This document shows positions 1 to 64,000 of a stretch of DNA of 64,000 bases, in pieces. The position numbers were made by a program, and so were the translations under genes. The DNA lies in NCBI GenBank assembly GCA_016181845.1, contig JACOYO010000005.1, positions 66,845 to 130,844 of the forward strand, read 5' to 3'. Every line of letters begins with the position of its first letter. The first letter of the stretch is position 1. Under the pieces are notes generated by a model, which worked only from the letters and a program-made list of their open reading frames with translations, made no database searches and had not been told where the DNA came from. Source of the DNA: Parcubacteria group bacterium (GTDB lineage: Bacteria > Patescibacteriota > Minisyncoccia > Phycocordibacterales > 21-14-all-47-15).

Positions 1-207
1 AGATAAGACGACAATATCTTTTTGTGAAATAGCGTCCAAAAAAGGCAGTGCCGATTTCCACCAAGGACCGGTTTTTGCTTCGCCGATAGAGGTAATGACC
101 AGGTCTCTCCTCTGAAGCGCGGAGACTGCCGCATCTTCATTGAACGCGTCTATGGAACCTTTCCGCGGCTCTCCATCTTTTGTAATGGCTGTGTAGTTAA
201 ACAGCAT
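1..207 (-). CDS. pilC: type IV pilus assembly platform protein PilC/GspF family, N-terminal fragment (gene continues beyond window start)
   Basis: Minus-strand translation from ATG at 207 gives MLFNYTAITKDGEPRKGSIDAFNEDAAVSALQRRDLVITSI, the typical PilC/GspF N-terminus; it lies directly downstream of pilT in the same operon. Confidence 0.7.
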   Translation of the reverse strand, partial: MLFNYTAITKDGEPRKGSIDAFNEDAAVSALQRRDLVITSIGEAKTGPWWKSALPFLDAISQKDIVVLS

Positions 208-212
208 AACAA

Positions 213-1322
213 TTATATGATGCGCTCCAGCCCCTTCGGATTGAAAGAGTGCAGATATGCATTATCGGGGGTAATATCACCGTTTCTCACAAGCCCTGCA
301 AGCGTGCGATTCATATCAATCATGCCCTCCTCGCTTCCCGTTTCAATAACTATATTGATTTCGTGCGTTCTTCCTTCGCGGATGAGATTGGAAACCGCGG
401 TATTATTTATCAACAATTCATACGCCGGCACGAGTCCGCCAGCAATACGCGGAATAAGCCGTTGAGAGAAAATGCCGAGCAAACTTCCGGAAAGTTGTAC
501 TTTAATTTGGTTTTGTTGTGCCGGAGGAAATGAGTCAATAATCCGGTCTATCGTCTGGGCGGCGTTATTGGTGTGCAAGGTTGAAAAAATCAAATGTCCA
601 GTCTCTGCCGCCGTAACCGCCGTAGAGATGGTTTCCGGTTCGCGCATTTCGCCAATCATCGCGATATTCACGTCTTGACGAAACATAGACCGGAGCGCCG
701 TATGAAAATCACGCGTATCAATGCGCACTTCCCGCTGGTCAATAATGGACTTGTCTTCTGAAAAAAGATATTCTATCGGGTCTTCAATCGTGATAATATG
801 CTCCGCTCGCTCTTTGTTTATCATCTGCACCATGGCGGCAAGTGTTGTTGTCTTCCCTTGCCCCACCGGGCCAACCACCAGAAAAAATCCCTGCTTTTTC
901 CGCGCAAATGCCTCAAGAATCGGCGGCAAGTTGAGTTCCCGCAATGTCTGTATATTTTTGGGGATGAGGCGAAACGCAATGCCTACAGAACCTCTTTGGA
1001 AAAAGGCATTGCACCGGAATCGCCCGTGGTCTTCAAAAGTATATGAAAAATCAATTTCTCTGTTTTTCAAAAATTGTTCTTTTGCCTCCGGGCTGAGTAT
1101 CGCGGAAAGAAATCCGAAAGTGTCTTCTCCGGTGAGGGCTTTTTTAGATGAAAGCGGTATCAACTGACCGGACACGCGTATAGTCGGCGGTCTGCCGGAA
1201 GAGAGGTGCAAATCAGAAGCGCCTTCATTAAAAACCGTTAGAAATAAATCTTGAAGTTGTTTTGAGTATTCATTCATAAAATAATATATTGCATTACAAA
1301 ATAAATAAACGAATAGCCGCAA
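213..1322 (-). CDS. pilT: twitching motility ATPase PilT (type IV pilus retraction ATPase)
   Basis: 369 aa; Walker A GPVGQGKTTT; PilT/PilU-like N-terminal and His-box regions. Confidence 0.9.
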   Translation of the reverse strand: MRLFVYLFCNAIYYFMNEYSKQLQDLFLTVFNEGASDLHLSSGRPPTIRVSGQLIPLSSKKALTGEDTFGFLSAILSPEAKEQFLKNREIDFSYTFEDHGRFRCNAFFQRGSVGIAFRLIPKNIQTLRELNLPPILEAFARKKQGFFLVVGPVGQGKTTTLAAMVQMINKERAEHIITIEDPIEYLFSEDKSIIDQREVRIDTRDFHTALRSMFRQDVNIAMIGEMREPETISTAVTAAETGHLIFSTLHTNNAAQTIDRIIDSFPPAQQNQIKVQLSGSLLGIFSQRLIPRIAGGLVPAYELLINNTAVSNLIREGRTHEINIVIETGSEEGMIDMNRTLAGLVRNGDITPDNAYLHSFNPKGLERII

Positions 1323-1325
1323 TGC

Positions 1326-1727
1326 TTATGACGCGAGCGTTTCTTTTACTTTTTCCACCACTTCTGTCGGCGTCACGCTTGCTTTCACGATATATCCGTT
1401 TGCGCCAAGTTTTTTGCCGCGTTCTATGTCAGCTTCCTGTCCGATATTTGAAAGAATGATAATTTTTGCCGATGCCGCCAATTGTTTATCTTTGATATTT
1501 TTAAGCAATTCAAATCCGTCCATCCCTGGCATAACGATATCAAGCAATATGATATCTGGAACAAAACCTTCGGAGAGTTTATCAAGCGCCTCTACCCCGC
1601 TCCCAGCCGCGCGCACCTCAAAACCGACTTCGGTAAATTTAAGCGCGTACATATCAAGCAAAAAGGTGTCGTCGTCAACAATAAAAACTTTTGGCTTTGA
1701 ATCGTTTGTGTTAGTGTTAGTCGTCAT
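1326..1727 (-). CDS. CheY-like response regulator receiver domain protein (single domain)
   Basis: KVFIVDDD...DIILLDIVMPGMDGFELLKNIK receiver motifs; start moved to ATG at 1727 (MTTNTNTND); embedded between pilB and pilT. Confidence 0.8.
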   Translation of the reverse strand: MTTNTNTNDSKPKVFIVDDDTFLLDMYALKFTEVGFEVRAAGSGVEALDKLSEGFVPDIILLDIVMPGMDGFELLKNIKDKQLAASAKIIILSNIGQEADIERGKKLGANGYIVKASVTPTEVVEKVKETLAS

Positions 1728-1740
1728 ATGTATATAGTAT

Positions 1741-1781
1741 AACATGTAACCTGCAATCTGAAACATAATATGTTACATGTT
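1741..1781. promoter_or_regulatory. 10-bp inverted repeat (aacatgtaac / gttacatgtt, 21-bp spacer) upstream of the response regulator-pilT unit; candidate operator
   Basis: Perfect inverted repeat read directly from sequence, immediately upstream of the start at 1727. Confidence 0.3.
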
Positions 1782-1801
1782 TCATGTTGCGCGCTTCATC
1801 T

Positions 1802-3586
1802 CTACACTTTATTTACTTCCCCGAAAGGAATATCGCCGGCAAATGCCTTGAGCATGGCGTCTTCACGCATCGTAAGCATGCCCTGCTTCCTGATGGTGTC
1901 AAAAAGCGCCGATTCTGTCGGGCTTCCCAACACCACTTTTTCAATCTCTTTATTCATCATAAACATTTCAAAGACAGCCGCCCGCCCGCGCATACCGCTT
2001 GGGCATTCATCCGAAGGAACAGCTTCGTATACTTCTTTCATTTTCGGAATCATCTTTTTGGATTCTTCGGGCAGTCCTTCAAATTCTTTTTCAATCATTA
2101 GTTTGATGCTTCCCTCAACAGGAATGGCTTTCCGCGAAGCTGGACCGGGACATAATTTCCGCACGAGCCGCTGGGCAATGGCGAGCACGAGCGTCGGCGC
2201 TATCATATATGGGTCAACTCCCATATCAATAAGACGCGGAATAACGCCCACGGCGTTATTGGTATGCAAAGTAGAAATCACGAGGTGTCCTGTCAGAGCC
2301 GCCTGGACGGCAAGCTGTGCCGTTTCTTTATCGCGAATTTCTCCAACCATGATGACATCGGGGTCCTGCCGCAGTGTGGTGCGCAAGCCATTTGCAAAGT
2401 CATATCCGATTTCAGGCATCATTTGCGATTGATTCATTCCGGAAATGTTGTATTCAACAGGGTCCTCAAGCGAGAGGACATTGTCTGTTTCCATATCAAG
2501 CTCGTTCATCATTGAGTACATAGTCGTCGTCTTTCCGGAACCAGTGGGACCAGTCAAAAGTATCATTCCGTATGGCCTGTCTATCGCCTCTTTAATGAGC
2601 GAGAGATTGTGCGCAGACAAGCCGAGCTTATCAAGCGAAATAAATCCTTTTTGTGGGTCAAGAATACGCATCACCACTTTTTCGCCGTAATAGGTTGGAA
2701 ATGTTGATACGCGAAAATCAATCAGACGATTTTCAATGCGGGCGGAAAAACGGCCATCTTGCGGTTTTCGTTTTTCATCAAGCCGCATGTTGGAAAGAAT
2801 TTTTACCCGCGCGACAACGGCGCTGTGGACGTTTGAGGGAAGAAATAGACTGGTATAGAGAATGCCATCAACGCGAAACCGGACACGGACACGATTTTCA
2901 ATAGGCTCAATATGCACATCGGAAGCATTTCCTTCCACCGCATTTCTTAAAATCACGGCGACTATTTTTGTCACTGGCGCATCTTCTATGATTTTTGCCT
3001 CAAAACCGTTTCCCGAAGAAGATTTTGTCCCGATTGTTTTTAGTTTTTCCTCAACCTCCGGCACTTCAACCACAGTGGCGCCTGAAGGCGCGCGCGCTCC
3101 ATCTTTTTCTTTCGCCGTTTCATCGCCCGTCTCAAGCTCCGTCAGGGCTTTATGCACCTCGCCCCCCAAACCTTTGTAGTTTCCGGCAATAGTCTGAAAC
3201 ATCGCGCTTGAAATCAAGAAAATCTTAAACGGCATGCCCGACCGCGATGAAATAAATTGCAAGGCGTCTCGCGCTTCCATGTCATCGGGGTTGACCATTC
3301 CGACTTCAAGCGCTCCGTCTTTCACTTCAAGAGGAACAAATAGATAATGCAAAGCCGATTCTTCGGGGATATATTTCAACACTTCAAAAGGCACACTGCC
3401 TGATTCAAGTTCTTTCACGGGGATGCTCAAATACGCCCCCTTCAAGGTCGTCATTTCGCTATCGTCAATGCCGCGTTTGAGGAGAATTTCTTCAAGCGAT
3501 ACGCCGGTCGCTTCTTCTTTGCTTATCGCAGAGCTTTCGGCTTGGGTTATTATTCCTTTTTGTATTAGATAGTCTAAAAAAGCCAT
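1802..3586 (-). CDS. pilB: type IV pilus assembly ATPase PilB (GspE family)
   Basis: 594 aa; Walker A GPTGSGKTTT; GspE N-terminal domain; Walker B and His box. Confidence 0.9.
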   Translation of the reverse strand: MAFLDYLIQKGIITQAESSAISKEEATGVSLEEILLKRGIDDSEMTTLKGAYLSIPVKELESGSVPFEVLKYIPEESALHYLFVPLEVKDGALEVGMVNPDDMEARDALQFISSRSGMPFKIFLISSAMFQTIAGNYKGLGGEVHKALTELETGDETAKEKDGARAPSGATVVEVPEVEEKLKTIGTKSSSGNGFEAKIIEDAPVTKIVAVILRNAVEGNASDVHIEPIENRVRVRFRVDGILYTSLFLPSNVHSAVVARVKILSNMRLDEKRKPQDGRFSARIENRLIDFRVSTFPTYYGEKVVMRILDPQKGFISLDKLGLSAHNLSLIKEAIDRPYGMILLTGPTGSGKTTTMYSMMNELDMETDNVLSLEDPVEYNISGMNQSQMMPEIGYDFANGLRTTLRQDPDVIMVGEIRDKETAQLAVQAALTGHLVISTLHTNNAVGVIPRLIDMGVDPYMIAPTLVLAIAQRLVRKLCPGPASRKAIPVEGSIKLMIEKEFEGLPEESKKMIPKMKEVYEAVPSDECPSGMRGRAAVFEMFMMNKEIEKVVLGSPTESALFDTIRKQGMLTMREDAMLKAFAGDIPFGEVNKV

Positions 3587-3632
3587 AGATTAGGTTTAGG
3601 TTAAGACGTCTTAACTCGGCAAATTAAAAAGC

Positions 3633-3974
3633 CTAAAAAACGGTCTTTGAAACATTGGCTGTCTCTATCGGCGCAAACGGATTGTCTCGTCCGCGAGGAC
3701 GTTCTGGAATACTTTGCCCGAAATCCGCAAGGTTTTGAAATGCTCTGTTGCTGAAAATCGCCGTGTCCAATTTGAGCGATTTTAGGTTAAGGAGAAGCGT
3801 GAGAATTTCGCGGCCGCTTTGCGCCTGCGGAGACTCGCCGTTGGGAGTTTCGCTTACCAACACCTGATTTGGGCTGACCGAAGCGTTCGGTTTCAAAAAG
3901 GTATTGTATCCGACCGCAAGCAAAAGCACGATTCCGACAATGACGATACTGTTTTTAATCCAAGAATGCTTCAT
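3633..3974 (-). CDS. hypothetical membrane-anchored protein in pilus operon (possible PilP-like)
   Basis: 113 aa, N-terminal TM helix IVIVGIVLLLAVGY; position between pilO and pilB. Confidence 0.45.
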   Translation of the reverse strand: MKHSWIKNSIVIVGIVLLLAVGYNTFLKPNASVSPNQVLVSETPNGESPQAQSGREILTLLLNLKSLKLDTAIFSNRAFQNLADFGQSIPERPRGRDNPFAPIETANVSKTVF

Positions 3975-3993
3975 AAATGTAGTGTTTATAGAA

Positions 3994-4533
3994 TTATTTT
4001 TTTAGCCAATAGGTTTGCAAAAGAACCGTATAATCGTAAAAGTCTTTACTTGCCGATGCAAACGACAATCCGACCACGTCAACAATACGGAGACTCTTCT
4101 CCATGTCTTCAAGGAACGCCAAAAAGGTGCCGTATGGTCCGGACACTGAAAATTCAAGCTGGACCGTGCCGTACTTTTTTCTGTTTGGTCCGAGCAAACC
4201 GCTTTTCGCTTCGTCCACAATGGTAATTTTTGTATTTTTGAGCGACATATTATATCGCGCCGCAATGTTGTTTATATCCATAATGAGCCGCACGTTGTCC
4301 ACATTGTCGGGCAACATTTTTTCAAGACGTTCAAGATCGGTCGCGGCAAAAGAATTGTATTTTGAAAGAAGCTCATCGCGAACCGCCTGCAATTCTTTTG
4401 ATTTCTCAAGCGCGCTGTTGAATGAAGCCACCTGCTGTCCAAGCGTCCCTATTTCTTTGTATAGCGGGTCAATGAGCCAAAAAAAGACCCCGATTGCGGC
4501 AATTATAAGAATGATTGGAATAAAATATCGCAT
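3994..4533 (-). CDS. pilO: type IV pilus assembly protein PilO-like
   Basis: 179 aa, N-terminal TM then coiled-coil; gene order pilM-pilN-pilO. Confidence 0.6.
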   Translation of the reverse strand: MRYFIPIILIIAAIGVFFWLIDPLYKEIGTLGQQVASFNSALEKSKELQAVRDELLSKYNSFAATDLERLEKMLPDNVDNVRLIMDINNIAARYNMSLKNTKITIVDEAKSGLLGPNRKKYGTVQLEFSVSGPYGTFLAFLEDMEKSLRIVDVVGLSFASASKDFYDYTVLLQTYWLKK

Positions 4534-4550
4534 GGTGGTGGTATAAATGA

Positions 4551-5138
4551 TTATTGTTGGACAATTGTTTGAGCGTACGAAAGAAGCCCGGAATTTATCT
4601 TTGCGTTCAAATCAAAAGAAATGCGCCCGTCTTGGTTTAATGTCAGATTTGAAAAAATATGGTCTGTGATATATTTGTTTTGAGAAAAAATGTCCGACTG
4701 AAGCGCGATTGACGCGTAATCATCCGCTTCGCCGCGCAAGTTTATGCTATACGCGCCGCCACTCTCCGCTCGCATGGCAAAATTTTTATACCGCAATGTC
4801 TGCACCGTGCTTTCTTCCAAAAGAGCAAACACAGGAGACAATGCAACGTGTTGTTTCAAAAGTGTATCGCCGGTGGAAAGCCGCGCGTCCACTGTCTGCA
4901 GTTCTGTGATAAGACTGGTTTCAAACGCTCCGCGCGCGCGGTCAAGCGAGACGGCAAAGTCGTTTATGTCTTTATTGAGCACCGAGCGATACACAAAAAG
5001 ACCTCCGTACAGAACGATTGCCACAAGCGCGAGAAAAGTGGCAAACACAGTCGCTCCGCCGACACCGCGCTCTGGCGCGGCTGTCTTTACAATTGCTTGT
5101 TTTGGAATAAAAGATGTTTTTTGTGATTCAAACGCCAT
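4551..5138 (-). CDS. pilN: type IV pilus assembly protein PilN-like
   Basis: 195 aa, single TM after short cytoplasmic N-terminus; follows pilM. Confidence 0.6.
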   Translation of the reverse strand: MAFESQKTSFIPKQAIVKTAAPERGVGGATVFATFLALVAIVLYGGLFVYRSVLNKDINDFAVSLDRARGAFETSLITELQTVDARLSTGDTLLKQHVALSPVFALLEESTVQTLRYKNFAMRAESGGAYSINLRGEADDYASIALQSDIFSQNKYITDHIFSNLTLNQDGRISFDLNAKINSGLLSYAQTIVQQ

Positions 5139-5154
5139 AATGAATAGATATTAT

Positions 5155-6387
5155 TTACTCACCGGCTTCCTGTATTTTTCTCAAGGCAAGCCCAACTGAA
5201 ACCGCAAACTCCGGGCCTGCGTCTTTCAACATCGGGGAAAGAAACGCCGGCGCCTCAACCTTTCCAAACGGGTCTCCAAGTATGATTTCGGCATCTATGT
5301 ATTTTTTTGCCGCCGAAACGAGACCTTTCAAAAGCGCCCCGCCGCCGGTCAAGATGACCGAATCAATGGAAACGTGATGTTTTTGCTGATATTGCATAAG
5401 CATAGTATTCGTTTCAGAAAAGATACTCTCAATCGTCAGATTGGCGATATGCCCGATGGCGGCGCTGTCTTTATTTCCGAAAGAGGCGCTCACAGAAACC
5501 GCTGTTTCAGTCGTTTTTGGCGCCGCTTCTTCAAAAACTCCGGACGTTCTTTTCATATCTTCCGCCGTACTAAAGCTGATTGATCGCGCCTTTGACAAAG
5601 CAACGGTAATGTCTTGCGAGCCACGGCTGATGGTGTGCGTAAAACGCGTCACTCCAAATGCCACTACCGCGAGTTTTGTCATTGTCGCCCCGATATCCAC
5701 AAGAAGAACCGTCTGCATGGAGCGCCCTGAGACTGCCCGCATGGAAGAAAATACCTCGAGCTCAAAGAACACTTTTTCAAACTGCATGATTTCCGCCACA
5801 CGGTGGTATTTTTCTATCGCCTCGCTATGAATCGCGACAACCATAACTTCGGTCGTGCCGTGCGCCGGCGGTTTATGAAAAAGAGCTGTGTCTTTTGGCG
5901 GGTCTAGGGCGACTTCAGTATCTGCGTCTTGTTCGGCATAAATTTCGCGTTTCGGTATGACCCACCAGTCAAGCGTTACTTCACTCATCGGCACCGGTAT
6001 ATATTTGCGCGCTTCAAGCGGAACAATTTCGTTTAACTTTGCCCCATCAGTAGCTGGAATTTCAATCAGGGACAGCAGGCTTGATTTTAATGATATGGAA
6101 AGAGCGGCGTTTTTGGTAGTTACTCCGGCTTCACGAAACAGGTCCGCAAGCGCTTCTGCAATTTTTTCCGGAGGAAGATTGGTTGCCTGACCGATCTCTC
6201 CGCCCGCGTAAGGACCGAGCGCGATTTCTCCATATGTTTCCAGAATGGCCTTACCTGCTTTATTTTTGAGCTGGACAACCTTTATAAACGCAGACCCGAT
6301 GTCAATACCTACCGCGCTGGTTCCTTTTTCTCCGTCACCAAACAAATGGAATTTTTCAAATAGAGTTGTAATAAAATTTGCAGCCAT
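5155..6387 (-). CDS. pilM: type IV pilus assembly ATPase-like protein PilM (actin/FtsA fold)
   Basis: 410 aa; GIDIGSAFIKVVQL actin-like phosphate-1 motif; first gene of pil operon. Confidence 0.8.
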   Translation of the reverse strand: MAANFITTLFEKFHLFGDGEKGTSAVGIDIGSAFIKVVQLKNKAGKAILETYGEIALGPYAGGEIGQATNLPPEKIAEALADLFREAGVTTKNAALSISLKSSLLSLIEIPATDGAKLNEIVPLEARKYIPVPMSEVTLDWWVIPKREIYAEQDADTEVALDPPKDTALFHKPPAHGTTEVMVVAIHSEAIEKYHRVAEIMQFEKVFFELEVFSSMRAVSGRSMQTVLLVDIGATMTKLAVVAFGVTRFTHTISRGSQDITVALSKARSISFSTAEDMKRTSGVFEEAAPKTTETAVSVSASFGNKDSAAIGHIANLTIESIFSETNTMLMQYQQKHHVSIDSVILTGGGALLKGLVSAAKKYIDAEIILGDPFGKVEAPAFLSPMLKDAGPEFAVSVGLALRKIQEAGE

Positions 6388-6529
6388 ACATCAATGAAGT
6401 AAGTAGAAAGCAGCGGGCAGATAGTAGCAATAATTTTCTACACTCTACGCCCCATACCGCGTATATTATACCATTTATATACCGACAACACTATGCACAT
6501 ACCCGACTTATCCACAGCAACCGGAGCAT

Positions 6530-7219
6530 GTGGACGCAAGGTACGATATTCTTTCTACTATGAGTTTATGGGGCGCTTTTCTTTCCGTTCTTTTTCCACT
6601 GCGCTGTACTGCTTGCGGTTTAAGCGGCACGCCGCTTTGTCGCGGCTGTTTAGACCAAGTGCCAAAGATGCCAGAAACAAACAATCCTCTTATCACGGCG
6701 CTTTATAGTTATCGGCATCCGTCAATCAAAAAGACTCTTTGGGCGCTGAAATATAGAAATAACACGACGACGGCAGAGATTTTCGGAAATGCTTTATACG
6801 AGCATCTTTTAGAACGCGCCCATGAATTCACCGCGTTTTCAAGCGCGTCGCAAAACGACAAACCGACAGTCATCCCCATTCCTCTTCATAAGCGGCGATT
6901 GCGGACGCGCGGTTTTAATCAATCCGAAAAAATTGTTGCCGCGCTCAAATTGCTTGATACAAATGAATCATTTTTGTATGCCGATGATATTTTGGTTAAA
7001 ATAAAAGAAACAGCTCCGCAGGCATCGCTCAAGAATAAGCAAGAACGCTCACAAAATATCCGTGGATGTTTTACCGTACGCAATGCTGAAAAAATAAAAA
7101 ACAAAGTAGTCATTGTGGTAGACGACATCACCACCACGGGAGCGACGCTCAATGAGGCGCTCGGGGCATTAAAAAACGCCGGCGCAAGCGCGGTGTATGG
7201 CATCGCCATTGCTCATTGA
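6530..7219 (+). CDS. comFC: competence protein ComFC (phosphoribosyltransferase-domain)
   Basis: N-terminal Cys pairs CTACG...CRGC; C-terminal PRTase motif VVIVVDDITTTGATL. Confidence 0.8.
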   Translation: MDARYDILSTMSLWGAFLSVLFPLRCTACGLSGTPLCRGCLDQVPKMPETNNPLITALYSYRHPSIKKTLWALKYRNNTTTAEIFGNALYEHLLERAHEFTAFSSASQNDKPTVIPIPLHKRRLRTRGFNQSEKIVAALKLLDTNESFLYADDILVKIKETAPQASLKNKQERSQNIRGCFTVRNAEKIKNKVVIVVDDITTTGATLNEALGALKNAGASAVYGIAIAH

Positions 7220-7295
7220 CAAACATATTTTATTTGTTACAATAGAAAAAAGTTCGTAAACCAATTTTTTCCTCAAACAAAAATGGGGGTGCTGG

Positions 7296-7385
7296 ATGTT
7301 TGAAATCATCGCCACAAAAAGTTTTTGGAAGCGAGTGTTTGTTTTGCTGGTAGCCACGGGTGCGATGTATTATCTGGCTCACTGA
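7296..7385 (+). CDS. possible small hydrophobic peptide (29 aa, MFEIIATKSFWKRVFVLLVATGAMYYLAH)
   Basis: ATG preceded by GGGGGTG; ORF ends 8 nt before a strong terminator hairpin; below the size cutoff of the ORF track. Confidence 0.2.
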   Translation: MFEIIATKSFWKRVFVLLVATGAMYYLAH

Positions 7386-7392
7386 CAATCGT

Positions 7393-7428
7393 CTTGCCGG
7401 CAAGCGACATTCTGCTTGCCGGTTTTTA
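7393..7428 (+). terminator. rho-independent terminator (ccggcaagc-gacattct-gcttgccgg + TTTTTA)
   Basis: 9-bp GC-rich stem followed by a T-run. Confidence 0.6.
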
Positions 7429-7516
7429 TTGCCCGAATGATTCATCTATCTGATTATGTGTTATACTTACTGAAAGCAGTTAAAAAATAATTAGCGTATA
7501 TATTATGGGAGAAAAT

Positions 7517-7762
7517 ATGAAACTATATCATTTGCCGGGATGCCCCTATTGCGCGAATGCAATCGCAAAAATAGACGACCTCGGTATTCGTAATCAAATT
7601 GATTTTGTGGAAGTCCCGCGTCCGCACGGAGAACGCGCCGAGCTCGCTGAAATCACCGGTGGCGTCGTGGGTGTCCCGACACTCGTTGACGGAGGCGTCA
7701 TCATCGCCGACGATGACGACAAAATCATCGCGTATTTGGATGAAAAATTCGGGACAAAATAA
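7517..7762 (+). CDS. glutaredoxin (CPYC active site)
   Basis: MKLYHLPGCPYCANA...GVPTL thioredoxin-fold motifs; start taken at Met5 of the ORF. Confidence 0.75.
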   Translation: MKLYHLPGCPYCANAIAKIDDLGIRNQIDFVEVPRPHGERAELAEITGGVVGVPTLVDGGVIIADDDDKIIAYLDEKFGTK

Positions 7763-7782
7763 AACTCACAAATCAATTAAAG

Positions 7783-7815
7783 AAAAACCGCCGATATAAC
7801 ATCAGCGGTTTTTTT
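7783..7815 (+). terminator. rho-independent terminator (aaaccgccgatataacatcagcggttttttt)
   Basis: Hairpin plus T7 run immediately after the grx stop. Confidence 0.6.
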
Positions 7816-7888
7816 GTCTTACAAAGTTGTCTTACAAAGGGTAGCCCTTTGTTAGGTAAACTGGTGCCTTCAAACTGGTGGTTGAAAA

Positions 7889-7909
7889 TTCGGCTTTCGC
7901 ATAGCCGAA
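7889..7909. repeat. 21-nt hairpin repeat ttcggctttcgcatagccgaa, copy 1 of 3
   Basis: Identical sequence at 7889-7909, 7942-7962 and 29505-29525; 6-bp stem, 9-nt loop. Confidence 0.6.
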
Positions 7910-7938
7910 AATCTAGGCGAAAATAGAAAAGAATTGTC

Positions 7939-8757
7939 TCATTCGGCTTTCGCATAGCCGAATAACAAACATTTTTTGCATGGGCCACACCGGAGCGCCT
8001 CGCTCTGTCCGAAAAAATCGGGCGGACATACCATGTGTTTTTGTTTAAGCGAAAGCGATTTCCACCACGGCGCATCGGTTGGTTGTTCCAAATCTCTTCC
8101 GCGCAATTCATGCGACGGGAAAATCACCGACCCTTTTGGTAAATCGGGAATCACGTCCCCTTCCGTAGCCATAAAACAAATGCGAAAACCGAATTGATTG
8201 TGGCACGTCATCGCTTCGTTGAAATTATCTCTGTCTGCAGAAAGATTCACGGCAATGTTCCGCAAACCATGAAGCGTTTCTGAAAAATGAAACGACCGCG
8301 TGTAAATCCAATGACGCACGTCGGGAGTTCTAATCACCACGGCGCGTATAAACCATGCGTACTCCATGGAAAAAATGTCGCCAGACACATGCCAGCGGAA
8401 ACCTCCTCTTTTGCAACGCGAAGCAATCCACTCGACGAAAGCAAGTATGGTTATGGCTGTTTCGTACCCGCAAGAGAGCACCTGATGAATTGCCGCGCTA
8501 TTGCGACGATACATCCTATACATTTCAGGTTCTGCATCCTCTAAGCGATTGACATAGCACACACTCTCGCATATCGGCGTCTTATGCGGACAATCCGTTT
8601 TGTGCAATAAAGAAAACGCATTTGCTGACGGTCGTTCAAAAGAGCCGTTTTCGGCTGTGATTTTGCCATTACCGTCAAACCAAAACACGCGTTCTCTGCC
8701 GCCGTACTGATAAGCCACCTCAAGCGAGCTTAAGACAAACTTCGTTTGATTAGCCAT
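7939..8757 (-). CDS. hypothetical Cys-rich protein (CPHKTPICESVC N-terminal cluster; C-terminal CPPD...CGPCKKC)
   Basis: 272-aa ORF with conserved-looking cysteine clusters at both ends; no family recognised with confidence. Confidence 0.5.
   Translation of the reverse strand: MANQTKFVLSSLEVAYQYGGRERVFWFDGNGKITAENGSFERPSANAFSLLHKTDCPHKTPICESVCYVNRLEDAEPEMYRMYRRNSAAIHQVLSCGYETAITILAFVEWIASRCKRGGFRWHVSGDIFSMEYAWFIRAVVIRTPDVRHWIYTRSFHFSETLHGLRNIAVNLSADRDNFNEAMTCHNQFGFRICFMATEGDVIPDLPKGSVIFPSHELRGRDLEQPTDAPWWKSLSLKQKHMVCPPDFFGQSEALRCGPCKKCLLFGYAKAE
7942..7962. repeat. 21-nt hairpin repeat ttcggctttcgcatagccgaa, copy 2 of 3 (overlaps the 3' end of the 272-aa gene)
   Basis: Exact repeat. Confidence 0.6.
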
Positions 8758-8848
8758 GCGTGCCTCCGCTAAAAAGAATTAGTGGTTTGATTATAAATGA
8801 ACTTATATATACGCCAGTGTATCTTTTCCGTACAAAAATACAAACGGA

Positions 8849-10777
8849 CTATTTCCGTGGTCGGGAGAGCGCGTTCAAAAGAATATCAAGTTTCATGGTC
8901 GCCACGCCGCACACTTGGTCCGCGCCGCCATAGTATATATAGAGAAGCCCGTCGCAAGACACCATGCCACAGGGGAACACCACATTATTCACCAAACCGA
9001 TTTTTTCATATTCCGCTTCCGGCTCAAAAATCGGATCCGCTGAACGCGCGAGAACAATAGTCGGATCTTTCAAATCAAGGAGCGCCGCTCCGACACGGTA
9101 TGTATGATGCACTCGTGAAATCGCATGGTAGAGAAGCAGCCAGCCCTTTTTTGTTTTCATGGGCGGCGCGGTAATCCCCACTTTAATGCCATCCCATGAA
9201 CCCTGCCGCGGACCGAATATCCTGATGCACTTATTCACTTTGCTTTTTGCAAAATCAAGCGAATCAATATAGTCACCGCAGATGTCCGTCCCTACCCGAT
9301 GCAGAATGAAATATTTTTTACCAAATTTTTCCGACAAAAGACAGGTATCTTTATCATCAATAGCGACCGGAGTGATGAGCTCTGGTGGAGACCATCGGAA
9401 TACCTGATTGAGAAAATCTTTTTCCAATATGGACGACACAGCGACCCGCGGAGGCCCGATGCCGTCAAACGCCGTGTAGCACATGTAGATACGATTGCCG
9501 ATTTTTGTAATACGTGGATCTTCACAGCCGGAATTTTGTCCTTCTATTTTTTTCAACTCAAATGGCGCGCGTGGCACATATATCGGCTCTGAAGAACGCC
9601 AGTCAATATTGAGCCCGTCTTTCGTGGTCGCGTATCCGATGCGTGAAGTATTGTCGGAAGAAACCGCGCGATAAAAAAGATGCGTCTTTCCACCCAAACG
9701 AATTGCCCCGGGATTGAAAGTCGCTTTCGCTTCCCACGGGTGCGCGGTATGCGGAGTGATAATCGGATTCCCGGAAAATCGCTTGAAATGCCACTCGGGG
9801 GCTAGATTCGGACACATGCTTGAAGTTAAATCAATCATGCTCGCGGAAGCTGTACACCCAGTCGTGTCTGCCGCGCCATAGTAAAGATGAATCGTATCCC
9901 CAGAAAGAAGCGCGCCTGATGGAAACACGATATCGTCAACATGCCCCGAGCGTTCGTATGATTCTTCCGGAGAAAGAAGCGGCCCCTTGGTTCTCCCGAT
10001 AATTTTTGTCGGGTCTTCGTGGTCAAGCAAGAGCGCCTCTATGCCGAATACGCGAGGCGCGTTATCTTGTCCAGGAAAATAATTTTGGATATGCGAATAA
10101 AAGAGGAGCCACCCGTGCGGCGTTTTAATCGGCGGCGCGCCGACCTCCACATGGTCGTATGGCGTTCTCCTCGGGTCAATAGAGCTCTCGGGTATGCGCG
10201 CTTCAAAATCAGTCCATGTTTTTTTCGCCCATAGTTCTGAAATATCGTCTACTTGCACAATCGCCACCTTCGCGGGCGGGGTATCCGTGTGTGCGGAAAA
10301 AATCGCAGTTACCTTGCCGCCGATACGTTCGGGGAAAAGCACCATCGCTTTGGCATTAAAAGGAGTCACCAAATGCCGCTCGTCCACTTTTTTCAGATTT
10401 TTTGAAATCGCTACGGCAACCTTGATGCCTTCTGCCGAAAACGGATAGTTTGAGAGCGCCGTATAAAAGGTATAGTATGCCCCTTCAAAATAAGTAACGC
10501 GCGGGTCTTCGCATCCAAACTGTTCCCATTCGGCTTCCGGCGTAATAAACGGAGTGTGGTTGGTAAAGTGTTCTCCATCAATACTCTGCGCAATACCAAT
10601 AATTGAACGCTGACGCGGAGTTGCCAGCACATCTGGCAAAGACATCGCCCGATATAGCGCATATATCGTGCGCCCTCGCTTGATGACCGATGGATTGAAA
10701 GCCGCAAACGCATCCCAATAGTGTTCTGCGCTGGGGATTAAAACAGGATTGTGTTTTGAACGAGTAACGGTGAACAT
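8849..10777 (-). CDS. GH130-family glycoside phosphorylase/glycosidase, tandem duplication of two GH130 beta-propeller domains
   Basis: 642 aa; two repeats each containing NPxxI/FNP and GCEDPR(V/I)T motifs typical of GH130. Confidence 0.7.
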   Translation of the reverse strand: MFTVTRSKHNPVLIPSAEHYWDAFAAFNPSVIKRGRTIYALYRAMSLPDVLATPRQRSIIGIAQSIDGEHFTNHTPFITPEAEWEQFGCEDPRVTYFEGAYYTFYTALSNYPFSAEGIKVAVAISKNLKKVDERHLVTPFNAKAMVLFPERIGGKVTAIFSAHTDTPPAKVAIVQVDDISELWAKKTWTDFEARIPESSIDPRRTPYDHVEVGAPPIKTPHGWLLFYSHIQNYFPGQDNAPRVFGIEALLLDHEDPTKIIGRTKGPLLSPEESYERSGHVDDIVFPSGALLSGDTIHLYYGAADTTGCTASASMIDLTSSMCPNLAPEWHFKRFSGNPIITPHTAHPWEAKATFNPGAIRLGGKTHLFYRAVSSDNTSRIGYATTKDGLNIDWRSSEPIYVPRAPFELKKIEGQNSGCEDPRITKIGNRIYMCYTAFDGIGPPRVAVSSILEKDFLNQVFRWSPPELITPVAIDDKDTCLLSEKFGKKYFILHRVGTDICGDYIDSLDFAKSKVNKCIRIFGPRQGSWDGIKVGITAPPMKTKKGWLLLYHAISRVHHTYRVGAALLDLKDPTIVLARSADPIFEPEAEYEKIGLVNNVVFPCGMVSCDGLLYIYYGGADQVCGVATMKLDILLNALSRPRK

Positions 10778-10837
10778 AATGTATTGTTAATAAAATAATT
10801 CACAAAGTGTCATTGCATTATGATACCGTGAATTACG

Positions 10838-10950
10838 AAAACGCAAAATGTAAATCGAAAAATGCAAAACAACATCGTAAAGTTTAAAATATTTTGAATT
10901 TTAAATTGTTGTTTTGCATTTTTAGTTTTTAGTTTTTAGTTTCTTTATTT
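10838..10950. repeat. divergent member of the ~85-bp intergenic hairpin repeat family (aaaatgcaaaac...gttttgcatttt arms)
   Basis: Palindromic arms shared with copies at 42926, 43552, 44033, 48676 and 51346. Confidence 0.45.
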
Positions 10951-10975
10951 TTACCAGAGAATTTTGATTCGTAGG

Positions 10976-12211
10976 TTAATGTTTCGTAATCAACGATGGT
11001 GATATATTTTTACGCGCTAGTTTCGTTGAACCCAAAGTACGGAGCGACTTCAAAAATGGCTCAAGCTCTGCCGCCGCAACGCACACTACTTTATCCGCCC
11101 CTCCATAATACACGAAAAGCCATCCGTCCTTCACTATCGCGCCGCAGGCATACACGACTCCCGACTTGAATCCTTCGTTCTCATACCATTCATCAGGCTC
11201 TAAAATCGGTTGGCGTGAACGCACGAGCACTTTTGTCGGTTCCTCTAAATCAAGAAGCATCGCCCCAAGTTTGTAACGATTCGGGTCTTTGATATCCATC
11301 GCGTGATATAGCACGAGCCAGCCGTATGCAGTTTTAATCGGCGCGGGACCGACGCCGCGGAGCGCGTTGTCCCACGCATCTTTGTATCCGCCGCCAGGAT
11401 GTTTGCTTTGGATAAATTTCGCGCCGTCAAATGAATCAATATCATCCACATAGTCAATGAGAATGCTCTGTGAGATGCCGTGCAAGATGGCATACTTCCC
11501 GTTTATTTTTTCCGGGAAAAGCACCCAGTTTTTGTGAATTTCTCCCGGAGGTGAAACGAACACCGGCGTCTTCCAACGCCACCGCTCATTCACAAAGTTA
11601 TCAAAGCTGATTGAGGTGAGCGCGATTCTGACCGAACCCCATCCGTCAAATGAAGTGTAGAGCATAAACACTCTGTCGCCGAGCAATGTCAATCGCGGGT
11701 CCTCGCTTCCGCCGTTCCATCCTCCTCCCGACCCATACAATACCGGCATGGTCATATGTGATTTCTCTCTCCCCAAAAAACCTTGCGCAAATGCCGGCGA
11801 TTTCCCGCGAATATCAATGGTCACCCCATCAGAACTTCCGGCGTAGCCAAACACCGACACGTCGCCTTCCCCGATTGCCCGATAGATTAGATGCACCTTA
11901 CCGCCGCCATACACCGCGCTTGGATTAAAAGTCGCTTTTGATTCCCATGTCCTGTGCGCAACTGGACTAATAATCGGATTTGAAGACGCCCTTACCAGAG
12001 CCACTACATTCGTGGTTTTGCTTTTTTTTCTGATTGTTTTTTTGGACTTTCTTTTCTGCGTCTTTTTTAAAAGAGGAGCCGCACGCTTGACGCGCGTTTT
12101 TTGTTTCTTGCGTATCGCAATCTTTTTTTTGATGGTTTTTTTCTTTTTTGATTTAGACGCGGCCATAATTATCTTTGATGTGGGCAATACAGTTCTCATC
12201 AAAACCGCCAC
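10976..12211 (-). CDS. GH130-family glycoside phosphorylase/glycosidase with ~65-aa lysine-rich N-terminal tail
   Basis: 411 aa; WESKATFNPSAV...GSEDPRLT GH130 motifs; N-terminus is KKKKTIKKKIAIRKKQKTRVKR... Confidence 0.7.
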   Translation of the reverse strand: MAVLMRTVLPTSKIIMAASKSKKKKTIKKKIAIRKKQKTRVKRAAPLLKKTQKRKSKKTIRKKSKTTNVVALVRASSNPIISPVAHRTWESKATFNPSAVYGGGKVHLIYRAIGEGDVSVFGYAGSSDGVTIDIRGKSPAFAQGFLGREKSHMTMPVLYGSGGGWNGGSEDPRLTLLGDRVFMLYTSFDGWGSVRIALTSISFDNFVNERWRWKTPVFVSPPGEIHKNWVLFPEKINGKYAILHGISQSILIDYVDDIDSFDGAKFIQSKHPGGGYKDAWDNALRGVGPAPIKTAYGWLVLYHAMDIKDPNRYKLGAMLLDLEEPTKVLVRSRQPILEPDEWYENEGFKSGVVYACGAIVKDGWLFVYYGGADKVVCVAAAELEPFLKSLRTLGSTKLARKNISPSLITKH

Positions 12212-12309
12212 GCGCTACGGTCACTTGCGGCGCGCCGCTTGTGTACTGTAGAAATTCACCCAAAGGTCGTTTTTCGGTAAACGGTTTCTTTATCATTATG
12301 GTAATTATA

Positions 12310-13104
12310 TCATAATTCCAATAAGACGTCCGGCATCTTATTTGAAAGAATCTGACGGATAATATCTTTTGTTTCCGCAATTCCCTCTTTTTCTACCGAC
12401 TGATACAAGACGCCAAGCGATATGACAGACGCATCATTTCCGCCATGGAAAAGCGCGTCGCCCACGTAAAATACCTGCTTCGGCTCATATCGTAAACGAC
12501 GCATAAGTTTTTTAATTCCATACGCTTTATCAATTCCCTTTCTGGTAATATCAATGGAAGTCGCGCCGCCTATGCTTATGGAAAAATCGGGGAGTTCCGC
12601 GCGGAGCTCCCGCGCGAGTACGATTCGTTTCGCATGGTCGGGGTCCCACTTTTCTTTGAGCGAGAGCGGCGCCTCGCTCCCCAATCCTGAAAAAGTAATC
12701 TGTGTATCGCGGTCTTCAATAAGCACGCCGTACACTTTTTCCGGTTTTTTGAAATTTGTTTTTTTAAACGCCTGCTCAAGCGCCTCAAAAATTTTTTTCT
12801 TTTCCGCATCGGTAAATGCCACGCGGTAGACGCTCACCCATGCGTTATCTTTGTATTCATATAAACTCGCCCCATTCGTCGGCAGTAAAAAAAGATTTTT
12901 GAATGCTTCTGGCGGACATGTAAGCCCTCTTAAAAACTGCGTTTCAAATTGCGTGAACGCGGCGCCCGATATCACGGCGACTTTCTTTATCCTGAGTAGC
13001 GCGCACAAAAGCGCCGACATATCGGGGTCAAGCGGCATTTTGCTTTCCGTCAATGTCTTATCCAAATCAAAGATGATAATATCGGCGGTATCCTCGTGTT
13101 TCAT
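12310..13104 (-). CDS. HAD-IIB hydrolase, eukaryotic-type phosphomannomutase-like
   Basis: IIFDLDKTLT (DxD motif I) and FVGDALFHGGNDASV (PMM-like motif IV, GGND). Confidence 0.65.
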   Translation of the reverse strand: MKHEDTADIIIFDLDKTLTESKMPLDPDMSALLCALLRIKKVAVISGAAFTQFETQFLRGLTCPPEAFKNLFLLPTNGASLYEYKDNAWVSVYRVAFTDAEKKKIFEALEQAFKKTNFKKPEKVYGVLIEDRDTQITFSGLGSEAPLSLKEKWDPDHAKRIVLARELRAELPDFSISIGGATSIDITRKGIDKAYGIKKLMRRLRYEPKQVFYVGDALFHGGNDASVISLGVLYQSVEKEGIAETKDIIRQILSNKMPDVLLEL

Positions 13105-13124
13105 TATTCCTAATTATACATCAG

Positions 13125-13277
13125 TTATATTTTTCTAGTATCCGCCCAAAGAAAAATAACTCCTAGGGCTAAAAAGAGCCCTGCTTCAAACCAATTATGT
13201 TTTTGGAGCGCCTCAATAAGCGCAATACCAAAGAAAATTATAAAAACGGCCAGATTTGTGAACGGCGGTAGGTTCAT
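13125..13277 (-). CDS. possible small membrane protein (50 aa)
   Basis: Hydrophobic ORF MNLPPFTNLAVFIIFFGIALIEAL...; the N-terminal part of the longer track ORF is discounted. Confidence 0.3.
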   Translation of the reverse strand: MNLPPFTNLAVFIIFFGIALIEALQKHNWFEAGLFLALGVIFLWADTRKI

Positions 13278-13568
13278 GGGTTTATTATAACAGTTGCCAT
13301 AGTCGCCCGCGCCGAAGGCGCGTGCTTCTTCCCGCCTTTCGGATTCGGAAGTTTCTTTCTGCGGAGACGATCTCCGCAAATTTTAACCAAAAAAGTGGTT
13401 CAAATTCAAGGATATTGATAAAAGCATACAGGAATTGATGGCTATGTTCAAGCAACACCGAATAATGGTGTCATGTACCATTTATAATATGCTCACAACA
13501 TGAGGCGTGGATAATAAAGAAAGGTACCTGACACCATTACCCCCTGTGGATAAATAAAACTTGCATAT

Positions 13569-13605
13569 TCCGTACATATCCTGTAACATACGGAGTATGT
13601 ACGGA
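13569..13605. promoter_or_regulatory. nested palindrome tccgtacata...tatgtacgga in an AT-rich leader; candidate operator for the RHH-domain protein
   Basis: Perfect 10-bp inverted repeat with inner palindrome acatacggagtatgt, about 40 bp upstream of the 13646 start. Confidence 0.35.
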
Positions 13606-13645
13606 CAATCTGTACAAAATTATCAAATAATAACCAAAATTAATT

Positions 13646-14317
13646 ATGGATAATAAAACTATTCGTTTTGAAATGAGAATTGATCCAGCACTGATTGTTC
13701 AAATAGATGGGTGGGCAAAAAAACGTGAGATCCCCCGCTCCGAAGCCGTAAGAGCATTAATTTCAAGGGGGCTGGGAATGGATATTAGTAAGGGAGAAAA
13801 ACTTATTCTCTCAACCTTAAGTAATATTGCGAACGAGTTGAAGTTAGAAAATACGAAAAGAGAAATCGATCTCATTGTAAAAGCACTATTTCACGGTAAA
13901 TCGTGGGCAATAGACTGGGAACATGAGTGGGTCAACACAGATGATGGACCTTATAAATATGTCGAAGAAACTATTAACATTCTTAGTATGTGGGATTATC
14001 TCTCACATATATACAAAAAATTACCTAAAAAAGATCGCGAAATGGTTGATGGCGCCTGTTCTTTTATGAAATGGGGAAAATTCCCAGGCTTTGATGGTAA
14101 TAACGAGCCACATTTTGGTATTGCCCGCTTTCTTATAGAAGACATGAAAAGATTTACCAACTTCGATCCCCAAAAAATTAATTCTCACTTTCCTGTAGTG
14201 GACAACTATCTGAGCATGTATTCAGAGTTCGATAAGCAACATTATAAAAATAGAAAACCCATCGGAGTGAGCGAATTAATAACCATTACAAAAAAATTCG
14301 AGATTTCTAACAATTAA
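13646..14317 (+). CDS. fusion of N-terminal ribbon-helix-helix (CopG-like) domain with a YfbU-family (UPF0304) domain
   Basis: N-terminus RFEMRIDPALIVQIDGWAKKREIPRSEAVRALISRGL is RHH-like; the C-terminus aligns by eye to E. coli YfbU (LILS...EET.I.I..M; G.FDG...G..RF; FD....SHFP blocks). Confidence 0.55.
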   Translation: MDNKTIRFEMRIDPALIVQIDGWAKKREIPRSEAVRALISRGLGMDISKGEKLILSTLSNIANELKLENTKREIDLIVKALFHGKSWAIDWEHEWVNTDDGPYKYVEETINILSMWDYLSHIYKKLPKKDREMVDGACSFMKWGKFPGFDGNNEPHFGIARFLIEDMKRFTNFDPQKINSHFPVVDNYLSMYSEFDKQHYKNRKPIGVSELITITKKFEISNN

Positions 14318-14958
14318 CTCGCTATTTCAAAAATCTTTCTTACTAATCCTGTCCGCGCATAAAACGCACGAGTAATAGGGCGACGCTCACCAGTTCGCGG
14401 ATTGATTCCGCCTGTTCCTTTTGTACGTGCCTGTATCCATTTGCCGTCTTTCCCAGTGAGAGCATCAAATCCTTCTTTGATCAATTTTGCGCGAATAAAA
14501 TCGTAGTCCGCTTTTATTTCCTTTATCAGCTCGTCATCCTCTGCAAAATCCAAACTCGTTACTTCCAAGAGCTTCGCGTTTTTTGCGTTTTGTCCGTTCC
14601 ACTCAACCGCACAGAAAACAATGGCTTTCAATTTAGCCCAAGCATGGCTCTCAAAAAAATCATGCTGTTTCAACTCTGCGGGATTGATCATTGTGATCGC
14701 CATTGTTTCTTTTGGCACAAGCTTGCCTTTTACTTTGTGAAAAGCAACTGACTTCAATTCATAAGTCAGTCCATTCGGTGCTTTTGATACATTATTTTGG
14801 AGCCCTGCTAAGCGTTCCAAAACAAGACCTTTCCAACCTTTGTTTTGCTTTCCAGTTTCGTATGTCGTAATGCCGTACTTTAAAGCCAGTGTTCGCAAAT
14901 CTTGCCCAATATACTTTTTTAAATTTTTTATCGCAATAGCGCGGGTTATGATTTTCAT
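14314..14958 (-). CDS. MutH/Sau3AI-family endonuclease (putative GATC-specific restriction endonuclease or nicking enzyme)
   Basis: KGWKGLVLERLAG, GLTYELKSV (E-x-K catalytic motif) and the C-terminal block WIQARTKG...ITRAFYARTGLVRKIF match remembered MutH blocks KGWIGVLLEIWLG, GVELKTIP, YLQIRPKA...LPRGFYLKKNF. Confidence 0.6.
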   Translation of the reverse strand: MKIITRAIAIKNLKKYIGQDLRTLALKYGITTYETGKQNKGWKGLVLERLAGLQNNVSKAPNGLTYELKSVAFHKVKGKLVPKETMAITMINPAELKQHDFFESHAWAKLKAIVFCAVEWNGQNAKNAKLLEVTSLDFAEDDELIKEIKADYDFIRAKLIKEGFDALTGKDGKWIQARTKGTGGINPRTGERRPITRAFYARTGLVRKIFEIAS

Positions 14959-15767
14959 ACTTTTGCTTTTTTATTTTTTAAATTTCGATCCAATTCCTCG
15001 AACCGCTTTATTGATATATCTAAAAACTTTTTTTCAAGATCAACCCCAATAAAATTTCTGCCAAATAAATGTGCGACAATCCCCGTCGTAGAACTTCCAG
15101 TGAACGGATCAATTATTAAATCACCTTTGTTTGTACTAGCAAGAACAATTCTTTTCAGCAAGTCCTCGGGTTTTTGCGTTGGATGTTTCCCAAATTTTTT
15201 TTCTATTGTTTTTGGAGTTCCTATTGACCAAACCGAACGCATTTGAAGCCCGGGCTTTTTTAATGCATCCTCTGGCCAAGTGCCATTTTTCATTAAATCA
15301 TAATTGAAAATATGTTTTGCTTTCTTGTCTTTTTTCGCCCAAACAAGTGTTTCGTGGCTTGCGGTGAAAAAACGGCAACTTAAATTTGGCGATGCGTTCG
15401 GTTTGAACCAAGCAACATCATTGAGAACATGAAATCCAGCAACCTGAAGCGCGAAGCCACATTGATAAATTGAGTGATAAGTTCCACTAATCCAAATTGT
15501 TCCACTTGGTTTCAGGACACGCCTAACTGCTTGTATCCAAGCAAGATGAAATTCAAAATCTTTTTTCAGCCCGTTACTTTTATCCCACGCTCCTTTATTA
15601 ACACTTACTCTCTGTCCAGCGTGGACAGTGAAGCCTCCATTTGAAAGCAAATACGGCGGATCCGCAAAAATCATATCAACCGAATTTTCAGGAAGCTCTC
15701 CTAACAAATTCAAACAGTCCGCTTGGTAAAGTTTAAACTTCGGTTTTTCGTAATATGGTTTTTGCAT
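14955..15767 (-). CDS. DNA N6-adenine/N4-cytosine methyltransferase, beta class (motif IV DPPY precedes motif I)
   Basis: IFADPPY near the N-terminus, DPFTGSSTTG near the C-terminus; 4-nt overlap with the endonuclease gene. Confidence 0.85.
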   Translation of the reverse strand: MQKPYYEKPKFKLYQADCLNLLGELPENSVDMIFADPPYLLSNGGFTVHAGQRVSVNKGAWDKSNGLKKDFEFHLAWIQAVRRVLKPSGTIWISGTYHSIYQCGFALQVAGFHVLNDVAWFKPNASPNLSCRFFTASHETLVWAKKDKKAKHIFNYDLMKNGTWPEDALKKPGLQMRSVWSIGTPKTIEKKFGKHPTQKPEDLLKRIVLASTNKGDLIIDPFTGSSTTGIVAHLFGRNFIGVDLEKKFLDISIKRFEELDRNLKNKKAKV

Positions 15768-15872
15768 AAAACTTTTTTCAATTCAAAAAATTAAAAACTT
15801 GACCGAATCCCTCCTCGCGTCAATAGACGCCACTTTTGAATAACTATGGAAACGCTATTCAAAAATGTCGTT

Positions 15873-15963
15873 ACGGAGAGGGAGGGATTCGAACCCTCGA
15901 TGAGGTTTTAAGGCCCCATAGCGGATTAGCAATCCGCCGCTTTCAGCCGCTCAGCCACCTCTC
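15873..15963 (-). tRNA. tRNA-Ser (anticodon GCU), 91 nt with long variable arm
   Basis: Manual fold: acceptor GGAGAGG/CCUCUCC, anticodon loop UUGCUAA, long variable arm, T-arm GAGGG-UUCGAAU-CCCUC. The 3' trailer contains GGAGGGAUUCGG, complementary to the tRNA 3' end, followed by a U-run (terminator). Confidence 0.85.
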
Positions 15964-15969
15964 CAAATG

Positions 15970-16218
15970 TTATTGTGTATTTTTTAAAAGATATTTAATT
16001 CGCTCTCTGCCTTTCCCTGATTTCAAAAATTTTTCTTCTATTTTCGCATCTTTTTCAGAAATAAATGCTTCGTAATAAATTAATTTCCATGGCCCATTAT
16101 TTCTCGTGAAAATAGATTTCCCTAAATTGTGTTCTTTTATCCTTCTTTTTAAGTCATTGGTAAAACCCTTATACAGTTTGTTATTCCTAACGCTTTTTAA
16201 TATATACACATAATACAT
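15970..16218 (-). CDS. GIY-YIG nuclease superfamily protein (UPF0213/YhbQ-like, 82 aa)
   Basis: MYYVYILKS...NKLYKGFTNDLKRRIKEHN is a GIY-YIG core resembling YhbQ; the first 19 codons of the track ORF (15970..16275) are discounted because they read through a tRNA fragment. Confidence 0.75.
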   Translation of the reverse strand: MYYVYILKSVRNNKLYKGFTNDLKRRIKEHNLGKSIFTRNNGPWKLIYYEAFISEKDAKIEEKFLKSGKGRERIKYLLKNTQ

Positions 16219-16261
16219 AGTATTGTCGCTCCCAGCCCTAGGCTGGTCGGCCCCGGGCCGA

Positions 16262-16275
16262 AGCCACCTCTCCAT
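16262..16275. repeat. 14-nt direct repeat (aagccacctctcca) of the 5' end of tRNA-Ser, on the far side of the GIY-YIG gene
   Basis: Exact match to 15950-15963; the minus-strand sequence GGAGAGGUGGCUU is followed by GC-rich palindromes that are not tRNA-like. Confidence 0.55.
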
Positions 16276-16364
16276 TATATATATGCTACAAAAACTTTAG
16301 TAATCACATAGTAGCCAATTTTTGCGAAAAAACCAACTATCTTTCTTTTCGTGTTCAAAAAAAT

Positions 16365-16392
16365 AAAGGGGCAATTAACAAATTGCCCCTTT
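16365..16392 (-). terminator. rho-independent terminator downstream of the por operon (ggggcaatttgttaattgcccc + U-run on minus strand)
   Basis: Hairpin followed by a T-run on the minus strand. Confidence 0.5.
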
Positions 16393-16397
16393 TTGCT

Positions 16398-16862
16398 TCA
16401 CAAGCCGAGTCCTTTTTCAAACGCATTCTGATTCATGAGCCGCATCCGAGGTGCCTTGCATTCAGATTCAATCGCCGCGCACACTGCTTCTTTTGATAGC
16501 GGCACGTATGTTCGCGCTACTAGCATGCCGAGCAACACGTATCCACGCGCATTTTCCAACATGTGCCGATTTGCTTCTGATGGAATTGAGAGATACCACG
16601 TTTCTTCGCGCGTGCGAAGCGTCGCCCAAGAAGCACATATATCAATGCCGACATCGGGCTTCCATTCCACTACCGGATTGCACGGCATATCAGAGACAAC
16701 CAAATGACAGTTTGAGACACCACCCCTAACTGCCGTGTCATACTCGGGCGCCAGCGCAACATAACACGAAGGATTTTCTGCCATTATTGCACGACAAATA
16801 ATCGCTCCCAATGTATGCACTCCAAACCCGCCTTTCCCAAAAATAATCATTGAGAGTTCCAT
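16398..16862 (-). CDS. 2-oxoacid:ferredoxin oxidoreductase gamma subunit
   Basis: MELSMIIFGKGGFGVHTLG gamma-subunit signature; start at ATG 16862 directly after the korAB stop. Confidence 0.8.
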   Translation of the reverse strand: MELSMIIFGKGGFGVHTLGAIICRAIMAENPSCYVALAPEYDTAVRGGVSNCHLVVSDMPCNPVVEWKPDVGIDICASWATLRTREETWYLSIPSEANRHMLENARGYVLLGMLVARTYVPLSKEAVCAAIESECKAPRMRLMNQNAFEKGLGL

Positions 16863-16863
16863 A

Positions 16864-18897
16864 TCATTCGCGCTCCCATATTTCCCGCAGTTCTTTGAGC
16901 CGGTCACGAGAAAATAAATCACGGTTATTTTTTACAAAATGCGTCGTGCAATGGCTAAACACTTGCACAAACGCGAATGTCTTCCGCGATGCCGCGATTG
17001 CTTTCCTCATTACTTCTGAAAGATACTCATGATCAGCCACAGACACGCGTGCAAAAAAATCAATCTCGCATCCGTCAAAAAGAAGTTTCTTCAAATCAAA
17101 CGGCGATGCTGATGGAGTTGGAATTGGAGTATTCGCGCCAAGAGGCGTCGTCGCCGAAGGCTGTCCTCCAGTCATGCCATAATTGGCGTTGTCTAGGCAC
17201 ACACAAAGCATTGGAAACCGCTTTCTATCATGCGCCGTATGTATCAGATGATTTCCGCCAATGTTTACCAAATCGCCGTCGCCGGAAATCACAACGACTG
17301 TGCGTTCCGGATACGCCAATCTTACCGCACGCGCCGCATTGAGCGCTCTGCCGTGAGATGTCTTTATCAGGTGTACGCCAAGTGTCGTTGATACGATACT
17401 TCCACAACCGATACCAGACACAAAGATAGTGTTTTTATTCGTCAATCCATGTTCCTCAAGCATCGGAAGCAACGCGTCAATAAAACTTTGATGCCCGCAT
17501 CCTGGGCAAAAAGAATATGGCTTCAACACGCTGATGCCTGTTTCATTTTCAGGTTCTCTTTTTTCTTCCACAAAAACGAAAGGCGCTTCTGCTGGATACT
17601 CGTGCCACGGGACAATGCCTCGCATTTGTGTTTGTGGCGACAGATTTTTTTGCATACTAGACAACATTTCGCACTTATGCGCCGTTTCCTTTTCTTCTTT
17701 TTTGAAAAGTTGTTCGCAAAAACGGACCAATTCGCCGGTCTGTATCGGCGTGCCGTTCCATTTTGCGAATAATTCCTTCTTTGCGTTTGGAAAATATGGC
17801 GCCAAAAACGGCAAGAGCTGTCCGGTATTGTTTTCCACTACGACCATTCGCGGTATGCGTTGGTGGGCTTCAAATAATTCTTCGTGCAGTGGCCAAATCA
17901 TCGGCAGATTGAGATGCGTTGTTTTTATTCTTTCGCTTCGCAACTCTGCCGCCGCGTCTTTGGTCGCCCGCCCAGCCACACCATAACTGACGAGTAATAA
18001 TTCTGTATCGTCTGGCGCGTTTCCTTTTTCAAAAAATGCGTAATGATCGTCTTTTTTTAGAGCTGGAATAATGTTCCTATGCTTTGCCAAAAGATGCGCG
18101 ATAAATGTTTCCGCGACTTCAGGCAGAAAACTCCCACGATTTCCGAGCGAGTCGTGCATCACTCCCGTATATGCCTGCGGATGAACTCCGCCAACTGGAA
18201 CAAAACCGGAAACAATTCCTTCCTTGCCAAACGGAGCGCCGCATGAATCAGTAACGCGCTGATACACCGCGACGTGCGGCGGAATATCCACCCGCTCTTC
18301 AAGCTGGCTCAAATAACCGTCAAGCGCCACAAACACCGGTGTCCGCCACTCTTCCGCAAGGTTGAACGCGGCAACCGTCATGCTGAAACATTCTCTAACC
18401 GAACTTGGCGACAAAATCACAACCGCATCACCCGCATCTCCATGTCTGCCGTGAATCATGCAGTTGATATCTGCGGCAGAAGGTTTGGTCGGCTGTCCGG
18501 TGCTTGGCCCGACACGCATCGCATTCACAACTACGAGCGGCACTTCATTCAAAATAGCCGCTCCTAATTCCTCCTGCATCAGCGAAAGCCCTGGACCGCT
18601 GGTCGCGGTCATCGTTTTTTTTCCACACAACGAGGATGCGATGCACATGCCTATAGACGCAATTTCATCTTCTGGCATGTGCCAAGCGCCTCCAAACGAC
18701 AACAAGTGTTTCGTCATCAAATGAAGTATCTCCGACGACGGCGTGATTGGATAGCCGGCAAAAAATTTGCACCCCGCCGCAAGCGCTCCCAACGCGCACG
18801 CGGCGGCGCCACTGATGATGACTTTCCCGCTTATACCCATCGCCTTCAAATACGGTTCTGTTGCAACGATGTTCCATCTATCATTTGGATGAATCAT
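16864..18897 (-). CDS. 2-oxoacid:ferredoxin oxidoreductase, fused alpha-beta subunits (TPP-binding)
   Basis: N-terminal half is alpha-like (GYPITPSSEI); C-terminal half is beta-like (YSFCPGCGH, GDGD TPP motif); start placed at MIHPNDRW (18897) because the longer ORF would overlap recG. Confidence 0.8.
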   Translation of the reverse strand: MIHPNDRWNIVATEPYLKAMGISGKVIISGAAACALGALAAGCKFFAGYPITPSSEILHLMTKHLLSFGGAWHMPEDEIASIGMCIASSLCGKKTMTATSGPGLSLMQEELGAAILNEVPLVVVNAMRVGPSTGQPTKPSAADINCMIHGRHGDAGDAVVILSPSSVRECFSMTVAAFNLAEEWRTPVFVALDGYLSQLEERVDIPPHVAVYQRVTDSCGAPFGKEGIVSGFVPVGGVHPQAYTGVMHDSLGNRGSFLPEVAETFIAHLLAKHRNIIPALKKDDHYAFFEKGNAPDDTELLLVSYGVAGRATKDAAAELRSERIKTTHLNLPMIWPLHEELFEAHQRIPRMVVVENNTGQLLPFLAPYFPNAKKELFAKWNGTPIQTGELVRFCEQLFKKEEKETAHKCEMLSSMQKNLSPQTQMRGIVPWHEYPAEAPFVFVEEKREPENETGISVLKPYSFCPGCGHQSFIDALLPMLEEHGLTNKNTIFVSGIGCGSIVSTTLGVHLIKTSHGRALNAARAVRLAYPERTVVVISGDGDLVNIGGNHLIHTAHDRKRFPMLCVCLDNANYGMTGGQPSATTPLGANTPIPTPSASPFDLKKLLFDGCEIDFFARVSVADHEYLSEVMRKAIAASRKTFAFVQVFSHCTTHFVKNNRDLFSRDRLKELREIWERE

Positions 18898-19090
18898 TAT
18901 ATGGCTCCTTTCTATTGACAAAGGCCTCTTATCTAAGCCGATTATATATACAATCAGAGCAAAAATACAACACCAAGCGCAACCGGAGATCTCGCCAATT
19001 CTGTTAAAGTTTGACTTCAACAAAGATGTGAGAAAATCAAAGCGCGGTAAATGTGTTCGCAAAAAAGACTGCGTGAGATACAATAAGCGC

Positions 19091-21274
19091 ATGCAAAACG
19101 GCATTCATCCTGAAACAAAAATTGAATCGGTATTCTCTCGCCTGCTACCCGTACAAAAAAACGCCCTAAAGCGGCTCGGGATTGAAACGGCAAAAGACCT
19201 CCTCTATTATTTCCCTTCACGCTACGGAAACATCACCGACACCAAATCAATAAGCGAACTTTCAGAAGGAGATACGGTTACTATCGCAGGAAAAATATCC
19301 GGCCTGAAAGCAAGCAAAGGATTTCGCACAAAGATCGCGATGGCTGAAGCGCGCGTCACCGACCAGACCGGCTCTATCAAAGCCGTGTGGTTCAATCAGC
19401 CCTACATCGCAAAAATGCTTGCGGGAGTGAGCCACGCAAAATTTCACGGACACATCGCGTCGCGAAAAGACACGCTCTATATTTCAAATCCGGAATTTGA
19501 AAAATTGACAAGCCTCCCAATTGATGCCGGCGATTCGCTTTTCCACGCAGAAGACGCGGCACTTCCGTTTCATTATCCCGTGTATGGGGAAACCAAGGGC
19601 ATCACTTCAAAATGGTTTTACCACGCGATGCAAAAACTGCTTATTGATGAAATACTCGACGCGATGCCAGACCCGATTCCAAAGGAAATTCTCGAGACCT
19701 ACCATCTTCCCGCCCTGAAAACCGCGCTCGTGTGGATACATACGCCCAAAAACCCAGGACACGCCGAATCCGCGCGCAAGCGATTTGCTTTTCAAGAAAT
19801 ATTTTTTATACAACTGGCGCGATTGTCTGCGCGAAAAGCCTACGAACGCGAACCGTCATTCGTCATTCCAACAAACAAAAAAGATATTGAAGAATTCGTG
19901 CGCCGTTTCCCATTTGAACCGACCGCAGCGCAAAAAAAAGCGATTGACCATGTTCTTGCTGATTTCGCGAAAGGAAGCCCAATGGCGCGTCTGCTTGAAG
20001 GAGATGTCGGCTCCGGCAAAACCGCCGTTGCCGCGACGGCCGCGTACGCGGCCGTCGTCACGGCGCCAAAAAACGCTCCATCCGCGCGACTTGAAGTCGC
20101 CTACATGGCGCCCACCGAAATTCTAGCCAAACAGCACTTTGAGTCGTTCATACAATATTTCAAACATCTGCGCACGAACATCGGACTCATCACCGGAAGC
20201 GGCTGTAAAAAATTCCCATCCAAAGTACGCCCCGACGAATCAACCGAGATATCGCGGACACAGCTCCTCAAATGGGTGGCAAACGGCGAAATACCGATTC
20301 TCATCGGCACACACGCGCTCATAGAAAAAGCGGTGCAATTTAAAAATTTGGCGCTCGTCGTTATTGATGAACAGCATCGCTTCGGCACCCGTCAGCGGTT
20401 CAAACTCGCGCAAAAAAAGAGCAGTGGAAACATTCTTCCACACTTGCTTTCCATGACCGCGACACCAATCCCACGTACGCTTGCACTCACCATATACGGA
20501 GACCTTGATTTGACGCTCCTTGACCAGATGCCCGCTGGGCGTAAAAAAATAGAAACAGAAATCGTCTCTCCGCGTGAACGGAAAAATACCTACGAAAAAA
20601 TCCGCGAAGAAATCGCGCGCGGACGGCAATGCTACGTCATCTGTCCGCGCATCAATGAACCGGACCCAGAAAAAGCCCGTCCCCTCTACGCAAAATCGGT
20701 AAAAGAGGAGACGTTGCGCTTGAAAAAAAATATATTTCCAGAGTATGAAATCGGCATGCTTCACGGCAAAATGACCCCGAAAGAAAAAGACACGGTTATG
20801 AAAAAATTTGCGGAAGGAATAATCAACATCCTCGTCGCAACCTCAGTGGTTGAAGTGGGGGTGAATGTGCCAAACGCGACTATGATTTTAATAGAAGGCG
20901 CAGAGCGGTTCGGATTGGCACAGCTCCACCAATTGCGCGGACGCGTGCTCCGAAGTATTCATCAGGCGTACTGTTATCTTTTTACAGACTCACAAAATGA
21001 CTCCACGGGGAAACGCTTGCGCGCGCTCGTAACTGCAAAAAATGGGTTTGAACTTTCAGAGATTGATTTGGCGCTCCGCGGCGCGGGAGCATTGGGGGGC
21101 GGCAAGCAATGGGGTATTTCAGATTTGGGAATGGAAGCGATAAAAAATATCAAAATGGTGGAAGCGGCGCGCGCGGAAGCAAACAAACTTCTTGAAAAAG
21201 ACCAAACACTAAAAAACTATCCCCTTCTCAAAGAAGCCGCCTCAAAAATTGAGACCACCGTGCACTTTGAATAA
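19091..21274 (+). CDS. recG: ATP-dependent DNA helicase RecG
   Basis: Wedge domain, helicase motifs DVGSGKT, DEQHRFG, C-terminal RecG region; start at MQNGIHPE. Confidence 0.85.
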   Translation: MQNGIHPETKIESVFSRLLPVQKNALKRLGIETAKDLLYYFPSRYGNITDTKSISELSEGDTVTIAGKISGLKASKGFRTKIAMAEARVTDQTGSIKAVWFNQPYIAKMLAGVSHAKFHGHIASRKDTLYISNPEFEKLTSLPIDAGDSLFHAEDAALPFHYPVYGETKGITSKWFYHAMQKLLIDEILDAMPDPIPKEILETYHLPALKTALVWIHTPKNPGHAESARKRFAFQEIFFIQLARLSARKAYEREPSFVIPTNKKDIEEFVRRFPFEPTAAQKKAIDHVLADFAKGSPMARLLEGDVGSGKTAVAATAAYAAVVTAPKNAPSARLEVAYMAPTEILAKQHFESFIQYFKHLRTNIGLITGSGCKKFPSKVRPDESTEISRTQLLKWVANGEIPILIGTHALIEKAVQFKNLALVVIDEQHRFGTRQRFKLAQKKSSGNILPHLLSMTATPIPRTLALTIYGDLDLTLLDQMPAGRKKIETEIVSPRERKNTYEKIREEIARGRQCYVICPRINEPDPEKARPLYAKSVKEETLRLKKNIFPEYEIGMLHGKMTPKEKDTVMKKFAEGIINILVATSVVEVGVNVPNATMILIEGAERFGLAQLHQLRGRVLRSIHQAYCYLFTDSQNDSTGKRLRALVTAKNGFELSEIDLALRGAGALGGGKQWGISDLGMEAIKNIKMVEAARAEANKLLEKDQTLKNYPLLKEAASKIETTVHFE

Positions 21275-21275
21275 T

Positions 21276-21390
21276 AAAAACCTTTCGATATATCGAAAGT
21301 GGTTTTAGCGCACCCGACATATTATAACTATCCCGGTATACTGGAATGGTGATGATGAGCATTAAACCTTTCGATATATCGAAAGGTTTT
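21276..21390. terminator. two copies of the palindromic hairpin aacctttcgatatatcgaaaggtt(ttt) about 85 bp apart; bidirectional terminator region
   Basis: Near-identical palindromes at 21276-21306 and 21364-21392. Confidence 0.5.
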
Positions 21391-21419
21391 TACAAATAAA
21401 AAATCTGCCGATAAACCAA

Positions 21420-21456
21420 AAAAAAGCGCGCTGCATTTCTGCGGCGCGCTGTGTAA
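21420..21456 (-). terminator. terminator hairpin agcgcgc...gcgcgct with U8 on the minus strand
   Basis: Stem plus T-run, read directly. Confidence 0.45.
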
Positions 21457-21468
21457 AACTTAAAAAAA

Positions 21469-22221
21469 CTACTCAATCTTAAGTTGAATCGGAGGCACGT
21501 CTGCTATCCTGTAATCGGCAAAAGAAATCTGCTTGCCTCCTACCGGCTCAAGTCCATAAAACTTAAGGCCGAGCTCGCACACATGTGACTGAATGAAAAA
21601 CGATTCTCCCGTTTTTTTAACGAGCATGTCAGAAAATTGCCGCCCGGTCATTTCTTGATGGAAACACCGCTTTATCCCGTCACGGAGATGTTCTTCAACA
21701 ATTTCCTTTTTCCAACCAATCCTATGATACACCGCAATCGGATCAATCACGCGGAATTCTTTTTTGTGGCTTCGCGCGATAAATTTTCTTCCGTCATCCG
21801 TATTGACGGCTATGTCCATCTCAACCGCGTACGATGAGCGAATAGCAATAAGCTTGTCGCTGAACGGGTGTCTCAGAAACCCGATCGTCTCAATAACATA
21901 GGCTTCTCTTATTCCTCCGCGTTCCGGAACTACTACTAACAAGTTACCGGTAAAAGGTATCGCTAGAAATGCCGAAACGGCGATTAATATTCCAGCGGCA
22001 ACAGATAGAATACCGCTAAAAACATCTTTTTCGTTTGGCAAAAAGAATAACCCAATAAAAAAGAGTATTATTAACAAAGACGACGCAAAGAGAGGCTGGT
22101 GTGGAAATATTTGTGTCGGATTTCTGAATATAAAACCTATAAACACACTGCCAATCACCGCCATCAGAAATATCAATCCGGAAACAACGACCGCTATTTT
22201 GGCTTTCAACATTTCTATCAC
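21469..22221 (-). CDS. membrane protein, possibly SPFH/band-7-like C-terminal domain
   Basis: 250 aa; three N-terminal TM segments then a soluble domain; family call weak. Confidence 0.4.
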   Translation of the reverse strand: MIEMLKAKIAVVVSGLIFLMAVIGSVFIGFIFRNPTQIFPHQPLFASSLLIILFFIGLFFLPNEKDVFSGILSVAAGILIAVSAFLAIPFTGNLLVVVPERGGIREAYVIETIGFLRHPFSDKLIAIRSSYAVEMDIAVNTDDGRKFIARSHKKEFRVIDPIAVYHRIGWKKEIVEEHLRDGIKRCFHQEMTGRQFSDMLVKKTGESFFIQSHVCELGLKFYGLEPVGGKQISFADYRIADVPPIQLKIE

Positions 22222-23807
22222 CTCAATATAAGGTTGATTTTCAAAAAAATTCTAATTTGAATTAAAGCGTAAAAACATATTTTTGTCAAACCATCCACTT
22301 GCCCTACCATAAACCATGGGTTAGTATTTGAAGTACGCCAACAAAAAACCGCTCTTAGCTCAGTTGGTAGAGCGCTCGTCTTATACACGAGTGGTCCCAG
22401 GTTCGAGTCCTGGAGGGCGGATTCGTAACAAAGTGGAGAATCTGACCGAGCAAAGCGCCTGCGCGCTTTGCGGACAGGACGAGAAAAGGTTCTCCCATAT
22501 TTTTGAGGAGCATTGCTCCGAAAAAATGGGAAACCTGTACTGAACATGTAAGGTTCGAGTCCTGGAGGGCGGACATACCGCAGAGCTTCAATCGGGCTTT
22601 TCTTCGCGGCGGTGCGCGCCGGATAGTAGCCGAAGACGATGCCCACAAGCGCCGCAACACCCAATCCCAAAAATATTGCAAAAAACTGAAAACTAAATTG
22701 CCAATCCAGTCCGACAATCTGCGTGAGAATAATTGAGATGCCAAATGAAATTGTCGTACCGAGCGCAATCCCAACAATCCCACCAAGCAATGTGAGTATC
22801 GTCGCTTCAAGCAAAAACTGCGACAAAATATCTTTTTCGCGCGCGCCGATTGCTTTGCGCAATCCGATTTCACGCGTTCTTTCCGTAACCGACACTAGCA
22901 TGATATTCATGATGCCGATACCGCCGACAATCAAAGATATAGCCGCCATGGCCGTCAAAAAAAGCGTGAGTGTGCTTGTGATAACCCCGAGACGATTTGC
23001 AAGGTCCGCCTGCGTCTCAACAAAAAAGTCGTCTTTGTCGGGGTCGGTAATGTTGTGTGAGTTGCGGAGCGTTGTTTGCACATCGCGAACCGTACGCTCT
23101 ATTGATCCGTCGTTTGCCGCTTCAATGATAAACCTGTGGAAATATTTGATGCCGAAAATATACTGTTGCGCGGTTGTATACGGCACAATTGCCGCTTCAT
23201 CAAAATTGAAAAATGACACCTGCCCTTTTTTCGGCAATATGCCGATAACCCGAAAATTTTTGCCTTTGATTTTAATTTTTTCTCCGAGCGCCGATGCATC
23301 GCCAAACAATTCACTTTTTACTTTTGAGCCGATAATCACAACATCACGCTGACCCTTCACATCATCATAGTTAAAAAAGTTTCCTTCTTTCGGAAAGAGG
23401 TCAAAAATATCTCCTATGAGCGGGGACGCTCCGAAAATAGTCAGCCGATAGGTTTCGCTTCCGTATGCTCCAGTTTCCCCGCCGAATAAAATCGGCATGA
23501 TGCGTGCAAGGGTCGGCACATTCGTTTTTTTCTGCAAGAGCTCAAGGTCGCGTTCTTTCAGCGAATCGGAAAAAATCTGCGCCGCGTCTGCTGGGCCTTT
23601 CGGTTCCCTGCCCGGAATCACAATGATGGTTTTTGAACCAAGCCCCTGCACCTGGCTTACGATAAGCTGTTCGGCTCCTTTGCCCAAAGACATCACAACT
23701 ATAATGGCCGTAATGCCGATGACAATGCCAAGCATCGTGAGTGCCGAGCGCATTTTATTCGTTTTAAGCCCGAGAACGGCTGTTTTGAGAAGATGCGGAA
23801 ACGTCAT
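22218..23807 (-). CDS. ABC transporter permease, MacB/FtsX family; the ORF as it stands is extended ~118 codons beyond the usual C-terminus
   Basis: FtsX domain with 4 TM segments ending ...PARTAAKKSPIEALRYV; codon 413 onward is encoded by the duplicated tRNA 3' end, a 129-bp insert and the antisense of the tRNA gene, with no stop until 22218. Confidence 0.7.
   Translation of the reverse strand: MTFPHLLKTAVLGLKTNKMRSALTMLGIVIGITAIIVVMSLGKGAEQLIVSQVQGLGSKTIIVIPGREPKGPADAAQIFSDSLKERDLELLQKKTNVPTLARIMPILFGGETGAYGSETYRLTIFGASPLIGDIFDLFPKEGNFFNYDDVKGQRDVVIIGSKVKSELFGDASALGEKIKIKGKNFRVIGILPKKGQVSFFNFDEAAIVPYTTAQQYIFGIKYFHRFIIEAANDGSIERTVRDVQTTLRNSHNITDPDKDDFFVETQADLANRLGVITSTLTLFLTAMAAISLIVGGIGIMNIMLVSVTERTREIGLRKAIGAREKDILSQFLLEATILTLLGGIVGIALGTTISFGISIILTQIVGLDWQFSFQFFAIFLGLGVAALVGIVFGYYPARTAAKKSPIEALRYVRPPGLEPYMFSTGFPFFRSNAPQKYGRTFSRPVRKARRRFARSDSPLCYESALQDSNLGPLVYKTSALPTELRAVFCWRTSNTNPWFMVGQVDGLTKICFYALIQIRIFLKINLILR
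22349..22421 (+). tRNA. tRNA with anticodon UAU (would read AUA; tRNA-Ile2-like), 73 nt
   Basis: Manual cloverleaf: acceptor CCGCUCU/AGGGCGG (one G-U), D-arm GCUC/GAGC, anticodon stem CUCGU/ACGAG with loop CUUAUAC, T-arm CCAGG-UUCGAGU-CCUGG, discriminator A. Confidence 0.7.
22551..22573 (+). repeat. 23-nt direct repeat of the tRNA(UAU) 3' end (aggttcgagtcctggagggcgga; original at 22399-22421), 129 bp downstream
   Basis: Exact 23-nt identity ending at the discriminator base; att-core-like arrangement. Confidence 0.7.
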
Positions 23808-23811
23808 GGGT

Positions 23812-24531
23812 TTATTTTATAAAATCTTCTTGCACGGTCCGACGTTTTGCCACACGCGCATCGCTGTCAATCTTCCCATCAAGCAATCGGATGATTCGTC
23901 CGGCATGCTCGGCGGTATAGGTTTCGTGCGTAATCAAAATAATCGTGTGGCCTTTTTTTTCATTCAATTCCTGCAATATCTTCATCACCTGCTTGCCCGA
24001 TACGGAATCAAGATTCCCTGTCGGCTCATCGGCAAAAATAACTTGCGGCCGCATAATAAGCGCTCTCGCAATCGCCGCGCGCTGTTTTTCTCCGCCCGAA
24101 AGTTTTGACGGCTCGTGGTCGCGCCGATGCCAAAGCCCCACCGACACAATCGCCTCTTCGGTGCGTTCATTCCATTCCACTTCAGAAACAGTCGAGTACA
24201 TGAGCGGCAGGCGCACATTATCAAAAACGCTTGTTCGCGAAAGAAGGTTGAAAGACTGAAACACGAATCCCAGTTTTTCATTGCGCAAAAGCGCAAGTTC
24301 TTCGGAAGAAAAATCGCCGTGTGTTTTTCCGTCAAAACGGTATACTCCCGATGTCTCGCGGTCCAAAAATCCGAGCACGTGGAGAAGCGTTGATTTTCCG
24401 GAGCCGGACGGCCCCATAATCGCCACAAACTCTCCCGACTCAATGGAAAAAGAAACCCCACGAAGCGCCGGAGTTTTGATGTCCTCGTCTTCGTATATTT
24501 TTTCCAAATTTTTTACTTCTATGAGCGCCAT
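23812..24531 (-). CDS. ABC transporter ATP-binding protein (MacB/LolD-type)
   Basis: Walker A GPSGSGKST, signature LSGGEKQR, Walker B IIFADEPT. Confidence 0.9.
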   Translation of the reverse strand: MALIEVKNLEKIYEDEDIKTPALRGVSFSIESGEFVAIMGPSGSGKSTLLHVLGFLDRETSGVYRFDGKTHGDFSSEELALLRNEKLGFVFQSFNLLSRTSVFDNVRLPLMYSTVSEVEWNERTEEAIVSVGLWHRRDHEPSKLSGGEKQRAAIARALIMRPQVIFADEPTGNLDSVSGKQVMKILQELNEKKGHTIILITHETYTAEHAGRIIRLLDGKIDSDARVAKRRTVQEDFIK

Positions 24532-24582
24532 GAATTAACGTAAAAAGAGTATGGAACGATGACAGCACACGAGCGCTACCTG

Positions 24583-26142
24583 TTAATTTCCATTCAAAAA
24601 AATGATAACTTTTTCTCCTTCCGAAAGACCGTTTTCAATCACGATATTGCCGTCAGAACCGCGCAAGCCGGTTTTTACCGGCGCTTCGCGAAAGCCGGCG
24701 GTCATGCCTGCGTCAACGACGCGGACAAAAGGCAATCCCTCATCATTAGAAAGCACCGCTCGTTCAGGAACGGCAAGCACTCCTTTTTCCTCTGCGGAAA
24801 GAATATCAATATTGGCAGTCATGCCGGATTTTATCCGTGCATCTGAAACATCAAAATGGAGCGTTGTTTTGTATGTTGAAACACCTTCTATTTCCGTTTC
24901 AGCAGGGTCAACCGCCGTAACATGAGCAAAAAACACAGAGTCTTTGCCATACGCATCAAGAGTTATCCGCGCGGTATCACCAATAGATACTTTCGCGACA
25001 TCGGCTTCAGGGACAAATACTTCAATTTCAAAATCTCCCGCCGATACTACCGACACGACTGTTTCATGCGCCGAAACACTCTCTCCAGCTTTCGCTTCTT
25101 GTTTGGTGACGACACCGCTTATAGGCGAGCGTAAAATTGTTTTTGCGAAACGCGCCGCTGTCGTATCAAGCACCGCTTGCGCTTCTCTCATTTTTGCTTT
25201 TTGTATCGCGATATTTTCATCGGTAGCCGGTTCTTGTTTCACCACAAGTTCCTGCTTCGCCAAATCAAGGTCTCGCAATGCTTTATTCAGTTTTTCTTGC
25301 GACGAAGAAACATTCGCGAGCGCTGTATTCACATTGGTACGGCCAGTAGACACATCGCTCCGCCAACCGTCTATAGTTGTTTGCGAAAGCGACGCGTTTG
25401 CTTTCAATCCATTGACCGAATACGCGACCGCGTCAAAAAATTGATTTACTAAAGAAAGGACCGTTTTTGCTTCGGAAAAAGAAACGCTGAAGTCGGACGT
25501 TTCTGAAAGAATGCCGAGAGACACGCTCCAGCGCAGAAGATTTTCCTCAATCGCAACACGTTTTGAAGTAATCTGATTTGCAAGCGATGTTTCAATCGTA
25601 AAATTAAGCTGTGGCGTACTGCCTCGCGGATTGCTAATAAATTGGTCCACTTTATTCCGCACAGCATCGTCCGCTTTTGCATATGAATCGCGGAGCGTAT
25701 TTATGGCGGAAAGCCGAGCTTCGTCCACAGCGGCGCTTGCACTGCGGACCTTGATTTCTTGCACTTGTATTTCTTCAGCACTAGTCCCGCGAAGCAAATT
25801 CGCAAGAGAAGCTTTTGCCGCGTCAAGCAACGCCTCTTTCTGCCGCAATTCAGACCCAATATCGGCATTATCAAGCGTCACCAGCATCTCCCCCGCAAAC
25901 ACTTTGTCGCCAACTTCTTTGCCGACACGCGCCACTTTTCCAGCAACATCAAAAGAAAGAAGAACGCTTTTTTTCGGAACCACTTTGCCGGTAGCGCTTA
26001 CTTCTTGTTTGATGTCGGTTTTTACAACCGTGGTAAATTCATACGATGGTTGAGCATTTCTTCCCCATACAAAAAAAGATACGGTACCGATAACTACAGC
26101 GATAAGAAAGACGATGATTTTATTTTCAAAAATAATACGCAT
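24583..26142 (-). CDS. periplasmic adaptor (HlyD/MacA-family membrane fusion protein)
   Basis: N-terminal TM, long coiled-coil, C-terminal beta-barrel region; start at MRIIFENK (26142). Confidence 0.7.
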   Translation of the reverse strand: MRIIFENKIIVFLIAVVIGTVSFFVWGRNAQPSYEFTTVVKTDIKQEVSATGKVVPKKSVLLSFDVAGKVARVGKEVGDKVFAGEMLVTLDNADIGSELRQKEALLDAAKASLANLLRGTSAEEIQVQEIKVRSASAAVDEARLSAINTLRDSYAKADDAVRNKVDQFISNPRGSTPQLNFTIETSLANQITSKRVAIEENLLRWSVSLGILSETSDFSVSFSEAKTVLSLVNQFFDAVAYSVNGLKANASLSQTTIDGWRSDVSTGRTNVNTALANVSSSQEKLNKALRDLDLAKQELVVKQEPATDENIAIQKAKMREAQAVLDTTAARFAKTILRSPISGVVTKQEAKAGESVSAHETVVSVVSAGDFEIEVFVPEADVAKVSIGDTARITLDAYGKDSVFFAHVTAVDPAETEIEGVSTYKTTLHFDVSDARIKSGMTANIDILSAEEKGVLAVPERAVLSNDEGLPFVRVVDAGMTAGFREAPVKTGLRGSDGNIVIENGLSEGEKVIIFLNGN

Positions 26143-26202
26143 ATAAGACATATATATATATATTACACCATGCGCCATTTGAAGACTCACTCAAAAGACG
26201 CA

Positions 26203-28137
26203 CTATGTTGTTTGTGGGTCAAGGTTTAAAAATTCTTCGCGTTTTTTCGGCATAATGCCATTTGCAAGCAAAATTTTTTCAAACGCTTCGTGTTCAATGG
26301 TTTCAACAGCGACCAGTTCTTTTGCAATCGCGTCAAGCGCGCCGCGGTGCGCTCTCAATATCTGCTCCGCTTTTCCGAGCGCCTCACTCATAATACGCGC
26401 GACTTCCGCGTCTATTTCAGCAGAAACTTTTTCTGAATATTCATGCTCGCCGACACCTTTGCCGAAAATAGCTTTCCCGCCCGGCTCTTCAAGCGCCACC
26501 GGCCCCATTTTTTCCGACATGCCGTACTTGGTCACCATATCGCGCGCGAGCGCAGTGGATACCTGCAAATCATTTGACGGTCCGGTTGTAAGGTCTCCAA
26601 AAATCATACGCTCCGCGGCGTAGCCTCCGAGCGATACGGCGATGTCGTCAAGAAATTCTTTTTTGCTCTGCATCTTTTTGTCTTCAAAAGGCAGTTTGAG
26701 CGTGTAGCCAGCCGCGCGGCCGCGGGAAATAATCGTGATTTTGTGCACCGGGTCGGCATACGGCAAGAGAGAAGCGGCGAGCGCGTGCCCCGCCTCATGG
26801 TACGCGGTAATTTCTTTTTCTTTTTTTGAGAGGAGGTGGCTTTTGCGCTCGGGCCCCAACATTACTTTTTCTATAGAGCGGATAAGGTCAAATTGGCTGA
26901 CCTTTTTCCTGCTCTCCCGCGCCGCAAGAATCGCGCCTTCGTTCATAAGCGAATAGAGGTCGGCGCCGGAAAACCCCGGCGTGCGCTCCGCGATAATGCG
27001 CAAATTTACATCTTCCGCAAACGGCTTTTTGTCCGCATGGATTTTCAAAATTTCCTCGCGGTCGTTAATATCAGGAATATCAATCACCACGCGCCGGTCA
27101 AAACGCCCAGGACGAAGAAGCGCCGGGTCAAGCACGTCTGGACGATTGGTCGCCGCAATGACAATCACTTTTTCCGCCGGCTCAAAGCCGTCCATTTCAA
27201 CCAAAATCTGATTGAGCGTCTGCTCGCGCTCATCGTTGCCACCGCCGAGCCCCACTCCGCGCGATCGACCGACCGCATCTATTTCGTCAATAAAAATAAT
27301 CGCTGGAGCGGCTTTTTTCGCAAGCTGGAAAAGGTCCCGCACGCGAGAAGCTCCAACTCCGACAAACATTTCCACAAATTCAGAACCTGAAATGGAAAAA
27401 AATGGCACTCCCGCCTCCCCCGCCACCGCGCGGGCAAGCAACGTCTTTCCCGTCCCAGGCGCGCCCATCAAAAGCACTCCCTTCGGAATCCGCGCTCCGA
27501 TGTCCAAAAATTTTTTCGGATTTTTCAAAAAGTCAACAATCTCCACCAATTCTTCTTTTGCCTCTTTTGCTCCGGCGACATCCTTAAACGTCACCCGCTG
27601 GCTTTTATCGGCGGGGTCTATAATCCGCGCTTTTGACTGTCCGAAGGTAAATGCCTGCATGCCAGCGCCTTTCACCTGCCGCGATATCATCCAGAAAAAG
27701 AGAAGCACAAAAACAATTGGGATAATAAACGGCAGCGCGTTCAAAAGAAAGAAACCGATGCCGCCCGGGCTCTTAACCTCAATGGAAACCGCGTGCATTT
27801 GCGCAGGTGTAACCCCATAATTCGTGAGCGTTTCGGAAAGAGAGCTCTCCGTTTCTTTGCGTGATGTTTTTTCCGAACCGTCTGTAAATGCCGCGGTCAA
27901 CTTTTCTGCTTCTACGACAACGCCGGTAACACTGCCTTCAACAATTGATTGCGCCAATTCTGAAATTGAAATTTCCGGTGTTTGCTTGCGTTCTTTCACC
28001 ACAAAAGAATAGAGCATGATGATGAGCGCGAAGAATATGAGCGTGCTCAACAGGTTGCTCAAGAACTGCCACCCTGACGGAGCATCCTTTTTTCCCCCGC
28101 CTGCTTTTTTATTTTTTTGTTTTGGAAATAGGTTCAT
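26203..28137 (-). CDS. ftsH: ATP-dependent zinc metalloprotease FtsH
   Basis: AAA Walker A GPPGTGKT, SRH, HEAGH zinc motif; two N-terminal TM segments. Confidence 0.9.
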
Positions 28138-28225
28138 ATTGTAAAATAGTTATACCATAATAGCGGAAAACAGGCAAAAGCCAATCCATCTGATACAATA
28201 TAATTGTTAATTGCAAAACTCGCTC

Positions 28226-28345
28226 TGAATCATAGTTTTTGAGAGACATTGCGGACCCCGACGATATTGTCGGGGGAGCATAGCATCCGCCCTGGGCGGA
28301 ATGCGTGTCTATCAAAAATTGATGATGAAGAAGAGTTTTGCAATA
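28226..28345. repeat. ~120-nt conserved structured element, copy A (second copy at 46853-46975)
   Basis: About 85% identity to copy B over about 120 nt. Terminal inverted repeat tttttgagagaca / tgtctatcaaaaa; conserved hairpin ccccgacgata(t/c)tgtcggggg; internal hairpin differs completely in sequence but is base-paired in both copies. Confidence 0.55.
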
Positions 28346-28365
28346 TAACAATACACCAATTTTGT

Positions 28366-28806
28366 ATGACGCTGATTATAAACAAAAAGGCTCATTTTAA
28401 TTATGAGCTCATGGAAAAGTTTGAAGCTGGCATGTCCCTCTTCGGCTTGGAAGTAAAATCCTTGAAAAAAAATCAGGGGTCCCTTTTGGGCGCGCATGTC
28501 ATAGTGCGCGGCGGCGAGGCATACATCGTCGGCATGCACATTCCTCCCTACCAGCCAAACAACACGCCAAAAGAGTACGACCCGGACCGCACGCGACGGC
28601 TTTTGCTTACTCAAAAAGAATTGGGCGAGCTTGCGGGCGCCGAAGCGCAAAAGGGGTTGACAATCGTGCCGATTTCAGTGTATAGTAAAGGCAGAAAATT
28701 GAAACTTCAAATCGCCATCGCGCGCGGAAAAAAGAAATACGATAAACGAGAAACTTTAAAAAAACGCGACGCGGAGCGAGAAATAGCAAGAACCTTAAAA
28801 AATTGA
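28366..28806 (+). CDS. smpB: SsrA-binding protein SmpB
   Basis: LIINKKAHFNYELMEKFEAGMSLFGLEVKSLK...; start at ATG 28366. Confidence 0.85.
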   Translation: MTLIINKKAHFNYELMEKFEAGMSLFGLEVKSLKKNQGSLLGAHVIVRGGEAYIVGMHIPPYQPNNTPKEYDPDRTRRLLLTQKELGELAGAEAQKGLTIVPISVYSKGRKLKLQIAIARGKKKYDKRETLKKRDAEREIARTLKN

Positions 28807-28892
28807 AACTGGAGAAATGAATACTTTTCTCCACATTCCCCCAAAGCAGATGTGGCTGGTTTCCAGTTTCTAGATTCTAACTTCTGTTGTGG

Positions 28893-29299
28893 GGGGATGA
28901 TCGGCTTTGACAGTTGATTGGCCCTTGTCATGCGCAAAGCAAGCATGTTCGCTCATCTTGTAAATCCGCGCGAACAACCAATAGATGCAAATTCTATTTC
29001 AAAGCGAGTCGCATCGCCATTCGTGACGATAAACGGCTTCGCCTTTGCTCGAGCGTAATTAATCGCACGAGCCATCCGATACGCGGACTCCTGATAGGCG
29101 TTTAGGGTGTCATATACATCAGGATAGAAATAGCGGACGCTTCGCCGCGGTTTCAAAACCAAAGAAGCTCGGCCTGTACGTATTTCGTTTGCTTCCGACC
29201 GTACAGGCTCAAATTCACTTCGGTGAAACAAAGCAAACTATCTTTGTAGACACATCCGAGGAAATCATTTGGACCCGGGTTCGATTCCCGGCATCTCCA
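28893..29299 (+). ncRNA. ssrA: tmRNA (ssrA), ~407 nt
   Basis: Directly downstream of smpB. 5' end GGGGAUGAUCGGCUUUGACAG resembles the tmRNA 5' consensus; the 3' end has a tRNA-like T-arm CCCGGGUUCGAUUCCCGG and acceptor CAUCUCC-A pairing with 5' GGGGAUG. A candidate tag frame GCA AAU UCU ... GCU CGA GCG UAA (ANSISKRVASPFVTINGFAFARA) is uncertain. Confidence 0.7.
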
Positions 29300-29315
29300 T
29301 TCGTAAAAACATTAG

Positions 29316-29346
29316 CCTCGCTTTTAGCGGGGCTTTTGTTTTTTGA
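29316..29346 (+). terminator. rho-independent terminator after tmRNA (gcctcgc-tttta-gcggggc + TTTTGTTTTTT)
   Basis: Stem with one G-U pair plus a T-run. Confidence 0.5.
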
Positions 29347-29394
29347 ATGGAGATGAGCAAGACGCCTGCGCGTCTTGCGTCCGGGAATCGAAAA
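29346..29394. repeat. inverted copy of the tmRNA 3' end (gaatggagatg ... ccgggaatcgaa) split by a 25-nt hairpin caagacgcctgcgcgtcttg
   Basis: Reverse complement of ttcgattcccggcatctccattc, interrupted by the hairpin. Confidence 0.55.
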
Positions 29395-29469
29395 GTTTGA
29401 GCATATCGCGCGGAGTCCGCCCGTGGCGGACGAGCACGATGCGAAAACTGTACTGTTCCTGTAAGGAAA

Positions 29470-29486
29470 GATTCCCGGCATCTCCA
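29470..29486 (+). repeat. 17-nt direct repeat of the tmRNA 3' end (gattcccggcatctcca; original at 29283-29299)
   Basis: Exact repeat 170 bp downstream of the tmRNA end. Confidence 0.65.
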
Positions 29487-29504
29487 CCTCATTCGACTTT
29501 CTTA

Positions 29505-29525
29505 CTCGGCTTTCGCATAGCCGAA
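29505..29525. repeat. 21-nt hairpin repeat (c)tcggctttcgcatagccgaa, copy 3 of 3
   Basis: Matches 7889-7909 and 7942-7962. Confidence 0.6.
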
Positions 29526-29531
29526 TTTCCT

Positions 29532-29571
29532 TTGTCACCTATCCTTCGCTATAGCGAAAGATAGGTGACAA
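29532..29571. repeat. near-perfect 18-bp-arm palindrome ttgtcacctatccttcgc-tata-gcgaaagataggtgacaa
   Basis: Read directly; one mismatch between arms; possible protein-binding site or hairpin. Confidence 0.5.
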
Positions 29572-29597
29572 GGAGAAAAATTGCATTTTCGCTTGAA

Positions 29598-29626
29598 AGT
29601 CGGACATCCGATGTCCGACTTTTTTT
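29598..29626 (+). terminator. rho-independent terminator agtcggacatccgatgtccgact + T7
   Basis: Perfect 9-bp stem plus T-run. Confidence 0.6.
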
Positions 29627-29748
29627 AATGAATTTCTCACTTCATAAGTTCTAGAATTAATTGCAACACCTATCTGTATTCTGCTATGCTAAAAATAGTT
29701 TTCGTAATCCTATATTAAATTTCCTTAACGCAGTGGGGGGGGATAAAA

Positions 29749-30219
29749 ATGACAGCATGGCAATCGCAACCGCAATTTGACAAAGCGCATTACAAAATGA
29801 CGTTATACGGATTTTTGAAATGGTTCACCATTTCTTATGTCGTTCTTCAGCTCATATCTTTTCATTTTGCTTTTGACCCGATACCCGACCATCTTTCCTA
29901 TTTTTGGATGGCAACATTGCTCACCTATACCTGCCTAAAAGAAATATTTCGTCACGCGTATGTCCAGTGCAGTAACGGACAAAAAGGAGAATGGTACGCC
30001 ATTATCGTCATCGGCGTATTCTTATGGATGGAAGGATACAATATCGCCATCCATTGGATTTTTCAAAAACCGTATCTCCCTCTTCCAGACAACATGTTTG
30101 AAAGCGCGGTACAATCAATGGTCCTTCTTATCGGCACCGCCATGTCATCTCTTTGGTTTCATTTCAAAAAAAACGGCGTGGCCAGAGCGGATACGGCTCC
30201 ATCAGAAAAGACGCCGTGA
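29749..30219 (+). CDS. hypothetical integral membrane protein (4 predicted TM helices)
   Basis: 156-aa hydrophobic ORF; no family recognised. Confidence 0.5.
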   Translation: MTAWQSQPQFDKAHYKMTLYGFLKWFTISYVVLQLISFHFAFDPIPDHLSYFWMATLLTYTCLKEIFRHAYVQCSNGQKGEWYAIIVIGVFLWMEGYNIAIHWIFQKPYLPLPDNMFESAVQSMVLLIGTAMSSLWFHFKKNGVARADTAPSEKTP

Positions 30220-30271
30220 CAACATACATATCACAAAGCCCGTGAAGAATTTTCACGGGCTTTTATCTTGA

Positions 30272-30835
30272 TTATTTCCGCCTTCGTTTTAATATTGAAA
30301 CGAAGGCAAAACCACATCCCACAAACAACGCGCCATTTGCAATAATAATAAGAAACGAAAATGAAAACAGTTCCGCAATGATAAAAGAGAACAGGGCGAC
30401 AATTTGCATAACCATTTTCCATTTGCCAAAACTGTTTGCCCCGACTACCGCCATTTTTTTCCCGAACCCGCGCTCAACAGTTGAATAACCGTCGGCAATA
30501 AACAATCCTCCGAGAGCAATCAAATCACATTCATTCCAAAAAAGCAGAATCGTGGAATAAAATTGTATTTTATCCGCCAGCGGGTCAAGCCATTTGCCCG
30601 TCTCGCTCGCCTGTCCTTCTTCGCGCGCCATGATGCCGTCAATGGCATCCAAATACCAGCACACTCCCCAAACACAAGCGGCAAAAAATCGCGCGTGCCA
30701 GCCGCCGAAAAACCAGACCGGAATCATAAGAAGCGCGACAGAGCATCTTGCGATGGTCACCTTGTTTGCCGTGGTACGCCTCGCAAGAAATGCAGCGACT
30801 TTGCGCGCATCGCTAAAAAATTGACACTCGTTCAT
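30272..30835 (-). CDS. CDP-alcohol phosphatidyltransferase family protein (PgsA-like)
   Basis: DAIDGIMAREEG...GKWLDPLADK matches D-G-x2-A-R...G-x3-D-x3-D; start at ATG 30835, preceded by GGAGGG. Confidence 0.75.
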   Translation of the reverse strand: MNECQFFSDARKVAAFLARRTTANKVTIARCSVALLMIPVWFFGGWHARFFAACVWGVCWYLDAIDGIMAREEGQASETGKWLDPLADKIQFYSTILLFWNECDLIALGGLFIADGYSTVERGFGKKMAVVGANSFGKWKMVMQIVALFSFIIAELFSFSFLIIIANGALFVGCGFAFVSILKRRRK

Positions 30836-31014
30836 AGCGCCCTCCTCAGCATAAGAGCAAGATAAAAACAAACGTATTCTGCCCAAACCCTAACAGAAAA
30901 CGAAAAAATGGGAAGGCGGTTTCAATAGTGCATGACTAGACCACTTTATTGACTTCCGTTAGATTATCCGCTACTATAATGCCATAAAGCCACCAATAAC
31001 GGCTTTTTAATATT

Positions 31015-31536
31015 TTGCTAAAAATACGCACACGAATTAATAATCAAATACGTTCCCCGGAAGTTCGGGTCATTGACCACTTGGGCAACAATATTGGCGT
31101 ACTGCCGATACAAGAAGCGCTCGGAAAGGCTCGGGCGGAACAGCTTGATTTGATTGAAATTTCGCCAAATGCCATACCGCCGATTGTCAAAATAATGGAC
31201 TATGGCAAATACCAATACGAGCAAAACAAAAAACAGAAAGAACAACACGCGAAATCACACACCGTAGAGGTAAAAAATATCCAGATTAAAATCGGCACGG
31301 GCGAACACGACCTTGCCCTCAAAGCAAAGCGGGCAAACGAATTTTTAAAAGAGGGGCATCGTGTAAAAATAGAATTATTTCTATCGGGCAGGACAAAATA
31401 TCTGGAACAACCGTTCTTGAAAGAACGTCTTGACCGCGTTTTGTATCTTATTGCTGAAGACTATACGATTGCCGAACCGGCAAAAAAAGTACCGAAGGGT
31501 CTCGCAATGATTATTGAGAAAAAAAAGAAAAAATAA
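31015..31536 (+). CDS. infC: translation initiation factor IF-3 (non-ATG start likely)
   Basis: INNQIRSPEVRVIDHLGNNIGVLPIQEALGKARAEQLDLIEISPNAIPPIVKIMDYGKYQYEQ matches IF-3; the track starts at TTG (31015) and an ATT at 31042 is an alternative. Confidence 0.85.
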   Translation: MLKIRTRINNQIRSPEVRVIDHLGNNIGVLPIQEALGKARAEQLDLIEISPNAIPPIVKIMDYGKYQYEQNKKQKEQHAKSHTVEVKNIQIKIGTGEHDLALKAKRANEFLKEGHRVKIELFLSGRTKYLEQPFLKERLDRVLYLIAEDYTIAEPAKKVPKGLAMIIEKKKKK

Positions 31537-31537
31537 T

Positions 31538-31729
31538 ATGGCGCAAAAAACAAACAAATCGTATTCAAAACGGTTACGGATAACCAAAACCGGGAAAATG
31601 CTTTCCCGCAAGGCGGGCAAAGACCATTTTAACGCGAAAAAATCAAGAGCAAAGCAGTTGCGCGGCAAACGTGCGGTTCAATTTGCAATGAAAAATAAAA
31701 ATATCGGCGATTTTCTGCCATTCAAATAG
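31538..31729 (+). CDS. rpmI: 50S ribosomal protein L35
   Basis: MAQKTNKSYSKRLRITKTGKMLSRKAGKDHFNAKKS... Confidence 0.85.
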   Translation: MAQKTNKSYSKRLRITKTGKMLSRKAGKDHFNAKKSRAKQLRGKRAVQFAMKNKNIGDFLPFK

Positions 31730-31767
31730 ATTACCAATTTTATAGTTAACTTACACCGCACCTAACA

Positions 31768-31795
31768 AGCTAAAAAGCTAAAACCTAACAAGCTT
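31768..31795. promoter_or_regulatory. motif aaaagctaaaacctaacaagct (tandem partial repeats) immediately upstream of rplT; also present twice, inverted, upstream of adk (40040-40132)
   Basis: Direct sequence comparison. Confidence 0.35.
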
Positions 31796-31801
31796 AATAA
31801 T

Positions 31802-32146
31802 ATGTCACGAGTTAAAAAAGGAGTGCGCGCGCTGAAGCGCCGCAAAAATATCTTAAAGCAGGTTAAAGGATACCGCTTTGGACGAAGCACAAAAAAGCGC
31901 CAGGCGCGTGAAGCGATTTTTCATGCCGGCACCTACGCCTTTGCGCACCGACGCGACAAAAAGCGCGATGCCCGCGCTATCTGGCAAATAAAAATTAATG
32001 CTGTTGCGCGTCCGCTCGGATTTTCATACAGCGCCTTCATCGGAGCGCTAAAGAAAAAAGGCATCGCTCTTGACCGCAAATCTCTTTCAGATCTTGCGGA
32101 GCATAGCCCGGAATCATTTGAACGTCTCGCGAAACAACTCGCGTAA
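31802..32146 (+). CDS. rplT: 50S ribosomal protein L20
   Basis: MSRVKKGVRALKRRKNILKQVKGYRFGRS... canonical L20. Confidence 0.9.
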   Translation: MSRVKKGVRALKRRKNILKQVKGYRFGRSTKKRQAREAIFHAGTYAFAHRRDKKRDARAIWQIKINAVARPLGFSYSAFIGALKKKGIALDRKSLSDLAEHSPESFERLAKQLA

Positions 32147-32150
32147 AAAA

Positions 32151-32187
32151 ATACCCACCAGACATTATGTCTGGTGGGTATTTTTTA
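32151..32187. terminator. bidirectional terminator atacccaccagacattatgtctggtgggtat + T6
   Basis: Perfect 12-bp stem between convergent genes. Confidence 0.6.
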
Positions 32188-33579
32188 AAAAAGAATTTCC
32201 ATTTTCTCTCCTTTCTTTGGGACCACCGCTTCAAGAGAAAGGTTGTCTTGAATCTTCTGCGCCAAAAATGTCGCGGACTTCAATTCCCCCATTACCACGA
32301 ATATTTTTTTCGCTTGTCCTTTGTCGTGTGAAACAAAGTCTAGAATAGCATCGGAATCTTTGTGTCCCGAATAACCGCTGATTTCTGTCACCCGTGCCCG
32401 CACTGGTACGCGTTCTCCCAATATTGTCACCTCCTTCGCACCATCTTTAAGCTCTCGTCCGAGCGTCCCGGGCGCCTGATATCCAACCAAAAGCAGGGTG
32501 CTCTTCGGGTCTGGCAGATAGCGTTTTTCGTGATGGATAATGCGGCCGCCGGCAGACATACCGGAACCAGCGATAATCACTTTCGGATTCGGCACATCGT
32601 TTATCGCCTTTGATTCTTCCGTGCGAAGCGTTGATTTGAGCCCGTGGAAATTAAAAATATTATCTCCTGATTTTATAAGCGCCATGGTTTCTTTGTTGAA
32701 ATACCGCTCATATTTTTCATAGATAGCCGTGGCTTTGATTGCAAGCGGCGAATCAAGGAAAATTGGCACTGGAGGAATTTTTTTATGCTCAATAAGCTCG
32801 TTTAATTCAGCAAGAAGCACTTGGGTGCGTTCAATGGAAAACGCCGGAATCATGAGCGCACCGCCGCTCATGATGGTTTCTTCTATAATCTGTTTTAGTA
32901 ATCCTTTTTGTTCTTCCCGCGATGGATGATTTCTATCTCCATAGACGCTTTCAATTACCAGATAATCCGCATCGTTCACTATTTCCGTATCGTGAAGCAG
33001 TGGTGCTGGTGAATTGCCTAAATCTCCGGTAAAAACAATTTTCTTGCCGTCGTGTTCCAGTTCAACCATAGATGAGCCCAAAATATGTCCGGAATCTTTT
33101 AGACGCGCCGTGACTCCCGCGCCGAGCGAGAGCGGTTCATGATATTCTGCTGTGCGCCAAAGCCTCATCGCTTTTTCCACATCTTCCGTATTGTAAAGCA
33201 ATTCAGTGTGTTCGCGCTTTGCTTCTTTTTCCATAATGCCCATGCTGTCTATGAGCATCAATTCTCCCAAATCGCGCGTCGGCGGCGTGCTGTAAATGAC
33301 TCCGCGGAAACCTTCACGCACCAGTTTTGGAATTCGCCCAACGTGGTCAAGGTGCCCATGAGTAACAAAAAGAATATCAATGGAAGATGGATTGTACGGA
33401 AACGGTTCAACGTTCAAATCCCCGCATATCCGACACCCCTGAAACAGGCCGCAGTCAACGAGTATTTTTAACCCGTTCGTTTCAAATAAAAAATTGGAGC
33501 CGGTTACTGTTTCCGTCCCGCCATAAAATGTAATGGATGATGAGTGGTTGGTATCTTGAGACATGTTCTTATTATACAC
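32185..33579 (-). CDS. MBL-fold metallo-hydrolase, beta-CASP RNA-metabolising family
   Basis: VTHGHLDHVG MBL motif, beta-CASP motifs, C-terminal RNA-metabolising MBL region. Confidence 0.75.
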   Translation of the reverse strand: MYNKNMSQDTNHSSSITFYGGTETVTGSNFLFETNGLKILVDCGLFQGCRICGDLNVEPFPYNPSSIDILFVTHGHLDHVGRIPKLVREGFRGVIYSTPPTRDLGELMLIDSMGIMEKEAKREHTELLYNTEDVEKAMRLWRTAEYHEPLSLGAGVTARLKDSGHILGSSMVELEHDGKKIVFTGDLGNSPAPLLHDTEIVNDADYLVIESVYGDRNHPSREEQKGLLKQIIEETIMSGGALMIPAFSIERTQVLLAELNELIEHKKIPPVPIFLDSPLAIKATAIYEKYERYFNKETMALIKSGDNIFNFHGLKSTLRTEESKAINDVPNPKVIIAGSGMSAGGRIIHHEKRYLPDPKSTLLLVGYQAPGTLGRELKDGAKEVTILGERVPVRARVTEISGYSGHKDSDAILDFVSHDKGQAKKIFVVMGELKSATFLAQKIQDNLSLEAVVPKKGEKMEILF

Positions 33580-34012
33580 GCGCCCGTTCCTCCGAAACAG
33601 AGCGGCGAAAAAATAGTAAGTACATGGTCACAGCAAAAGAAGCCCCAAGCAGGTCAAAAAAAAGATCGCTCAACCCGTCAATAAAACCATACGAAGACGC
33701 GTGTGTAACGATATCAACAATATATTCAAATAGTTCCCAGAGAAGACCGACGCATGCGGTAGCAAGCAAAACAGCGAGTATTGTGCGTTTTATATTAAAT
33801 TGCGTTGCTTTTTTATCGGTATCAATCACGCCCAAAAACCACAGAGCAGCAAAGCCCACCCAAACGCCTCCGAGCGTATGCATGAGCATATCAAACCAAA
33901 AAAAGGTAAAGTACCAACCGAGGGCAAGCGCCACTGTATTAAGCGCGAAAATAAAAATGATGAAAAAAGAAAGTGGGGACGGAAATGTTTTTGAAGTATA
34001 CAAGTGATTCAT
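33572..34012 (-). CDS. hypothetical integral membrane protein
   Basis: 146 aa, 4 TM segments. Confidence 0.4.
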   Translation of the reverse strand: MNHLYTSKTFPSPLSFFIIFIFALNTVALALGWYFTFFWFDMLMHTLGGVWVGFAALWFLGVIDTDKKATQFNIKRTILAVLLATACVGLLWELFEYIVDIVTHASSYGFIDGLSDLFFDLLGASFAVTMYLLFFRRSVSEERARV

Positions 34013-34025
34013 TTTTTTAAGTATG

Positions 34026-34060
34026 ACACAAAGATGTTTCTAAAAAAATTCCGCTTTGCA
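34026..34060 (-). terminator. terminator hairpin downstream of ndk (attccgc...gcggaat with flanking T/A runs)
   Basis: Stem flanked by runs on both strands. Confidence 0.5.
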
Positions 34061-34237
34061 AAAGCGCAGCGGAATTTTTAATGTGAGCTATTCAGAACCC
34101 TAGATTGATTCTAGGTGGGTTTCCGCAATCACGCTCCAAGGAACGCGGTATATGAGAATCCCTGAATGTTTAAATAAGCTAGTTTCTGAATAACTCTATT
34201 TATTATAATACCCCCATCTAAAAAAGGTTGCAAGCTT

Positions 34238-34852
34238 CTATTCAAGCAAGCCGTCTAAGTTTACATCATATAGAATCTGCTCTTGCACCAAGCGATAATT
34301 CACAAGCTCTTTTTCGGTAAACCAATGCTTGAGTTCCATTTCTGCTTCTTCTGGAGAGCCAGAGGCGTGGATAAGGTTGCGCACAGAACGGCCGTCGGTG
34401 TCTGACATCTGATACGAATCAAGCACAAAATCGCCGCGAATCGTGCCGACATCAGACGAGAGCGGCTCCGTCCCTCCAACCACCTTGCGCACGATTTTCA
34501 CCGCATGCGCTCCCTGCCACACCATCGCCACCACCGGTCCGCTCGTCATATATTTTTTCAGTCCTTCCAAAATGCGCGCGGTGATTTCAAGCGGGTCTTC
34601 CGACGGCGGCTTTATTCCTTTTTTCCGGTAACTTTCAATTGTTTTTTCTCCTGTAATTCGCCGCCAATTCGTGTCAAGCGTGTAGTGCGCTTCCACGTGA
34701 GCAGGTGTCGGCACGAGCATTTTAATCCCCGCGAGTTTCAGCCCGATGCGCTCAAACCGTTTGACAATTTCGCCGACAAGCGAGCGTTGGACGCCGTCCG
34801 GCTTAATCAACACAAGTGTCCGTTCATATTTTAAATGTTTCATAGTATTCAA
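34238..34852 (-). CDS. ndk: nucleoside diphosphate kinase (long form with insertions)
   Basis: ERTLVLIKPDGVQRSLVGEIVKRFE; active-site region NLIHAS(G) with catalytic His. Confidence 0.8.
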   Translation of the reverse strand: MNTMKHLKYERTLVLIKPDGVQRSLVGEIVKRFERIGLKLAGIKMLVPTPAHVEAHYTLDTNWRRITGEKTIESYRKKGIKPPSEDPLEITARILEGLKKYMTSGPVVAMVWQGAHAVKIVRKVVGGTEPLSSDVGTIRGDFVLDSYQMSDTDGRSVRNLIHASGSPEEAEMELKHWFTEKELVNYRLVQEQILYDVNLDGLLE

Positions 34853-34924
34853 AAATAAAAAGGTGGGTAATGTTTTTTAGTGTAAAGCAAAAAACAGTTA
34901 AAAACAATGTGCGATCGCGCGTAC

Positions 34925-34952
34925 TTGACTTTTTTTGTGCTGGTAGTATAAT
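34925..34952 (+). promoter_or_regulatory. sigma70-type promoter: -35 TTGACT (34925-34930), 16-nt spacer, -10 TATAAT (34947-34952)
   Basis: Exact consensus hexamers, about 100 nt upstream of the 35051 start, which has a GGAGGG SD. Confidence 0.5.
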
Positions 34953-35050
34953 GTGTACAGATTCCAGTAGTTTTGATTTTTGTAAGTTTGTAAGTCTTGT
35001 AATAGAAGCACAACATTAATTCATTTTATTTTTTGCGGAGGGATCCCATC

Positions 35051-35674
35051 ATGGAAGCAAAAAGATTTGAGGAGATGAATGTACAAAATGTGAGAAAAGG
35101 CGTCACGGTTCGCATGGATGCCGTGTCGTTAAAAAACGGCAAAATCGGCTTCCCTGCCATGTTAAACAGAGAAGGCAAATCTATTCTGCTCTTCTCCGTC
35201 CCTGAAGACATGCCCCTTATTGAAGGGGCGCGATATGACGTGACAGTTAAAGAGGTCCACGTCACGAAGAAGAAAACAAAGGTTGGAACTTGCATCATCG
35301 CCGCGGAAATAAGCGCGGTTCGGATGGTGGAAACCCTCAATGTATTCTACGATGCAGTAAAAGGATGCATCGTGGAGCAAAAACGGAGCGGACGCGTTCT
35401 CATAGGGAAATCAAAAGAGGTCCCAGTGAAGGAGCGGACGGTTATGTACTACGACCGCGATCCGAATCCGAAAGCAGAAAGCGGAACAGTTTTCTCCGCA
35501 ACAGAATTCATTGACACGGAGGGAGTGGTTCGCAAACGGAAAATCAACTTCGGCCAGACCCTTAGGGGGTTTGTGAAATCTTGGCGAAAAAAAAGATATG
35601 TCGTTTCCGATGTGAGGGCGGAGGAATATCGGACGGAATTGAAAACCCTTCCGCCGTGTCCGGAGGAAATTTGA
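35051..35674 (+). CDS. hypothetical protein (207 aa), no recognisable domain
   Basis: ORF with a consensus promoter, strong SD and a terminator; start at ATG 35051. Confidence 0.55.
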   Translation: MEAKRFEEMNVQNVRKGVTVRMDAVSLKNGKIGFPAMLNREGKSILLFSVPEDMPLIEGARYDVTVKEVHVTKKKTKVGTCIIAAEISAVRMVETLNVFYDAVKGCIVEQKRSGRVLIGKSKEVPVKERTVMYYDRDPNPKAESGTVFSATEFIDTEGVVRKRKINFGQTLRGFVKSWRKKRYVVSDVRAEEYRTELKTLPPCPEEI

Positions 35675-35684
35675 AGTTTCACCT

Positions 35685-35720
35685 AAACGGGGTTCGCTCT
35701 CGCGAACCCCGTTTTTTTAT
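35685..35720 (+). terminator. rho-independent terminator aaacggggttcgc-tctc-gcgaaccccgttt + T7
   Basis: 13-bp stem plus T-run. Confidence 0.65.
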
Positions 35721-35819
35721 TTCGTCTAGCGAGGAGCGAAATGAGAATCGCAATTCTCATTTCATCCGAGCGAAGACGAAACACAGGTTAATACCTCGGG
35801 GCCTTGCCCCAAGGAACCT

Positions 35820-38582
35820 TTATTTCCTATACTTTTTCATAATCTCCGCTTCCACTTCATTTCGGTCCCGCCCGTATTTTTGATACGAATGTTCTTTGAC
35901 CCGAGTGATTTGTTCTGATTGTCCAGCTTCAAACGATGCCGTTTCAATATTAAACGGTTTTGATGGCTGTCCATTCGCTAAAAGTTTCAGATATGCGTTT
36001 CGATTATCAAGTTTCATGATATCTTCCGCGGTAAACGTCGGCGCAAATTGCTTTGCCAGATATTCGGCGTCGTCTGCCCCCACGCGAAACACAGCAAGCG
36101 AACCGACGTTTCCAAAGACCGCATTTTTTATTTTTTCATCCAGCTGGGCGATAAATTGATTGGCAATCGTGAGCGAGAGCCGATACTTGCGCGCCTCCGA
36201 AAGAATCGTGGCAATCGAATCCGTGGTAATATTTTGAAACTCATCAATGTAGAGAAAGAAATCGGCCGGTTTCGAGCGAAGCACGTCAACACGCGACAGC
36301 GCCGCCATCAAAATCTTGCCGACGATAATCAATCCGATTAAATTGGAGTTGATATCGCCCAATCGCCCTTTTGATAAGTTTACGAGAAGTATTTTACGCT
36401 CGTCCATAATCTGCCTGAAGTTAAACGCCGAGTGCTGTTGCGCCACAATTGGCCGCATGATGTCATTTGCCAAAAAGACGTCAAACTTGCTCGTGATATA
36501 AGGCACAATATTGGCAAGCGCCCCTTCCCCGCCCGCCTTCTCGGCAATGTCCGTCCAAAACTGTGTGACGACCGGATTTTTTGAGCGTGAAAGTTTCAGC
36601 GCCCGAAATGCTGTGTCTGCAAGCACGCGCGACACGTCAAGAAGCGTTGAGCCGCTCTCGGGATCTTCAATCACGAGCATCGTGGCATTTCTAAAATACT
36701 GCTCAAACATCGGCCCCATTGATTCCGGTACCGCGCCGTACAATTTTTGAAAAATACTGAAGAGCTCATTGACCACGAATGTTTTCTGTTCAGGGAAACG
36801 GGCGTCATATTCAAGCATGTTAAGCCCCATCGGACGCGCCGTCGCCCCCGGGTCAAAATAGATGACATCGTTCATACGATGTTCCGGTATGCGAGAGAGC
36901 ACATCTTCAATATCAGAGCCATGCGGGTCAATCATGCACACCCCATTGCCAGCGACGATATCCTGCGCAATCATATTTTTTAGAAGCGTGGTTTTGCCGG
37001 TTCCTGTCTGTCCGATAACATAGAGATGCCGCATTCGGTCTTCATCCGCAAAATGAATGTCAGTTTCAATATTTCTATAACGATTTGACCCGAGCACCAC
37101 CCCTTCGCGCGAGAGCGTCATTGGCGCCGGAGCGCTCCCCGCTTTTGCTTCTTTCAATTCGCGTGATGTCGTTCCCGTAACCGGAAAATGAAAGAGCGTA
37201 GTCAATTCTTTGATGTTCAGCGGAAAATTATGTTCGTCTGAAAAAAGGCGGTATGAAAATCGGTGCAATAGGGCGCGAAGTACTTCTTTTTTTACCCGCT
37301 CAAACTTGATGCCGTTGCCGCGTGTTTCCGAAAATTGATTGAATGACGATTCAAGTTCGGAAAGAATATCTTTGGCGCGGCTTTCCGTGCCTGCCGACGC
37401 GATAATGCGGATATTGGCTCCCAAAATATGGCTTCCGATTTTTGCTTCAATATGTTTAATCGCTTCTTCATCAATTTTGTGAGGTTCAAGCGGGACCGCG
37501 TTGCCATGAATATCTTTTTTCGGCAAGTCGCCGCCAAACACAAGCTCTTTAACCGCCTTCCCGAACCCGCCGGCAAACCCTTCCGGCATATCAACCGCTT
37601 TTTTGACCGGCACTCCTTTTTTTACTTTGTCTAAAATAAACGAGTAGCGTTTAATGTAATAATCGGCAATCGGCGCAAGCACTATCTGCACCGCGGCTCC
37701 TTCGCCGGTTTTTTTAATTTTTGAAAATGAATTGAGTAGCGCCGAAAGCGGGTCGCTGTCAAACGCTTCGTATGTCTTGAGCGAAAGCGCCGGAGAAAAA
37801 GCTGGCGCCGCGTACGACGCGGCAGACGCGCCGTTTTCAACAAAAATGTTATAGTCGTTTGGATTTTCTTTGAGCGTGGCGCGCGGGAACGCCGCCAAAA
37901 GCTGTTTCTCAAACAAATCAGCTTTCGTATCGGGTACACCGGCATAAAAAATCATATCCTCGCTTTCTCCGGAAATAGCGAGCTCAAGCGTAAAAGACCG
38001 CTTCCATTTTTCCGCGCTCTTTTCGTCTGTGTCTGCCACCGAAAGCATGCCTGCATAAAATTGCGCCATCGTGGTCACCATTTCTTTGAATTGTTTCTCT
38101 GATTCTTCCGGCGCCGATTGCGGAAGCGTGATTTCAAAAAGCTTCATGTGGAGCGCGCGCAAAAGCTCTTCTCGATTGACGCCATCGGTGTATCCTGCTT
38201 TGATATACTGAACCAAAAAACGATGGAAGTCGTCGTCAATGTGCGGATTGGAGAGCCGCTCCACTACAGAGAGCGCGTTTTTTATGCCATTTTCAAGCAT
38301 GATTCCAAAGAGTTCATTCATTTGCTCATCGTGCGATTCGGGAGCCAAATCAAGCGCGATTTTTTCGGCTTCATACGCTTTCATCGCATGCCCAGACGCC
38401 AGCACTTCTTCGGATTTCTTTTTGCCATATTCGCGCACCGGCAAAACGGCCGCGTGCTCGCGTTCATGCGAGGCCGCTTCTGCATCAAGTTCTTTCTCGT
38501 GCCGCGCTATTTCACGGCGCAAAAAAACCACTTCTTCTTCCGGAGTTTTGAATTTTGGCATTTCACCTTGAAATGTTTCCAT
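35820..38582 (-). CDS. large P-loop ATPase with VirD4/TraD/TrwB-like (type IV coupling protein, TraG-D_C-type) C-terminal half and ~440-aa coiled-coil-rich N-terminal region of unknown function
   Basis: GQTGTGKTTLLKN Walker A followed by MIDPHGS; LYIDEFQNI Walker B-like; RKYRLSLTIANQ...L motifs of coupling-protein family. Confidence 0.55.
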   Translation of the reverse strand: METFQGEMPKFKTPEEEVVFLRREIARHEKELDAEAASHEREHAAVLPVREYGKKKSEEVLASGHAMKAYEAEKIALDLAPESHDEQMNELFGIMLENGIKNALSVVERLSNPHIDDDFHRFLVQYIKAGYTDGVNREELLRALHMKLFEITLPQSAPEESEKQFKEMVTTMAQFYAGMLSVADTDEKSAEKWKRSFTLELAISGESEDMIFYAGVPDTKADLFEKQLLAAFPRATLKENPNDYNIFVENGASAASYAAPAFSPALSLKTYEAFDSDPLSALLNSFSKIKKTGEGAAVQIVLAPIADYYIKRYSFILDKVKKGVPVKKAVDMPEGFAGGFGKAVKELVFGGDLPKKDIHGNAVPLEPHKIDEEAIKHIEAKIGSHILGANIRIIASAGTESRAKDILSELESSFNQFSETRGNGIKFERVKKEVLRALLHRFSYRLFSDEHNFPLNIKELTTLFHFPVTGTTSRELKEAKAGSAPAPMTLSREGVVLGSNRYRNIETDIHFADEDRMRHLYVIGQTGTGKTTLLKNMIAQDIVAGNGVCMIDPHGSDIEDVLSRIPEHRMNDVIYFDPGATARPMGLNMLEYDARFPEQKTFVVNELFSIFQKLYGAVPESMGPMFEQYFRNATMLVIEDPESGSTLLDVSRVLADTAFRALKLSRSKNPVVTQFWTDIAEKAGGEGALANIVPYITSKFDVFLANDIMRPIVAQQHSAFNFRQIMDERKILLVNLSKGRLGDINSNLIGLIIVGKILMAALSRVDVLRSKPADFFLYIDEFQNITTDSIATILSEARKYRLSLTIANQFIAQLDEKIKNAVFGNVGSLAVFRVGADDAEYLAKQFAPTFTAEDIMKLDNRNAYLKLLANGQPSKPFNIETASFEAGQSEQITRVKEHSYQKYGRDRNEVEAEIMKKYRK

Positions 38583-38632
38583 TGCTTTTAGTATACCGCT
38601 CTTTATTCAAAAATGGGAGTCTGTAAAAAAAA

Positions 38633-39394
38633 TTAATTCTTCGTAACAACCTCTCCGCCATCTTTGCCGACAATAATCGTATGTTCAAAATGAGCCGAGA
38701 GAGAGCCGTCGCGCGTTCTAAATGTGTAGCCGTCTTTTCCTAACACAACATCAGGAGAACCGAGCGTGAGCATTGGTTCAAGCGCAAGTACCATGCCATT
38801 GACCAATTTTTCTCCCGTACCAGTTTTGCCAAAATTGGCAATATAGGGCTCTTCATGCACCGCGCTCCCCACGCCGTGTCCTCCCAATTCACGCACAATG
38901 CCGAGCTTCCCTTGTTTTGCCACTGCTTCAATCGCCGCTCCGATATCTCCGACATAGCCCCCGCTTTTTGCGGCCGCTATCCCCGCGTCCAGTGATTTTT
39001 TTGTCGCAAAAATAAGTTCAAGCGATTTCTCATCAACCTTTCCTACCGGAAGCGTGCGCGCCATATCAACAAACATACCTTGATGGATAAGCCCGATATC
39101 AAGCCCCACTATATCACCGTCTTTCAACGCGCGCCCATTCGGGATACCATGCACCACTTCGTCGTTTATTGAAACACAGAGCCCCGCCGGATACGGCGCG
39201 CGAGAACCTGCCGGTGTATAGCCCAAAAATGACGGAGTATCGCCCATTTCTTTTATGCGCTGTGTCGCGTGAAGATTGAGTTCTGCTGAAGTAACCCCCG
39301 GGCGCACGAGTGTTTCCACTTCATCAAGCACCAGCGCGAGCCGTTTGCCTGCTTCGCGGAGAATTTTTTCTTCAATTTTATTTTGAATAATCAT
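38633..39394 (-). CDS. map: type I methionine aminopeptidase
   Basis: Metal-binding residues in D...D...H...E...E pattern; GHGVG motif. Confidence 0.9.
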   Translation of the reverse strand: MIIQNKIEEKILREAGKRLALVLDEVETLVRPGVTSAELNLHATQRIKEMGDTPSFLGYTPAGSRAPYPAGLCVSINDEVVHGIPNGRALKDGDIVGLDIGLIHQGMFVDMARTLPVGKVDEKSLELIFATKKSLDAGIAAAKSGGYVGDIGAAIEAVAKQGKLGIVRELGGHGVGSAVHEEPYIANFGKTGTGEKLVNGMVLALEPMLTLGSPDVVLGKDGYTFRTRDGSLSAHFEHTIIVGKDGGEVVTKN

Positions 39395-39426
39395 TGAAAA
39401 ATCTTGATGGATTCAGGATTAAAAAA

Positions 39427-40023
39427 TCAATCTCTAAAAATTTTCTGCTGTAATTCAGCAAAGACCTCTTCAATTTTTTGTTCGCCATTGATATCAACAA
39501 ACCGATAGTAATTATTCTCACGATACCAATCCACCGCTGGCCGCACATCGGTTTCAAACCACCGCAATCGTTCTCTGATATCTGCTTCGTTGTCATCTTT
39601 TCTACCCCGCGCAAGCAGGTGTTTGATAGACCAGTCGTCCGACACGTTTAGATATACAACCGTCGGATTTTTTATCTCATACATCCAATTGAGCGCCGTA
39701 TCAAGCATATGCGCTTCAGCAAAAGAGCGCGGTGTGCCGTCGGCAACAATAGTCTCTTTTCCAGTAAAGCGTTCAAGGAAAAAATTTGACCACATGTTAA
39801 CCGCCAAAAAATCGGGCTGTCTATCCCCCGCGTCGTAAATCTCTTTCGCGCGCCGCGCCGAATAGTTTTCACCTTTGATAAACTCGCGGATGAGCGCTCC
39901 TGTCTGCAGATATAAAATCTCGCGCTCGGGTTCCCGTTTTTTCAATTCTTCCATCAAAAGTTTTGCCTGCGTGCCTTTGCCGCATCCGGAGCGTCCGATA
40001 AAAATATACACTTGAGAATCCAT
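39427..40023 (-). CDS. adk: adenylate kinase-like nucleoside monophosphate kinase
   Basis: P-loop GRSGCGKGTQ; position between secY and map as in spc/alpha operons. Confidence 0.75.
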   Translation of the reverse strand: MDSQVYIFIGRSGCGKGTQAKLLMEELKKREPEREILYLQTGALIREFIKGENYSARRAKEIYDAGDRQPDFLAVNMWSNFFLERFTGKETIVADGTPRSFAEAHMLDTALNWMYEIKNPTVVYLNVSDDWSIKHLLARGRKDDNEADIRERLRWFETDVRPAVDWYRENNYYRFVDINGEQKIEEVFAELQQKIFRD

Positions 40024-40039
40024 TTTTCAAGTATAACAC

Positions 40040-40132
40040 ACCCTATGAGCTTGTTAGCTTCTTAGGTTTTAGCTTTTTAAAAAATTATTTAATGAACCTA
40101 AAAAGCTAATAAGCTAAAACCTAACAAGCTCG
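40040..40132. repeat. inverted pair of the aagctaaaacctaacaagct motif between secY and adk
   Basis: agcttgttagcttcttaggttttagcttttt and aaaaagctaataagctaaaacctaacaagct are mutual inverted repeats; the same motif occurs at 31768-31795. Confidence 0.4.
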
Positions 40133-40133
40133 C

Positions 40134-41405
40134 CTAGTATTCCCGCATCGCAACTTGCGCGTCTATTTTTTTCACCAAATCAAGCACGACGGAAACAACG
40201 ATGAGAAGCGCGGTACCTCCGATGGCAAACGAACTAATGCCGGTAATCCCCTGCATCGCGAGCGGTAAAACAGCGATAATTCCCAAAAAGAGCGCGCCGA
40301 TAAAGGTAATGCGATTCAAAATATTGCCCACATACTCGGATGTTGTGCGCCCGGGGCGCACGCCCGGAATAAACGCACCGCTTTTCTGCAGATTATTTGC
40401 CATTGTCTCCGGGTCAAAGGTGATTGCCGTATAAAAATATGTAAAGAGAAACACCAGAATAAAATAGAGCGACGCGTACACCCAGGTATTTTGCAACACG
40501 GCAAGCACCATGCTTGAAACGGTTTGCACGATTGCGTTATTCACATTTGCAAGAAAATTCACAATCATTTGAGGAAAAAGCAAAATGGAAAGCGCGAAAA
40601 TAATCGGAATAACGCCCGCCTGATTTACCCGAAGCGGCAGGTAGGTGGATACGCCGCCGTAGACACGATTTCCCCTGATGCGTTTCGCGTAAGTAACCGG
40701 AATCGGGCGCTCGGCTTCAGTGATGAATACCACGCCCGCGACAATGAAAATCGCTACCGCGATAAATCCGATGTACATTGGAATTTGAGATATGTCAAAA
40801 GTAAACGCGAGCTGGCTTATTTGTGTAGGCAATCCGGAAACAATACCGGCAAAAATGAGGAGCGAAACGCCATTGCCGATGCCGCGCTCAGTGAGCAATT
40901 CCCCCATCCACATGAGGAGCACGGCGCCCGCCACGACGACGATAATATCAAGCGATTTATCAAAAAAATTAACGTACGAAAGAACTCCCTGCCGTTCCAA
41001 AAGCGTCAAAATTCCAAAACCCTGTAAAAACGCCAACGGCACCGTGAGCAAGCGCGAGTATTGATTAAATTTCTTTTTACCGAGCTCTCCTTCTTCGTGA
41101 TACATCGCCTTCAATTTCGGAGACATAATCGTGATAAGTTGCATGATTATTGAGCCGGTAATATATGGTCCAAGCCCAAGCATAACGATTGAAAGATTGG
41201 AGAGGCCTCCGCCTGAAAAAAGGTTCAGGAGTCCGAAAAACTGATTGTTTGCAAAAAATTCCTCCAGGCGAAACACGTCAACGCCGGGCACAGGAATACT
41301 CGCCCCGATACGAAAAAGAACCAGCACAAACAGAATGTACAAAATTCTTTTGCGTAGAGGAGCATCGTGCGTAATGACGCTTATTTTTTGCAAAAATGAT
41401 TGCAT
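40134..41405 (-). CDS. secY: preprotein translocase subunit SecY
   Basis: 423 aa, 10 TM helices, canonical SecY blocks. Confidence 0.9.
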   Translation of the reverse strand: MQSFLQKISVITHDAPLRKRILYILFVLVLFRIGASIPVPGVDVFRLEEFFANNQFFGLLNLFSGGGLSNLSIVMLGLGPYITGSIIMQLITIMSPKLKAMYHEEGELGKKKFNQYSRLLTVPLAFLQGFGILTLLERQGVLSYVNFFDKSLDIIVVVAGAVLLMWMGELLTERGIGNGVSLLIFAGIVSGLPTQISQLAFTFDISQIPMYIGFIAVAIFIVAGVVFITEAERPIPVTYAKRIRGNRVYGGVSTYLPLRVNQAGVIPIIFALSILLFPQMIVNFLANVNNAIVQTVSSMVLAVLQNTWVYASLYFILVFLFTYFYTAITFDPETMANNLQKSGAFIPGVRPGRTTSEYVGNILNRITFIGALFLGIIAVLPLAMQGITGISSFAIGGTALLIVVSVVLDLVKKIDAQVAMREY

Positions 41406-41407
41406 GA

Positions 41408-41860
41408 TTATGAAATTATCGCGCCTCCGGCTTTCGTTACTTTTTCTTTTGCTGACAGAGAAAGCGTAACGCGTGAAAAAGTGAGTTTTTTGGTCACCGC
41501 TCCATCACCCAAAATTTTAACACGAAGAGCACCTTGACCCTGCCTTGAAATGAGCCGCTTCGCCAAAAGCGCCTGCGGAGATACGATTTCTCCTTCATTA
41601 AAATGTTTTTCAACGGCCGAAAGATTGAGTATCGCTGGTTTCACCGTCTGCGCGTTTACTGATTCCGCGCGGTGTTTGCCGTATCCGCGGCGCTTGGGCA
41701 GTCGTTTGATAGTATCTCTGATTTCAGGGCGGATTTTTCTTCCAGCACGCGCTTTTTGTCCTTTCGTGCCGCGTCCTGAAGTCTTGCCACGCTTGCCCCC
41801 GCGCCCGACAATTTTTTTGGAGCGAGATACGGTATGCGGTTTTAATTCGTGTAGTTGCAT
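41408..41860 (-). CDS. rplO: 50S ribosomal protein L15
   Basis: MQLHELKPHTVSRSKKIVGRGGKRGKTSGRG... Confidence 0.85.
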   Translation of the reverse strand: MQLHELKPHTVSRSKKIVGRGGKRGKTSGRGTKGQKARAGRKIRPEIRDTIKRLPKRRGYGKHRAESVNAQTVKPAILNLSAVEKHFNEGEIVSPQALLAKRLISRQGQGALRVKILGDGAVTKKLTFSRVTLSLSAKEKVTKAGGAIIS

Positions 41861-41873
41861 AATAAGAAAATGA

Positions 41874-42548
41874 TTATAAAAGTTTTGCCAGCGCGGCAAC
41901 GGCGGCGCGCGCGTTATTTAATTTATTTTTGCTCCGCGATAAAATCTTTGAGGTAATATCTTTGATGCCGGCAAGGTCAAGCACTGTTCGCACCGAACTG
42001 CCAGCCACAAGACCTCTGCCCGGCGCCGGTCGTATCGTCACCTGCGAACTGCCGAATTTTGCTCCCACCTCGTGGCGAATACTCATTGTTTTAGTGAGCG
42101 GGACTTGCAGTAATTTCTTTTGCGCGTCGCGCATCGCCTTTTCAATCGCGAGCGCCGTATCAGACGCTTTGCCAAGCCCAACGCCAACACCCCCTTTTCT
42201 ATTTCCGACCACAAGCGCGACGGAAAAACTAAAGCGCCTTCCTCCCGCCATAACACGGGTAACTCGGCGCACCGCTATGACTTTGTGCTGAAATTCTGAA
42301 CGTGACTGTCGCGCGCCGCCTTCTTTTCGTGAACGCTGTCCGCCGGCTCTGCCATTTTTTGCCCCGCCATCTTTGCTTGTTTTGCCGGCATCGCGCCTAT
42401 GCGGTGCACCGTTTCGTTTTTTTCTGTCTGCAAAAAAAGACGAACGAGCCGCCGCGTGTTTTTCACCGGAAATCGCGCCGGGTTCTTTTTTGCCGGCTTG
42501 CCCAAGGGTTGGCACAGCATGAGTTTTATTTGTCATTGAATCGGTCAT
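41874..42548 (-). CDS. rpsE: 30S ribosomal protein S5 with ~85-aa basic Gly/Arg/Lys-rich N-terminal extension
   Basis: C-terminal 140 aa is canonical S5 (VIAVRRVTRVMAGGRRFSF...); no rpmD (L30) between rpsE and rplO. Confidence 0.85.
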   Translation of the reverse strand: MTDSMTNKTHAVPTLGQAGKKEPGAISGEKHAAARSSFFADRKKRNGAPHRRDAGKTSKDGGAKNGRAGGQRSRKEGGARQSRSEFQHKVIAVRRVTRVMAGGRRFSFSVALVVGNRKGGVGVGLGKASDTALAIEKAMRDAQKKLLQVPLTKTMSIRHEVGAKFGSSQVTIRPAPGRGLVAGSSVRTVLDLAGIKDITSKILSRSKNKLNNARAAVAALAKLL

Positions 42549-42561
42549 ACGATATTTTTAA

Positions 42562-42918
42562 TTAAAACAAAAGTCCCCCTTCTCTGGCGCCTTCCGCAAA
42601 TGCCTTGATGCGGCCGGTGTATATAAATCCTCCGCGGTCAAATACGGCAGTGGTAATCTTTTTTTTCATCGCCGCGTCAGCAAGCATTTTCCCCAAAAGA
42701 CGCGCGCGTTCGGTTTTGGTTCCTTTTTCAGAAATAGCGGTGTCGGAAACAGCGGCAACCGTAACACCCTTGTCATCGTTTATCAGCTGACCGTACAAAT
42801 ATTTGTTTGATTTGAAAACAGACAAACGAGGGCGAATGTCCGTCCCCTGCACTTTTGCACGAATACGCTTGTGCCGCCTTTCTCGTTTTTCTATTTTTTT
42901 ATTTTTTATCTGTTTCAT
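42562..42918 (-). CDS. rplR: 50S ribosomal protein L18
   Basis: Canonical L18 C-terminus ...FDRGGFIYTGRIKAFAEGAREGGL. Confidence 0.85.
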   Translation of the reverse strand: MKQIKNKKIEKRERRHKRIRAKVQGTDIRPRLSVFKSNKYLYGQLINDDKGVTVAAVSDTAISEKGTKTERARLLGKMLADAAMKKKITTAVFDRGGFIYTGRIKAFAEGAREGGLLF

Positions 42919-42925
42919 ATAATGA

Positions 42926-43008
42926 AAAATTAAAAACGCAAAACGAAAAGCGCAAAGGAAACGGTGCTGAATTTTGTTTTTAGTTTTTCGTTTTGCATTT
43001 TACGTTTT
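42926..43008. repeat. ~85-bp intergenic hairpin repeat, copy between rplF and rplR
   Basis: aaaaacgcaaaacgaaaagcgcaaaggaaacggtgctgaattttgtttttagtttttcgttttgcattttacg; arms aaaacgcaaaacgaaaa / ttttcgttttgc(a/g)tttt form a ~17-bp stem. Confidence 0.7.
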
Positions 43009-43544
43009 TACCCGACCGTCTTCTTCCCTTGCTTCCTTCTAATCACTTCGTTTTCATACCGAATGCCTTTGCCTTTATACGGCTCAGGTTTTTTGTAAGC
43101 GCGTATAGTCGCGGCAAATTGCCCGACCAATTCCTTGTCAATTCCGCTCACGGTAATTGTATTCTTTTCAATCACCGCCGAAACACCTTCCGGAATCCGC
43201 ACCAATACCGGATGCGAAAAGCCGAGTGCTAATTTCAAATCCTTTCCGGCAAGTTCCGCGCGGAAACCGACTCCTTCTATCAATAATTTTTTAGCAAAAG
43301 GACGGTTAACTCCCTCTATCATATTTTTGATGTGCGCCATGGTGGTGCCCCACATCATTTTTGTTTGTATTGAAGCATTCGACGGAGCCGCTTTTATTTC
43401 ATTGCCTTCTATGTGAACTGAAACTCGGTCGGCAAAACGCTTTGAAAGTTCTCCTTTCGGGCCTTTCACGGTCACCGAATTGCCACTGACAGTTACAGTG
43501 GTTTTGTCTGGAATAGTAAGTATTTGTTTGCCAATTCTGCTCAT
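43008..43544 (-). CDS. rplF: 50S ribosomal protein L6
   Basis: MSRIGKQILTIPDKTTVTVSGNSVTVKGPKGEL... Confidence 0.9.
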   Translation of the reverse strand: MSRIGKQILTIPDKTTVTVSGNSVTVKGPKGELSKRFADRVSVHIEGNEIKAAPSNASIQTKMMWGTTMAHIKNMIEGVNRPFAKKLLIEGVGFRAELAGKDLKLALGFSHPVLVRIPEGVSAVIEKNTITVSGIDKELVGQFAATIRAYKKPEPYKGKGIRYENEVIRRKQGKKTVG

Positions 43545-43551
43545 AATAATA

Positions 43552-43630
43552 AATTAAAAACGCAAAACGAAAAGCGCAAAGAAAACGGTGCTGAATTTTG
43601 TTTTTAGTTTTTCGTTTTGCATTTTACGTT
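43552..43630. repeat. ~85-bp intergenic hairpin repeat, copy between rpsH and rplF
   Basis: Near-identical to copy at 42926. Confidence 0.7.
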
Positions 43631-43636
43631 GTTATA

Positions 43637-44023
43637 CTACCAAATCTGAAAAAGCACTTCGCCGCCGACTTTCTCCGCGCGCGCTTCTTTATCGGAGAGT
43701 ATCCCTTTCGGCGTTGAGAGCACGCTCATGCCATATCCCTGTCTTACGGAAGAAAGTTCACGAAATCCTTTGTACGCGCGCTGGGATAATTTTGATACCC
43801 GTTTTGCCCCATGAATACGCGGCGATGTCCCGACATACGCAAGTTCAATAACAATCAATTTGCGCGCTTTTTTGCCAAGTATGTCAGCTGATTTTATGTA
43901 TCCTGCTTTGGCAAGCGCGAGAGCAATGGCATATTTCAATTTTGAATACGAAACCTGCACCGACGGTTTCCCGACGAGTCCGGCATTTTGTATGTGCGTG
44001 AGCATGTTTGCGATTTGGTCCAT
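43637..44023 (-). CDS. rpsH: 30S ribosomal protein S8
   Basis: MDQIANMLTHIQNA... canonical S8. Confidence 0.9.
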   Translation of the reverse strand: MDQIANMLTHIQNAGLVGKPSVQVSYSKLKYAIALALAKAGYIKSADILGKKARKLIVIELAYVGTSPRIHGAKRVSKLSQRAYKGFRELSSVRQGYGMSVLSTPKGILSDKEARAEKVGGEVLFQIW

Positions 44024-44032
44024 AATAATAAA

Positions 44033-44110
44033 TTAAAAATGCAAAACGAAAAGCGCAAAGGAAACGGTGCTGAATTTTGTTTTTAGTTTTTCGTTTTGCA
44101 TTTTACGCTT
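44033..44110. repeat. ~85-bp intergenic hairpin repeat, copy between rpsZ and rpsH
   Basis: Near-identical to copy at 42926. Confidence 0.7.
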
Positions 44111-44113
44111 TTA

Positions 44114-44299
44114 TTACCAGCTTGATTTTCTTATTCCTGGAATTTTGCCTTCATTGGCAAGTTCGCGGAAACAAATACGGCACATATCAAAAGCACGCAT
44201 GTAACCGCGCTTCCTTCCGCACCGAAAACACCGGCGCACGATTCTTGAGCTCCATTTCGGTTTCTTTTGCGAACGCGCTATAACTGATGTTTTTGCCAT
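44114..44299 (-). CDS. rpsZ: 30S ribosomal protein S14 type Z (zinc-binding, 61 aa)
   Basis: [17 protein letters not shown]...[23 protein letters not shown] (CxxC...CxxC). Confidence 0.85.
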
Positions 44300-44394
44300 A
44301 TAAGCAATAAAAAACAAAAGCCAGCATTGCTAGCTTTGCTACATATCGTAGCAAAAGGAACCTTTGGAGTCAATATGGCATCCAAAGACTTGAT

Positions 44395-45519
44395 ATGGTA
44401 TCACTTTTGAAGAAACGCATTTATTTAAAAATGAAACCAAAGCCATATATCGCCGAAGGAGGTGAGCTAATGCCGCGCATCGTTGTCAAAAATATTCCGC
44501 TTTCAAAGATTGCCACCATGCCGCAAATGCGTGTGGTAACCGAGGAAAACGTAAAAGACTTGGTAGAAAATCTACGGGAAACGCACACTCTATTAAATCC
44601 GGTCACCGTGATGAAGAAAAATGACGCGGTGTGGCAAGAGCTTTGTAAGATTAAAAATTGCTCATTTCAAAGTCTTTCCAGATACGATTATATTCTGGTC
44701 GCCGGATATCGCCGTTTCAAAGCATTTCAGACATTGGCAAAAGAAGAGAAAGACTACGCCGCCATCCCCGCCCAAGCGCTTGCCATCAAAACGGTTGATG
44801 AATTCATGCGCTGGCAGATAACGGAAAACACGTACCACCCGCCGGAGACCGCCGAGATGGCGTACGCGGTTGCGACACTTTGGGGATATGCCGAAAAACT
44901 GTATGGAAAGGCGCCGGCGCTATCTCGCTTCTCGGCATCCATAGGATGCAGTGAAGACGCCACGCGTGGCTACATCCGGTTTGTCAGTCTTCCCAAAAAA
45001 TTGCGGAGGCTCGTTGAAGACAAACTCATTTCCTACGGCATAGCGGTTGCACTGGCTAAAATATGCGAACTGCCGGAAGACAATGGCGGCGGAGAAATGA
45101 ACGCGCTTCGGTTTGCAAACGCAATAATGATTGAGGGAAGCGGCGTCAAAGACGCGGTGCAAAAAATAAACGCGTTCATTCTGGAAAAAACATCCGGTCA
45201 GCAGGTATTATTTTCCGACGGCAATCTCATGCTTGAGATGCAGGAAGGAGTATTTGCCGGCCGCGACAAGAAAACGCGCAAAGGCCTTGCCTTTGTATTG
45301 AGCTTCTTCCAGCAAACACTTGCTTTGTTTCAAAACGGAGTTATTCCGCCAGAACGGCTTTCTCTGATACAAAAAGAAGCGGCGTGCGATTTGCTGAAGA
45401 CAATCGGGTTCTTGGAAACGCTTCTTCCGATAGTCAAAAACTCTTTGTCAACAAAAGAGCACGCCCGCGCGACAACCGTTCTTGCGGAAAGCAAAAAAGT
45501 TCTTTCAAGAATTAAATAA
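44395..45519 (+). CDS. ParB/Srx-like N-terminal domain protein with uncharacterised C-terminal region
   Basis: ...NPVTVMKK...YILVAGYRRFKAF resembles the ParB GERRxRA arginine-patch region; no parA adjacent. Confidence 0.55.
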   Translation: MVSLLKKRIYLKMKPKPYIAEGGELMPRIVVKNIPLSKIATMPQMRVVTEENVKDLVENLRETHTLLNPVTVMKKNDAVWQELCKIKNCSFQSLSRYDYILVAGYRRFKAFQTLAKEEKDYAAIPAQALAIKTVDEFMRWQITENTYHPPETAEMAYAVATLWGYAEKLYGKAPALSRFSASIGCSEDATRGYIRFVSLPKKLRRLVEDKLISYGIAVALAKICELPEDNGGGEMNALRFANAIMIEGSGVKDAVQKINAFILEKTSGQQVLFSDGNLMLEMQEGVFAGRDKKTRKGLAFVLSFFQQTLALFQNGVIPPERLSLIQKEAACDLLKTIGFLETLLPIVKNSLSTKEHARATTVLAESKKVLSRIK

Positions 45520-45523
45520 TAAT

Positions 45524-45594
45524 TTTCATGCGATATGTCGCATGAAAATTAAAAATAAAAGCCGTCTGCATTGCGCAGACGGCTTACTTTTTAT
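45524..45594. terminator. two tandem hairpins (ttttcatgcgatatgtcgcatgaaaa; aaagccgtctgcattgcgcagacggctt + T-run) between convergent genes
   Basis: Perfect stems read directly. Confidence 0.55.
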
Positions 45595-46694
45595 CTCTCC
45601 ATTCTTTCTGTTTCTTCTTCAAGACCAAATACTTCCAAGAGCAGTGGGAGATACTCCTGATTATGATGTCCTCCTTTCGGTTTTCGCGGCAATTGATTAT
45701 CCCACTTTCCTTCAAGGCGATACGGCTCCGAAGAAAACGCGCCGCCGCACATATTATATAAAGGACACCTAAGGTGCATATAAGAAGTATTTTGACACTT
45801 GCCGCATAACCGATTCCCCAAAAACCAAAGCGCGTGAGACAATTCAATCACTGGTATATGTTCCACTTCGCACAAACGAGAAAGTTTTTTTCTTATGTAT
45901 TCGGCAAGTTTAACAGAATCAACCAAACGCGTATTAAACGAAATAAGTCCCAAAGAAAGAAATACCCGCTGGACATGCAAATCAACAGGAAATGCCTCTT
46001 TGACCAAAAACGATTCCGGAACGCCGAGCTCTTGATAAAATAGCACAAGCAGACTAAAGAGTTTTGGTCCATACCCGGGGAAACGATTTCCACCTTTTTT
46101 TCTCTTTAATTTCAAAAAGGCGTCAACCGATTTTATCTCAACCAATAAACGAATTGGGTCTCCTTCGTATTCTGAAAAAAGAGTCCGTGCGGTGCCGTAC
46201 CAGCTTCTCGCGACTTCCCATGGATGAATAAACCCGATTGCTTTCATGGCGGCGATGACATCCTCTAGGGTTTTTTCAAGAATCTCTTTTGAAAAAAGCC
46301 ACGGGAATTTGTTTTCTAAAAGCACGGCTTGTTTGAATCCTTGATCGCTCACTGAACGATACACAAGGAGCGTTCCTAAAAACAAAAACAGCAGGTGTTC
46401 AAACGAACCTTTAACCACTTCTTTTGGATAATATTTATGCTGTGGCGCGTCATTAATAAAAACAAAACGAAATAAATGCGTCTCTTTTTCAAAAGACTTC
46501 ATAATCGCGAGCATCGCCTCTTTAGTGCGTTTTTTATTATACGAGAAGCGAAGTTTTGGTTCTGGTTCATTTGACTCTTGGCGCGCTCTCCTTATTTTGC
46601 GCTTGCGCAAATTATACGGAAGCAATTTATCTTCTGCTTCAAAAAAATCCGGCGCTCCAAAAGAAAAGGAGCTCTGCTTTTTGTGCTTACTCAT
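45591..46694 (-). CDS. HhH-GPD superfamily DNA glycosylase, endonuclease III-like with C-terminal 4-Cys cluster; long N-terminal extension
   Basis: FPGYGPKLFSLLVLFY helix-hairpin-helix, VDLHVQRV (compare VDTHVFRV of Nth), C-terminal CGKCQNTSYMHLRCPLYNMCGG. Confidence 0.55.
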   Translation of the reverse strand: MSKHKKQSSFSFGAPDFFEAEDKLLPYNLRKRKIRRARQESNEPEPKLRFSYNKKRTKEAMLAIMKSFEKETHLFRFVFINDAPQHKYYPKEVVKGSFEHLLFLFLGTLLVYRSVSDQGFKQAVLLENKFPWLFSKEILEKTLEDVIAAMKAIGFIHPWEVARSWYGTARTLFSEYEGDPIRLLVEIKSVDAFLKLKRKKGGNRFPGYGPKLFSLLVLFYQELGVPESFLVKEAFPVDLHVQRVFLSLGLISFNTRLVDSVKLAEYIRKKLSRLCEVEHIPVIELSHALWFLGNRLCGKCQNTSYMHLRCPLYNMCGGAFSSEPYRLEGKWDNQLPRKPKGGHHNQEYLPLLLEVFGLEEETERMER

Positions 46695-46769
46695 AAGGGC
46701 TCCCTCTTAAAGTGGGTCTTCAAAAAACAATCTATGCTCACTATAAAGAAACAGCTCAAAAAAGCAACA

Positions 46770-46808
46770 AAAAATCGCCTCTTTTTGGGCGAGGCGATTT
46801 TTTGTTGC
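46770..46808. terminator. bidirectional terminator aatcgcctc-tttttggg-cgaggcgatt flanked by A/T runs
   Basis: 10-bp stem; lies between the conserved ~120-nt element (in the groEL 3' region) and the glycosylase start. Confidence 0.5.
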
Positions 46809-46852
46809 AAGTCTTCAGTTTTGAGATTTGACTATGGAATGACGAAACTCTC

Positions 46853-46975
46853 TGAAATCATAGTTTTTGAGAGACATTGCGGACCCCGACGATACTGTCG
46901 GGGGAGCATAGCAAATTTTGCTCGCAAGCAAAATTATGCGCGTCTATCAAAAACTCATGATGAAGAAGAGTTTCG
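46853..46975. repeat. ~120-nt conserved structured element, copy B (copy A at 28226-28345), just downstream of the groEL stop
   Basis: See copy A; the variable internal hairpin here is aattttgctcgcaagcaaaatt, versus tccgccctgggcgga in copy A. Confidence 0.55.
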
Positions 46976-46998
46976 TAATTCAAGAGTTTTAAGATTTT

Positions 46999-48675
<1,677 letters not shown>

Positions 48676-48760
48676 TTAAAAACGTAAATCGAAAAACGCA
48701 AAAGAAACGATGCTAAATTTTAATTTCATTTTTCGTTTTTCGTTTTGCATTTTACGCTAT
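48676..48760. repeat. ~85-bp intergenic hairpin repeat, diverged copy between groES and groEL
   Basis: aacgtaaatcgaaaaacgcaaaag...tttttcgttttgcattttacg. Confidence 0.6.
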
Positions 48761-49062
48761 TTAATGATCGCCAATAATGAATCCTCGCGGATAATATAGT
48801 ATTCTTCCCCGTCAATTTTTACTTCATCCGGACCATATTTTGAAAAAACGACCATGTCTCCTTTTTTTACCTGAAGCGGAATAAAAACGCCGTCATCATT
48901 TCGCTTGCCTTCTCCCACGGCAATCACTTTCCCATGCTCCGGTTTTTCTTTGTCAACGGTATCGGGAATAATGATTCCCGATTGTGTTTTTGTTTTTTCA
49001 GGAGTCGTTGGCTTCACCAGCACGCGGTCTCCCAAAGGAATAATACTATGTGTTGTGCTCAT
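48757..49062 (-). CDS. groS: co-chaperonin GroES
   Basis: MSTTHSIIPLGDRVLVKP...GKVIAVGEG...; start at Met20 of the track ORF. Confidence 0.9.
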   Translation of the reverse strand: MSTTHSIIPLGDRVLVKPTTPEKTKTQSGIIIPDTVDKEKPEHGKVIAVGEGKRNDDGVFIPLQVKKGDMVVFSKYGPDEVKIDGEEYYIIREDSLLAIIK

Positions 49063-49230
49063 GATATTTTTCTTGAAAATATATAAGGCGCGCGTCCTGA
49101 AACATAATTTGTGTTTCATCCGGCATGCCTACTTTAATAATGGCAAAATTATACTTTGTTGTAGAAAAAAAGCAAGTCCAAACGAATCGTTGACTTCCAT
49201 TCAAATTCTGCTATATTGATTGATAAGGTT

Positions 49231-49452
49231 ATGGCTACAATACTCCCGTGGGTGCAAATTATATTGTCGGGGATTCTTATTACCCTGATTTTGATACAAC
49301 AATCAAGCGCGGGCGCCGGTGGCGCTTTTGGCGGAGGCGACGGTAGCGGCATACAATACACGCGGCGAGGAGCAGAAAAAGTGATTTTCAACGCGACAGT
49401 TATTACGGCGATATGCTTCGGTCTTGCGGCTTTTGCCGCCCTCTTTTTCTAA
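49231..49452 (+). CDS. secG: preprotein translocase subunit SecG-like
   Basis: 73 aa, two TM helices flanking a Gly-rich loop QQSSAGAGGAFGGGDGSG. Confidence 0.65.
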   Translation: MATILPWVQIILSGILITLILIQQSSAGAGGAFGGGDGSGIQYTRRGAEKVIFNATVITAICFGLAAFAALFF

Positions 49453-49561
49453 CACAGTTATTGTACGCGGCGGGTGCGGATGCCGCGCGCGCCGCGGTCT
49501 TCCTATCACGGCGAGCTAGGGCATTCTCTTGAGACACTCCGCACTTTCTTTAATTTTTCAA

Positions 49562-51337
49562 ATGGAATCAACGCAAGAAACTGACAGAAAATTATTTTCA
49601 ATTTTGATTTCGCGGCTAAAAGAAATTATTGCCTCGTTTTCAATCAAAGAAAAACAGATTTTCAAAATACTCGTTCTTACCGCCGTGTTAAGCGGATCGT
49701 CTTTTTTGTGGGTATTGCAACGCTCTTTTCTTGAGACGATACCAGCGCGCGGCGGCTCTTTTTCTGAAGGAATCATCGGTACGCCTCGTTTCATCAATCC
49801 GCTCCTCGCGGTATCAGACGCCGACCGCGATATGACAACCCTCGTATATTCCGGATTGATGCGTCTTGCACCCGATGACACTCTTATACCAGACCTCGCT
49901 CAAACATATACGATTTCACCAGACGGACGGACCTACACGTTCACGCTTCGGGAAAACTTGTTCTTTCATGACCGTTCCCCCGTTACAAGCGAGGATGTGG
50001 CGTTTACCATATTGAAAGCCCAAGAAAGTGCAGTCAAAAGTCCACGTCGCGCAAACTGGGACGGAGTATCGGTAAAAACAGACGGTCCCGATACTGTTAT
50101 CTTCGTCTTAAAGCAACCATATGCGCCTTTTTTGGAAAACACCACGCTCGGCATACTGCCCAAGCACTTGTGGGAAACGGTAACTGCTGAACAATTCAGC
50201 TTAAATCAATTAAACATTGCCGCGGTCGGATCCGGTCCTTATAAAATAGACAAAATAACAAAAAATACCGAGGGAATCCCTAGGCAAGCAATTTTATCTT
50301 CGTTTTCAAAATTTGTTTTGGGCGCGCCATACATACAAACCATACGCCTCACTTTCTATTCAAATAAACAAGATCTGCTCGCGGCATATCAGACCAGGTC
50401 CATTGATGCCATGAGCACGGTGCCACCATCGCTTGCGGAAACACTCTCAAAGCGCGGCGAGCGGATTGAGACAGCGCCGCTCCCCAGAGTGTTTGGTGTT
50501 TTCTTCAACCAAAACGAACAACCGCTGTTTGCCGACGCGGCGATACGGCGCGCGTTAAACATCATGACCGACCGCTCTATCATCATCAACGAAGTACTCC
50601 GTGGCTATGGCACTCCTCTGTTTGGTCCGCTTCCGAAAGGCGCTCTTGGATACCAAGAAGAAATAAGTGAAATAGACATTGCCGACCAAGATTCCCGAAA
50701 GAAAGAGGCGCTTGCCATTCTCACAAAAGACGGCTGGAAACCAAACGCTAAAGACGGCATTCTTGAGAAAAAAAGCAAAAAAGAAACCTTGCGGCTTGCC
50801 TTTTCTGTCGCCACATCAGACATAGCCGAACTCAAAGAAGCGGCGGAGCTCCTCAAGACGCAGTGGGAAGACATAGGAGCGGAGGTCACTTTGCAGATAT
50901 TTGAATTGGGCGACCTGAACCAAAACATAATCCGGCCGCGAAAGTATGACGCGCTCTTTTTCGGAGAAATTATCGGGCGCGATGCCGACCCGTTTGCTTT
51001 TTGGCATTCTTCACAGCGGCTTGATCCGGGATTAAACATCGCGCTGTATGCAAACATAACGACAGACAAACTTCTTGAAGCGGCTCGCACCACTTCCGAC
51101 AAACAAGACCGCGTAAAAAAATATCAGCTCTTTCAAAAAGAAGTCGCGGAGGACGTTCCGGCGGTATTCACCTATACGCCAAAATTTATTTACGCATTCC
51201 CAAATGCCGTGAAAGGATTTTTAATGGGTTCCATTACCGTTCCTGCCGACCGCTTTGCATCCGTATATACCTGGTACATTGAAACAAGCCGTGTGTGGAA
51301 AATTTTTAATACATTTAATAAAAATAACAATAATTAA
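49562..51337 (+). CDS. ABC transporter substrate-binding protein, family 5 (OppA/DppA-like)
   Basis: N-terminal anchor, SBP_bac_5-like blocks (TLVYSGLMRL..., FHD..P.T..DV); start uncertain (49529 or 49562). Confidence 0.7.
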   Translation: MESTQETDRKLFSILISRLKEIIASFSIKEKQIFKILVLTAVLSGSSFLWVLQRSFLETIPARGGSFSEGIIGTPRFINPLLAVSDADRDMTTLVYSGLMRLAPDDTLIPDLAQTYTISPDGRTYTFTLRENLFFHDRSPVTSEDVAFTILKAQESAVKSPRRANWDGVSVKTDGPDTVIFVLKQPYAPFLENTTLGILPKHLWETVTAEQFSLNQLNIAAVGSGPYKIDKITKNTEGIPRQAILSSFSKFVLGAPYIQTIRLTFYSNKQDLLAAYQTRSIDAMSTVPPSLAETLSKRGERIETAPLPRVFGVFFNQNEQPLFADAAIRRALNIMTDRSIIINEVLRGYGTPLFGPLPKGALGYQEEISEIDIADQDSRKKEALAILTKDGWKPNAKDGILEKKSKKETLRLAFSVATSDIAELKEAAELLKTQWEDIGAEVTLQIFELGDLNQNIIRPRKYDALFFGEIIGRDADPFAFWHSSQRLDPGLNIALYANITTDKLLEAARTTSDKQDRVKKYQLFQKEVAEDVPAVFTYTPKFIYAFPNAVKGFLMGSITVPADRFASVYTWYIETSRVWKIFNTFNKNNNN

Positions 51338-51345
51338 TAAAGAGT

Positions 51346-51415
51346 AAAATGCAAAACGAAAAACTAAAAACAAAATTCAGCGTTACTTCTTTTGTGTTTT
51401 TCGTTTTACGTTTTT
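51346..51415. repeat. ~85-bp intergenic hairpin repeat, copy in inverted orientation between the SBP gene and rnj
   Basis: aaaatgcaaaacgaaaaactaaaaacaaaattcagcg... is the reverse complement of the loop region of copies 42926, 43552 and 44033. Confidence 0.65.
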
Positions 51416-51426
51416 AATTTATCATC

Positions 51427-53382
51427 ATGATACAACAAAACAAAGGGGCTTCTTATGCAAGAAGCGGAGATGGACATGGGCACGCGCCGCGACACCGCCG
51501 CCCATTTTCTCATCACTCACATCAACCAAACAAAAGTGACGCGGCAAAAAGCACGCCGCAAGCGCCAGCGTCTCAACACCCAAAACCGCGGCAAGGACAC
51601 GGCGGCAAGAGAGCGCCAGGCGGACGCGGTGGTCCGCGCAGAGAACAAAGAGAACGTCCGAGAACCTCTCGCCCTCATCTATCACAAAAAAATTGGGCTC
51701 CCGTTCCATCGCTTGAGAAAGACACTATGCGTATTATTCCGTTGGGCGGAGTGGAGGAAATCGGCAAAAACATCACCGCTTTTGAATACGGCAATGATAT
51801 TTTTGTCGTTGATATGGGCTTTCAATTCAGCGAAGACGATACTCCGGGGATTGATTATATTCTGCCCAACACAAAATACCTTGAGGAAAGAAAAGATAGG
51901 GTCCGCGCGGTGTTTATCACACATGGCCACCTGGACCATATCGGCGGTATCCCCTATCTTATGGAAAAAATCGGCAATCCGCCGATGTACGCAAGAAATT
52001 TTACAGCGCTGATGATAAAAAAGCGCCAGGAAGAATTTCCACACCTGCCGCCGCTTGACCTGCGTATCGTTGAAAGCGGAAATCGTCTAAAAATAGGCGG
52101 GCTCTTCGTCGGCTTCTTCGCTGTGACGCACGCCATCCCCGATTCAATGGGTATTATTTTTGAAACTCCGCATGGCGACGTGGTACACACAGGTGATATT
52201 CGTTTAGACCACATTGAAGGGCATGTATCGGAGATTGAAGAAGAAATATACGATTCGTTCAAAGATAGAAACGTGCTTGCTCTTCTTGCCGACTCAACAA
52301 ACGCCGAAAATCCGGGATTTTCTATTTCAGAAAAGGTGGTATACCAAAACATAGAAGACATCATCAAAAACACCAAGGGTCGCCTCATTTTATCAACATT
52401 CGCCTCGCAAGTTGAGCGCATGCTCAAGATGATTGAGATATCTGAAAAATACGGCAAAAAAATCGTCATTGAGGGACGGAGCATGAAAACTAATATTGAA
52501 GTAACGCGGGCCGCGGGACTTTTGAAAGTTGGCAAAGAATCTCTCATCACCGTTGAAGAAATGAGTCAATATCCTGAAAACAAACAAGTAGCGCTGGTTA
52601 CCGGCGCGCAAGGTGAAGAATTCGCGGCGCTTATGCGGATTGCGAATAAAACACATAAACATATCAAAATCTCTCCGCGAGATACTATCCTCATGTCTTC
52701 ATCAATCGTTCCAGGAAATGAACGAAACGTGCAAAAATTGAAAGACAACCTCTCGCGGCAAGGCGCTCATATTATTCATTATAAAAATTCCGATGTGCAT
52801 TCTTCCGGTCATGCCAACGGCGAAGAGCTCGCCTGGATTCATGCCAAAATACACCCGAAATTTTTTATTCCGATTCACGGATACCATTATATGCTCCGCG
52901 TGCATGCCGATATCGCAAAACGCATCGTCCATGAAGCGAATATCGTCATACCGGACAACGGCATGGTTATTGAAATTGCCAAAGGAGAAAAAATAGCGTC
53001 GCGCAAAGAAACAGCTCCATCAAATCCGATTTTGGTTGACGGTTTTTCTATAGGAGACGCGCAGGAAGTGGTATTGCGCGACCGCCAAATGCTTTCTCAA
53101 GACGGCATGTTTGTCGTAATTGCCTCTATAGATATTAGAACTGGAAAATTACGGAAATCGCCCGACATCATTTCCAGAGGGTTTGTCTATTTGCGAGAAT
53201 CACAAGAACTTCTCAAAGACGCGCGAAATGTGGTGAAAAGAACCATTGAAAAAACAACCGCGGGCATGAATCCTATCAATTTTGAGCATGTGAAAACTAC
53301 CCTCACCGATGACGTGTCCCGTTTCCTCTTCCAAAAAACAAACAAGCGCCCGATTGTCATACCGGTGCTTTTGGGAATATAA
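51427..53382 (+). CDS. rnj: ribonuclease J (beta-CASP MBL RNase), possibly with ~100-aa basic His/Pro/Arg-rich N-terminal extension
   Basis: MRIIPLGGVEEIGKNITAFEY...VFITHGHLDHIGGIPYL canonical RNase J; alternative start at 51730 (MRIIPLGG). Confidence 0.85.
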   Translation: MIQQNKGASYARSGDGHGHAPRHRRPFSHHSHQPNKSDAAKSTPQAPASQHPKPRQGHGGKRAPGGRGGPRREQRERPRTSRPHLSQKNWAPVPSLEKDTMRIIPLGGVEEIGKNITAFEYGNDIFVVDMGFQFSEDDTPGIDYILPNTKYLEERKDRVRAVFITHGHLDHIGGIPYLMEKIGNPPMYARNFTALMIKKRQEEFPHLPPLDLRIVESGNRLKIGGLFVGFFAVTHAIPDSMGIIFETPHGDVVHTGDIRLDHIEGHVSEIEEEIYDSFKDRNVLALLADSTNAENPGFSISEKVVYQNIEDIIKNTKGRLILSTFASQVERMLKMIEISEKYGKKIVIEGRSMKTNIEVTRAAGLLKVGKESLITVEEMSQYPENKQVALVTGAQGEEFAALMRIANKTHKHIKISPRDTILMSSSIVPGNERNVQKLKDNLSRQGAHIIHYKNSDVHSSGHANGEELAWIHAKIHPKFFIPIHGYHYMLRVHADIAKRIVHEANIVIPDNGMVIEIAKGEKIASRKETAPSNPILVDGFSIGDAQEVVLRDRQMLSQDGMFVVIASIDIRTGKLRKSPDIISRGFVYLRESQELLKDARNVVKRTIEKTTAGMNPINFEHVKTTLTDDVSRFLFQKTNKRPIVIPVLLGI

Positions 53383-53440
53383 CCCTGCATATAACCGCGC
53401 GCCGTTTCCACTTCTCTGTATTTCACGTACAATAGACGAT

Positions 53441-54631
53441 ATGCAACAAGCGATCCCTGCGACAGAACCAAGAAAACAAACCGGCGCGCCGCTTCGTGCA
53501 GTGTATCTCTCCAGTTTTTTACTTGCGTTTCATGCCGCGCTGTCGGCATATATTGAGTCTTCTTTTCTTGGAACATTTCTAGGCGATGCTGTGGTCGGCA
53601 CCGTTTTCACGTTGGGTGCTCTGGTCTCTATCGCGGGGCTTATGTGGATACCCTCGCTACTTAAAAAATACGGCAATTACCGTATTATTTTTTCGCTTAT
53701 TTTAATTGAAATAATCGCACTCGCCGGGCTCGCAATCATCAAGCATGCCCCATGGCTTCTCGTGCCGATTTTCACTATTCACCTTGCCACTTTCCCTTTG
53801 ACGCTTTTCAGCATGGATATTTTTCTGGAAAGCGGCTCGCAAAATGAAACGACTGGGAAAACGCGCGGTACGTATTTAACAATGCAAAACGCTGCGTGGC
53901 TCGCTCCCCCGCTTATGGCAGGGCTCATACTGACAAACGGAGACTATTGGAAAATTTTTGCAAGTGCGGGCGTTGTGCTATTTCCTGTTTTGATAATTGT
54001 GTGGCAAAAATTTAATGATTTCCACGACCCGCGCTATTCACCTATACCGCTTCTTGGCACATGGAAAGAAATCTGGCGGCGAAAAGATATTTACCGTATT
54101 TTTATGTCAAATCTGCTTCTTTCATTTTTCTTCTCGTGGATGGTCATTTATACGCCGCTCTATCTCCATAAGTATATGCACTTGGCGTGGAGCGATATCG
54201 GAATAATATTTACCATTATGTTGCTGCCTTTTGTGTTGTTTAGTATGCCGTCAGGCAAACTTTCCGATACGCGATACGGCGAAAAAGAGATGCTATCGCT
54301 CGGATTTGTTATCATGGCATTTTCCACTGGAATACTTACCTTTGTGACCAGCGCCAGTGTTGTATTATGGGCAAGCTTGCTTTTTATTACCAGAATAGGC
54401 GCAACGCTTGTCCAAACAATGAACGAAAGTTATTTTTTTAAACAAGTGAATGAGATGGATGCGGAAATCATCAGCGTGTTTCGTTATACCAATTCTTTGG
54501 GCGCTTTGTTCGGCCCGCTTGCGGCAAGCGCGCTTCTTTCTTTTGTTGATTTTCGTTTTATGTTTCTTGTGCTGGGAGTCATCATGCTGTATGGACTTCG
54601 CTACAGCATCACTATCAAAGATACGAAATAA
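53441..54631 (+). CDS. MFS transporter
   Basis: 12 predicted TM helices; start at MQQAIPA (53441). Confidence 0.75.
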   Translation: MQQAIPATEPRKQTGAPLRAVYLSSFLLAFHAALSAYIESSFLGTFLGDAVVGTVFTLGALVSIAGLMWIPSLLKKYGNYRIIFSLILIEIIALAGLAIIKHAPWLLVPIFTIHLATFPLTLFSMDIFLESGSQNETTGKTRGTYLTMQNAAWLAPPLMAGLILTNGDYWKIFASAGVVLFPVLIIVWQKFNDFHDPRYSPIPLLGTWKEIWRRKDIYRIFMSNLLLSFFFSWMVIYTPLYLHKYMHLAWSDIGIIFTIMLLPFVLFSMPSGKLSDTRYGEKEMLSLGFVIMAFSTGILTFVTSASVVLWASLLFITRIGATLVQTMNESYFFKQVNEMDAEIISVFRYTNSLGALFGPLAASALLSFVDFRFMFLVLGVIMLYGLRYSITIKDTK

Positions 54632-54666
54632 AGGTTCCTCTTGGCAAGCCACATTGTATAAATGAT

Positions 54667-54701
54667 AACCCCACTTGGTGGCTAAGCCACCAAGTGGGGT
54701 T
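54667..54701. terminator. bidirectional terminator aaccccacttggtggct-aa-gccaccaagtggggtt
   Basis: Perfect 16-bp stem between convergent genes. Confidence 0.6.
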
Positions 54702-54705
54702 AATT

Positions 54706-55440
54706 CTAGTTTTCTTTTTGTTTTTTTTGTTTTTTGAGAAAAAATTTTACAAATGCTTCAAGGTTTTTAAAAATATGCTCTTTGGGCACACCTTTGCTAA
54801 TGAGCGCGTCTTCCGACATTCCTCCGGAGCGTACCCCGATAAACAACACTCCTGCCGCGCGTGCCGCGAGCAGGTCGGGCGTCCAATCTCCTACAAACAA
54901 CGCCTGCTCTTTTTTGAAACCGGTTTTTTTAAGAATATACTCCAGAGCATACGGGTGCGGTTTCCCCACTCCCGCGGAAAAATTGTCGGGCGTGCTTATA
55001 ACATCAAACAACTCACTGCAAAACGCCACTGATTCAAAACGCGCATCAAGCAAATGCCGGCTGTTTGCCGTGCATAACGCAAGACGTATCTCTTTTTTCT
55101 TTAGCTTTTTTAGAGCACTTGCACTTCCCGGAATGCGCGGGTACGGATGTTCTTTTTCCGCCACCTCAAGCGCTCTAATGTATTTCTTTATGTGTTGTTC
55201 TGAAATCGCTGGCCACATCTTCCGTATATTGCCACGTAAAGTGTGCTCACCTTCAATCTCTCCAGCCCAAATGCCGTCTATCACTTCCCGTACCGGCGCA
55301 AGTGATAACTCGCATTCACATGCCGCGCGTTCAAGATTGCGCCGAAAAAGCTCTCCAAGTACCGTTATCACTCCATCCCAGTCGCAGATAATTAATTTGA
55401 TATGTTTCCAATCAACCCTTTGTTTTTGGTTCTTTTTCAC
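54706..55440 (-). CDS. HAD-IA family hydrolase (phosphatase/beta-phosphoglucomutase-like); GTG start
   Basis: IICDWDGVIT motif I; ...TANS...; GDWTPDLLAARAAG motif IV; AGGAGA SD before GTG 55440. Confidence 0.7.
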   Translation of the reverse strand: MKKNQKQRVDWKHIKLIICDWDGVITVLGELFRRNLERAACECELSLAPVREVIDGIWAGEIEGEHTLRGNIRKMWPAISEQHIKKYIRALEVAEKEHPYPRIPGSASALKKLKKKEIRLALCTANSRHLLDARFESVAFCSELFDVISTPDNFSAGVGKPHPYALEYILKKTGFKKEQALFVGDWTPDLLAARAAGVLFIGVRSGGMSEDALISKGVPKEHIFKNLEAFVKFFLKKQKKQKEN

Positions 55441-55532
55441 CGCGTATCTCCTTGAAAAATTTTCAGAGGAACAATAACACTACTGGTGAACATAACATGC
55501 AAAACACACAAAAGCAAAGCGACGCCGACAAA

Positions 55533-55620
55533 GTTTACGAAGGTTCAGTTTACGAAGGTTCCTCCTTCGTTGTGGATAACTTTCAATTTACGAAGGTTCC
55601 TCCTTCGTTGTGGATAACTT
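55533..55620. repeat. tandem direct repeat, 2.5 x ~38 bp (tttacgaaggttcctccttcgttgtggataactt), each with hairpin acgaagg-ttcct-ccttcgt
   Basis: Read directly; lies between the stop of the 55619-56866 gene and the HAD promoter region. Confidence 0.6.
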
Positions 55621-56866
55621 ACAATGGAGAAATGAGCGCGTCTCGTGTATATTTATTTGCCGGATCCCAAAGCATCCAGCTCGTAAGCCCCGCGTCATAG
55701 ACCGCCTGCATTTGCGCGCGGACTTTTGCCGCGTCGTACACTCCGCCATAATCAAAATCTTGGAGCCACGGGCGCAATTTATTCGGTGTAGAGCTTGCGG
55801 CGATAAGCCGTGTTGCCGCGCTATCCATGGAATACTTCACCACCTCATACGCGTTGACATTTGGATTTGCAAACCCGTGAAATCCCGGAGGATAATGCGA
55901 CGGATATACCATCGGCGCGAGATAGTCAAACGACGGCTCGGCATATTCAAGAATTTGCCCGATGTTCAAATCGTCGGTATTGGTGGTGGTCATCCCGAAT
56001 AAATCCGCGGACAACTTCGCGCCTTTCCCGCGGATATCGGAAAGCGATTCTCTCAAAAAATGGAAAAAGGCGCGAAGAATCAATGCTTTCCCAAAAGATG
56101 TGTCGGCATTTACACGCGCTTCACTAAACGGATAATAAATATCGCGCATGTTTCCATCTGAAGGAAAGCGGATGTAATCAAAATTGAGTTCATCAAATCC
56201 AAGCTCGTATGACGCTCTGGCAAGCGCCGAAATATACGCCCATCCTTCTTCCGCCCCCGGGTCAATATAAGAAAGCCCTTTGTAATCTTTCCAGAGAACA
56301 TCCGTATCGCTTTCTTTTTTAACCGCTAAATCAGGGCGGACTTTTGCTAAAAATGGGTCTTGAAATACGGTGATTCTTCCGATGACATAAATATTTTTTT
56401 TGTGTAGCTCTCCGATAAATTCGCGGACATCGGGGAAACGATTTTCTAACGCGCCGTATTTTGACACCGCGGTATCAGCCACAGGAAACGCAATGTGCCC
56501 GCTATAATCTTTGATATCTATAACCACCGCGTTTAATTCCGTATCGTTGATAAGCGCCGTGATATGGTCGCGCATGCTTCTGGTACCGGCGACCCAGCTC
56601 GTCATATATATCGCGCGAAGCGGTTCCGGCGTAGAAACATGGGTAACCACAAAGACCGGCACTTCTTTTTCTTTGTGTATATTAAGCGCAACCGCGACTC
56701 CTGATGATGCTTGTTGCTCGTATATAAGCGTGTGGAAAGGAGGAAAGCCAAAAGATACAAAAACAGACGCGGCGATAAAAGCCATGGTCGTAAACCCTAT
56801 CGGGCGGCGGAAAAAACCAAGCGCGCGCGATACGGAAAAACGCTTGTGTTTATTTTCCTGTGTCAT
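55619..56866 (-). CDS. putative glycoside-hydrolase-like (TIM-barrel GHL family) secreted/membrane-anchored protein
   Basis: N-terminal TM anchor; blocks NFDYIRFPSDG and APMVYPSHY resemble GH-like DUF families; family assignment tentative. Confidence 0.45.
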   Translation of the reverse strand: MTQENKHKRFSVSRALGFFRRPIGFTTMAFIAASVFVSFGFPPFHTLIYEQQASSGVAVALNIHKEKEVPVFVVTHVSTPEPLRAIYMTSWVAGTRSMRDHITALINDTELNAVVIDIKDYSGHIAFPVADTAVSKYGALENRFPDVREFIGELHKKNIYVIGRITVFQDPFLAKVRPDLAVKKESDTDVLWKDYKGLSYIDPGAEEGWAYISALARASYELGFDELNFDYIRFPSDGNMRDIYYPFSEARVNADTSFGKALILRAFFHFLRESLSDIRGKGAKLSADLFGMTTTNTDDLNIGQILEYAEPSFDYLAPMVYPSHYPPGFHGFANPNVNAYEVVKYSMDSAATRLIAASSTPNKLRPWLQDFDYGGVYDAAKVRAQMQAVYDAGLTSWMLWDPANKYTRDALISPL

Positions 56867-56877
56867 GAAAAAACGCG

Positions 56878-57129
56878 TTACACTTTTGGCGGAAACGACG
56901 AGGAGTCATCAAAAGACATGTTTTCATTTTCCACGTATGAATCCGGGCGGCTCACCATACTTTTTCCTTTCCAACGCAAAGCAGAAATTTCATTCCCAAA
57001 AAACACCAAGCCGGCAATGCTCAACCCGCCAATGGCAATAAACCAATCCCGCGCCACTCCAGGAAATCCCAAAAAGGGCAGTAACGCGACAAGTATGGCG
57101 ATAACAATGATGCTCCATTTATATTGCAT
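56878..57129 (-). CDS. small membrane protein (83 aa, 2 TM)
   Basis: Hydrophobic ORF adjacent to rsmI. Confidence 0.4.
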   Translation of the reverse strand: MQYKWSIIVIAILVALLPFLGFPGVARDWFIAIGGLSIAGLVFFGNEISALRWKGKSMVSRPDSYVENENMSFDDSSSFPPKV

Positions 57130-57152
57130 AGAAAGAAGTATATCAAAAAAAT

Positions 57153-57836
57153 TTATTTTGGGGAAACGATAACTACAAATTCTCCGCGTACTTTGTCCGG
57201 ATTTTTTTGAAAATATTCTCGCACTTCCGATACCGTTCCTCTGACTGTTTCTTCAAACAATTTTGATATCTCGCGAACAACGGCAATGGAACGGTCCGGA
57301 AAAAGAACTTGCTCAAGCGCTTCAAGCGCCTTCAAAATCCGATGTGGTGATTCGTAAAAAACAGCCGTCCGCTCTGAAGCGGCGATTTCTTTGAAGATTG
57401 TTTGCCTCCCCTTTTTGTGCGGTAAAAATCCGAAAAACAAAAAAGAATCTGCTGAAAAACCGGAAACGGAAAGCGCGGCTGTAATAGCGCTTGGGCCAGG
57501 AATGGGAATAATCGCCACCTCGTTGCCAAACGCTTCTATTACTTGCGATACCAAAAAACTCCCAGGGTCTGAAATCGCGGGGGTCCCGGCATCTGATACC
57601 AATGCGAGATTTTTTCCTTCGCGAAGCAATTCAATAATTTTTTCCGATTTCGCAGTGCCGCTATGAGTATGGTAGCTCAAAGTCGGCGTATGAATGTCAT
57701 ACCGCGCGAGCAATTTTTTTGTCACCCGCGTATCTTCGCACAAAATCAAATCAACCGTCTTGAGCGTTTCAAGAGCGCGGAGCGTTATGTCGCCCAAATT
57801 TCCTATCGGCGTTGCAACAATATAGAAAGTTGGCAT
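57153..57836 (-). CDS. rsmI: 16S rRNA (cytidine1402-2'-O)-methyltransferase RsmI
   Basis: MPTFYIVATPIGNLGDITLRALETLK...DLILCEDTR tetrapyrrole-methylase-fold signature. Confidence 0.85.
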   Translation of the reverse strand: MPTFYIVATPIGNLGDITLRALETLKTVDLILCEDTRVTKKLLARYDIHTPTLSYHTHSGTAKSEKIIELLREGKNLALVSDAGTPAISDPGSFLVSQVIEAFGNEVAIIPIPGPSAITAALSVSGFSADSFLFFGFLPHKKGRQTIFKEIAASERTAVFYESPHRILKALEALEQVLFPDRSIAVVREISKLFEETVRGTVSEVREYFQKNPDKVRGEFVVIVSPK

Positions 57837-57935
57837 AAATTATATGCTAACACCAGAACATTTTGTATTCAAATTTAAAAACTTAATAAAAAAATCGTGG
57901 CGCAGACAACAAGCCTACACCACGATAAGATTTTT

Positions 57936-58946
57936 TTATTTTTTTCTCAAAAACTCTGCCCACTCTAAATCTTCTTCTCTCAAGATATCCCACAAAATAG
58001 GGACTAAGTCCCTATCAAATTTCACACCGGTTAAACGGATTATTTCCTTGTATATATCCTCTTTAGTCCACGCTTTTTTGTATGGACGCTCGTTATTAAG
58101 CGCGTCAAAAGTATCAATCAAAGTGACGATACGCGCAAAAATATGAATATTTTTGCCGGATAAACCCATTGGGTAACCGCTTCCATCAAAATTTTCATGA
58201 TGCTGTTCTGGAATAACGGCAATTTTTTTAAGCAAATAATCGTCTGTCTCTTTAAGCAAGGTTGACCCAATAATAGAGTGTTCGCGCATTAACATCCATT
58301 CAGCATCAGTGAGTTTTGATGGTTTCTTTAAAATACCATCCGGAATGCCAACTTTACCTAAATCGTGCAGAGGCGCGCCGAGTTCCAACAAAAATAATTC
58401 ATCTCTGGAAAGGCCGATCCGTATGCCCATTTCAACAGAACGTTTCTGGACACGCTTTACGTGCTCGCCGGTAGTCACATCTTTATATTCAGAGACACGG
58501 CCAAGCAGACATCCTATTTTTTTCAACCACTGATTTCGTTCATCCAGTATCAACATTCCTTGAGTCGCGACGTTTTTATTGCCAATTTTTTTGTTTGCGG
58601 AACCAATGCGTAAAAAACGTATTCCTTTCCCAACAGTCTTACCATATACGGCTCTTTCTAATTCCAATTCTCCATATTCGGAAAATCTATGATTAAAAAG
58701 GCACATTTCTTTCTCTGAATGGCCAAAGACTTTTAACACATCGGCAATATTTGAACCAATCACTCTGCTTTTGCGTATCTTTTTCAAAGAAAGATGTTCC
58801 AACCATTCAAAGAATTTCTTATTTGCAAAGAGTATTGATTCCCCGTCTTTATCTAACAAGAAAAAAGGATTTTTTTGCTGAACTATAGCCTCAAAGGCTA
58901 GTTCCTTTACATCGGCAATCTTGCGTTTGGACGCCATATATATCAC
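57936..58946 (-). CDS. HD-GYP domain phosphodiesterase with N-terminal sensor-like domain
   Basis: HDLGK...HHENFDGSGYP motifs. Confidence 0.8.
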   Translation of the reverse strand: MIYMASKRKIADVKELAFEAIVQQKNPFFLLDKDGESILFANKKFFEWLEHLSLKKIRKSRVIGSNIADVLKVFGHSEKEMCLFNHRFSEYGELELERAVYGKTVGKGIRFLRIGSANKKIGNKNVATQGMLILDERNQWLKKIGCLLGRVSEYKDVTTGEHVKRVQKRSVEMGIRIGLSRDELFLLELGAPLHDLGKVGIPDGILKKPSKLTDAEWMLMREHSIIGSTLLKETDDYLLKKIAVIPEQHHENFDGSGYPMGLSGKNIHIFARIVTLIDTFDALNNERPYKKAWTKEDIYKEIIRLTGVKFDRDLVPILWDILREEDLEWAEFLRKK

Positions 58947-59157
58947 CTCGCAAAGTTATAAAAAGAACAATCAGCCATTACCGGTACCCCTATTTACAGG
59001 GTAACAAACGTGTCAAGTACATTTTCCTGCACGCAAAGCGCCGGCGCGTTTTGCTCTCGCCGCATAAAAAGTGATTGAGAGGAGCTCGTTTATCCACAGT
59101 TGACACAAAAATTGGTTAAGAGTAATATTTAAGTGTTTATGCAAGTACTTAACTAAT

Positions 59158-59481
59158 ATGCTGACAAAAGAACAGGTAAACAAAATAAAAAAAGAGTTGT
59201 CGGACGAAAAAGATCGGATGCCAATCATTCTTAGCGCTTTGGGAGACCCGGGCAAATTTAGAATTTTCAAGCTACTAATGAAGCACCATGATATTTGTGT
59301 GACAGATGTCGCGAATGTTTTTGATATTACGGTATCGGCGGCATCCCAACAGTTGCGGGTTCTTGAAATGCTGGAACTGGTCGAGAAAATGAGAATGGGA
59401 CAGATGGTTTGCTACGAACTGAAGAAGAGTACACGCACCGTTAAACAATTAATACAATTTATATCAAATACGATATATTGA
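59158..59481 (+). CDS. ArsR/SmtB-family transcriptional regulator
   Basis: wHTH region ...DICVTDVANVFDITVSAASQQLRVLEMLELV. Confidence 0.75.
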   Translation: MLTKEQVNKIKKELSDEKDRMPIILSALGDPGKFRIFKLLMKHHDICVTDVANVFDITVSAASQQLRVLEMLELVEKMRMGQMVCYELKKSTRTVKQLIQFISNTIY

Positions 59482-59570
59482 CGTCGCTCGGACATCGTGT
59501 AAATGATTACCTTTCCACGTGCTCCTCGCTAGTCAATTAAAGTCAATCAAATAAATAATTAAAATAAAAT

Positions 59571-59804
59571 ATGCAAAAAATAACTATCTACACAACCCCG
59601 ACTTGCGCTTATTGCAAAATGGCCAAAGCTTTTTTCAAAGAACATAATGTTGCCTATGAAGAAAAAGATGTGGCAAGCGATCATGCTTTGGCGGAAGAAA
59701 TGGTCAAAAAATCAGGTCAGATGGCCGTTCCTGTCATTGATATTGATGGTCAAATTGTAGTCGGCTTTGATCAGGGAAGACTTTCGGAATTATTGCGCAT
59801 ATAA
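59571..59804 (+). CDS. glutaredoxin-like protein (NrdH/Grx, CAYC active site)
   Basis: ITIYTTPTCAYCKMAK...VPVIDIDG. Confidence 0.75.
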   Translation: MQKITIYTTPTCAYCKMAKAFFKEHNVAYEEKDVASDHALAEEMVKKSGQMAVPVIDIDGQIVVGFDQGRLSELLRI

Positions 59805-59819
59805 AGTAATCTAAAAAAT

Positions 59820-60464
59820 ATGAGCAACAAAGTATTAATTGGCGGTATAATTCTCGGAGCGGTCGGTCTTTTGGTTGTCGGGAGATTCTATGGCGGCAAT
59901 ACCGCATCGCAAAACGCCTCTGTTTACAACGGCGCGCTAGAAACTGCTTCTCAAAAAAATCTTGCGCCGGACTTTTTGCTACAGAAGTTGGGTGGCGGCA
60001 CGATTACCATCTCGGAGTTTAATGGCAAGAAGCCGGTAGTCGTGGATTTTTGGGCTTCGTGGTGTCCGAACTGTCGACGAGATATGCCAAATCTAAATCG
60101 TTTTTACGAAAAATACAAAGATCAAATTGAGGTTATCGGGGTTAATTTACAGGAACGTGAGTCGGTCATTTTAGATTTTGTTACATCGCGCGACATACGT
60201 TTCCCTATCGCGCTTGACCCCAAAAGACAAGCGTCAAATGCTTTTGGAATTCAATACACCAACACGCATTTTTTAATAGATAAGGATGGCAATCTTGTAC
60301 GTATCATTCCGGGCGATATCAGAGAAGAGGATATTCTCTCTCTTATCATGGGCGGCGCTGACAATAATCAATCATCTATCCCTGACGAGAAGCCGTGTAA
60401 ACTCGCCTATGCTGAAGGTACCCAGGACGGCGAACAACCCGGTGTTTGCGCGTATTCTTCGTAA
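59820..60464 (+). CDS. TlpA/ResA-like thiol-disulfide oxidoreductase (membrane-anchored thioredoxin fold)
   Basis: N-terminal TM; VVVDFWASWCPNCRRDMP with WCxxC. Confidence 0.8.
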   Translation: MSNKVLIGGIILGAVGLLVVGRFYGGNTASQNASVYNGALETASQKNLAPDFLLQKLGGGTITISEFNGKKPVVVDFWASWCPNCRRDMPNLNRFYEKYKDQIEVIGVNLQERESVILDFVTSRDIRFPIALDPKRQASNAFGIQYTNTHFLIDKDGNLVRIIPGDIREEDILSLIMGGADNNQSSIPDEKPCKLAYAEGTQDGEQPGVCAYSS

Positions 60465-61507
60465 AACATATGGGTTCCAGAATGATAATCATTTTCATAA
60501 CAGTCATTGTGGCAATTTCGGCGATATTTGTTTTGTCACGTACCGTGTTTAGAAATGATTTTTCTTTGCCACAGAGTGGAGAAATTAAAAAAGAAACAAT
60601 TACCATGGATAATAACAATCAATCTTTTTCAACTAAAGAAATTATGGTTACTGACGGTGTAAAACATAGCGTCCCATTAAGTGAAATTATCGGCGGCGGG
60701 CCGCCTAAAGACGGAATTCCTTCCATTGATAATCCAAAATTTATTTCTGCCAAAGACGCGAGTAAGCAATTATCAGATGAAGAGCCCGGCATTGCCTTGG
60801 ATATTGGCGGCACCGCCCGATTTTATCCGTTTCAAATTCTCGTGTGGCATGAGATTGTAAATGATACAATCAATGGTGAGCGTGTCCTCATAACCTATTG
60901 CCCGCTTTGCCTTTCGGGAATCGTATTTGATCCGCTGGTAGACAACGAGCGCGTTTTATTCGGAACTTCAGGCAAACTCTGGAACTCAAATCTTGTGATG
61001 TATGACCGCAAAACCGATTCGCTCTGGTCGCAGATTTTGGGCGAAGCGATTGTTGGAGAAAAAACAGGAACGCGTCTCGCCGTTTTATCGTCCGATCAGA
61101 TTAGATTCGGCGAATGGAAGAAAGCGCATCCTAATGGAGAAGTGCTATCGCGAGATACCGGAGCGACGCGGTTTTATGGGCAAGATCCGTATGGTGATTA
61201 CTACACAACCCCGGGCACCTATTTCCCAGTCGGTAAAAAAGACGCCCGCTTAAGCGACAAAGATTTTGTGCTTGGCATCGTGATAAATGGAAAAGCAAAA
61301 GCGTACTTGCCGGAAACAATAAAAAAATTGAGCGAGGTAGAAGATCGTTTTGAAAACAAAACGATTGTTGCTCAATACGAAAAAGATATTGACGCGGTGC
61401 GGCTTTTTGAGAAGAAGTCAGACGACACTCTTGAACGCATTAATCCATTCGGCACATTTTGGTTTTCGTGGGTTGCCACGCATCCCGATACTGAATTATT
61501 AAAATAA
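60446..61507 (+). CDS. DUF3179-family protein (membrane-anchored)
   Basis: LITYCPLCLSGIVFD block typical of DUF3179; start uncertain (60446 or Met at 60482). Confidence 0.55.
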   Translation: MRVFFVKHMGSRMIIIFITVIVAISAIFVLSRTVFRNDFSLPQSGEIKKETITMDNNNQSFSTKEIMVTDGVKHSVPLSEIIGGGPPKDGIPSIDNPKFISAKDASKQLSDEEPGIALDIGGTARFYPFQILVWHEIVNDTINGERVLITYCPLCLSGIVFDPLVDNERVLFGTSGKLWNSNLVMYDRKTDSLWSQILGEAIVGEKTGTRLAVLSSDQIRFGEWKKAHPNGEVLSRDTGATRFYGQDPYGDYYTTPGTYFPVGKKDARLSDKDFVLGIVINGKAKAYLPETIKKLSEVEDRFENKTIVAQYEKDIDAVRLFEKKSDDTLERINPFGTFWFSWVATHPDTELLK

Positions 61508-61518
61508 TTTTTAAAAAC

Positions 61519-62109
61519 ATGAGTACACAAGTTAAAATAAAAATCATACTGGGCAGTACCAGACAAAATCGTTTCAGCGACAAGCCTGGAGCGTGGATTT
61601 TTGAGGAGACAAAGAAAAAAGAAGGGGTTGACGCCGAACTGCTTGATTTGCGCGATTACCCTCTTCCGTTTTTTGATGAGCCAATGTCGCCCGCGATGAT
61701 AAAAGACGGAGCATATCCGAATGAAGCGACAAAAAAATGGGCTCTTAAAATCAGTGAAGCTGACGCGTTTATTATGGTAACGCCGGAATACAACCACGGC
61801 ACATCTGGAGTTTTGAAAAATGCGCTTGATTCCGTTTACACCGAGTGGAACAACAAACCGATTGGTTTTGTCTCTTATGGCGGCGTTGGCGGCGCTCGCG
61901 CTGTTGAGCAATTACGTCTCGTCGCTATAGAACTTCAAATGGCGCCTATCAGAAGCGCGGTGCATATCATGGGTGGACCGTGGAATTTACTGGATGACAA
62001 TGGAAAATTAAAAGACGGAGCCCTTGAACCATTTCAACAAAGTGCTGAAGGAATGCTTGATCAACTTATGTGGTGGGCGCGCGCGTTAAAAACAGCAAGA
62101 GAACAATAA
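61519..62109 (+). CDS. NAD(P)H-dependent FMN reductase (flavodoxin-like fold)
   Basis: IILGSTRQNRFS...FIMVTPEYNHGTSGVLKNALD. Confidence 0.8.
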   Translation: MSTQVKIKIILGSTRQNRFSDKPGAWIFEETKKKEGVDAELLDLRDYPLPFFDEPMSPAMIKDGAYPNEATKKWALKISEADAFIMVTPEYNHGTSGVLKNALDSVYTEWNNKPIGFVSYGGVGGARAVEQLRLVAIELQMAPIRSAVHIMGGPWNLLDDNGKLKDGALEPFQQSAEGMLDQLMWWARALKTAREQ

Positions 62110-62119
62110 AAACAGCGGC

Positions 62120-62662
62120 ATGAAAATCACCATTATCAGCGCGGCGATTGTTATTATTGTTTGGGCGGCAATTTCTAGAATCGGGCACATTCCAAACATA
62201 TATTCAACAGACAACACGGAAACGCCGACAAAGTCCGACTCCCGATTAGACAAAGCGCCTGATTTTTCTTTGCAAGATTATGAAGGGAAAATAGTAAGAT
62301 TGTCCGACTTCAAAGGCAAACCGATCGTGATAAATTCTTGGGCCGCGTGGTGTCCGTTCTGTCGCAAAGAGTTGGTTGATTTTGCGGCGGCGCAACATGA
62401 GTTTGGCGACAAAATGGTGGTGATTGCCATTGACCGCGCCGAGTCGCGCGATACGGCAAAAAAGTATACAGACGAACTTGCGGTAACGAGCGATATCGTG
62501 TTCCTGCTTGATCCTTCCGACAGTTTCTACCGGTCAATCGGCGGTTTCTCAATGCCGGAAACGATTTTTGTAAGCAGAGACGGGCACATTGTTGACCACA
62601 AGCGAGGACCGATGGGCGTCAGCGAAATACGCGAGAGAATTCAGAAAATTTTAATAAATTAA
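62120..62662 (+). CDS. TlpA/ResA-like thiol-disulfide oxidoreductase, second copy
   Basis: IVINSWAAWCPFCRKEL with WCxxC; N-terminal TM. Confidence 0.8.
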   Translation: MKITIISAAIVIIVWAAISRIGHIPNIYSTDNTETPTKSDSRLDKAPDFSLQDYEGKIVRLSDFKGKPIVINSWAAWCPFCRKELVDFAAAQHEFGDKMVVIAIDRAESRDTAKKYTDELAVTSDIVFLLDPSDSFYRSIGGFSMPETIFVSRDGHIVDHKRGPMGVSEIRERIQKILIN

Positions 62663-62671
62663 AATGAAATT

Positions 62672-64000
62672 ATGCGAACATTTGATGTTATCATTATAGG
62701 GGCCGGCTCTGGAGGATTGAATGTGTCGTCGTTTATGGCTCGGGCCGGTTTCAAAACCTTATTAATCAATAAGGACGAGCAATCAATAGGCGGAGATTGT
62801 CTCAATTTCGGATGCGTTCCTTCAAAGGCGCTTATCCATGTGGCTCGCGAAATATGGTCAGGCAGAAATATCGGCCGATTTGGATTAAAAATTGAAGGTC
62901 AAACTGATATCAAGGCAGTTACCTCTTACATAAAGTCAAAGCAGAACATCATCCGCTTAGACGAAAATTCGCAAGCCCTTGCAAAAAAAAATATATCGGT
63001 GGCGTTGGGAGAAGCGCGTTTTGTAGGACCAAAAACAATATCCCTGAACGGCGAATTATTTACGGCCAAAAATATTGTTATCGCGACAGGCTCACGGCCG
63101 CGAACGCTTACGGTGCCAGGCGTGGGCAATGTCAAGGAATTATTTAACAATGAAACCATTTTTGATATAGATTTCTTACCAAAAAAATTAGTGGTTGTCG
63201 GCGGAGGGCCGATCGGATTGGAATTGGGTCAAGCATTTTTTTACCTAGGTTCTCAAGTGTCAATTATCAGCCAAGAGGAAGGAATTTTAAATAAAGAGGA
63301 CCCTGAAATTTCAAATAGATTGCTTGAGCATCTGAAAAAACTCGGTATGATATTTCATGTAAGCAGCCGCCCAATTAAATTTGAGAGTGAAAATAAAATA
63401 GTGATAAGCAAAAACAATAAGGAAGAAGTTTTGGAATTTGACGCGCTTTTGGTCTCAATCGGACGCGAACTTAATACGGAGAACCTTGATTTGGACAAAG
63501 CGGGAATTAAAATGAATGGCAGAAAAATAATCACGGACGACTATTTAAGAACCACCAATAAAAATGTGTTTTTGGTCGGCGATGTCGCCGGCGGACATCA
63601 ATTCACTCACGCCGCCGAACTGCACGCTTCCGTGGTTATAAAAAATTTCTTTTCTCCACTGCGAAAAAAAATAAATACCGACAAAATGGCTTGGGTGACA
63701 TACACCGACCCCGAAATAGCCACTTTTGGACTGGGCGAGGCGGAACTCAAAAAACAAAAAGTGGATTATTCAATGATACGGACGGATTTTGAAAAAGATG
63801 ACCGAGCAATCGTTGATGAAGCCACGAACGGTTTTTTGAAATTATTTATCGGCAAGAATAAAAGAATTTTGGGAGGTTCTATGATAAGGAAAAACGCCGG
63901 AGAATTGGTTCAGGAGCTCATTTTGGCAAACAGCGCGAATGTGCCTATTTCCGCGCTGTTTAATAAAATTTACCCATACCCCACTGCCTCCAGAATAAAT
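62672..64000 (+). CDS. pyridine nucleotide-disulfide oxidoreductase, class I (mercuric reductase/dihydrolipoamide dehydrogenase-like), 3'-truncated by the window end
   Basis: MRTFDVIIIGAGSGGL FAD motif; GGDCLNFGCVPSK redox-active disulfide; second Rossmann VVVGGGPIGLELG; open to the window end. Confidence 0.8.
   Translation, partial: MRTFDVIIIGAGSGGLNVSSFMARAGFKTLLINKDEQSIGGDCLNFGCVPSKALIHVAREIWSGRNIGRFGLKIEGQTDIKAVTSYIKSKQNIIRLDENSQALAKKNISVALGEARFVGPKTISLNGELFTAKNIVIATGSRPRTLTVPGVGNVKELFNNETIFDIDFLPKKLVVVGGGPIGLELGQAFFYLGSQVSIISQEEGILNKEDPEISNRLLEHLKKLGMIFHVSSRPIKFESENKIVISKNNKEEVLEFDALLVSIGRELNTENLDLDKAGIKMNGRKIITDDYLRTTNKNVFLVGDVAGGHQFTHAAELHASVVIKNFFSPLRKKINTDKMAWVTYTDPEIATFGLGEAELKKQKVDYSMIRTDFEKDDRAIVDEATNGFLKLFIGKNKRILGGSMIRKNAGELVQELILANSANVPISALFNKIYPYPTASRIN

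Follow-up and report, generated by a model that had tools for sequence, protein, structure and literature searches.

Positions 13361-15872 of the window, a 64-kb stretch of a Parcubacteria genome within which all positions are counted, appear to form a small, horizontally acquired defence islet of 2.5 kb with two functionally independent units, a reading to which we give a probability of about 0.7. The first unit, a methyltransferase-nuclease pair, is to judge from its sequence a conserved and widespread mobile Type II restriction-modification module. The second is a single gene for an RHH-YfbU fusion protein, which by analogy with the defence protein Kamadhenu is likely to be an anti-phage gene.

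Table 1 Features of the islet and its borders, in window positions.
Feature	Position	Strand	Details
X remnant, degenerate copy of a small conserved ORF	13361-13460	+	distal border of the islet, reads inward
Inverted repeat	13463-13539		20-nt arms 90% complementary, 37-nt loop; between X remnant and RHH-YfbU promoter
Putative sigma-70-type promoter of RHH-YfbU	13561-13589	+	-35 TTGCAT 13561-13566, 17-nt spacer, -10 TAACAT 13584-13589
Operator-like palindrome	13569-13605		four CGTA/TACG half-sites; overlaps promoter spacer, -10 element and start region
RHH-YfbU fusion	13646-14317	+	223 aa; RHH at about aa 5-44, YfbU at aa 45-211
MutH/Sau3AI-family PD-(D/E)XK endonuclease	14314-14958	-	214 aa, single domain; restriction subunit
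Beta-class N6A/N4C DNA methyltransferase	14955-15767	-	270 aa; modification subunit
Spacer, tRNA-Ser 3' end to methyltransferase start	15768-15872	-	105 nt
tRNA-Ser(GCU)	15873-15965	-	ARAGORN; Rfam tRNA 61.3 bits; proximal border of the islet

The initial annotation had proposed an AT-rich, horizontally acquired island abutting a tRNA gene, and this is borne out by the adjoining tRNA-Ser and by a GC content of 37.7% in the block versus 45.7% in the rest of the window. As the tRNA-Ser(gct) gene lies on the minus strand, its 3' end points toward the block. GATC is scarce in the host, at 0.21 of expectation, yet undepleted within the islet, where 12 sites compare with 1.7 expected at the host rate (about sevenfold, Poisson P = 3e-7), which argues for a foreign origin. 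Neither an integrase nor an att repeat was detected in the islet. The X remnant at the distal border has 80-88% DNA identity to the segment 3' of the nuclease gene in the related loci L046, L054 and L064; an in-frame TAA interrupts it at about 13384-13386, and the C-terminal half is divergent. ORF X itself is 55 aa long, with 166 homologous clusters and the conserved peptide GGDDVRKFEPKKWLKFKDIDKSIQELRAIFKVHPEWFEVPKPKS.KG.NAVDYSI*, and because its differences run 47/23/101 across codon positions it is taken to be a coding sequence; searches of Pfam and NCBIfam gave no match to it.

The two module genes would be transcribed as an operon leading away from the tRNA, the methyltransferase first and then the nuclease through a 4-nt ATGA overlap, and with this order and coupling the protective enzyme would be made earlier than the nuclease or simultaneously with it. 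The spacer next to the tRNA probably carries the operon promoter, or else the operon is transcribed by read-through from the tRNA; related loci with a tRNA-Ser immediately upstream (n = 8) have a corresponding spacing of 23-74 nt. The overlapping beta-class methyltransferase described earlier is confirmed, with DPPY N-terminal and FxGxG C-terminal as in the beta-class order, and matches Pfam N6_N4_Mtase at 193.5 bits and PADLOC MTase_II at 324 bits. Its best match in the PDB is CcrM (6pbd; 1.8e-56, 195 bits), and it scores 242.7 bits against the NCBIfam CcrM model (cut-off 830). Homologues of the nuclease fall into more than 2000 protein clusters, the best 120 of them at 83-88% identity and nearly all 214 aa long, and in a collection with one genome per species, relatives of the module occur in at least 338 stretches. 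The hosts are spread patchily over candidate-phyla-radiation phyla, Nanoarchaeia, Omnitrophota, Elusimicrobia and others. Of the 80 best loci, 67 have an orthologous methyltransferase gene immediately before that of the nuclease. In 28 of 63 loci the AT content of the module exceeds that of its flanks by over 5 points, with the reverse in none. The compact restriction-modification system suggested at first is upheld.

Placement of the 214-aa protein in the MutH/Sau3AI family also stands, given 37.8 bits to Pfam MutH (cut-off 23); it further matches PDB 1azo at 1.5e-5 and PADLOC REase_II, and Foldseek ranks MutH first and Sau3AI next for what is a low-confidence model (pLDDT 59.7). The MutH catalytic blocks noted previously hold only in part. 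The protein keeps E-x-K together with NKGWxG, Q-x-R-x-K-G and (R)AFY, the motifs by which MutH contacts DNA, but its active-site motif is a variant, P61-N62...E67-x-K69 plus E48, in which alignment with MutH places N62 at the catalytic D70 and retains E48, E67, K69 and E84. With the first catalytic Asp missing, the activity or the cutting mode could differ (nicking, latency). MutH is itself a latent nickase, N62 is invariant across the 120 close homologues, and conservation is very high (65-88%) over deeply divergent hosts. Hence the pair might not perform classical double-strand restriction but act as a methyl-directed nickase or latent nuclease in repair, strand discrimination or nicking-type defence, or comprise a dead enzyme with an effectively orphan methyltransferase. 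We regard this as quite unlikely: Type II systems typically have such an ATGA-coupled methyltransferase-to-nuclease operon, the module is patchily distributed, AT-rich against its hosts and found in variable defence slots, E48, E67, K69 and E84 are kept, and strong purifying selection on the nuclease speaks against a dead enzyme. Among 150 listed nuclease representatives, a motif parser assigned PD to 43 and PN to 36 and left 66 unplaced; PN, seen here within tight methyltransferase operons, is therefore a common natural state. The nuclease would most likely be a monomer, cutting unmethylated sites one strand per step in the manner of MutH and of the monomeric MutH-fold enzymes BcnI and MvaI.

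The recognition site is probably GATC, because the nuclease retains the MutH DNA-contact motifs; to our knowledge, the characterised PF02976 members (MutH, Sau3AI and isoschizomers) all bind GATC. A system of HinfI/CcrM type recognising GANTC instead is unlikely, although the methyltransferase is nearest to CcrM, which methylates GANTC, and although GANTC is scarce both in the islet (2 sites versus about 9 expected) and in 12.6 kb of the loci L017-L021 (13-14 versus about 35), both expectations being from base composition alone, while no avoidance of GATC is seen in either. Across all 80 module-bearing loci (1.16 Mb) neither motif is consistently avoided, with GATC at 0.74 and GANTC at 0.82, and GANTC lies below 0.5 in 4 of the 80. 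The methyltransferase also lacks the CcrM C-terminal domain, and R.HinfI is classed as a singleton family apart from Sau3AI (PMC2441816).

The order tRNA-Ser, methyltransferase, nuclease, cargo, X is found again in L046, L054, L058, L064 and L070, and in these sister islets the slot 3' of the nuclease gene is filled by other defence genes, including a RelA_SpoT protein (PADLOC PDC-S33 match, 413 bits) and an OLD/GajA/AriA-like ATPase. X and tRNA-Ser bracket another restriction-modification system, of TaqI type, in L106, and X adjoins another methyltransferase-centred cassette in L107, where no tRNA was found beside the cassette. In the present islet this variable cargo slot would be occupied by RHH-YfbU. 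Its gene had been described as divergent from the nuclease gene; it is in fact convergent with it, and the two stop codons share 4 nt (14314-14317).

[quoted passage not shown] Its AlphaFold model (pLDDT 85.6) has the YfbU structures 4lr3 and 1wpb as best Foldseek matches (probability 1.0), and the YfbU residues F146, G148, D150 and H181 are conserved; H181, in an 'LNSH' motif, is invariant within the RHH-YfbU subfamily and is Gln in E. coli YfbU. The proposed N-terminal RHH domain holds at the family level, where RHH_1 is matched by 16 of 20 homologous N-termini, but the single protein, at 16.6-19.1 bits, is under the Pfam cut-off of 20.5. RHH-YfbU also matches phrog_6084 and phrog_4738, and a PHROG repressor family is hit at 1.2e-6.

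The palindrome in the leader, initially described as perfect, is so in its outer 10-nt arms, TCCGTACATA and TATGTACGGA, whereas its 17-nt arms are 82% complementary. It is a likely regulatory site. The exact half-site TCCGTACATA occurs in the window only at 13569 and 13596, and the closer homologues of RHH-YfbU, in unrelated settings that lack the module, keep the palindrome upstream, centred on the -10 element. Homologous leaders share the -35/-10 register (L004 TTGTAT-17-TATACT, L015 ATGTAT-17-TATTAT, L001 TTGACG-16-TATAAT). No clear copy of the palindrome was found for the more distant homologues L008, L010, L014 and L023. We infer that the palindrome is the binding site of the RHH domain. 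Retention of four half-sites over their own promoter in the closest relatives suggests autorepression, and by binding across its own -35/-10 region RHH-YfbU would probably form a self-repressing single-gene cassette.

A part for RHH-YfbU in controlling the module had been suggested. It would then be an analogue of a C protein, timing or limiting restriction-modification expression through the leader palindrome or by convergent transcription into the nuclease gene. The protein does have a DNA-binding domain, and the two genes are adjacent with 3' ends that overlap by 4 nt, so transcription of one could disturb the other. The idea is nevertheless strongly disfavoured and, in our view, very improbable. 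No YfbU homologue lies within +/-10 kb of the orthologous module in any of the 80 best loci (0/80), the gene is convergent, unlike known C genes, and unrelated defence genes fill the equivalent slot in sister islets. Neither the methyltransferase nor the nuclease gene has an operator half-site upstream, the spacer 15768-15872 included; the operator stays with the YfbU gene itself where the module is missing. The neighbourhoods of RHH-YfbU homologues, about 10 independent contexts, likewise contain no conserved restriction-modification partner.

Each RHH-YfbU homologue is a gene on its own, and their settings are unrelated: prophages, plasmids, toxin-antitoxin loci and defence regions. Some lie on Xanthomonas and Rhizobium plasmids, and among the neighbours are ThsB-TIR, HipA, ParE, AbiE, a retron-type reverse transcriptase, integrases and head genes of prophages. 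In the prophage context L010 an unrelated Eco57I-type enzyme gene lies about 4 kb from the homologue. Kamadhenu, a YfbU-domain protein, is a validated single-gene abortive-infection anti-phage system (PMC11381338, PMC13064643), and phages that escape it are mutated in a Sak-like single-strand annealing protein (PMC12184496). It is the sole YfbU-family protein with a demonstrated function that we found in the literature (PMC11381338), and the earlier view that a testable role for YfbU would come from the present arrangement has been overtaken by it (PMC11381338, PMC12184496). Because the YfbU domain is shared with Kamadhenu, an anti-phage role is the most likely one for RHH-YfbU, which may act as a sensor or effector responding to phage recombination or replication. 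A less probable alternative is that RHH-YfbU is not a defence protein at all, but an ordinary self-repressing transcription factor that senses a ligand or stress, or an addiction gene of fused antitoxin-toxin-like type by which mobile elements are kept stable. In E. coli, YfbU is encoded on the chromosome and tied only to death following DNA damage (PMC2646832), toxin-antitoxin pairs often adjoin the homologues, and no PADLOC model matched RHH-YfbU. The Parvibaculum homologue (L011-L013) sits amid housekeeping genes, between trpS and murJ, where a plain regulator fits too. Against this, a YfbU-domain protein by itself gives abortive-infection resistance, the majority of homologue contexts are prophages, plasmids and defence clusters, and defence genes fill the same slot in sister islets.

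The islet resembles tRNA-linked defence islands and integration hotspots in having changeable defence cargo, bounded by a tRNA gene on one side and a conserved marker on the other, and in being AT-richer than its host, but it is tiny and its far border is an uncharacterised conserved ORF. With MutH, Sau3AI (PF02976), BcnI and MvaI the nuclease has in common the PD-(D/E)XK MutH fold, the E-x-K motif and the N-arm KGWxG and C-arm R-x-K / FY contacts, and like MutH, BcnI and MvaI it is single-domain, at about 210 aa. It is an orthologue of neither MutH nor Sau3AI, at 45.7 and 56.6 bits far under the NCBIfam equivalog cut-offs of 243 and 300, and differs from both in the Asn at the first catalytic Asp. 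Sau3AI has a second (effector) domain and pairs with a C5-cytosine methyltransferase, whereas the nuclease here lacks that domain and has a beta-class amino-methyltransferase as its partner; unlike mutH, its gene is operon-coupled to that of its methyltransferase. The methyltransferase shares its catalytic domain and motif order with CcrM/M.HinfI-type beta-class N6-adenine methyltransferases, but is 270 aa long without the C-terminal DNA-binding domain of CcrM, and is no orphan. C proteins of Type II systems have a helix-turn-helix of Xre type and a length of about 80-100 aa, and their genes share the orientation of the nuclease gene and are conserved along with it. RHH-YfbU is like them in its DNA-binding domain, probable autoregulation through a palindrome and location beside a restriction-modification system, and unlike them in its RHH fold, 170-aa extra domain, convergent gene and lack of co-occurrence with the orthologous module in the 80 loci. 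E. coli YfbU (UPF0304; PDB 1wpb, 4lr3) has the same fold and Pfam family as RHH-YfbU but no DNA-binding domain; identity is about 17-20%, and RHH-YfbU reaches 47.4 bits against the NCBIfam equivalog cut-off of 90. A further parallel is the lactococcal Kamadhenu (PF03887), likewise a single-gene YfbU-domain protein on mobile DNA co-located with other defence systems, a likeness at the level of the domain family. Kamadhenu, from a Firmicute host, is a protein of 180 aa with the YfbU domain only, to which the protein of the Parcubacteria bacterium adds an N-terminal RHH domain and a conserved palindromic operator at its own promoter.

The AT-rich islet at 13361-15872 lies between tRNA-Ser(GCU) and the remnant of a conserved small ORF of about 55 aa, here called X. 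It carries a beta-class methyltransferase gene and a MutH/Sau3AI-family nuclease gene (the module), together with a gene for RHH-YfbU, a YfbU-domain protein with a probable ribbon-helix-helix domain at its N-terminus. All three encoded proteins have metagenome-assembled NCBI entries at 100% identity, on a 136-kb contig. The first two genes share an ATGA overlap, in keeping with the restriction-modification reading of the initial annotation. RHH-YfbU had been placed divergently from the nuclease gene and proposed as the controller of the pair. The two genes are instead convergent, with overlapping stop codons at 14314-14317.

Coordinates of features in the window and in the loci and phage used for comparison
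Feature	Sequence	Position	Strand	Remarks
GH130 protein	window	10976-12211	-	mannoside phosphorylase family
Counterpart of ~120-nt conserved segment	window	13361-13478		
X remnant	window	13361-13460	+	degenerate pseudogene, interrupted by a stop codon
Inverted repeat, 20 nt	window	13463-13482 / 13520-13539		90% complementary, 37-nt loop
Palindrome	window	13569-13605		
RHH-YfbU gene, 223 aa	window	13646-14317	+	heads towards nuclease gene
Nuclease gene, 214 aa	window	14958-14314	-	
Methyltransferase gene, 270 aa	window	15767-14955	-	
Spacer, 105 nt	window	between tRNA-Ser(GCU) and methyltransferase gene	-	
tRNA-Ser(GCU)	window	15965-15873	-	
GIY-YIG gene	window	16275-15970	-	likely true start ATG at 16218; Pfam 58.7 bits
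GC-rich leader, 42 nt	window	16235-16276		88% identical in L058
Copy of first 13 nt of tRNA-Ser	window	16262-16274		heads the leader
tRNA-Ile, anticodon TAT (UAU)	window	22349-22421	+	
X	L046	11163-11327		
X	L054	11535-11699		
X	L064	3805-3972		
X	L063	6864-7028		
X	L106	5001-5213		
X	L107	5001-5183		
RHH-YfbU homologue	L007	6001-6690		moron in prophage head module
Module and second cassette	L017-L019	1-3336		
Nuclease homologue	LR756511.1	475766-476365		huge phage, 595 kb

Residues 45-211 of RHH-YfbU match the YfbU domain (PF03887 / UPF0304) at 62.9 bits against a Pfam cut-off of 25, as had been anticipated, and the family profile matches PDB 1wpb at 6.4e-18. It falls short of the equivalog cut-off for E. 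coli YfbU (47.4 vs 90 bits). For a model built from a 45-sequence alignment (pLDDT 85.6), E. coli YfbU structures are the sole significant structural neighbours, with 4lr3 and 1wpb found by Foldseek at probability 1.0 and a TM of 0.55 normalised to the target. The N-terminus scores 16.6-19.1 bits with RHH_1 (PF01402), just under the Pfam cut-off of 20.5, and the same profile matches 16 of 20 homologous N-termini at E <= 0.01 (best 1.2e-6). RHH-YfbU also matches the phage repressor family phrog_4738 (1.2e-6), and its N-terminus weakly matches the RHH domain of NikR (0.016). In the model an extended N-terminus is followed by helices at residues 14-27 and 31-43. The fusion recurs: the N-terminal extension is present in about 28 of 45 homologues retrieved, among them those from Parvibaculum and from Xanthomonas and Rhizobium plasmids. 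Four residues are invariant in the subfamily (F146, G148, D150 and H181, in 'FPGFDGNNE...LNSH') and likely mark a functional site.

About ten independent genomic contexts of RHH-YfbU homologues were examined. They comprise an island with ThsB-TIR, RhuM and a recombinase; a cluster of an HTH protein, a 397-aa protein and DUF6804 beside a serine recombinase; the head module of a lambda-like prophage (L007), where the gene lies between those for the portal and the S49 protease, with an AbiEi/AbiEii pair ~4 kb downstream; a HipA toxin locus; an integrase beside phage capsid genes (L010); a cluster of resolvase, reverse transcriptase and transposase; a conjugative plasmid, beside RelE/ParE; and, in one case, a housekeeping locus in Parvibaculum. 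The neighbourhood analysis had been suggested as a way to reveal restriction-modification linkage, and the module is absent from all of these contexts. The only restriction enzyme gene nearby is an unrelated Eco57I-type gene ~4 kb off in L010. Conversely, none of the best 80 module loci has a YfbU homologue within 10 kb. It follows that the two units lie side by side in the window as an isolated case. The properties of a controller (C) protein are missing on three counts, namely co-occurrence (0/80), gene orientation (convergent) and operator placement (at its own promoter only), and the controller proposal is not supported. The neighbouring restriction-modification system, attractive as the link was, does not explain YfbU, which is best placed with the recently validated Kamadhenu defence family.

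The repeat in the RHH-YfbU leader had been described as a nested perfect palindrome; this is true of its 10-nt outer arms, and the inner arms are imperfect. The same design, four CGTA/TACG half-sites with several invariant positions, stands upstream of closer homologues in unrelated contexts (L004/L006, L015/L016, L001 and L007). Upstream regions of more distant homologues hold no clear copy. Each palindrome-bearing leader keeps the same promoter register, with a -35-like hexamer immediately before the first half-site and a -10-like one at the dyad centre: TTGCAT-17-TAACAT in the window, and TTGTAT-17-TATACT, ATGTAT-17-TATTAT and TTGACG-16-TATAAT in other leaders. The exact half-site does not occur again in the 64-kb window, including upstream of the methyltransferase gene. 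The simplest interpretation is that the palindrome is a putative operator of RHH-YfbU itself, at which RHH dimers would repress their own gene by binding over the promoter. This conserved putative operator offers an entry point to YfbU/Kamadhenu biology. Between the X remnant and this promoter lies a 20-nt inverted repeat that has no Rfam match.

The nuclease matches Pfam MutH (PF02976) at 37.8 bits, above the cut-off of 23, and PDB MutH 1azo at 1.5e-5; it also aligns with the NCBIfam Sau3AI model over the N-terminal half of that model. The PADLOC models REase_II and MTase_II match the nuclease and the methyltransferase, respectively. Against the NCBIfam equivalog cut-offs the nuclease reaches 45.7 bits of 243 for MutH and 56.6 of 300 for Sau3AI, and is an orthologue of neither. 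In an alignment of 39 homologues with E. coli MutH, K40, G41, G44 and Y200 are invariant and N39, W42, R178, K180 and F199 nearly so; these positions belong to the KGWxG motif of the N-arm and the R-x-K and F-Y motifs of the C-arm. Conservation extends to the E-x-K residues (E67, K69), to E48 and E84, and to the DNA-contact motifs of MutH, namely NKGWxG, Q-x-R-x-K-G and AFY. The D-(X)n-E-X-K triad of MutH (D70, E77, K79) is present as E67 and K69, but the Asp position is N62, which aligns with the catalytic D70 and is invariant across 120 close homologues. Among 150 listed cluster representatives the active-site motif is PD in 43 and PN in 36, with 66 unplaced by the motif parser. A structure model from a shallow alignment (83-88% identity; pLDDT only 59.7) served as weak support, with MutH 2aor, 2aoq and 1azo as top Foldseek matches (TM 0.61-0.64), followed by Sau3AI 4pxg. 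The family matches and the PN counts thus lead us to predict a MutH/Sau3AI-family enzyme with a common natural active-site variant. Recognition of CCWGG/CCSGG, as by MvaI and BcnI, was also weighed and dropped, since the Pfam MvaI_BcnI score is only 16.2 bits (cut-off 25) and BcnI comes far behind MutH and Sau3AI among the Foldseek matches.

The methyltransferase matches Pfam N6_N4_Mtase (PF01555) at 193.5 bits and has the beta-class motif order, with FADPPY (motif IV) near residue 35 and DPFTGSSTTG (motif I, FxGxG) near 222. Its closest solved relative is the CcrM catalytic domain (1.8e-56). The score with the CcrM equivalog model is 242.7 bits against a cut-off of 830, and the match spans positions 5-255 of 350; the methyltransferase ends at residue 270 and, unlike CcrM, lacks the C-terminal DNA-binding domain. 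Because the nuclease retains the contact motifs of MutH and Sau3AI, the comparison favours GATC as the candidate recognition site of the pair. The alternative, GANTC, would fit the CcrM-like methyltransferase and the low number of GANTC sites both in the islet and in a related genome. R.HinfI was weighed as a MutH-family member and dropped, because a published classification makes it a singleton outside the Sau3AI family (PMC2441816). Site avoidance pooled over 1.16 Mb from 80 module-bearing genomes shows no palindrome to be consistently avoided (GATC 0.74, GANTC 0.82).

Homologues of the nuclease fall into >2000 protein clusters, of which the best 120 share 83-88% identity and are nearly all 214 aa long, and relatives are encoded in at least 338 stretches of a one-genome-per-species collection. 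The best 80 loci (65-87% identity) come from many candidate-phyla-radiation phyla and also take in Nanoarchaeia, Omnitrophota, Elusimicrobia, Bdellovibrionales and others. The orthologous methyltransferase lies immediately upstream in 67 of these 80, and such joint conservation of adjacent genes fits a Type II restriction-modification system. In 28 of 63 loci the AT content of the module exceeds that of its flanks by >5 points; no locus shows the opposite. No record with a nuclease homologue was found in the plasmid collection; a homologue at 55% identity is encoded by the huge uncultured phage LR756511.1. The pair is a mobile, conserved module that adds to a known family a member with an unusual Asn in its active site. 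With this natural Asp-to-Asn active site it is among the more widespread restriction-modification modules in candidate-phyla-radiation bacteria, and its reach extends to DPANN archaea and one huge phage. The literature search found no biochemical characterisation of this module. In another candidate-phyla-radiation genome (L017-L019) such systems are stacked, the module lying ~2 kb from a second restriction-modification cassette of an HTH protein, a methyltransferase, a DpnII-like nuclease (weak match) and another methyltransferase.

The islet has a GC content of 37.7% vs 45.7% for the remaining window, and holds 12 GATC sites vs 1.7 predicted from the host rate (P = 3e-7), the site being depleted ~5-fold in the host outside it. 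The block is therefore compositionally foreign, which bears out the suspected horizontal acquisition. The far border bears no direct (att) repeat of the 3' end of the tRNA, the islet has no integrase, and Rfam over 13000-16500 gave the tRNA alone above threshold. The look-up for an empty site through the flanking HAD hydrolase returned no island-free allele, all contigs obtained being short (1.6-1.9 kb) and belonging to the same organism. Over the whole window TCGA (34 observed vs 191 expected, 0.18), GATC (55 vs 213, 0.26) and GGCC (75 vs 192, 0.39) are strongly under-represented, which suggests long exposure to several 4-bp restriction systems. Elsewhere in the window, the GH130 protein has an N-terminal extension of ~60 aa that is extremely lysine-rich (…SKSKKKKTIKKKIAIRKKQKTRVKR…), and there is a tRNA-Ile with a UAU anticodon, which is uncommon in bacteria, where AUA is mostly read by a lysidine-modified CAU tRNA.

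A tRNA-Ser (GCU, GGA, CGA or UGA) stands 23-74 nt upstream of the methyltransferase gene in 8 of the 80 related loci, and the cargo after the nuclease gene differs between them: a RelA/SpoT-domain protein matching the PADLOC candidate system PDC-S33 at 413 bits (L058), an OLD/GajA/AriA-like ATPase (L064), a 169-aa protein (L046) or three small ORFs (L054). The cargo is followed by a conserved segment of ~120 nt that has a counterpart in the window and encodes X, a peptide reading into the islet (consensus …RKFEPKKWLKFKDIDKSIQELRAIFKVHPEWFE.PKPKS.KG.NAVDYSI*). Substitutions in X show a clear third-position bias (47/23/101 by codon position). X has 166 homologous clusters, the named ones all from candidate-phyla-radiation bacteria, and no match in Pfam or NCBIfam; it often lacks a canonical start codon and always points into a variable restriction-modification or defence cassette. 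In L106 the restriction-modification system between X and tRNA-Ser(CGA) is a different one, of TaqI type, and in L107 X borders another methyltransferase-centred cassette, with no tRNA found in the locus. This layout of tRNA-Ser, cargo and X elsewhere thus indicates that the islet may be one case of a recurrent small Parcubacteria defence slot, with RHH-YfbU in the variable position. The slot suggests a simple route to mine defence genes in tiny candidate-phyla-radiation genomes.

Directly 5' of tRNA-Ser(GCU) in the window lies a GIY-YIG gene, as in L058, where it is 78% identical; its leader is headed by a copy of the tRNA's initial 13 nt (TGGAGAGGTGGCT). L106 has a LAGLIDADG-like gene in the equivalent place. 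This region may represent a homing-type element linked to tRNA-Ser.

For E. coli YfbU the sole functional link is to cell death after DNA damage (PMC2646832). Kamadhenu (pUCCL624_130), described in 2024, is a 180-aa YfbU-domain protein of a lactococcal plasmid whose gene alone makes up an abortive-infection system (PMC11381338); it is co-located with other defence systems (PMC11381338; review PMC13064643). In 2025 the mutations of phages escaping Kamadhenu were mapped to G22 in a single-strand annealing protein of Sak-like type (PMC12184496). No lactococcal plasmid match to RHH-YfbU was found at E <= 1e-3. RHH-YfbU is best read as a predicted defence protein of Kamadhenu type that has gained a putative DNA-binding domain. 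We put at about 0.3 the tentative joint proposal that it represents a widespread, undescribed DNA-binding subclass of Kamadhenu type that is switched by a cue, and that the X-to-tRNA-Ser interval is a recurrent Parcubacteria hotspot. Such a subclass would be spread over proteobacterial plasmids, prophages and candidate-phyla-radiation genomes. Its YfbU domain would sense a phage recombination or replication cue, for example a single-strand annealing protein, and sensing would switch the hold of the RHH domain on the four-half-site operator, or on phage DNA, coupling detection to expression or growth arrest. The X-to-tRNA-Ser interval would collect differing restriction-modification and defence cargo. 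With a defined DNA site, a defined promoter and cultivable hosts (such as Xanthomonas and Parvibaculum), the RHH-fused subclass offers a handle on the mechanism of Kamadhenu. Like Kamadhenu, RHH-YfbU is a single-gene YfbU-domain protein, but it carries an additional, putative RHH domain that Kamadhenu does not have.

Follow-up and report, generated by a model that had tools for sequence, protein, structure and literature searches.

Integrase-type elements, i.e., prophages, ICEs, genomic islands, the tycheposons of Prochlorococcus and the ssrA islands of Dehalococcoides, insert at the 3' ends of tRNA and tmRNA genes, where a direct repeat of the 3' segment flanks the insert and the host gene stays intact. 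Repeated insertion of tycheposons and ssrA islands leads to tandem arrays with partial tRNA copies and cargo (bioRxiv 10.1101/2020.12.28.424599; PMC3146451). Such elements are kilobases long and bring their own tyrosine or serine recombinase. Integron cassettes are small, hold one small cargo gene or none, end in a recombination module and are arrayed at one platform, with the recombinase encoded outside the cassette. Their attC sites are imperfect inverted repeats that fold in one strand, and the structure is conserved beyond the stem sequence (PMC7439510, PMC3053210). In the IMEX CTX-phi (PMC3442271), two inverted target-like sites that lie tens of nucleotides apart fold in one strand into a duplex mimicking the target, and a host enzyme swaps one strand pair between the single-stranded element DNA and the duplex chromosome. 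PATEs and RAYT-mobilised REPINs are protein-less, hairpin-rich and strand-specific elements with conserved hairpins at both ends, which are moved in trans by a single-copy enzyme into 4-5-nt targets. In IS608, the target and the element ends are recognized by base pairing with short guide segments beside hairpins. Group I introns interrupt the host gene and contain the P3-P9 catalytic core. They are common in CPR tRNAs, where they occupy position 35/36 in the anticodon loop (PMC13011429).

Here we describe two small inserts that follow the genes for tRNA-Ile(UAU) and tmRNA in a 64,000-nt stretch of a Parcubacteria (CPR) chromosome, in the following called the window. Like integrase-type elements, these cassettes and their relatives lie at tRNA and tmRNA 3' ends, are flanked by a direct repeat of an intact host gene, and occur in tandem arrays with partial tRNA copies and cargo. 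In contrast to those elements, they measure 130-190 bp and encode no protein, their three-hairpin fold is conserved and covaries, they contain a reverse-complement copy of the target inside, and one family serves at least 17 tRNA isotypes and tmRNA. With integron cassettes they share the small size, the cargo of one small gene or none, the terminal recombination module, the arrays at one platform and a recombinase that would be encoded outside the cassette. Their modules are inverted repeats folding in one strand and kept by compensation, as in attC. Unlike integrons, they have no intI/attI platform, any tRNA or tmRNA 3' end serving as such, and the RYYYAAC/GTTRRRY core sites of attC are absent. 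Their stem is instead a copy of the target, made of host tRNA sequence (GTTCGAR..), and their loops and junctions are strongly sequence-conserved. The predicted pairing of the inverted and direct host copies resembles the inverted target-like sites of CTX-phi; there the target is dif, the enzyme XerC/D and the element a 7-kb filamentous phage, whereas the target here is a tRNA or tmRNA 3' end and no phage, Xer-type site or single-stranded DNA is evident. The cassettes are protein-less, hairpin-rich and strand-specific like PATEs and REPINs. Those elements have no target duplication or long direct repeats and are not tRNA-specific, whereas the cassettes have repeats of 17-23 nt and an unconserved left end.

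Two related cassettes in the window

The original prediction was that homologous modules follow the tRNA and the tmRNA, each ending in a repeat of the host 3' end. A repeat search located both repeats, exact over 23 nt at tRNA-Ile (22399-22421 and 22551-22573, spacing 152) and over 17 nt at tmRNA (29283-29299 and 29470-29486, spacing 187; 22 nt with three mismatches). Both host genes score as full-length with ARAGORN and Rfam, and SmpB, encoded upstream of tmRNA, was identified by homology search and a Pfam match. In what follows, X1 is the host 3' end, X2 its direct copy at the end of the cassette, and X' the reverse-complement copy, which is split into X'a and X'b. The features are the following, all on the + strand.

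22349..22421, +: tRNA-Ile(UAU), host gene without encoded CCA (ARAGORN; Rfam tRNA, 69.6 bits)
22399..22421, +: X1 of tRNA-Ile, first copy of the direct repeat (exact 23-nt repeat)
22422..22573, +: whole 152-bp tRNA-Ile cassette from left spacer to X2, an extent that presumes insertion directly 3' of the discriminator (empty site in relative L121, tandem pair in relative L122, covariance model)
22441..22447, +: X'a, degenerate reverse complement of the acceptor 3' strand, TCTGACC, pairing with GGGCGGA (sequence, RNA fold, family-wide X'a specificity)
22450..22471, +: hairpin 1, GCAAAGCGC-CTGC-GCGCTTTGC, between X'a and X'b (fold, covariation)
22475..22485, +: X'b, reverse complement of the T-stem 3' strand and T loop, CAGGACGAGAA (sequence, fold)
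22487..22536, +: hairpin 2 of type A, AGGTT CTCCCATATTTTTGAG..GAAAAAATGGGA AACCT (fold; covariation in helices 3-5)
22537..22556, +: conserved junction GTAC and hairpin 3, GAAC-ATGTAAG-GTTC, abutting X2 (motif search; covariation in helix 6)
22551..22573, +: X2, exact second copy of the tRNA 3' end (23-nt repeat)
28893..29299, +: tmRNA (ssrA), host gene downstream of smpB (ARAGORN; Rfam, 132.4 bits; SmpB Pfam match)
29283..29299, +: X1 of tmRNA, 3' end, first repeat copy (exact 17-nt repeat)
29300..29486, +: whole 187-bp tmRNA cassette (covariance model; different cassette sets in relatives)
29305..29343, +: terminator-like hairpin with A-run and T-run (inverted repeats, fold)
29348..29355, +: X'a, reverse complement of the acceptor 3' strand and discriminator, TGGAGATG (inverted repeat, fold)
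29358..29377, +: hairpin 1, CAAGACGC-CTGC-GCGTCTTG (motif search, fold)
29381..29392, +: X'b, reverse complement of the T loop and T-stem 3' strand, CCGGGAATCGAA (12-nt inverted repeat, 100% complementary)
29394..29449, +: hairpin 2 of type B, AGTTT GAGCATATCGCGCGGAG..GAGCACGATGCG AAACT (fold, covariation)
29450..29469, +: junction GTAC and hairpin 3 with loop CTGTAAG (motif search, fold)
29470..29486, +: X2, second copy of the tmRNA 3' end (17-nt repeat)

The proposed kinship of the two inserts is borne out by a mean column identity of 72% in their alignment and by their match to one covariance model. This model, built from 36 family members including both window modules, gives 119.8 bits for the tRNA-Ile module and 118.6 bits for the tmRNA module, with no other match in the window at E<=10. 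The predicted hairpin caaRRcgc-CTGC-gcgYYttg is present in both (22451-22470 and 29358-29377), as is the terminal motif CTGTACTGNNCNTGTAAGG, which has two matches in the window against 0.13 expected (0/100 shuffles). A third sequence resembling hairpin 1 is found at 59034-59053, isolated and with no tRNA nearby. The string gcggac..acgag, listed earlier as a further shared feature, has to be dropped as such: it occupies non-homologous positions, X'b in the tRNA module and the apex of hairpin 2 in the tmRNA module. The inverted, interrupted copy of the tmRNA 3' end is real (29348-29355 and 29381-29392) but not peculiar to tmRNA, the tRNA-Ile module having a more degenerate one (22441-22447 and 22475-22485).

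Neither cassette (152 and 187 bp) contains a real ORF. X' and X2 are 65 and 77 nt apart in the two modules, and the fold z-scores are -3.2 and -8.2. In the tmRNA cassette, the terminator-like hairpin forms one long palindrome together with X1 and X'a. As judged from GC skew, neither of the two modules lies on the lagging-strand template, which known ssDNA transposons usually favour.

Fold and host matching

Across the family, the order from 5' to 3' is a variable left part, X', a conserved two-hairpin core and X2. The left part has no conserved end sequence; it is often terminator-like and sometimes holds cargo genes, among which we recognized, from translated sequences and not by family search, a hicAB-like pair, a PCD-like gene and small ORFs. 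In at least 31/75 modules, X' is directly preceded by a terminator-like hairpin and its T-run, and such a hairpin may often stand in for the displaced terminator. X' is the reverse complement of the last ~20 nt of the host gene, usually split by a small hairpin, and X2 is a direct copy of the same ~20 nt. In all core types the last hairpin adjoins position 56/57 of the copied T loop.

Both X' and X2 match the particular host gene. X'a is complementary at 8/8 positions to its own tRNA in 21/75 modules, compared with 1/5164 pairings with other isotypes, and X'b matches its own host at 8/9 positions or better in 72% of modules versus 5%. In the window tRNA-Ile cassette, X' has two changes that compensate lineage-specific substitutions of the tRNA; one, a T-to-C in X'b, offsets an A-to-G in the tRNA T loop that is seen in comparison with L121 and L122. 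Several genomes (e.g., L031, L035, L050 and L064) keep an encoded CCA in X2 and not in X1. In a test for X2 copies matching another tRNA, the non-matching ones proved mostly truncated or degenerate and not foreign.

The cassette fold is kept by compensatory change. In the family alignment, compensatory changes were found at 29/37 pairs, including 9/9 pairs of hairpin 1. Paired cells amount to 91.6% versus 67.7% in shuffles, and double-change cells number 317 versus 99 in shuffles (0/500 reach 317) and 57-79 in slid controls. Counts of G-U versus A-C on the MAFFT alignment are unreliable owing to indels in X2, and strand preference was assessed from the folding energy of the top and bottom strands instead: the tRNA-sense (top) strand is the more stable one in 63/74 modules (p = 3e-9). 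Pairing of X' with X2 is present in the predicted folds of the window modules and in the family consensus.

Distribution, gain and loss

The original prediction of a family of small elements targeting the 3' ends of tRNA-like genes could be examined in other genomes, and both the spread of the motif and the 3'-end duplicates support it. The 23-nt module-end motif matched at least 116 stretches in a collection of species-representative genomes, against ~17 by our own estimate under uniform base composition; apart from four or five, they come from CPR genomes, so that more than 110 CPR stretches carry the motif. For 77 of ~120 motif copies, a tRNA (17 isotypes) or tmRNA is found on the same strand 23-171 nt upstream, and nearly all copies adjoin a duplicated 3' end of such a gene. 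A scan of 2.9 million viral contigs gave 0 matches. In the CPR loci analysed, 55% of 166 tRNA and tmRNA genes are followed by an inverted copy of their own T-loop/T-stem segment, versus 3% with such a copy upstream and 7% in a cross-control, and 41% are followed by a direct copy, versus 1% upstream. Direct repeats with an intact host gene were found in at least 40 family members, and at one locus (L020) all four tRNAs within 8 kb carry a module. One core is found beside many different tRNAs, and hairpin-2 cores taken from separate CPR classes and from unlike tRNA isotypes agree to 96-97%. An Rfam 15 search with both modules and nine array-bearing loci, at the gathering threshold and at E<=10, returned tRNA and tmRNA only. 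We found no description of these cassettes in the literature searched, and a large family of protein-less 130-190-bp cassettes after CPR tRNA and tmRNA genes has apparently not been described so far.

At both window loci the presence and number of cassettes vary among close relatives. The tRNA-Ile locus has no cassette in L121, whose permease is 95% identical; it holds one in the window and in L120, and two in tandem in L122. The site in L121 is clean: native flank and the stop codon of the permease come immediately after tRNA-Ile. One window cassette coincides with loss of the permease stop codon. At the tmRNA locus, a cassette of kind b is present in the window, kinds a and b in tandem in L001, kind a in L003 and a third type in L002. 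Each gain or loss is that of a precise unit with the X repeats as its borders, and cassettes stack in tandem, arrays of mixed type included.

Partner enzymes

That no integrase is present was part of the original prediction, and none was detected: among ~50 ORFs of the window, no integrase, integron integrase or other recombinase, transposase or reverse transcriptase was found. When 1908 ORFs from the 115 loci (8 kb each) were clustered all against all, no recurrent partner protein emerged near the modules. The ORF families that do recur were rejected as partners, being either housekeeping genes syntenic with particular tRNAs (CCA-adding enzyme and YraN at tRNA-Pro, L19 at tRNA-Leu) or spurious antisense ORFs running through the module. 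TnpA, TnpB, RAYT and IS110-type genes were found neither in the window nor recurrently near modules, and no HUH transposase (TnpA or RAYT) was seen within the 64 kb of this genome and the 8-kb blocks of the others. A crude motif screen for recombinases gave a single serine recombinase, truncated (L028), and two Xer-like ORFs at a distance of more than 4 kb; none of these is recurrent. For two modules without a nearby tRNA (L110 and L119), a Pfam search of the upstream genes yielded no integrase.

Discussion

On balance, both modules probably belong to a superfamily that extends across CPR and consists of non-autonomous insertion cassettes, which encode no protein and are specific for tRNA and tmRNA 3' ends. 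From comparative patterns only, we infer that the cassettes would be mobile. A cassette may travel as a small single-stranded or circular intermediate, of ssDNA or RNA, in which X' would pair with X and thereby rebuild a duplex copy of the tRNA-gene end or guide the element to it. Strands would be exchanged within the block from T loop to 3' end by a recombinase whose gene lies elsewhere in the genome, and this exchange would leave the tRNA intact again and provide the next cassette with a new target. The best reading of the folded strand is that it mimics the target or guides the cassette there. The repeat masks the crossover point, which could be in the T loop or immediately 3' of the discriminator. 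RecA, or slippage during replication, acting between the 17-23-nt repeats could also account for precise loss and for tandem duplication, and neither would require a dedicated enzyme.

The original prediction had left the choice between scars of integrative elements and small structured elements open, and the results favour the latter. If the modules were attL/attR scars of integrase-carrying prophages or genomic islands whose interior was later deleted, the direct repeats from T loop to 3' end would be the classic signature of integrase insertion at tRNA and tmRNA genes; tycheposons with their partial tRNA copies and tandem arrays offer a precedent (bioRxiv 10.1101/2020.12.28.424599), as does the genomic island at ssrA in Dehalococcoides (PMC3146451), and the window itself has a tRNA-Ser gene followed by a low-GC restriction-modification island. 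However, independent deletions would not yield one 130-nt covarying three-hairpin structure at more than 100 sites. The compensatory changes by which tandem copies differ show selection on the fold itself, which speaks against scars, as do the lack of a full-length integrase-carrying relative among the 115 loci and of the motif among viral contigs. With this covarying fold and one core at many tRNAs, we regard an origin as scars of larger elements as very unlikely. Slightly less improbable, though still distinctly unlikely, are miniature derivatives of a single-strand or RNA-guided transposon (IS200/IS605 HUH, PATE- or REPIN-like, or bridge-RNA/omega-RNA-like), with X' and X2 as guides and insertion in the T loop after GTTC, bringing along a replacement tRNA 3' end. 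A size of 150-190 nt suits a single-stranded and not a duplex circle, folding depends on the strand, X'a and X'b resemble guides in lying on either side of a hairpin with complementarity to the target, and both the abutment of the last hairpin on T-loop position 56/57 and the CCA retained in X2 are consistent with such insertion. The enzyme genes that this origin calls for were found neither in the window nor recurrently near modules, however, no known family leaves direct repeats of 17-23 nt, the left end is without conserved sequence, and the Rfam models for IS605-orfB and HEARO RNA gave no match. Two further candidates were rejected: a DDE-type MITE, as X' is internal and not terminal, the left terminus is variable and the 17-23-nt repeat is gene-specific instead of a short fixed TSD; and a group I intron, as the modules lie outside complete genes, are 130-190 nt long and have no Rfam match at E<=10.

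A role of the modules as functional structured RNAs tied to the tRNA, e.g., a tRNA-like mimic, an antisense or processing element or a small ribozyme, would dispense with mobile DNA altogether; the RNA would be transcribed with or beside the tRNA, and selection would match the X'/X2 stem. The strong covariation in all helices, the better folding of the sense strand and the way X' tracks tRNA substitutions agree with this, and the core sequence is conserved across CPR classes, where near-identical cores could reflect strong host-level selection on a functional RNA and not transfer. In modelled folds, X'a, hairpin, X'b and X2 can be drawn as a mimic of the acceptor and T arms, and a GGAG..CGAG tandem-GA motif, kink-turn-like by eye only, recurs in hairpin 2 of type B and in the type 2 core. 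Yet modules are found at only about one third to one half of the tRNAs in carrier genomes, one site has zero, one or two copies in close relatives, including a clean empty site, and tandem or mixed arrays with cargo between units suit insertion better. Moreover, at least 31/75 modules have the terminator-like hairpin and T-run directly before X', with no room for a promoter, and no Rfam family matches. We therefore consider this role rather unlikely as a full account; it is compatible with mobility, and the mobile intermediate could itself be RNA.

Within the insertion-cassette reading that we prefer, the antisense copy, the sense copy and the conserved core together suggest target choice by base pairing. 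In its most specific form, insertion would be guided by nucleic acid: antisense X' and sense X2 would pick the tRNA or tmRNA 3' end by pairing, the core would recruit a small trans-acting enzyme or be catalytic, and the cassette could be re-aimed at any tRNA. We put this forward tentatively, as a rather unlikely possibility. In a variant of it, insertion would take place within the T loop, making the element a removable intron-like or splint-guided unit. If target choice by pairing holds, a compact re-targetable integration system would join the short list of those known.

For annotation, the cassettes account for partial-tRNA calls and spurious ORFs, and they may also account for contig breaks beside tRNAs in CPR assemblies. 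For the biology of the group, they would mean that tRNA and tmRNA 3' ends in reduced CPR genomes are docking platforms for tiny structured protein-less cassettes, sometimes with cargo, a route of genome plasticity previously not noted for CPR.

Cassettes at two host genes

Two genes of the window, each identified by both ARAGORN and Rfam, are followed by a segment ending in a second copy of the gene's own 3' end:

22349-22421, tRNA-Ile, anticodon UAU
22399-22421 and 22551-22573, exact direct repeat of 23 nt, spacing 152
28893-29299, tmRNA
29283-29299 and 29470-29486, exact direct repeat of 17 nt, spacing 187

The repeat search thus reproduced the copies reported in the original prediction, and the tmRNA repeat extends to 22 nt when three mismatches are permitted. 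The proposed kinship of the two inserts also held, with a mean column identity of 72% in the alignment, a common hairpin 1 (caaRRcgc-CTGC-gcgYYttg) and a common terminal motif CTGTACTGNNCNTGTAAGG, found in the 64-kb window only at the two cassette ends (0.13 expected). The motif gcggac..acgag, also thought to be shared, lies at non-homologous positions in the two. An inverted copy of the host 3' end is present in the tmRNA cassette as predicted, but the tRNA-Ile cassette has one too, in more degenerate form. Isoleucine tRNAs with anticodon UAU are uncommon in bacteria; the anticodon of this gene is kept in a close relative (L121, 2166-2238).

Anatomy and fold

From the host gene onward, a cassette consists of a variable left part, X'a, hairpin 1, X'b, hairpin 2, an invariant GTAC junction, hairpin 3 and finally X2, which repeats the host 3' end directly. 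X'a is reverse-complementary to the discriminator and the acceptor 3' strand, and X'b to the T loop and the 3' strand of the T stem. Hairpin 2 is long, with closing stem AGGTT/AACCT, and hairpin 3 is short, with loop CTGTAAG. The left part of the tmRNA cassette is an A-run/GC-hairpin/T-run resembling an intrinsic terminator, and in the repeat search it made up a single long palindrome together with X'a and the 3' end of the tmRNA.

The inverted segments X' are specific for their own host gene. X'a was 8/8 complementary to its own tRNA in 21 of 75 cassettes but in only 1 of 5164 pairings across isotypes, and X'b matched its own host at 8 or more of 9 positions in 72% of cassettes, versus 5%. 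An X2 copied from a foreign tRNA was considered and rejected; non-matching X2 copies are mostly truncated or decayed instead.

Single-strand folds of the two window cassettes were far more stable than shuffled controls (z = -3.2 and -8.2), and both are predicted to pair X' with X2. In an alignment of 36 sequences, compensatory changes occurred in 29 of 37 consensus pairs, and 91.6% of cells were paired (67.7% in shuffles). Double-change cells numbered 317 versus 99 in shuffles, a value reached in 0 of 500 shuffles, and only 57-79 when partners were slid. The tRNA-sense strand was more stable than its complement in 63 of 74 cassettes (mean difference -3.7 kcal/mol, p = 3e-9), which ties the fold to a single strand, either RNA or single-stranded DNA.

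Because the antisense strand of the cassettes is free of stop codons, ORF listing yields spurious "proteins" (..STGFPFFR..KIWENLFES..), which group into one family, e.g., in L100, L108, L065, L044, L040 and L059 (minus strand) and at 29215-29538 of the window.

Family size and distribution

A scan of one genome per species with GAAAMCTGTACWGNNNNTGTAAG gave matches in at least 116 genome stretches, where about 17 would arise by chance according to our own estimate by hand, assuming uniform base composition. All but four or five of the matches listed are Patescibacteria; by our count about 37 are labelled Saccharibacteria and the others Paceibacterota or Parcubacteria lineages. No match was found in 2.9 million viral contigs. 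Among the matches listed, 77 of about 120 motif copies lie 23-171 nt 3' of a same-strand tRNA or tmRNA, and after about 40 of them comes a near-exact copy, 13-24 nt long, of the 3' end of that gene. Most other copies are truncated by the end of their locus, or their host is a tmRNA or intron-containing tRNA missed by ARAGORN. The hosts are tRNAs for Gly, Pro, Val, Leu, Gln, Arg, Glu, Ser, Tyr, Asn, His, Lys, Trp, Ala, Thr, Asp and Ile, and tmRNA. In L095 (about 2050-2350, motif orientation), a tRNA-Asn missed by ARAGORN carries a group-I-intron-like insert (GTTCAGAGACTA ... GATATAGTCC), and this interrupted gene has a cassette downstream as well.

A covariance model built from 36 family members scored the window cassettes at 119.8 and 118.6 bits and found nothing else in the window. 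On the loci fetched from other genomes it detected further diverged copies, and those checked adjoin tRNAs; L020 has a cassette at each of four tRNAs lying within 8 kb. A family-agnostic repeat count around 166 tRNA/tmRNA genes of CPR loci gave an inverted copy of the gene's own T-loop/T-stem segment within 400 nt downstream for 55%, versus 3% upstream and 7% in the cross-control, and a direct copy for 41% downstream versus 1% upstream. Of the tRNAs other than those for which loci were fetched, 35% were occupied as well.

The X'...core...X2 architecture recurs with at least two further core types, which often share an array with type 1 and match no Rfam family:

Core type 2: GAAAGACGGAG, hairpin, CGAGTCGGGGTCGCG, hairpin, CGTGACC (L057, L068, L077, L033, L052, L006, L079, L002)
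Core type 3: L020, L007, L037, L117
Core type 1 variant: GAAAGACTTTTC, hairpin, GAAAAGTACC, with hairpin-3 loop ATGTAGT

Gain, loss and cargo

At tRNA and tmRNA genes, discrete units bounded by host 3'-end copies are gained and lost. The MacB permease beside tRNA-Ile has 412 aa in almost all of 120 homologues listed, and the tRNA-Ile and tmRNA loci differ in cassette content:

L121 (permease 95% identical to the window): clean empty site, where tRNA-Ile runs directly into ...TTATTTTTTACTCAT, the stop codon of the permease
L120 (100%): one cassette, then native flank
L122 (85%): two tandem cassettes, X' a perfect complement of that tRNA
tmRNA locus, cassette types a and b: window, b; L001, a then b; L003, a; L002, another core

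The window tRNA-Ile has two derived substitutions, both present in X2, and its X' carries two matching compensatory changes plus some decay. Some hairpin-2 cores found at different isotypes, and in different CPR classes, share 96-97% identity, although their X', hairpin 1 and X2 are not alike.

In the window, the MacB/FtsX permease (22218-23807, minus strand) lacks its stop codon at junction 22573/22574. Compared to the 100%-identical, 412-aa permease locus L120, 11 nt (AGTGAGAATAA) are missing between ...CGGTATG and X2, and the ORF therefore extends to 529 aa through the cassette and antisense tRNA-Ile. Either an assembly error or a genuine deletion at the edge of the cassette may be the cause.

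Arrays can hold cargo between or before units, as in L048 (tRNA-Trp), L067 (tRNA-Ser), L017 (tRNA-Asn) and L006 (tmRNA). Read from translated sequences rather than by family search, the cargo appears to include a hicB/hicA-like toxin-antitoxin pair, a pterin-4a-carbinolamine-dehydratase (PCD)-like gene, an ORF of 146 aa that has a promoter and terminator of its own, and a membrane-like ORF of 117 aa. No protein family recurs among the neighbouring ORFs of the fetched loci, and the cassettes have no enzyme of their own.

Genomic context

The window is an ordinary chromosomal stretch from a metagenome-assembled genome of Parcubacteria (CPR/Patescibacteria). A homology search matched its SmpB at 100% identity to a protein of a 136-kb Parcubacteria contig, and the housekeeping genes of the window include FtsH, SmpB, a MacB-type ABC exporter, RecG, PFOR, SecY with ribosomal proteins, GroEL, RNase J and type IV pilus genes. 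No integrase, transposase or reverse transcriptase was present among about 50 window ORFs of at least 150 aa scanned. A phage-type GP88 domain protein and a VirD4/TraG-like coupling protein (7939-8757 and 35820-38582) lie in the otherwise housekeeping region.

A low-GC (0.39) block at a tRNA-Ser 3' end looks like a restriction-modification islet:

15873-15965, minus strand, tRNA-Ser(GCU); region with block, 13646-15965
14955-15767, N6/N4 DNA methylase
14314-14958, MutH/Sau3AI-like endonuclease
YfbU-domain gene, in the same block

A degenerate inverted copy of the tRNA-Ser 3' end, GAGGAGGGATTCG at about 15800-15812, follows a small hairpin; a second direct copy was not found at the block. A lone intergenic hairpin at 59034-59053, CAAAGCGCCGGCGCGTTTTG, is almost identical to hairpin 1, with no tRNA or other cassette parts nearby. 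Just 3' of the tmRNA cassette lie a near-perfect (95%) 40-nt palindrome, TTGTCACCTATCCTTCGCTA/TAGCGAAAGATAGGTGACAA (29532-29571), and a separate terminator-like hairpin (29598-29620).

Nature of the cassettes

The cassettes stack in tandem, keep a strand-specific fold and carry host-matched antisense and sense segments; we infer that they are non-autonomous site-specific insertion elements. Covariation and sequence conservation would also agree with a functional RNA linked to the tRNA, but such an RNA is hard to reconcile with tRNAs that are only partly occupied, with the clean empty site, with arrays that are tandem or mixed, with cargo genes and with terminators upstream. A fold that is conserved and compensated at more than 100 sites cannot be explained by scars of ordinary prophages or islands. 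The guide-like X' and the constant junction at T-loop position 56/57 make an IS200/IS605-like or RNA-guided system attractive; however, no enzyme of such a system was seen in the window or recurrently near the cassettes, and to our knowledge the known families leave no long repeats.

The cassettes' size of 150-190 nt and their one-strand fold suggest a single-stranded intermediate, in which X' would pair with X and either mimic the duplex target or guide the element to it. At least 31 of 75 cassettes have a terminator-like hairpin immediately 5' of X', which speaks against their being co-transcribed with the tRNA and slightly favours a role at the DNA level. The identity block of the cassettes extends from the T loop to the discriminator, a block that many T-loop-targeting integrases reportedly use. 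Recombination within it would give an intact tRNA and a fresh target, which would account for the arrays; the crossover would lie either at T loop 56/57 or directly after the discriminator.

In behaviour the cassettes resemble tycheposons, ssrA islands and other known integrative elements of tRNA/tmRNA genes, but they are one to two orders of magnitude smaller and lack the defining integrase. Their fold and the proposed X'/X pairing recall integron attC sites (PMC7439510, PMC3053210) and the folded attP of CTX-phi (PMC3442271), whereas core sites and platform differ. Neither the literature searched nor Rfam 15, which has no matching family, describes the cassettes themselves, and there is a minority chance that they represent a new, base-pairing-guided mechanism of insertion.

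Follow-up and report, generated by a model that had tools for sequence, protein, structure and literature searches.

A putative family of short, folded insertion elements beside chaperonin and other genes in Patescibacteria

The window analysed here, a stretch of 64,000 nucleotides (64 kb) from a Parcubacteria group genome, contains the same strongly folding repeat twice, once between ftsH and smpB and once behind groEL. The original prediction offered a structured RNA or a MITE, and each of these proved half right: the repeat is MITE-like in its empty orthologous sites, its flanking repeat at one copy and its multi-copy status, but it is not a pure MITE. A pure MITE had been expected to lack homologues of conserved structure; the homologues found show a conserved, heavily covarying structure around an invariant junction. 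In our best reading, to which we give a probability of roughly one half, the repeat is a non-autonomous mobile element that is recognised as a folded single strand. With similar confidence, we assign its two copies in the window (A and B) to a family of short insertion elements, non-coding and to all appearance undescribed, of the Patescibacteria (CPR).

Both copies were found on the + strand, with all of the features described for them. Their predicted locations were right and their boundaries were too narrow, since the paired arms reach further: copy A, placed at 28226-28345, extends over 28204-28351 (148 nt, from sequence and fold), and copy B, placed at 46853-46975, over 46830-46984 (155 nt), between the groEL stop codon and the terminator. 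The terminal inverted repeat TTTTTGAGAGACA / TGTCTATCAAAAA was confirmed in the sequence, as were the hairpin CCCCGACGATA(T/C)TGTCGGGG (28256-28275 in A, 46884-46903 in B, + strand) and the conserved flanking stretch ATGATGAAGAAGAG (28322-28335 and 46957-46970, + strand). Copy A is made up of outer inverted-repeat arms, a k-turn-like internal loop, a stem termed P2 and a three-way junction. The core of this junction (P2, the hairpin-1 arm and the hairpin-2 arm) lies on the + strand at 28235-28319 in copy A and at 46863-46954 in copy B, scoring 74.6 bits (E = 5e-15) and 94 bits (E = 1.5e-19), respectively, with the R1 covariance model. A 45-nt core pattern has two exact matches in the window, compared with none in 100 shuffles.

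Copies A and B are 82.5% identical over 137 nt (BLAST). When one swapped hairpin is left out, identity rises to 98% (58 nt) and 89% (44 nt), and was elsewhere put at ~96-98%. The swapped part is the variable section of hairpin 2, which on the + strand reads TCCGCCCTGGGCGGA (TCCGCCC-TGG-GCGGA) at 28286-28300 in copy A, by A/B alignment, and AATTTTGCTCGCAAGCAAAATT (AATTTTGCT-CGCA-AGCAAAATT) at 46914-46935 in copy B, by blastn. The claim that one hairpin had been fully replaced and still paired in both copies is borne out by the A/B alignment and the folds. The outer stem also differs between A and B by two double, pair-preserving changes (GCAAAAC/GTTTTGC versus ACGAAAC/GTTTCGT). Compared with shuffled sequence, the folding of A and B gives z = -8.6 and -9.9 on the + strand and -6.3 and -8.4 on the - strand, and copy A folds at -73.4 kcal/mol on + versus -64.7 on -.

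The internal loop of copy A has, on the + strand, the C-stem / 3-nt loop / tandem G-A / NC-stem pattern of the Kt-7 kink-turn, with CUCU-GA-AUCAU (28223-28233) facing AUGAU-GAAGA-AGAG (28322-28335), and we take its loop sequence to be that of Kt-7. The short strand of copy B (46850-46861) has one extra A, and the section is absent from the other intact members (L027, L029, L036, L041, L050 and L060). At best, the loop may be a lineage-specific add-on rather than a feature of the family. Three further candidates were rejected: a short peptide, MMKKSF(A/V)I, which begins at the conserved ATGATGAAGAAGAG in the only ORF common to A and B and is absent from other members; an internal promoter-like TTGAGA-18-GATAYT, which falls in variable hairpin 1 and so is not conserved; and a likeness to 5S rRNA (CCGAAC, AUGCG), which gave no Rfam 5S score.

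Copy A lies between ftsH (26203-28137, - strand) and smpB (28366-28806, + strand), the latter being followed by the tmRNA gene (28893-29302, + strand), and the distances predicted from the neighbouring genes were correct (ftsH ATG at 28137 on the - strand, smpB ATG at 28366, groEL stop at 46999-47001). Two divergent promoters occupy the spacer. The smpB extended -10 box, TGATACAAT, is at 28191-28199 (+ strand), and takes the form TGCTACAAT, 10 nt before the smpB ATG, in three Logan contigs (L001-L003) whose SmpB is 93-94% identical. An ftsH promoter-like region is at 28149-28184 (- strand; TTGCCT-17-TATAAC, or TTGGCT-16-TATTAT by scan), conserved in L002 and L003 as TTGCCT-17-TATAAT. None of the three contigs has an element before smpB. 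L002 and L003 keep the ftsH-smpB arrangement and both promoters, with a spacer ~144 nt shorter than that of the window; L001 has a different gene upstream of smpB. Copy A is inserted between the smpB -10 box and the ATG, and therefore forms the smpB leader. A role as an ftsH 5' UTR element was rejected, as the ftsH promoter stands between ftsH and copy A. The suggested connection with heat-shock and quality-control genes is real for groESL and weak for ftsH, because copy A belongs to the leader of smpB and lies upstream of the promoter of ftsH. Flanking direct repeats at copy A are at chance level (679 of 2000 shuffles do as well). A separate small hairpin, TTCGGCTTTCGCATAGCCGAA, occurs three times in the window (7884-7910, 7937-7963 and 29500-29526; 81-93% identical), one copy being ~200 nt downstream of the tmRNA gene.

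Copy B lies downstream of groEL (46999-48666, - strand), which follows groES (48757-49119, - strand). Beyond it is the bidirectional intrinsic terminator of groEL (46770-46804; 46775-46792 by scan), and a comparable terminator is present after groEL in relatives. The copy is flanked by target-site-duplication-like direct repeats on the + strand, AGTTTTGAGATTT at 46817-46829 and AGTTTTAAGATTT at 46985-46997, which match at 12 of 13 positions, a value equalled by 1 of 2000 shuffles. The site is empty in four relatives with 94% identical GroEL (L023, L025, L026 and L027), where the groEL stop is 20-70 nt from the terminator with no element between, and where one roughly similar stretch is found but no flanking repeat pair. 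A further empty site directly after the groEL stop is seen in L065. The junction between groEL and the element is also present in a Logan contig of the same strain from an independent assembly (L028, GroEL 100% identical), which breaks off at the variable hairpin; the element is therefore no assembly artefact. Both L028 and L065 stop inside the element, as assemblies do at repeats, and so the element breaks short-read assemblies at groEL, a common marker gene. Hairpin 2 of copy B is nearly identical to that of L026/L027 (blastn, 94.6% over 37 nt). Copy B is thus a mosaic, sharing hairpin 2 with another genome (L027) and all else with copy A, which points to probable exchange between copies. 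Known control sites were also looked for here: a scan for intrinsic terminators found none inside the element, with U runs 13-20 nt past the stem, and the HrcA operator CIRCE (TTAGCACTC-N9-GAGTGCTAA) has no match with up to 3 mismatches in the 64 kb, the region upstream of groES included.

A search for homologues yielded further members with conserved structure. Six were found beyond A and B, five intact (four Parcubacteria-type and one from Peregrinibacteria) and one partial. BLAST of copy B against the loci of relatives identified an element in L026/L027 that fills the groES-groEL spacer, antisense to the operon. It keeps TTGCGGA, GAGCA(G/T)AGCA and ATGCG; its hairpin 1 is of equal size and unrelated sequence, and both strands of the k-turn-like section are missing. 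When the GTDB species representatives were scanned with a pattern of the junction alone, 22 matches appeared, 4 of them real: two copies in one MAG titled Saccharibacteria (L029 and L036), one in a Parcubacteria MAG (L041) and one in a Peregrinibacteria MAG (L050). Among groEL loci related to that of L041, L060 (GroEL 88% identical) has an intact element at the same site. L065 has a partial copy of the window type just past the groEL terminator, where the contig ends. In L061 (2082-2377), a decayed and rearranged type-1 element follows groEL. What is left of it is the P2 5' half with CCTTGCG and, ahead of the stop codon, the 3' flank GCGAGTGCGACAC; its interior has been replaced by other repeats that include TTCTGCG heptamers. 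In L065 (~1940-2001), it was also observed that an extended -10 box, TGATATAAT, directly abuts the end of the partial element after the groEL terminator, an arrangement that mirrors, on the opposite strand, that of copy A at the -10 box of smpB.

The members fall into two subtypes, of about 110-155 nt and about 200 nt. To the left of the junction domain (~75 nt), type-1 members L029, L036 and L041 share a further conserved domain, GTTTTTGAAGCATYCGCAGGAAAATWTGCA..hairpin..TTTTCCTGCTTAAGCGAG; its inner hairpin covaries, and CGAG is repeated on either side of P2. Intact type-1 copies are preceded by ATG-TAR-(A)GG in three of four cases, with TAT-TAG-TGTCG preceding L060. A conserved ORF upstream of these elements was considered and rejected, as the stop codons align and there is no common ORF. 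The flanks of A, B and L027 share no motif, and no flanking direct repeat is evident for L027.

Searches beyond these loci were largely empty. A 23-base exact core pattern built on A and B matched nothing in genome contigs or metagenome contigs; the k-turn-like motif pattern gave 19 metagenome matches, all due to chance and in coding sequence; the junction pattern gave 9 matches in viral contigs, all due to chance; and BLAST against phages and plasmids found no match to the element. A fuzzy regular expression and the covariance model, run over ~360 kb of window and locus sequence, revealed no further divergent copy except L060, and ~200 kb of sequence surrounding the member loci contained no other copy. 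The suggested comparison with Rfam was made for A, B, L027, L029, L036, L041 and L050 against Rfam 15, at gathering and permissive thresholds (E up to 5-10), and returned no relevant family for any of them. Literature searches found no description of such an element.

Each element is a long, imperfect hairpin centred on a three-way junction, and across the family this junction is the most constant part. Its invariant core can be written as C-UUGC-GGA-[hairpin 1]-GA-GCAG-A-GCA-[hairpin 2]-A-UGC-G, within a consensus made up of the closing stem P2; a hairpin-1 arm with UUGC/GCAG, a GGA/GA internal loop and a variable stem; a single-A linker; and a hairpin-2 arm with GCA/UGC, a bulged A and a variable stem. 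Approximately 24 positions of the junction do not vary among eight members, whose lineages bear the labels of three phyla. In the covariance-model alignment of these eight members (a seven-member version omits L060), 94.3% of cells hold standard pairs, compared with 69.7% in shuffled alignments and 54.9% in the best slid control, and 25 of 38 pairs have changed on both sides, compared with 17.4 and 12. None of 500 shuffles reaches the observed value on either measure; the counts lean towards structure, as the alignment was fitted to the model, and the hairpins are also obvious in folds of single sequences. RNAalifold independently predicts a matching junction fold. In hairpin 1, none of the 8 pairs is invariant and pairing is 100% in seven members (98.4% with L060), the length being 20 nt in five members across three unrelated sequences. 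Pairing of the outer arms is seen in A, B and L027; these arms show little conservation from member to member, differ wholly between subtypes and represent the least conserved part of the element. Hairpin loops are not conserved, and there are almost no unpaired nucleotides in the junction. This pattern suggests that the fold is under selection, with stems that may vary freely provided that pairing stays. Compensatory-looking changes in DNA palindromes can also arise in the absence of selection, through template switching.

Which strand carries the fold was judged from features that divide between the two. The core (+) strand is favoured by its pairs, its mismatches and its folding energy. It has 11 G-U cells versus 3 A-C cells, and 93.9% of its cells are paired versus 90.8% on the reverse (the latter by our own arithmetic from pair counts). 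In well-aligned members the remaining mismatches are purine-purine, with pyrimidine mismatches in addition in P2 of L050; nucleotides that are both unpaired and conserved are purines; and in 6 of 7 members this strand has the lower minimum free energy. The reverse strand has in its favour the UNCG-type loops that it forms in hairpin 2 of B, L027 and L050, and its transcription together with groEL, groES-groEL or argS in 8 of 10 loci. A further point for it is that no promoter for the core strand can be recognised at B, L041 or L060. Transcription runs along the core strand at copy A and along the reverse strand at copy B.

The positions of the elements are far from even. The bias can be assessed from six members found blind to groEL (A, B, L029, L036, L041 and L050). 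Three of these (B, L029 and L041) are directly 3' of the groEL stop; of the others, L036 directly follows the argS stop, A occupies the smpB leader and L050 is upstream of dprA. We estimate that each genome offers several hundred to about a thousand intergenic sites, and three of six members at a single gene then lie far outside what chance would give. When L027, L065 and the L041/L060/L061 lineage are counted, groESL has received independent insertions at least three times, in three different positions; L027, L065 and L060 came from inspecting groEL loci, and L060 is an orthologous copy of L041. In every groESL case, the core strand is antisense to groEL. The GC skew of the core strand is negative in 8 of 8 loci, a result confounded with groEL orientation.

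The spacers around these genes hold other repeats. In the window, heptamer-repeat palindromes of ~90-100 nt fill the spacers between cistrons, immediately before the start codons, and share the orientation of the genes (42919-43017, 43543-43641, 44022-44120, 48665-48763, 51339-51430 and 10839-10942, at the S8/L6/L18 genes, groEL, RNase J and a GH130 gene). Their arms are A-rich (AAAACGN units) and then T-rich, with no Shine-Dalgarno sequence visible. Similar palindromes with different heptamers occupy the spacers of relatives (TTAGCGT in L023, TAAGCTA in L025). The groES-groEL spacer has no element in L023, L025 or the window, and the L027 element replaces the palindromic spacer carried there by relatives. 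A 35-nt repeat, ACCTAAMAAGCTAAWAAGCTAAAACCTAACAAGCT, is present at 31760-31794 and 40096-40130 (94% identical), and its heptamer type equals that of the L025 groES-groEL spacer. A perfect-looking tandem duplication at 55544-55619, with a 38-nt unit (97% identical), contains the hairpin ACGAAGGTTCCTCCTTCGT.

Several hallmarks of MITEs are present in A and B and their relatives: the elements are short, non-coding and multi-copy (two in 64 kb, and two in the L029/L036 MAG), they have terminal inverted repeats, and filled and empty sites are found among relatives. Since the element is inserted, multi-copy, mosaic and gene-less, it would be mobile now or have been so recently, and, as it has no gene, we infer that it is moved in trans. 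No transposase or autonomous partner was found among 30 ORFs scanned in the 64-kb window. That the junction rather than the termini is most conserved, while the arms covary, points to recognition as a folded single strand. In the mechanism we propose, the mobilising enzyme would recognise a folded single strand (DNA or RNA), beyond the terminal inverted repeats, which could explain why the fold and junction are kept as stems and outer arms swap among copies. Insertion would be targeted to short untranslated stretches by strongly expressed genes, above all groES-groEL, always in one orientation. The co-transcribed element would then add a very stable structure to the smpB leader (A) or to the groEL 3' UTR (B), where any effect on smpB or groEL expression may be a by-product. 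Two ORFs of the window have similarities of another kind, one with a phage GP88 domain (7939-8757) and a 920-aa ORF with weak similarity to a type IV secretion coupling protein of the TraG/TrwB type (35820-38582); both may be what is left of mobile DNA in a region that otherwise holds housekeeping genes.

Comparison with known repeats helps to place this proposed element. Correia/NEMIS, ERIC, RUP and BOX elements are bacterial MITEs that form long hairpins and are transcribed together with adjacent genes; some of their variants contain internal insertions. The elements described here resemble them in being ~100-150 nt, non-coding, intergenic and multi-copy, with terminal inverted repeats and filled and empty sites, and in joining neighbouring mRNAs. 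They differ in that the conserved part is an internal three-way junction with covarying stems, and in their extreme groESL bias and fixed orientation; to our knowledge, the element has no parent IS. REP/BIME sequences (moved by RAYT, Y1 HUH transposases) and palindrome elements derived from IS200/IS605 are non-autonomous and are recognised as folded single-stranded DNA. REP-type elements show compensating changes, are located at 3' gene ends or between cistrons and have an orientation bias, being simple hairpins of 20-40 nt with a conserved GTAG head, and relatives of IS200/IS605 go in 3' of a fixed tetra- or pentanucleotide and do not duplicate the target. A conserved one-strand fold with compensating changes (25 of 38 pairs, 94% paired) is common to these families and the present one, which differs in its 90-nt three-way junction, in the 13-nt repeat at copy B and in that no Y1 transposase was seen among the window ORFs scanned. 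Integron attC sites are recombination sites set by a one-strand fold, some with three-way 'variable terminal structures'. They likewise have a one-strand fold of variable sequence and length, but here inspection by eye shows no R''/R' boxes (RYYYAAC / GTTRRRY), the core is invariant, and neither a cassette array nor an integrase is nearby. By analogy, the element seems closer to the logic of REP/RAYT, IS200/IS605 and attC than to that of a classical DDE MITE, though the copy-B repeat misfits those families.

Not all observations sit well with mobility. A clear flanking repeat is found at copy B only. L041 and L060 have intact elements at one site with a core that is 100% conserved and stems that have changed, which looks like selection in place; a selfish insertion would normally show none, barring a second hit at this site or homogenisation of the copies. 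Furthermore, host benefit explains at least three groESL insertions in one orientation as easily as target preference does.

These points lead to the strongest alternative, which we consider possible but doubtful: that the element works as an RNA linked to the chaperonin operon. It could be a cis structure in the groESL mRNA, formed by the reverse strand in the 3' UTR or between cistrons and setting mRNA stability, processing or termination. It could also be an sRNA from the core strand, convergent with groEL, the copies at smpB, argS and dprA then being duplications. Such an RNA would account for the association with groESL in both subtypes and in three lineages (as labelled in records), for an orientation that is fixed relative to groEL, for the retention of the orthologous L041 and L060 elements with compensated stems, and for the way in which the L027 element stands in for the palindromic groES-groEL spacer. 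Moreover, L041 and L060 show no canonical groEL terminator besides the element region, and the purine-rich unpaired nucleotides, the excess of G-U over A-C and the lower energy of the core strand are properties of RNA. However, close relatives have no element at these sites and apparently manage, and the different groESL positions, at least three, fit insertion better than a fixed regulatory design. The strands also conflict: A and B are transcribed on opposite strands, the core strand with the better RNA features lacks a recognisable promoter at B, L041 and L060, and the strand that is surely transcribed there has pyrimidine-rich loops. An RNA thermometer of the ROSE or FourU type does not fit elements that are 3' of or antisense to groEL, where no Shine-Dalgarno sequence or start codon is sequestered. 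A more daring proposal, which we hold to be somewhat less probable again, is that the junction is a functional module that has been repeatedly recruited to the CPR chaperonin operon, either as a new RNA (in the groEL 3' UTR or antisense) that controls groESL output in organisms for which this window shows no CIRCE operator, or as the recognition fold of a new structure-guided transposon, mediated by single-stranded DNA or RNA, that homes to groESL.

It is unlikely that the elements are ordinary MITEs with terminal inverted repeats, moved by a DDE transposase, in which the junction has no function and the changes derive from template-switch (quasipalindrome) mutation and recombination between copies. 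The terminal inverted repeats, the 13-bp repeat at copy B, the insertion polymorphism and the mosaic copies are what such elements would show, but ~24 junction positions have stayed invariant in eight members from three labelled phyla as their surroundings changed, the outer arms, where a DDE transposase would be expected to bind, are the least conserved part, and hairpin 1 holds its 20 nt in five members through three unrelated sequences.

Least probable are the readings as a self-cleaving ribozyme, as a riboswitch or as a guide-RNA module (box C/D-, TIGR- or IS110 bridge-RNA-like): a three-way junction with a conserved core, and CUGA and UGAUGA motifs in A and B with weak matches to C/D-box snoRNA models (E = 2.5-9), are set against the lack of any relevant Rfam score, even a weak one, in the members scanned, a junction so nearly fully paired that it leaves no space for a hammerhead-type core or ligand pocket, hairpin loops that are not conserved, a box C/D-like section that is missing from other intact members, and an element found alike in 5' UTRs, 3' UTRs and antisense contexts. 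IS110 bridge RNAs are located at the end of the recombinase gene, with guide segments in loops. The TIGR-Tas systems of CPR bacteria are tandem arrays of structured RNAs with box C/D-like motifs and guide segments in loops (PMC12045711). The host group and the box C/D-like motifs are thus shared with TIGR-Tas, but here there is no tandem array, copies are solitary beside ftsH, smpB, groEL, argS and dprA, no Nop-domain or IS110-type protein was present among the ORFs scanned, and a TIGR or box C/D relation was rejected on comparison with these arrays (PMC12045711).

The Patescibacteria have tiny genomes, few known mobile elements and almost no described regulatory RNAs. Within this group, an element that is supported by covariation, absent from Rfam and present in lineages labelled Parcubacteria, Saccharibacteria and Peregrinibacteria would be either a new RNA motif or a new structure-dependent mobile repeat. 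Its orientation-fixed insertion at groESL may provide a handle on how the most abundant chaperone is tuned, or on how a non-autonomous element chooses its target.
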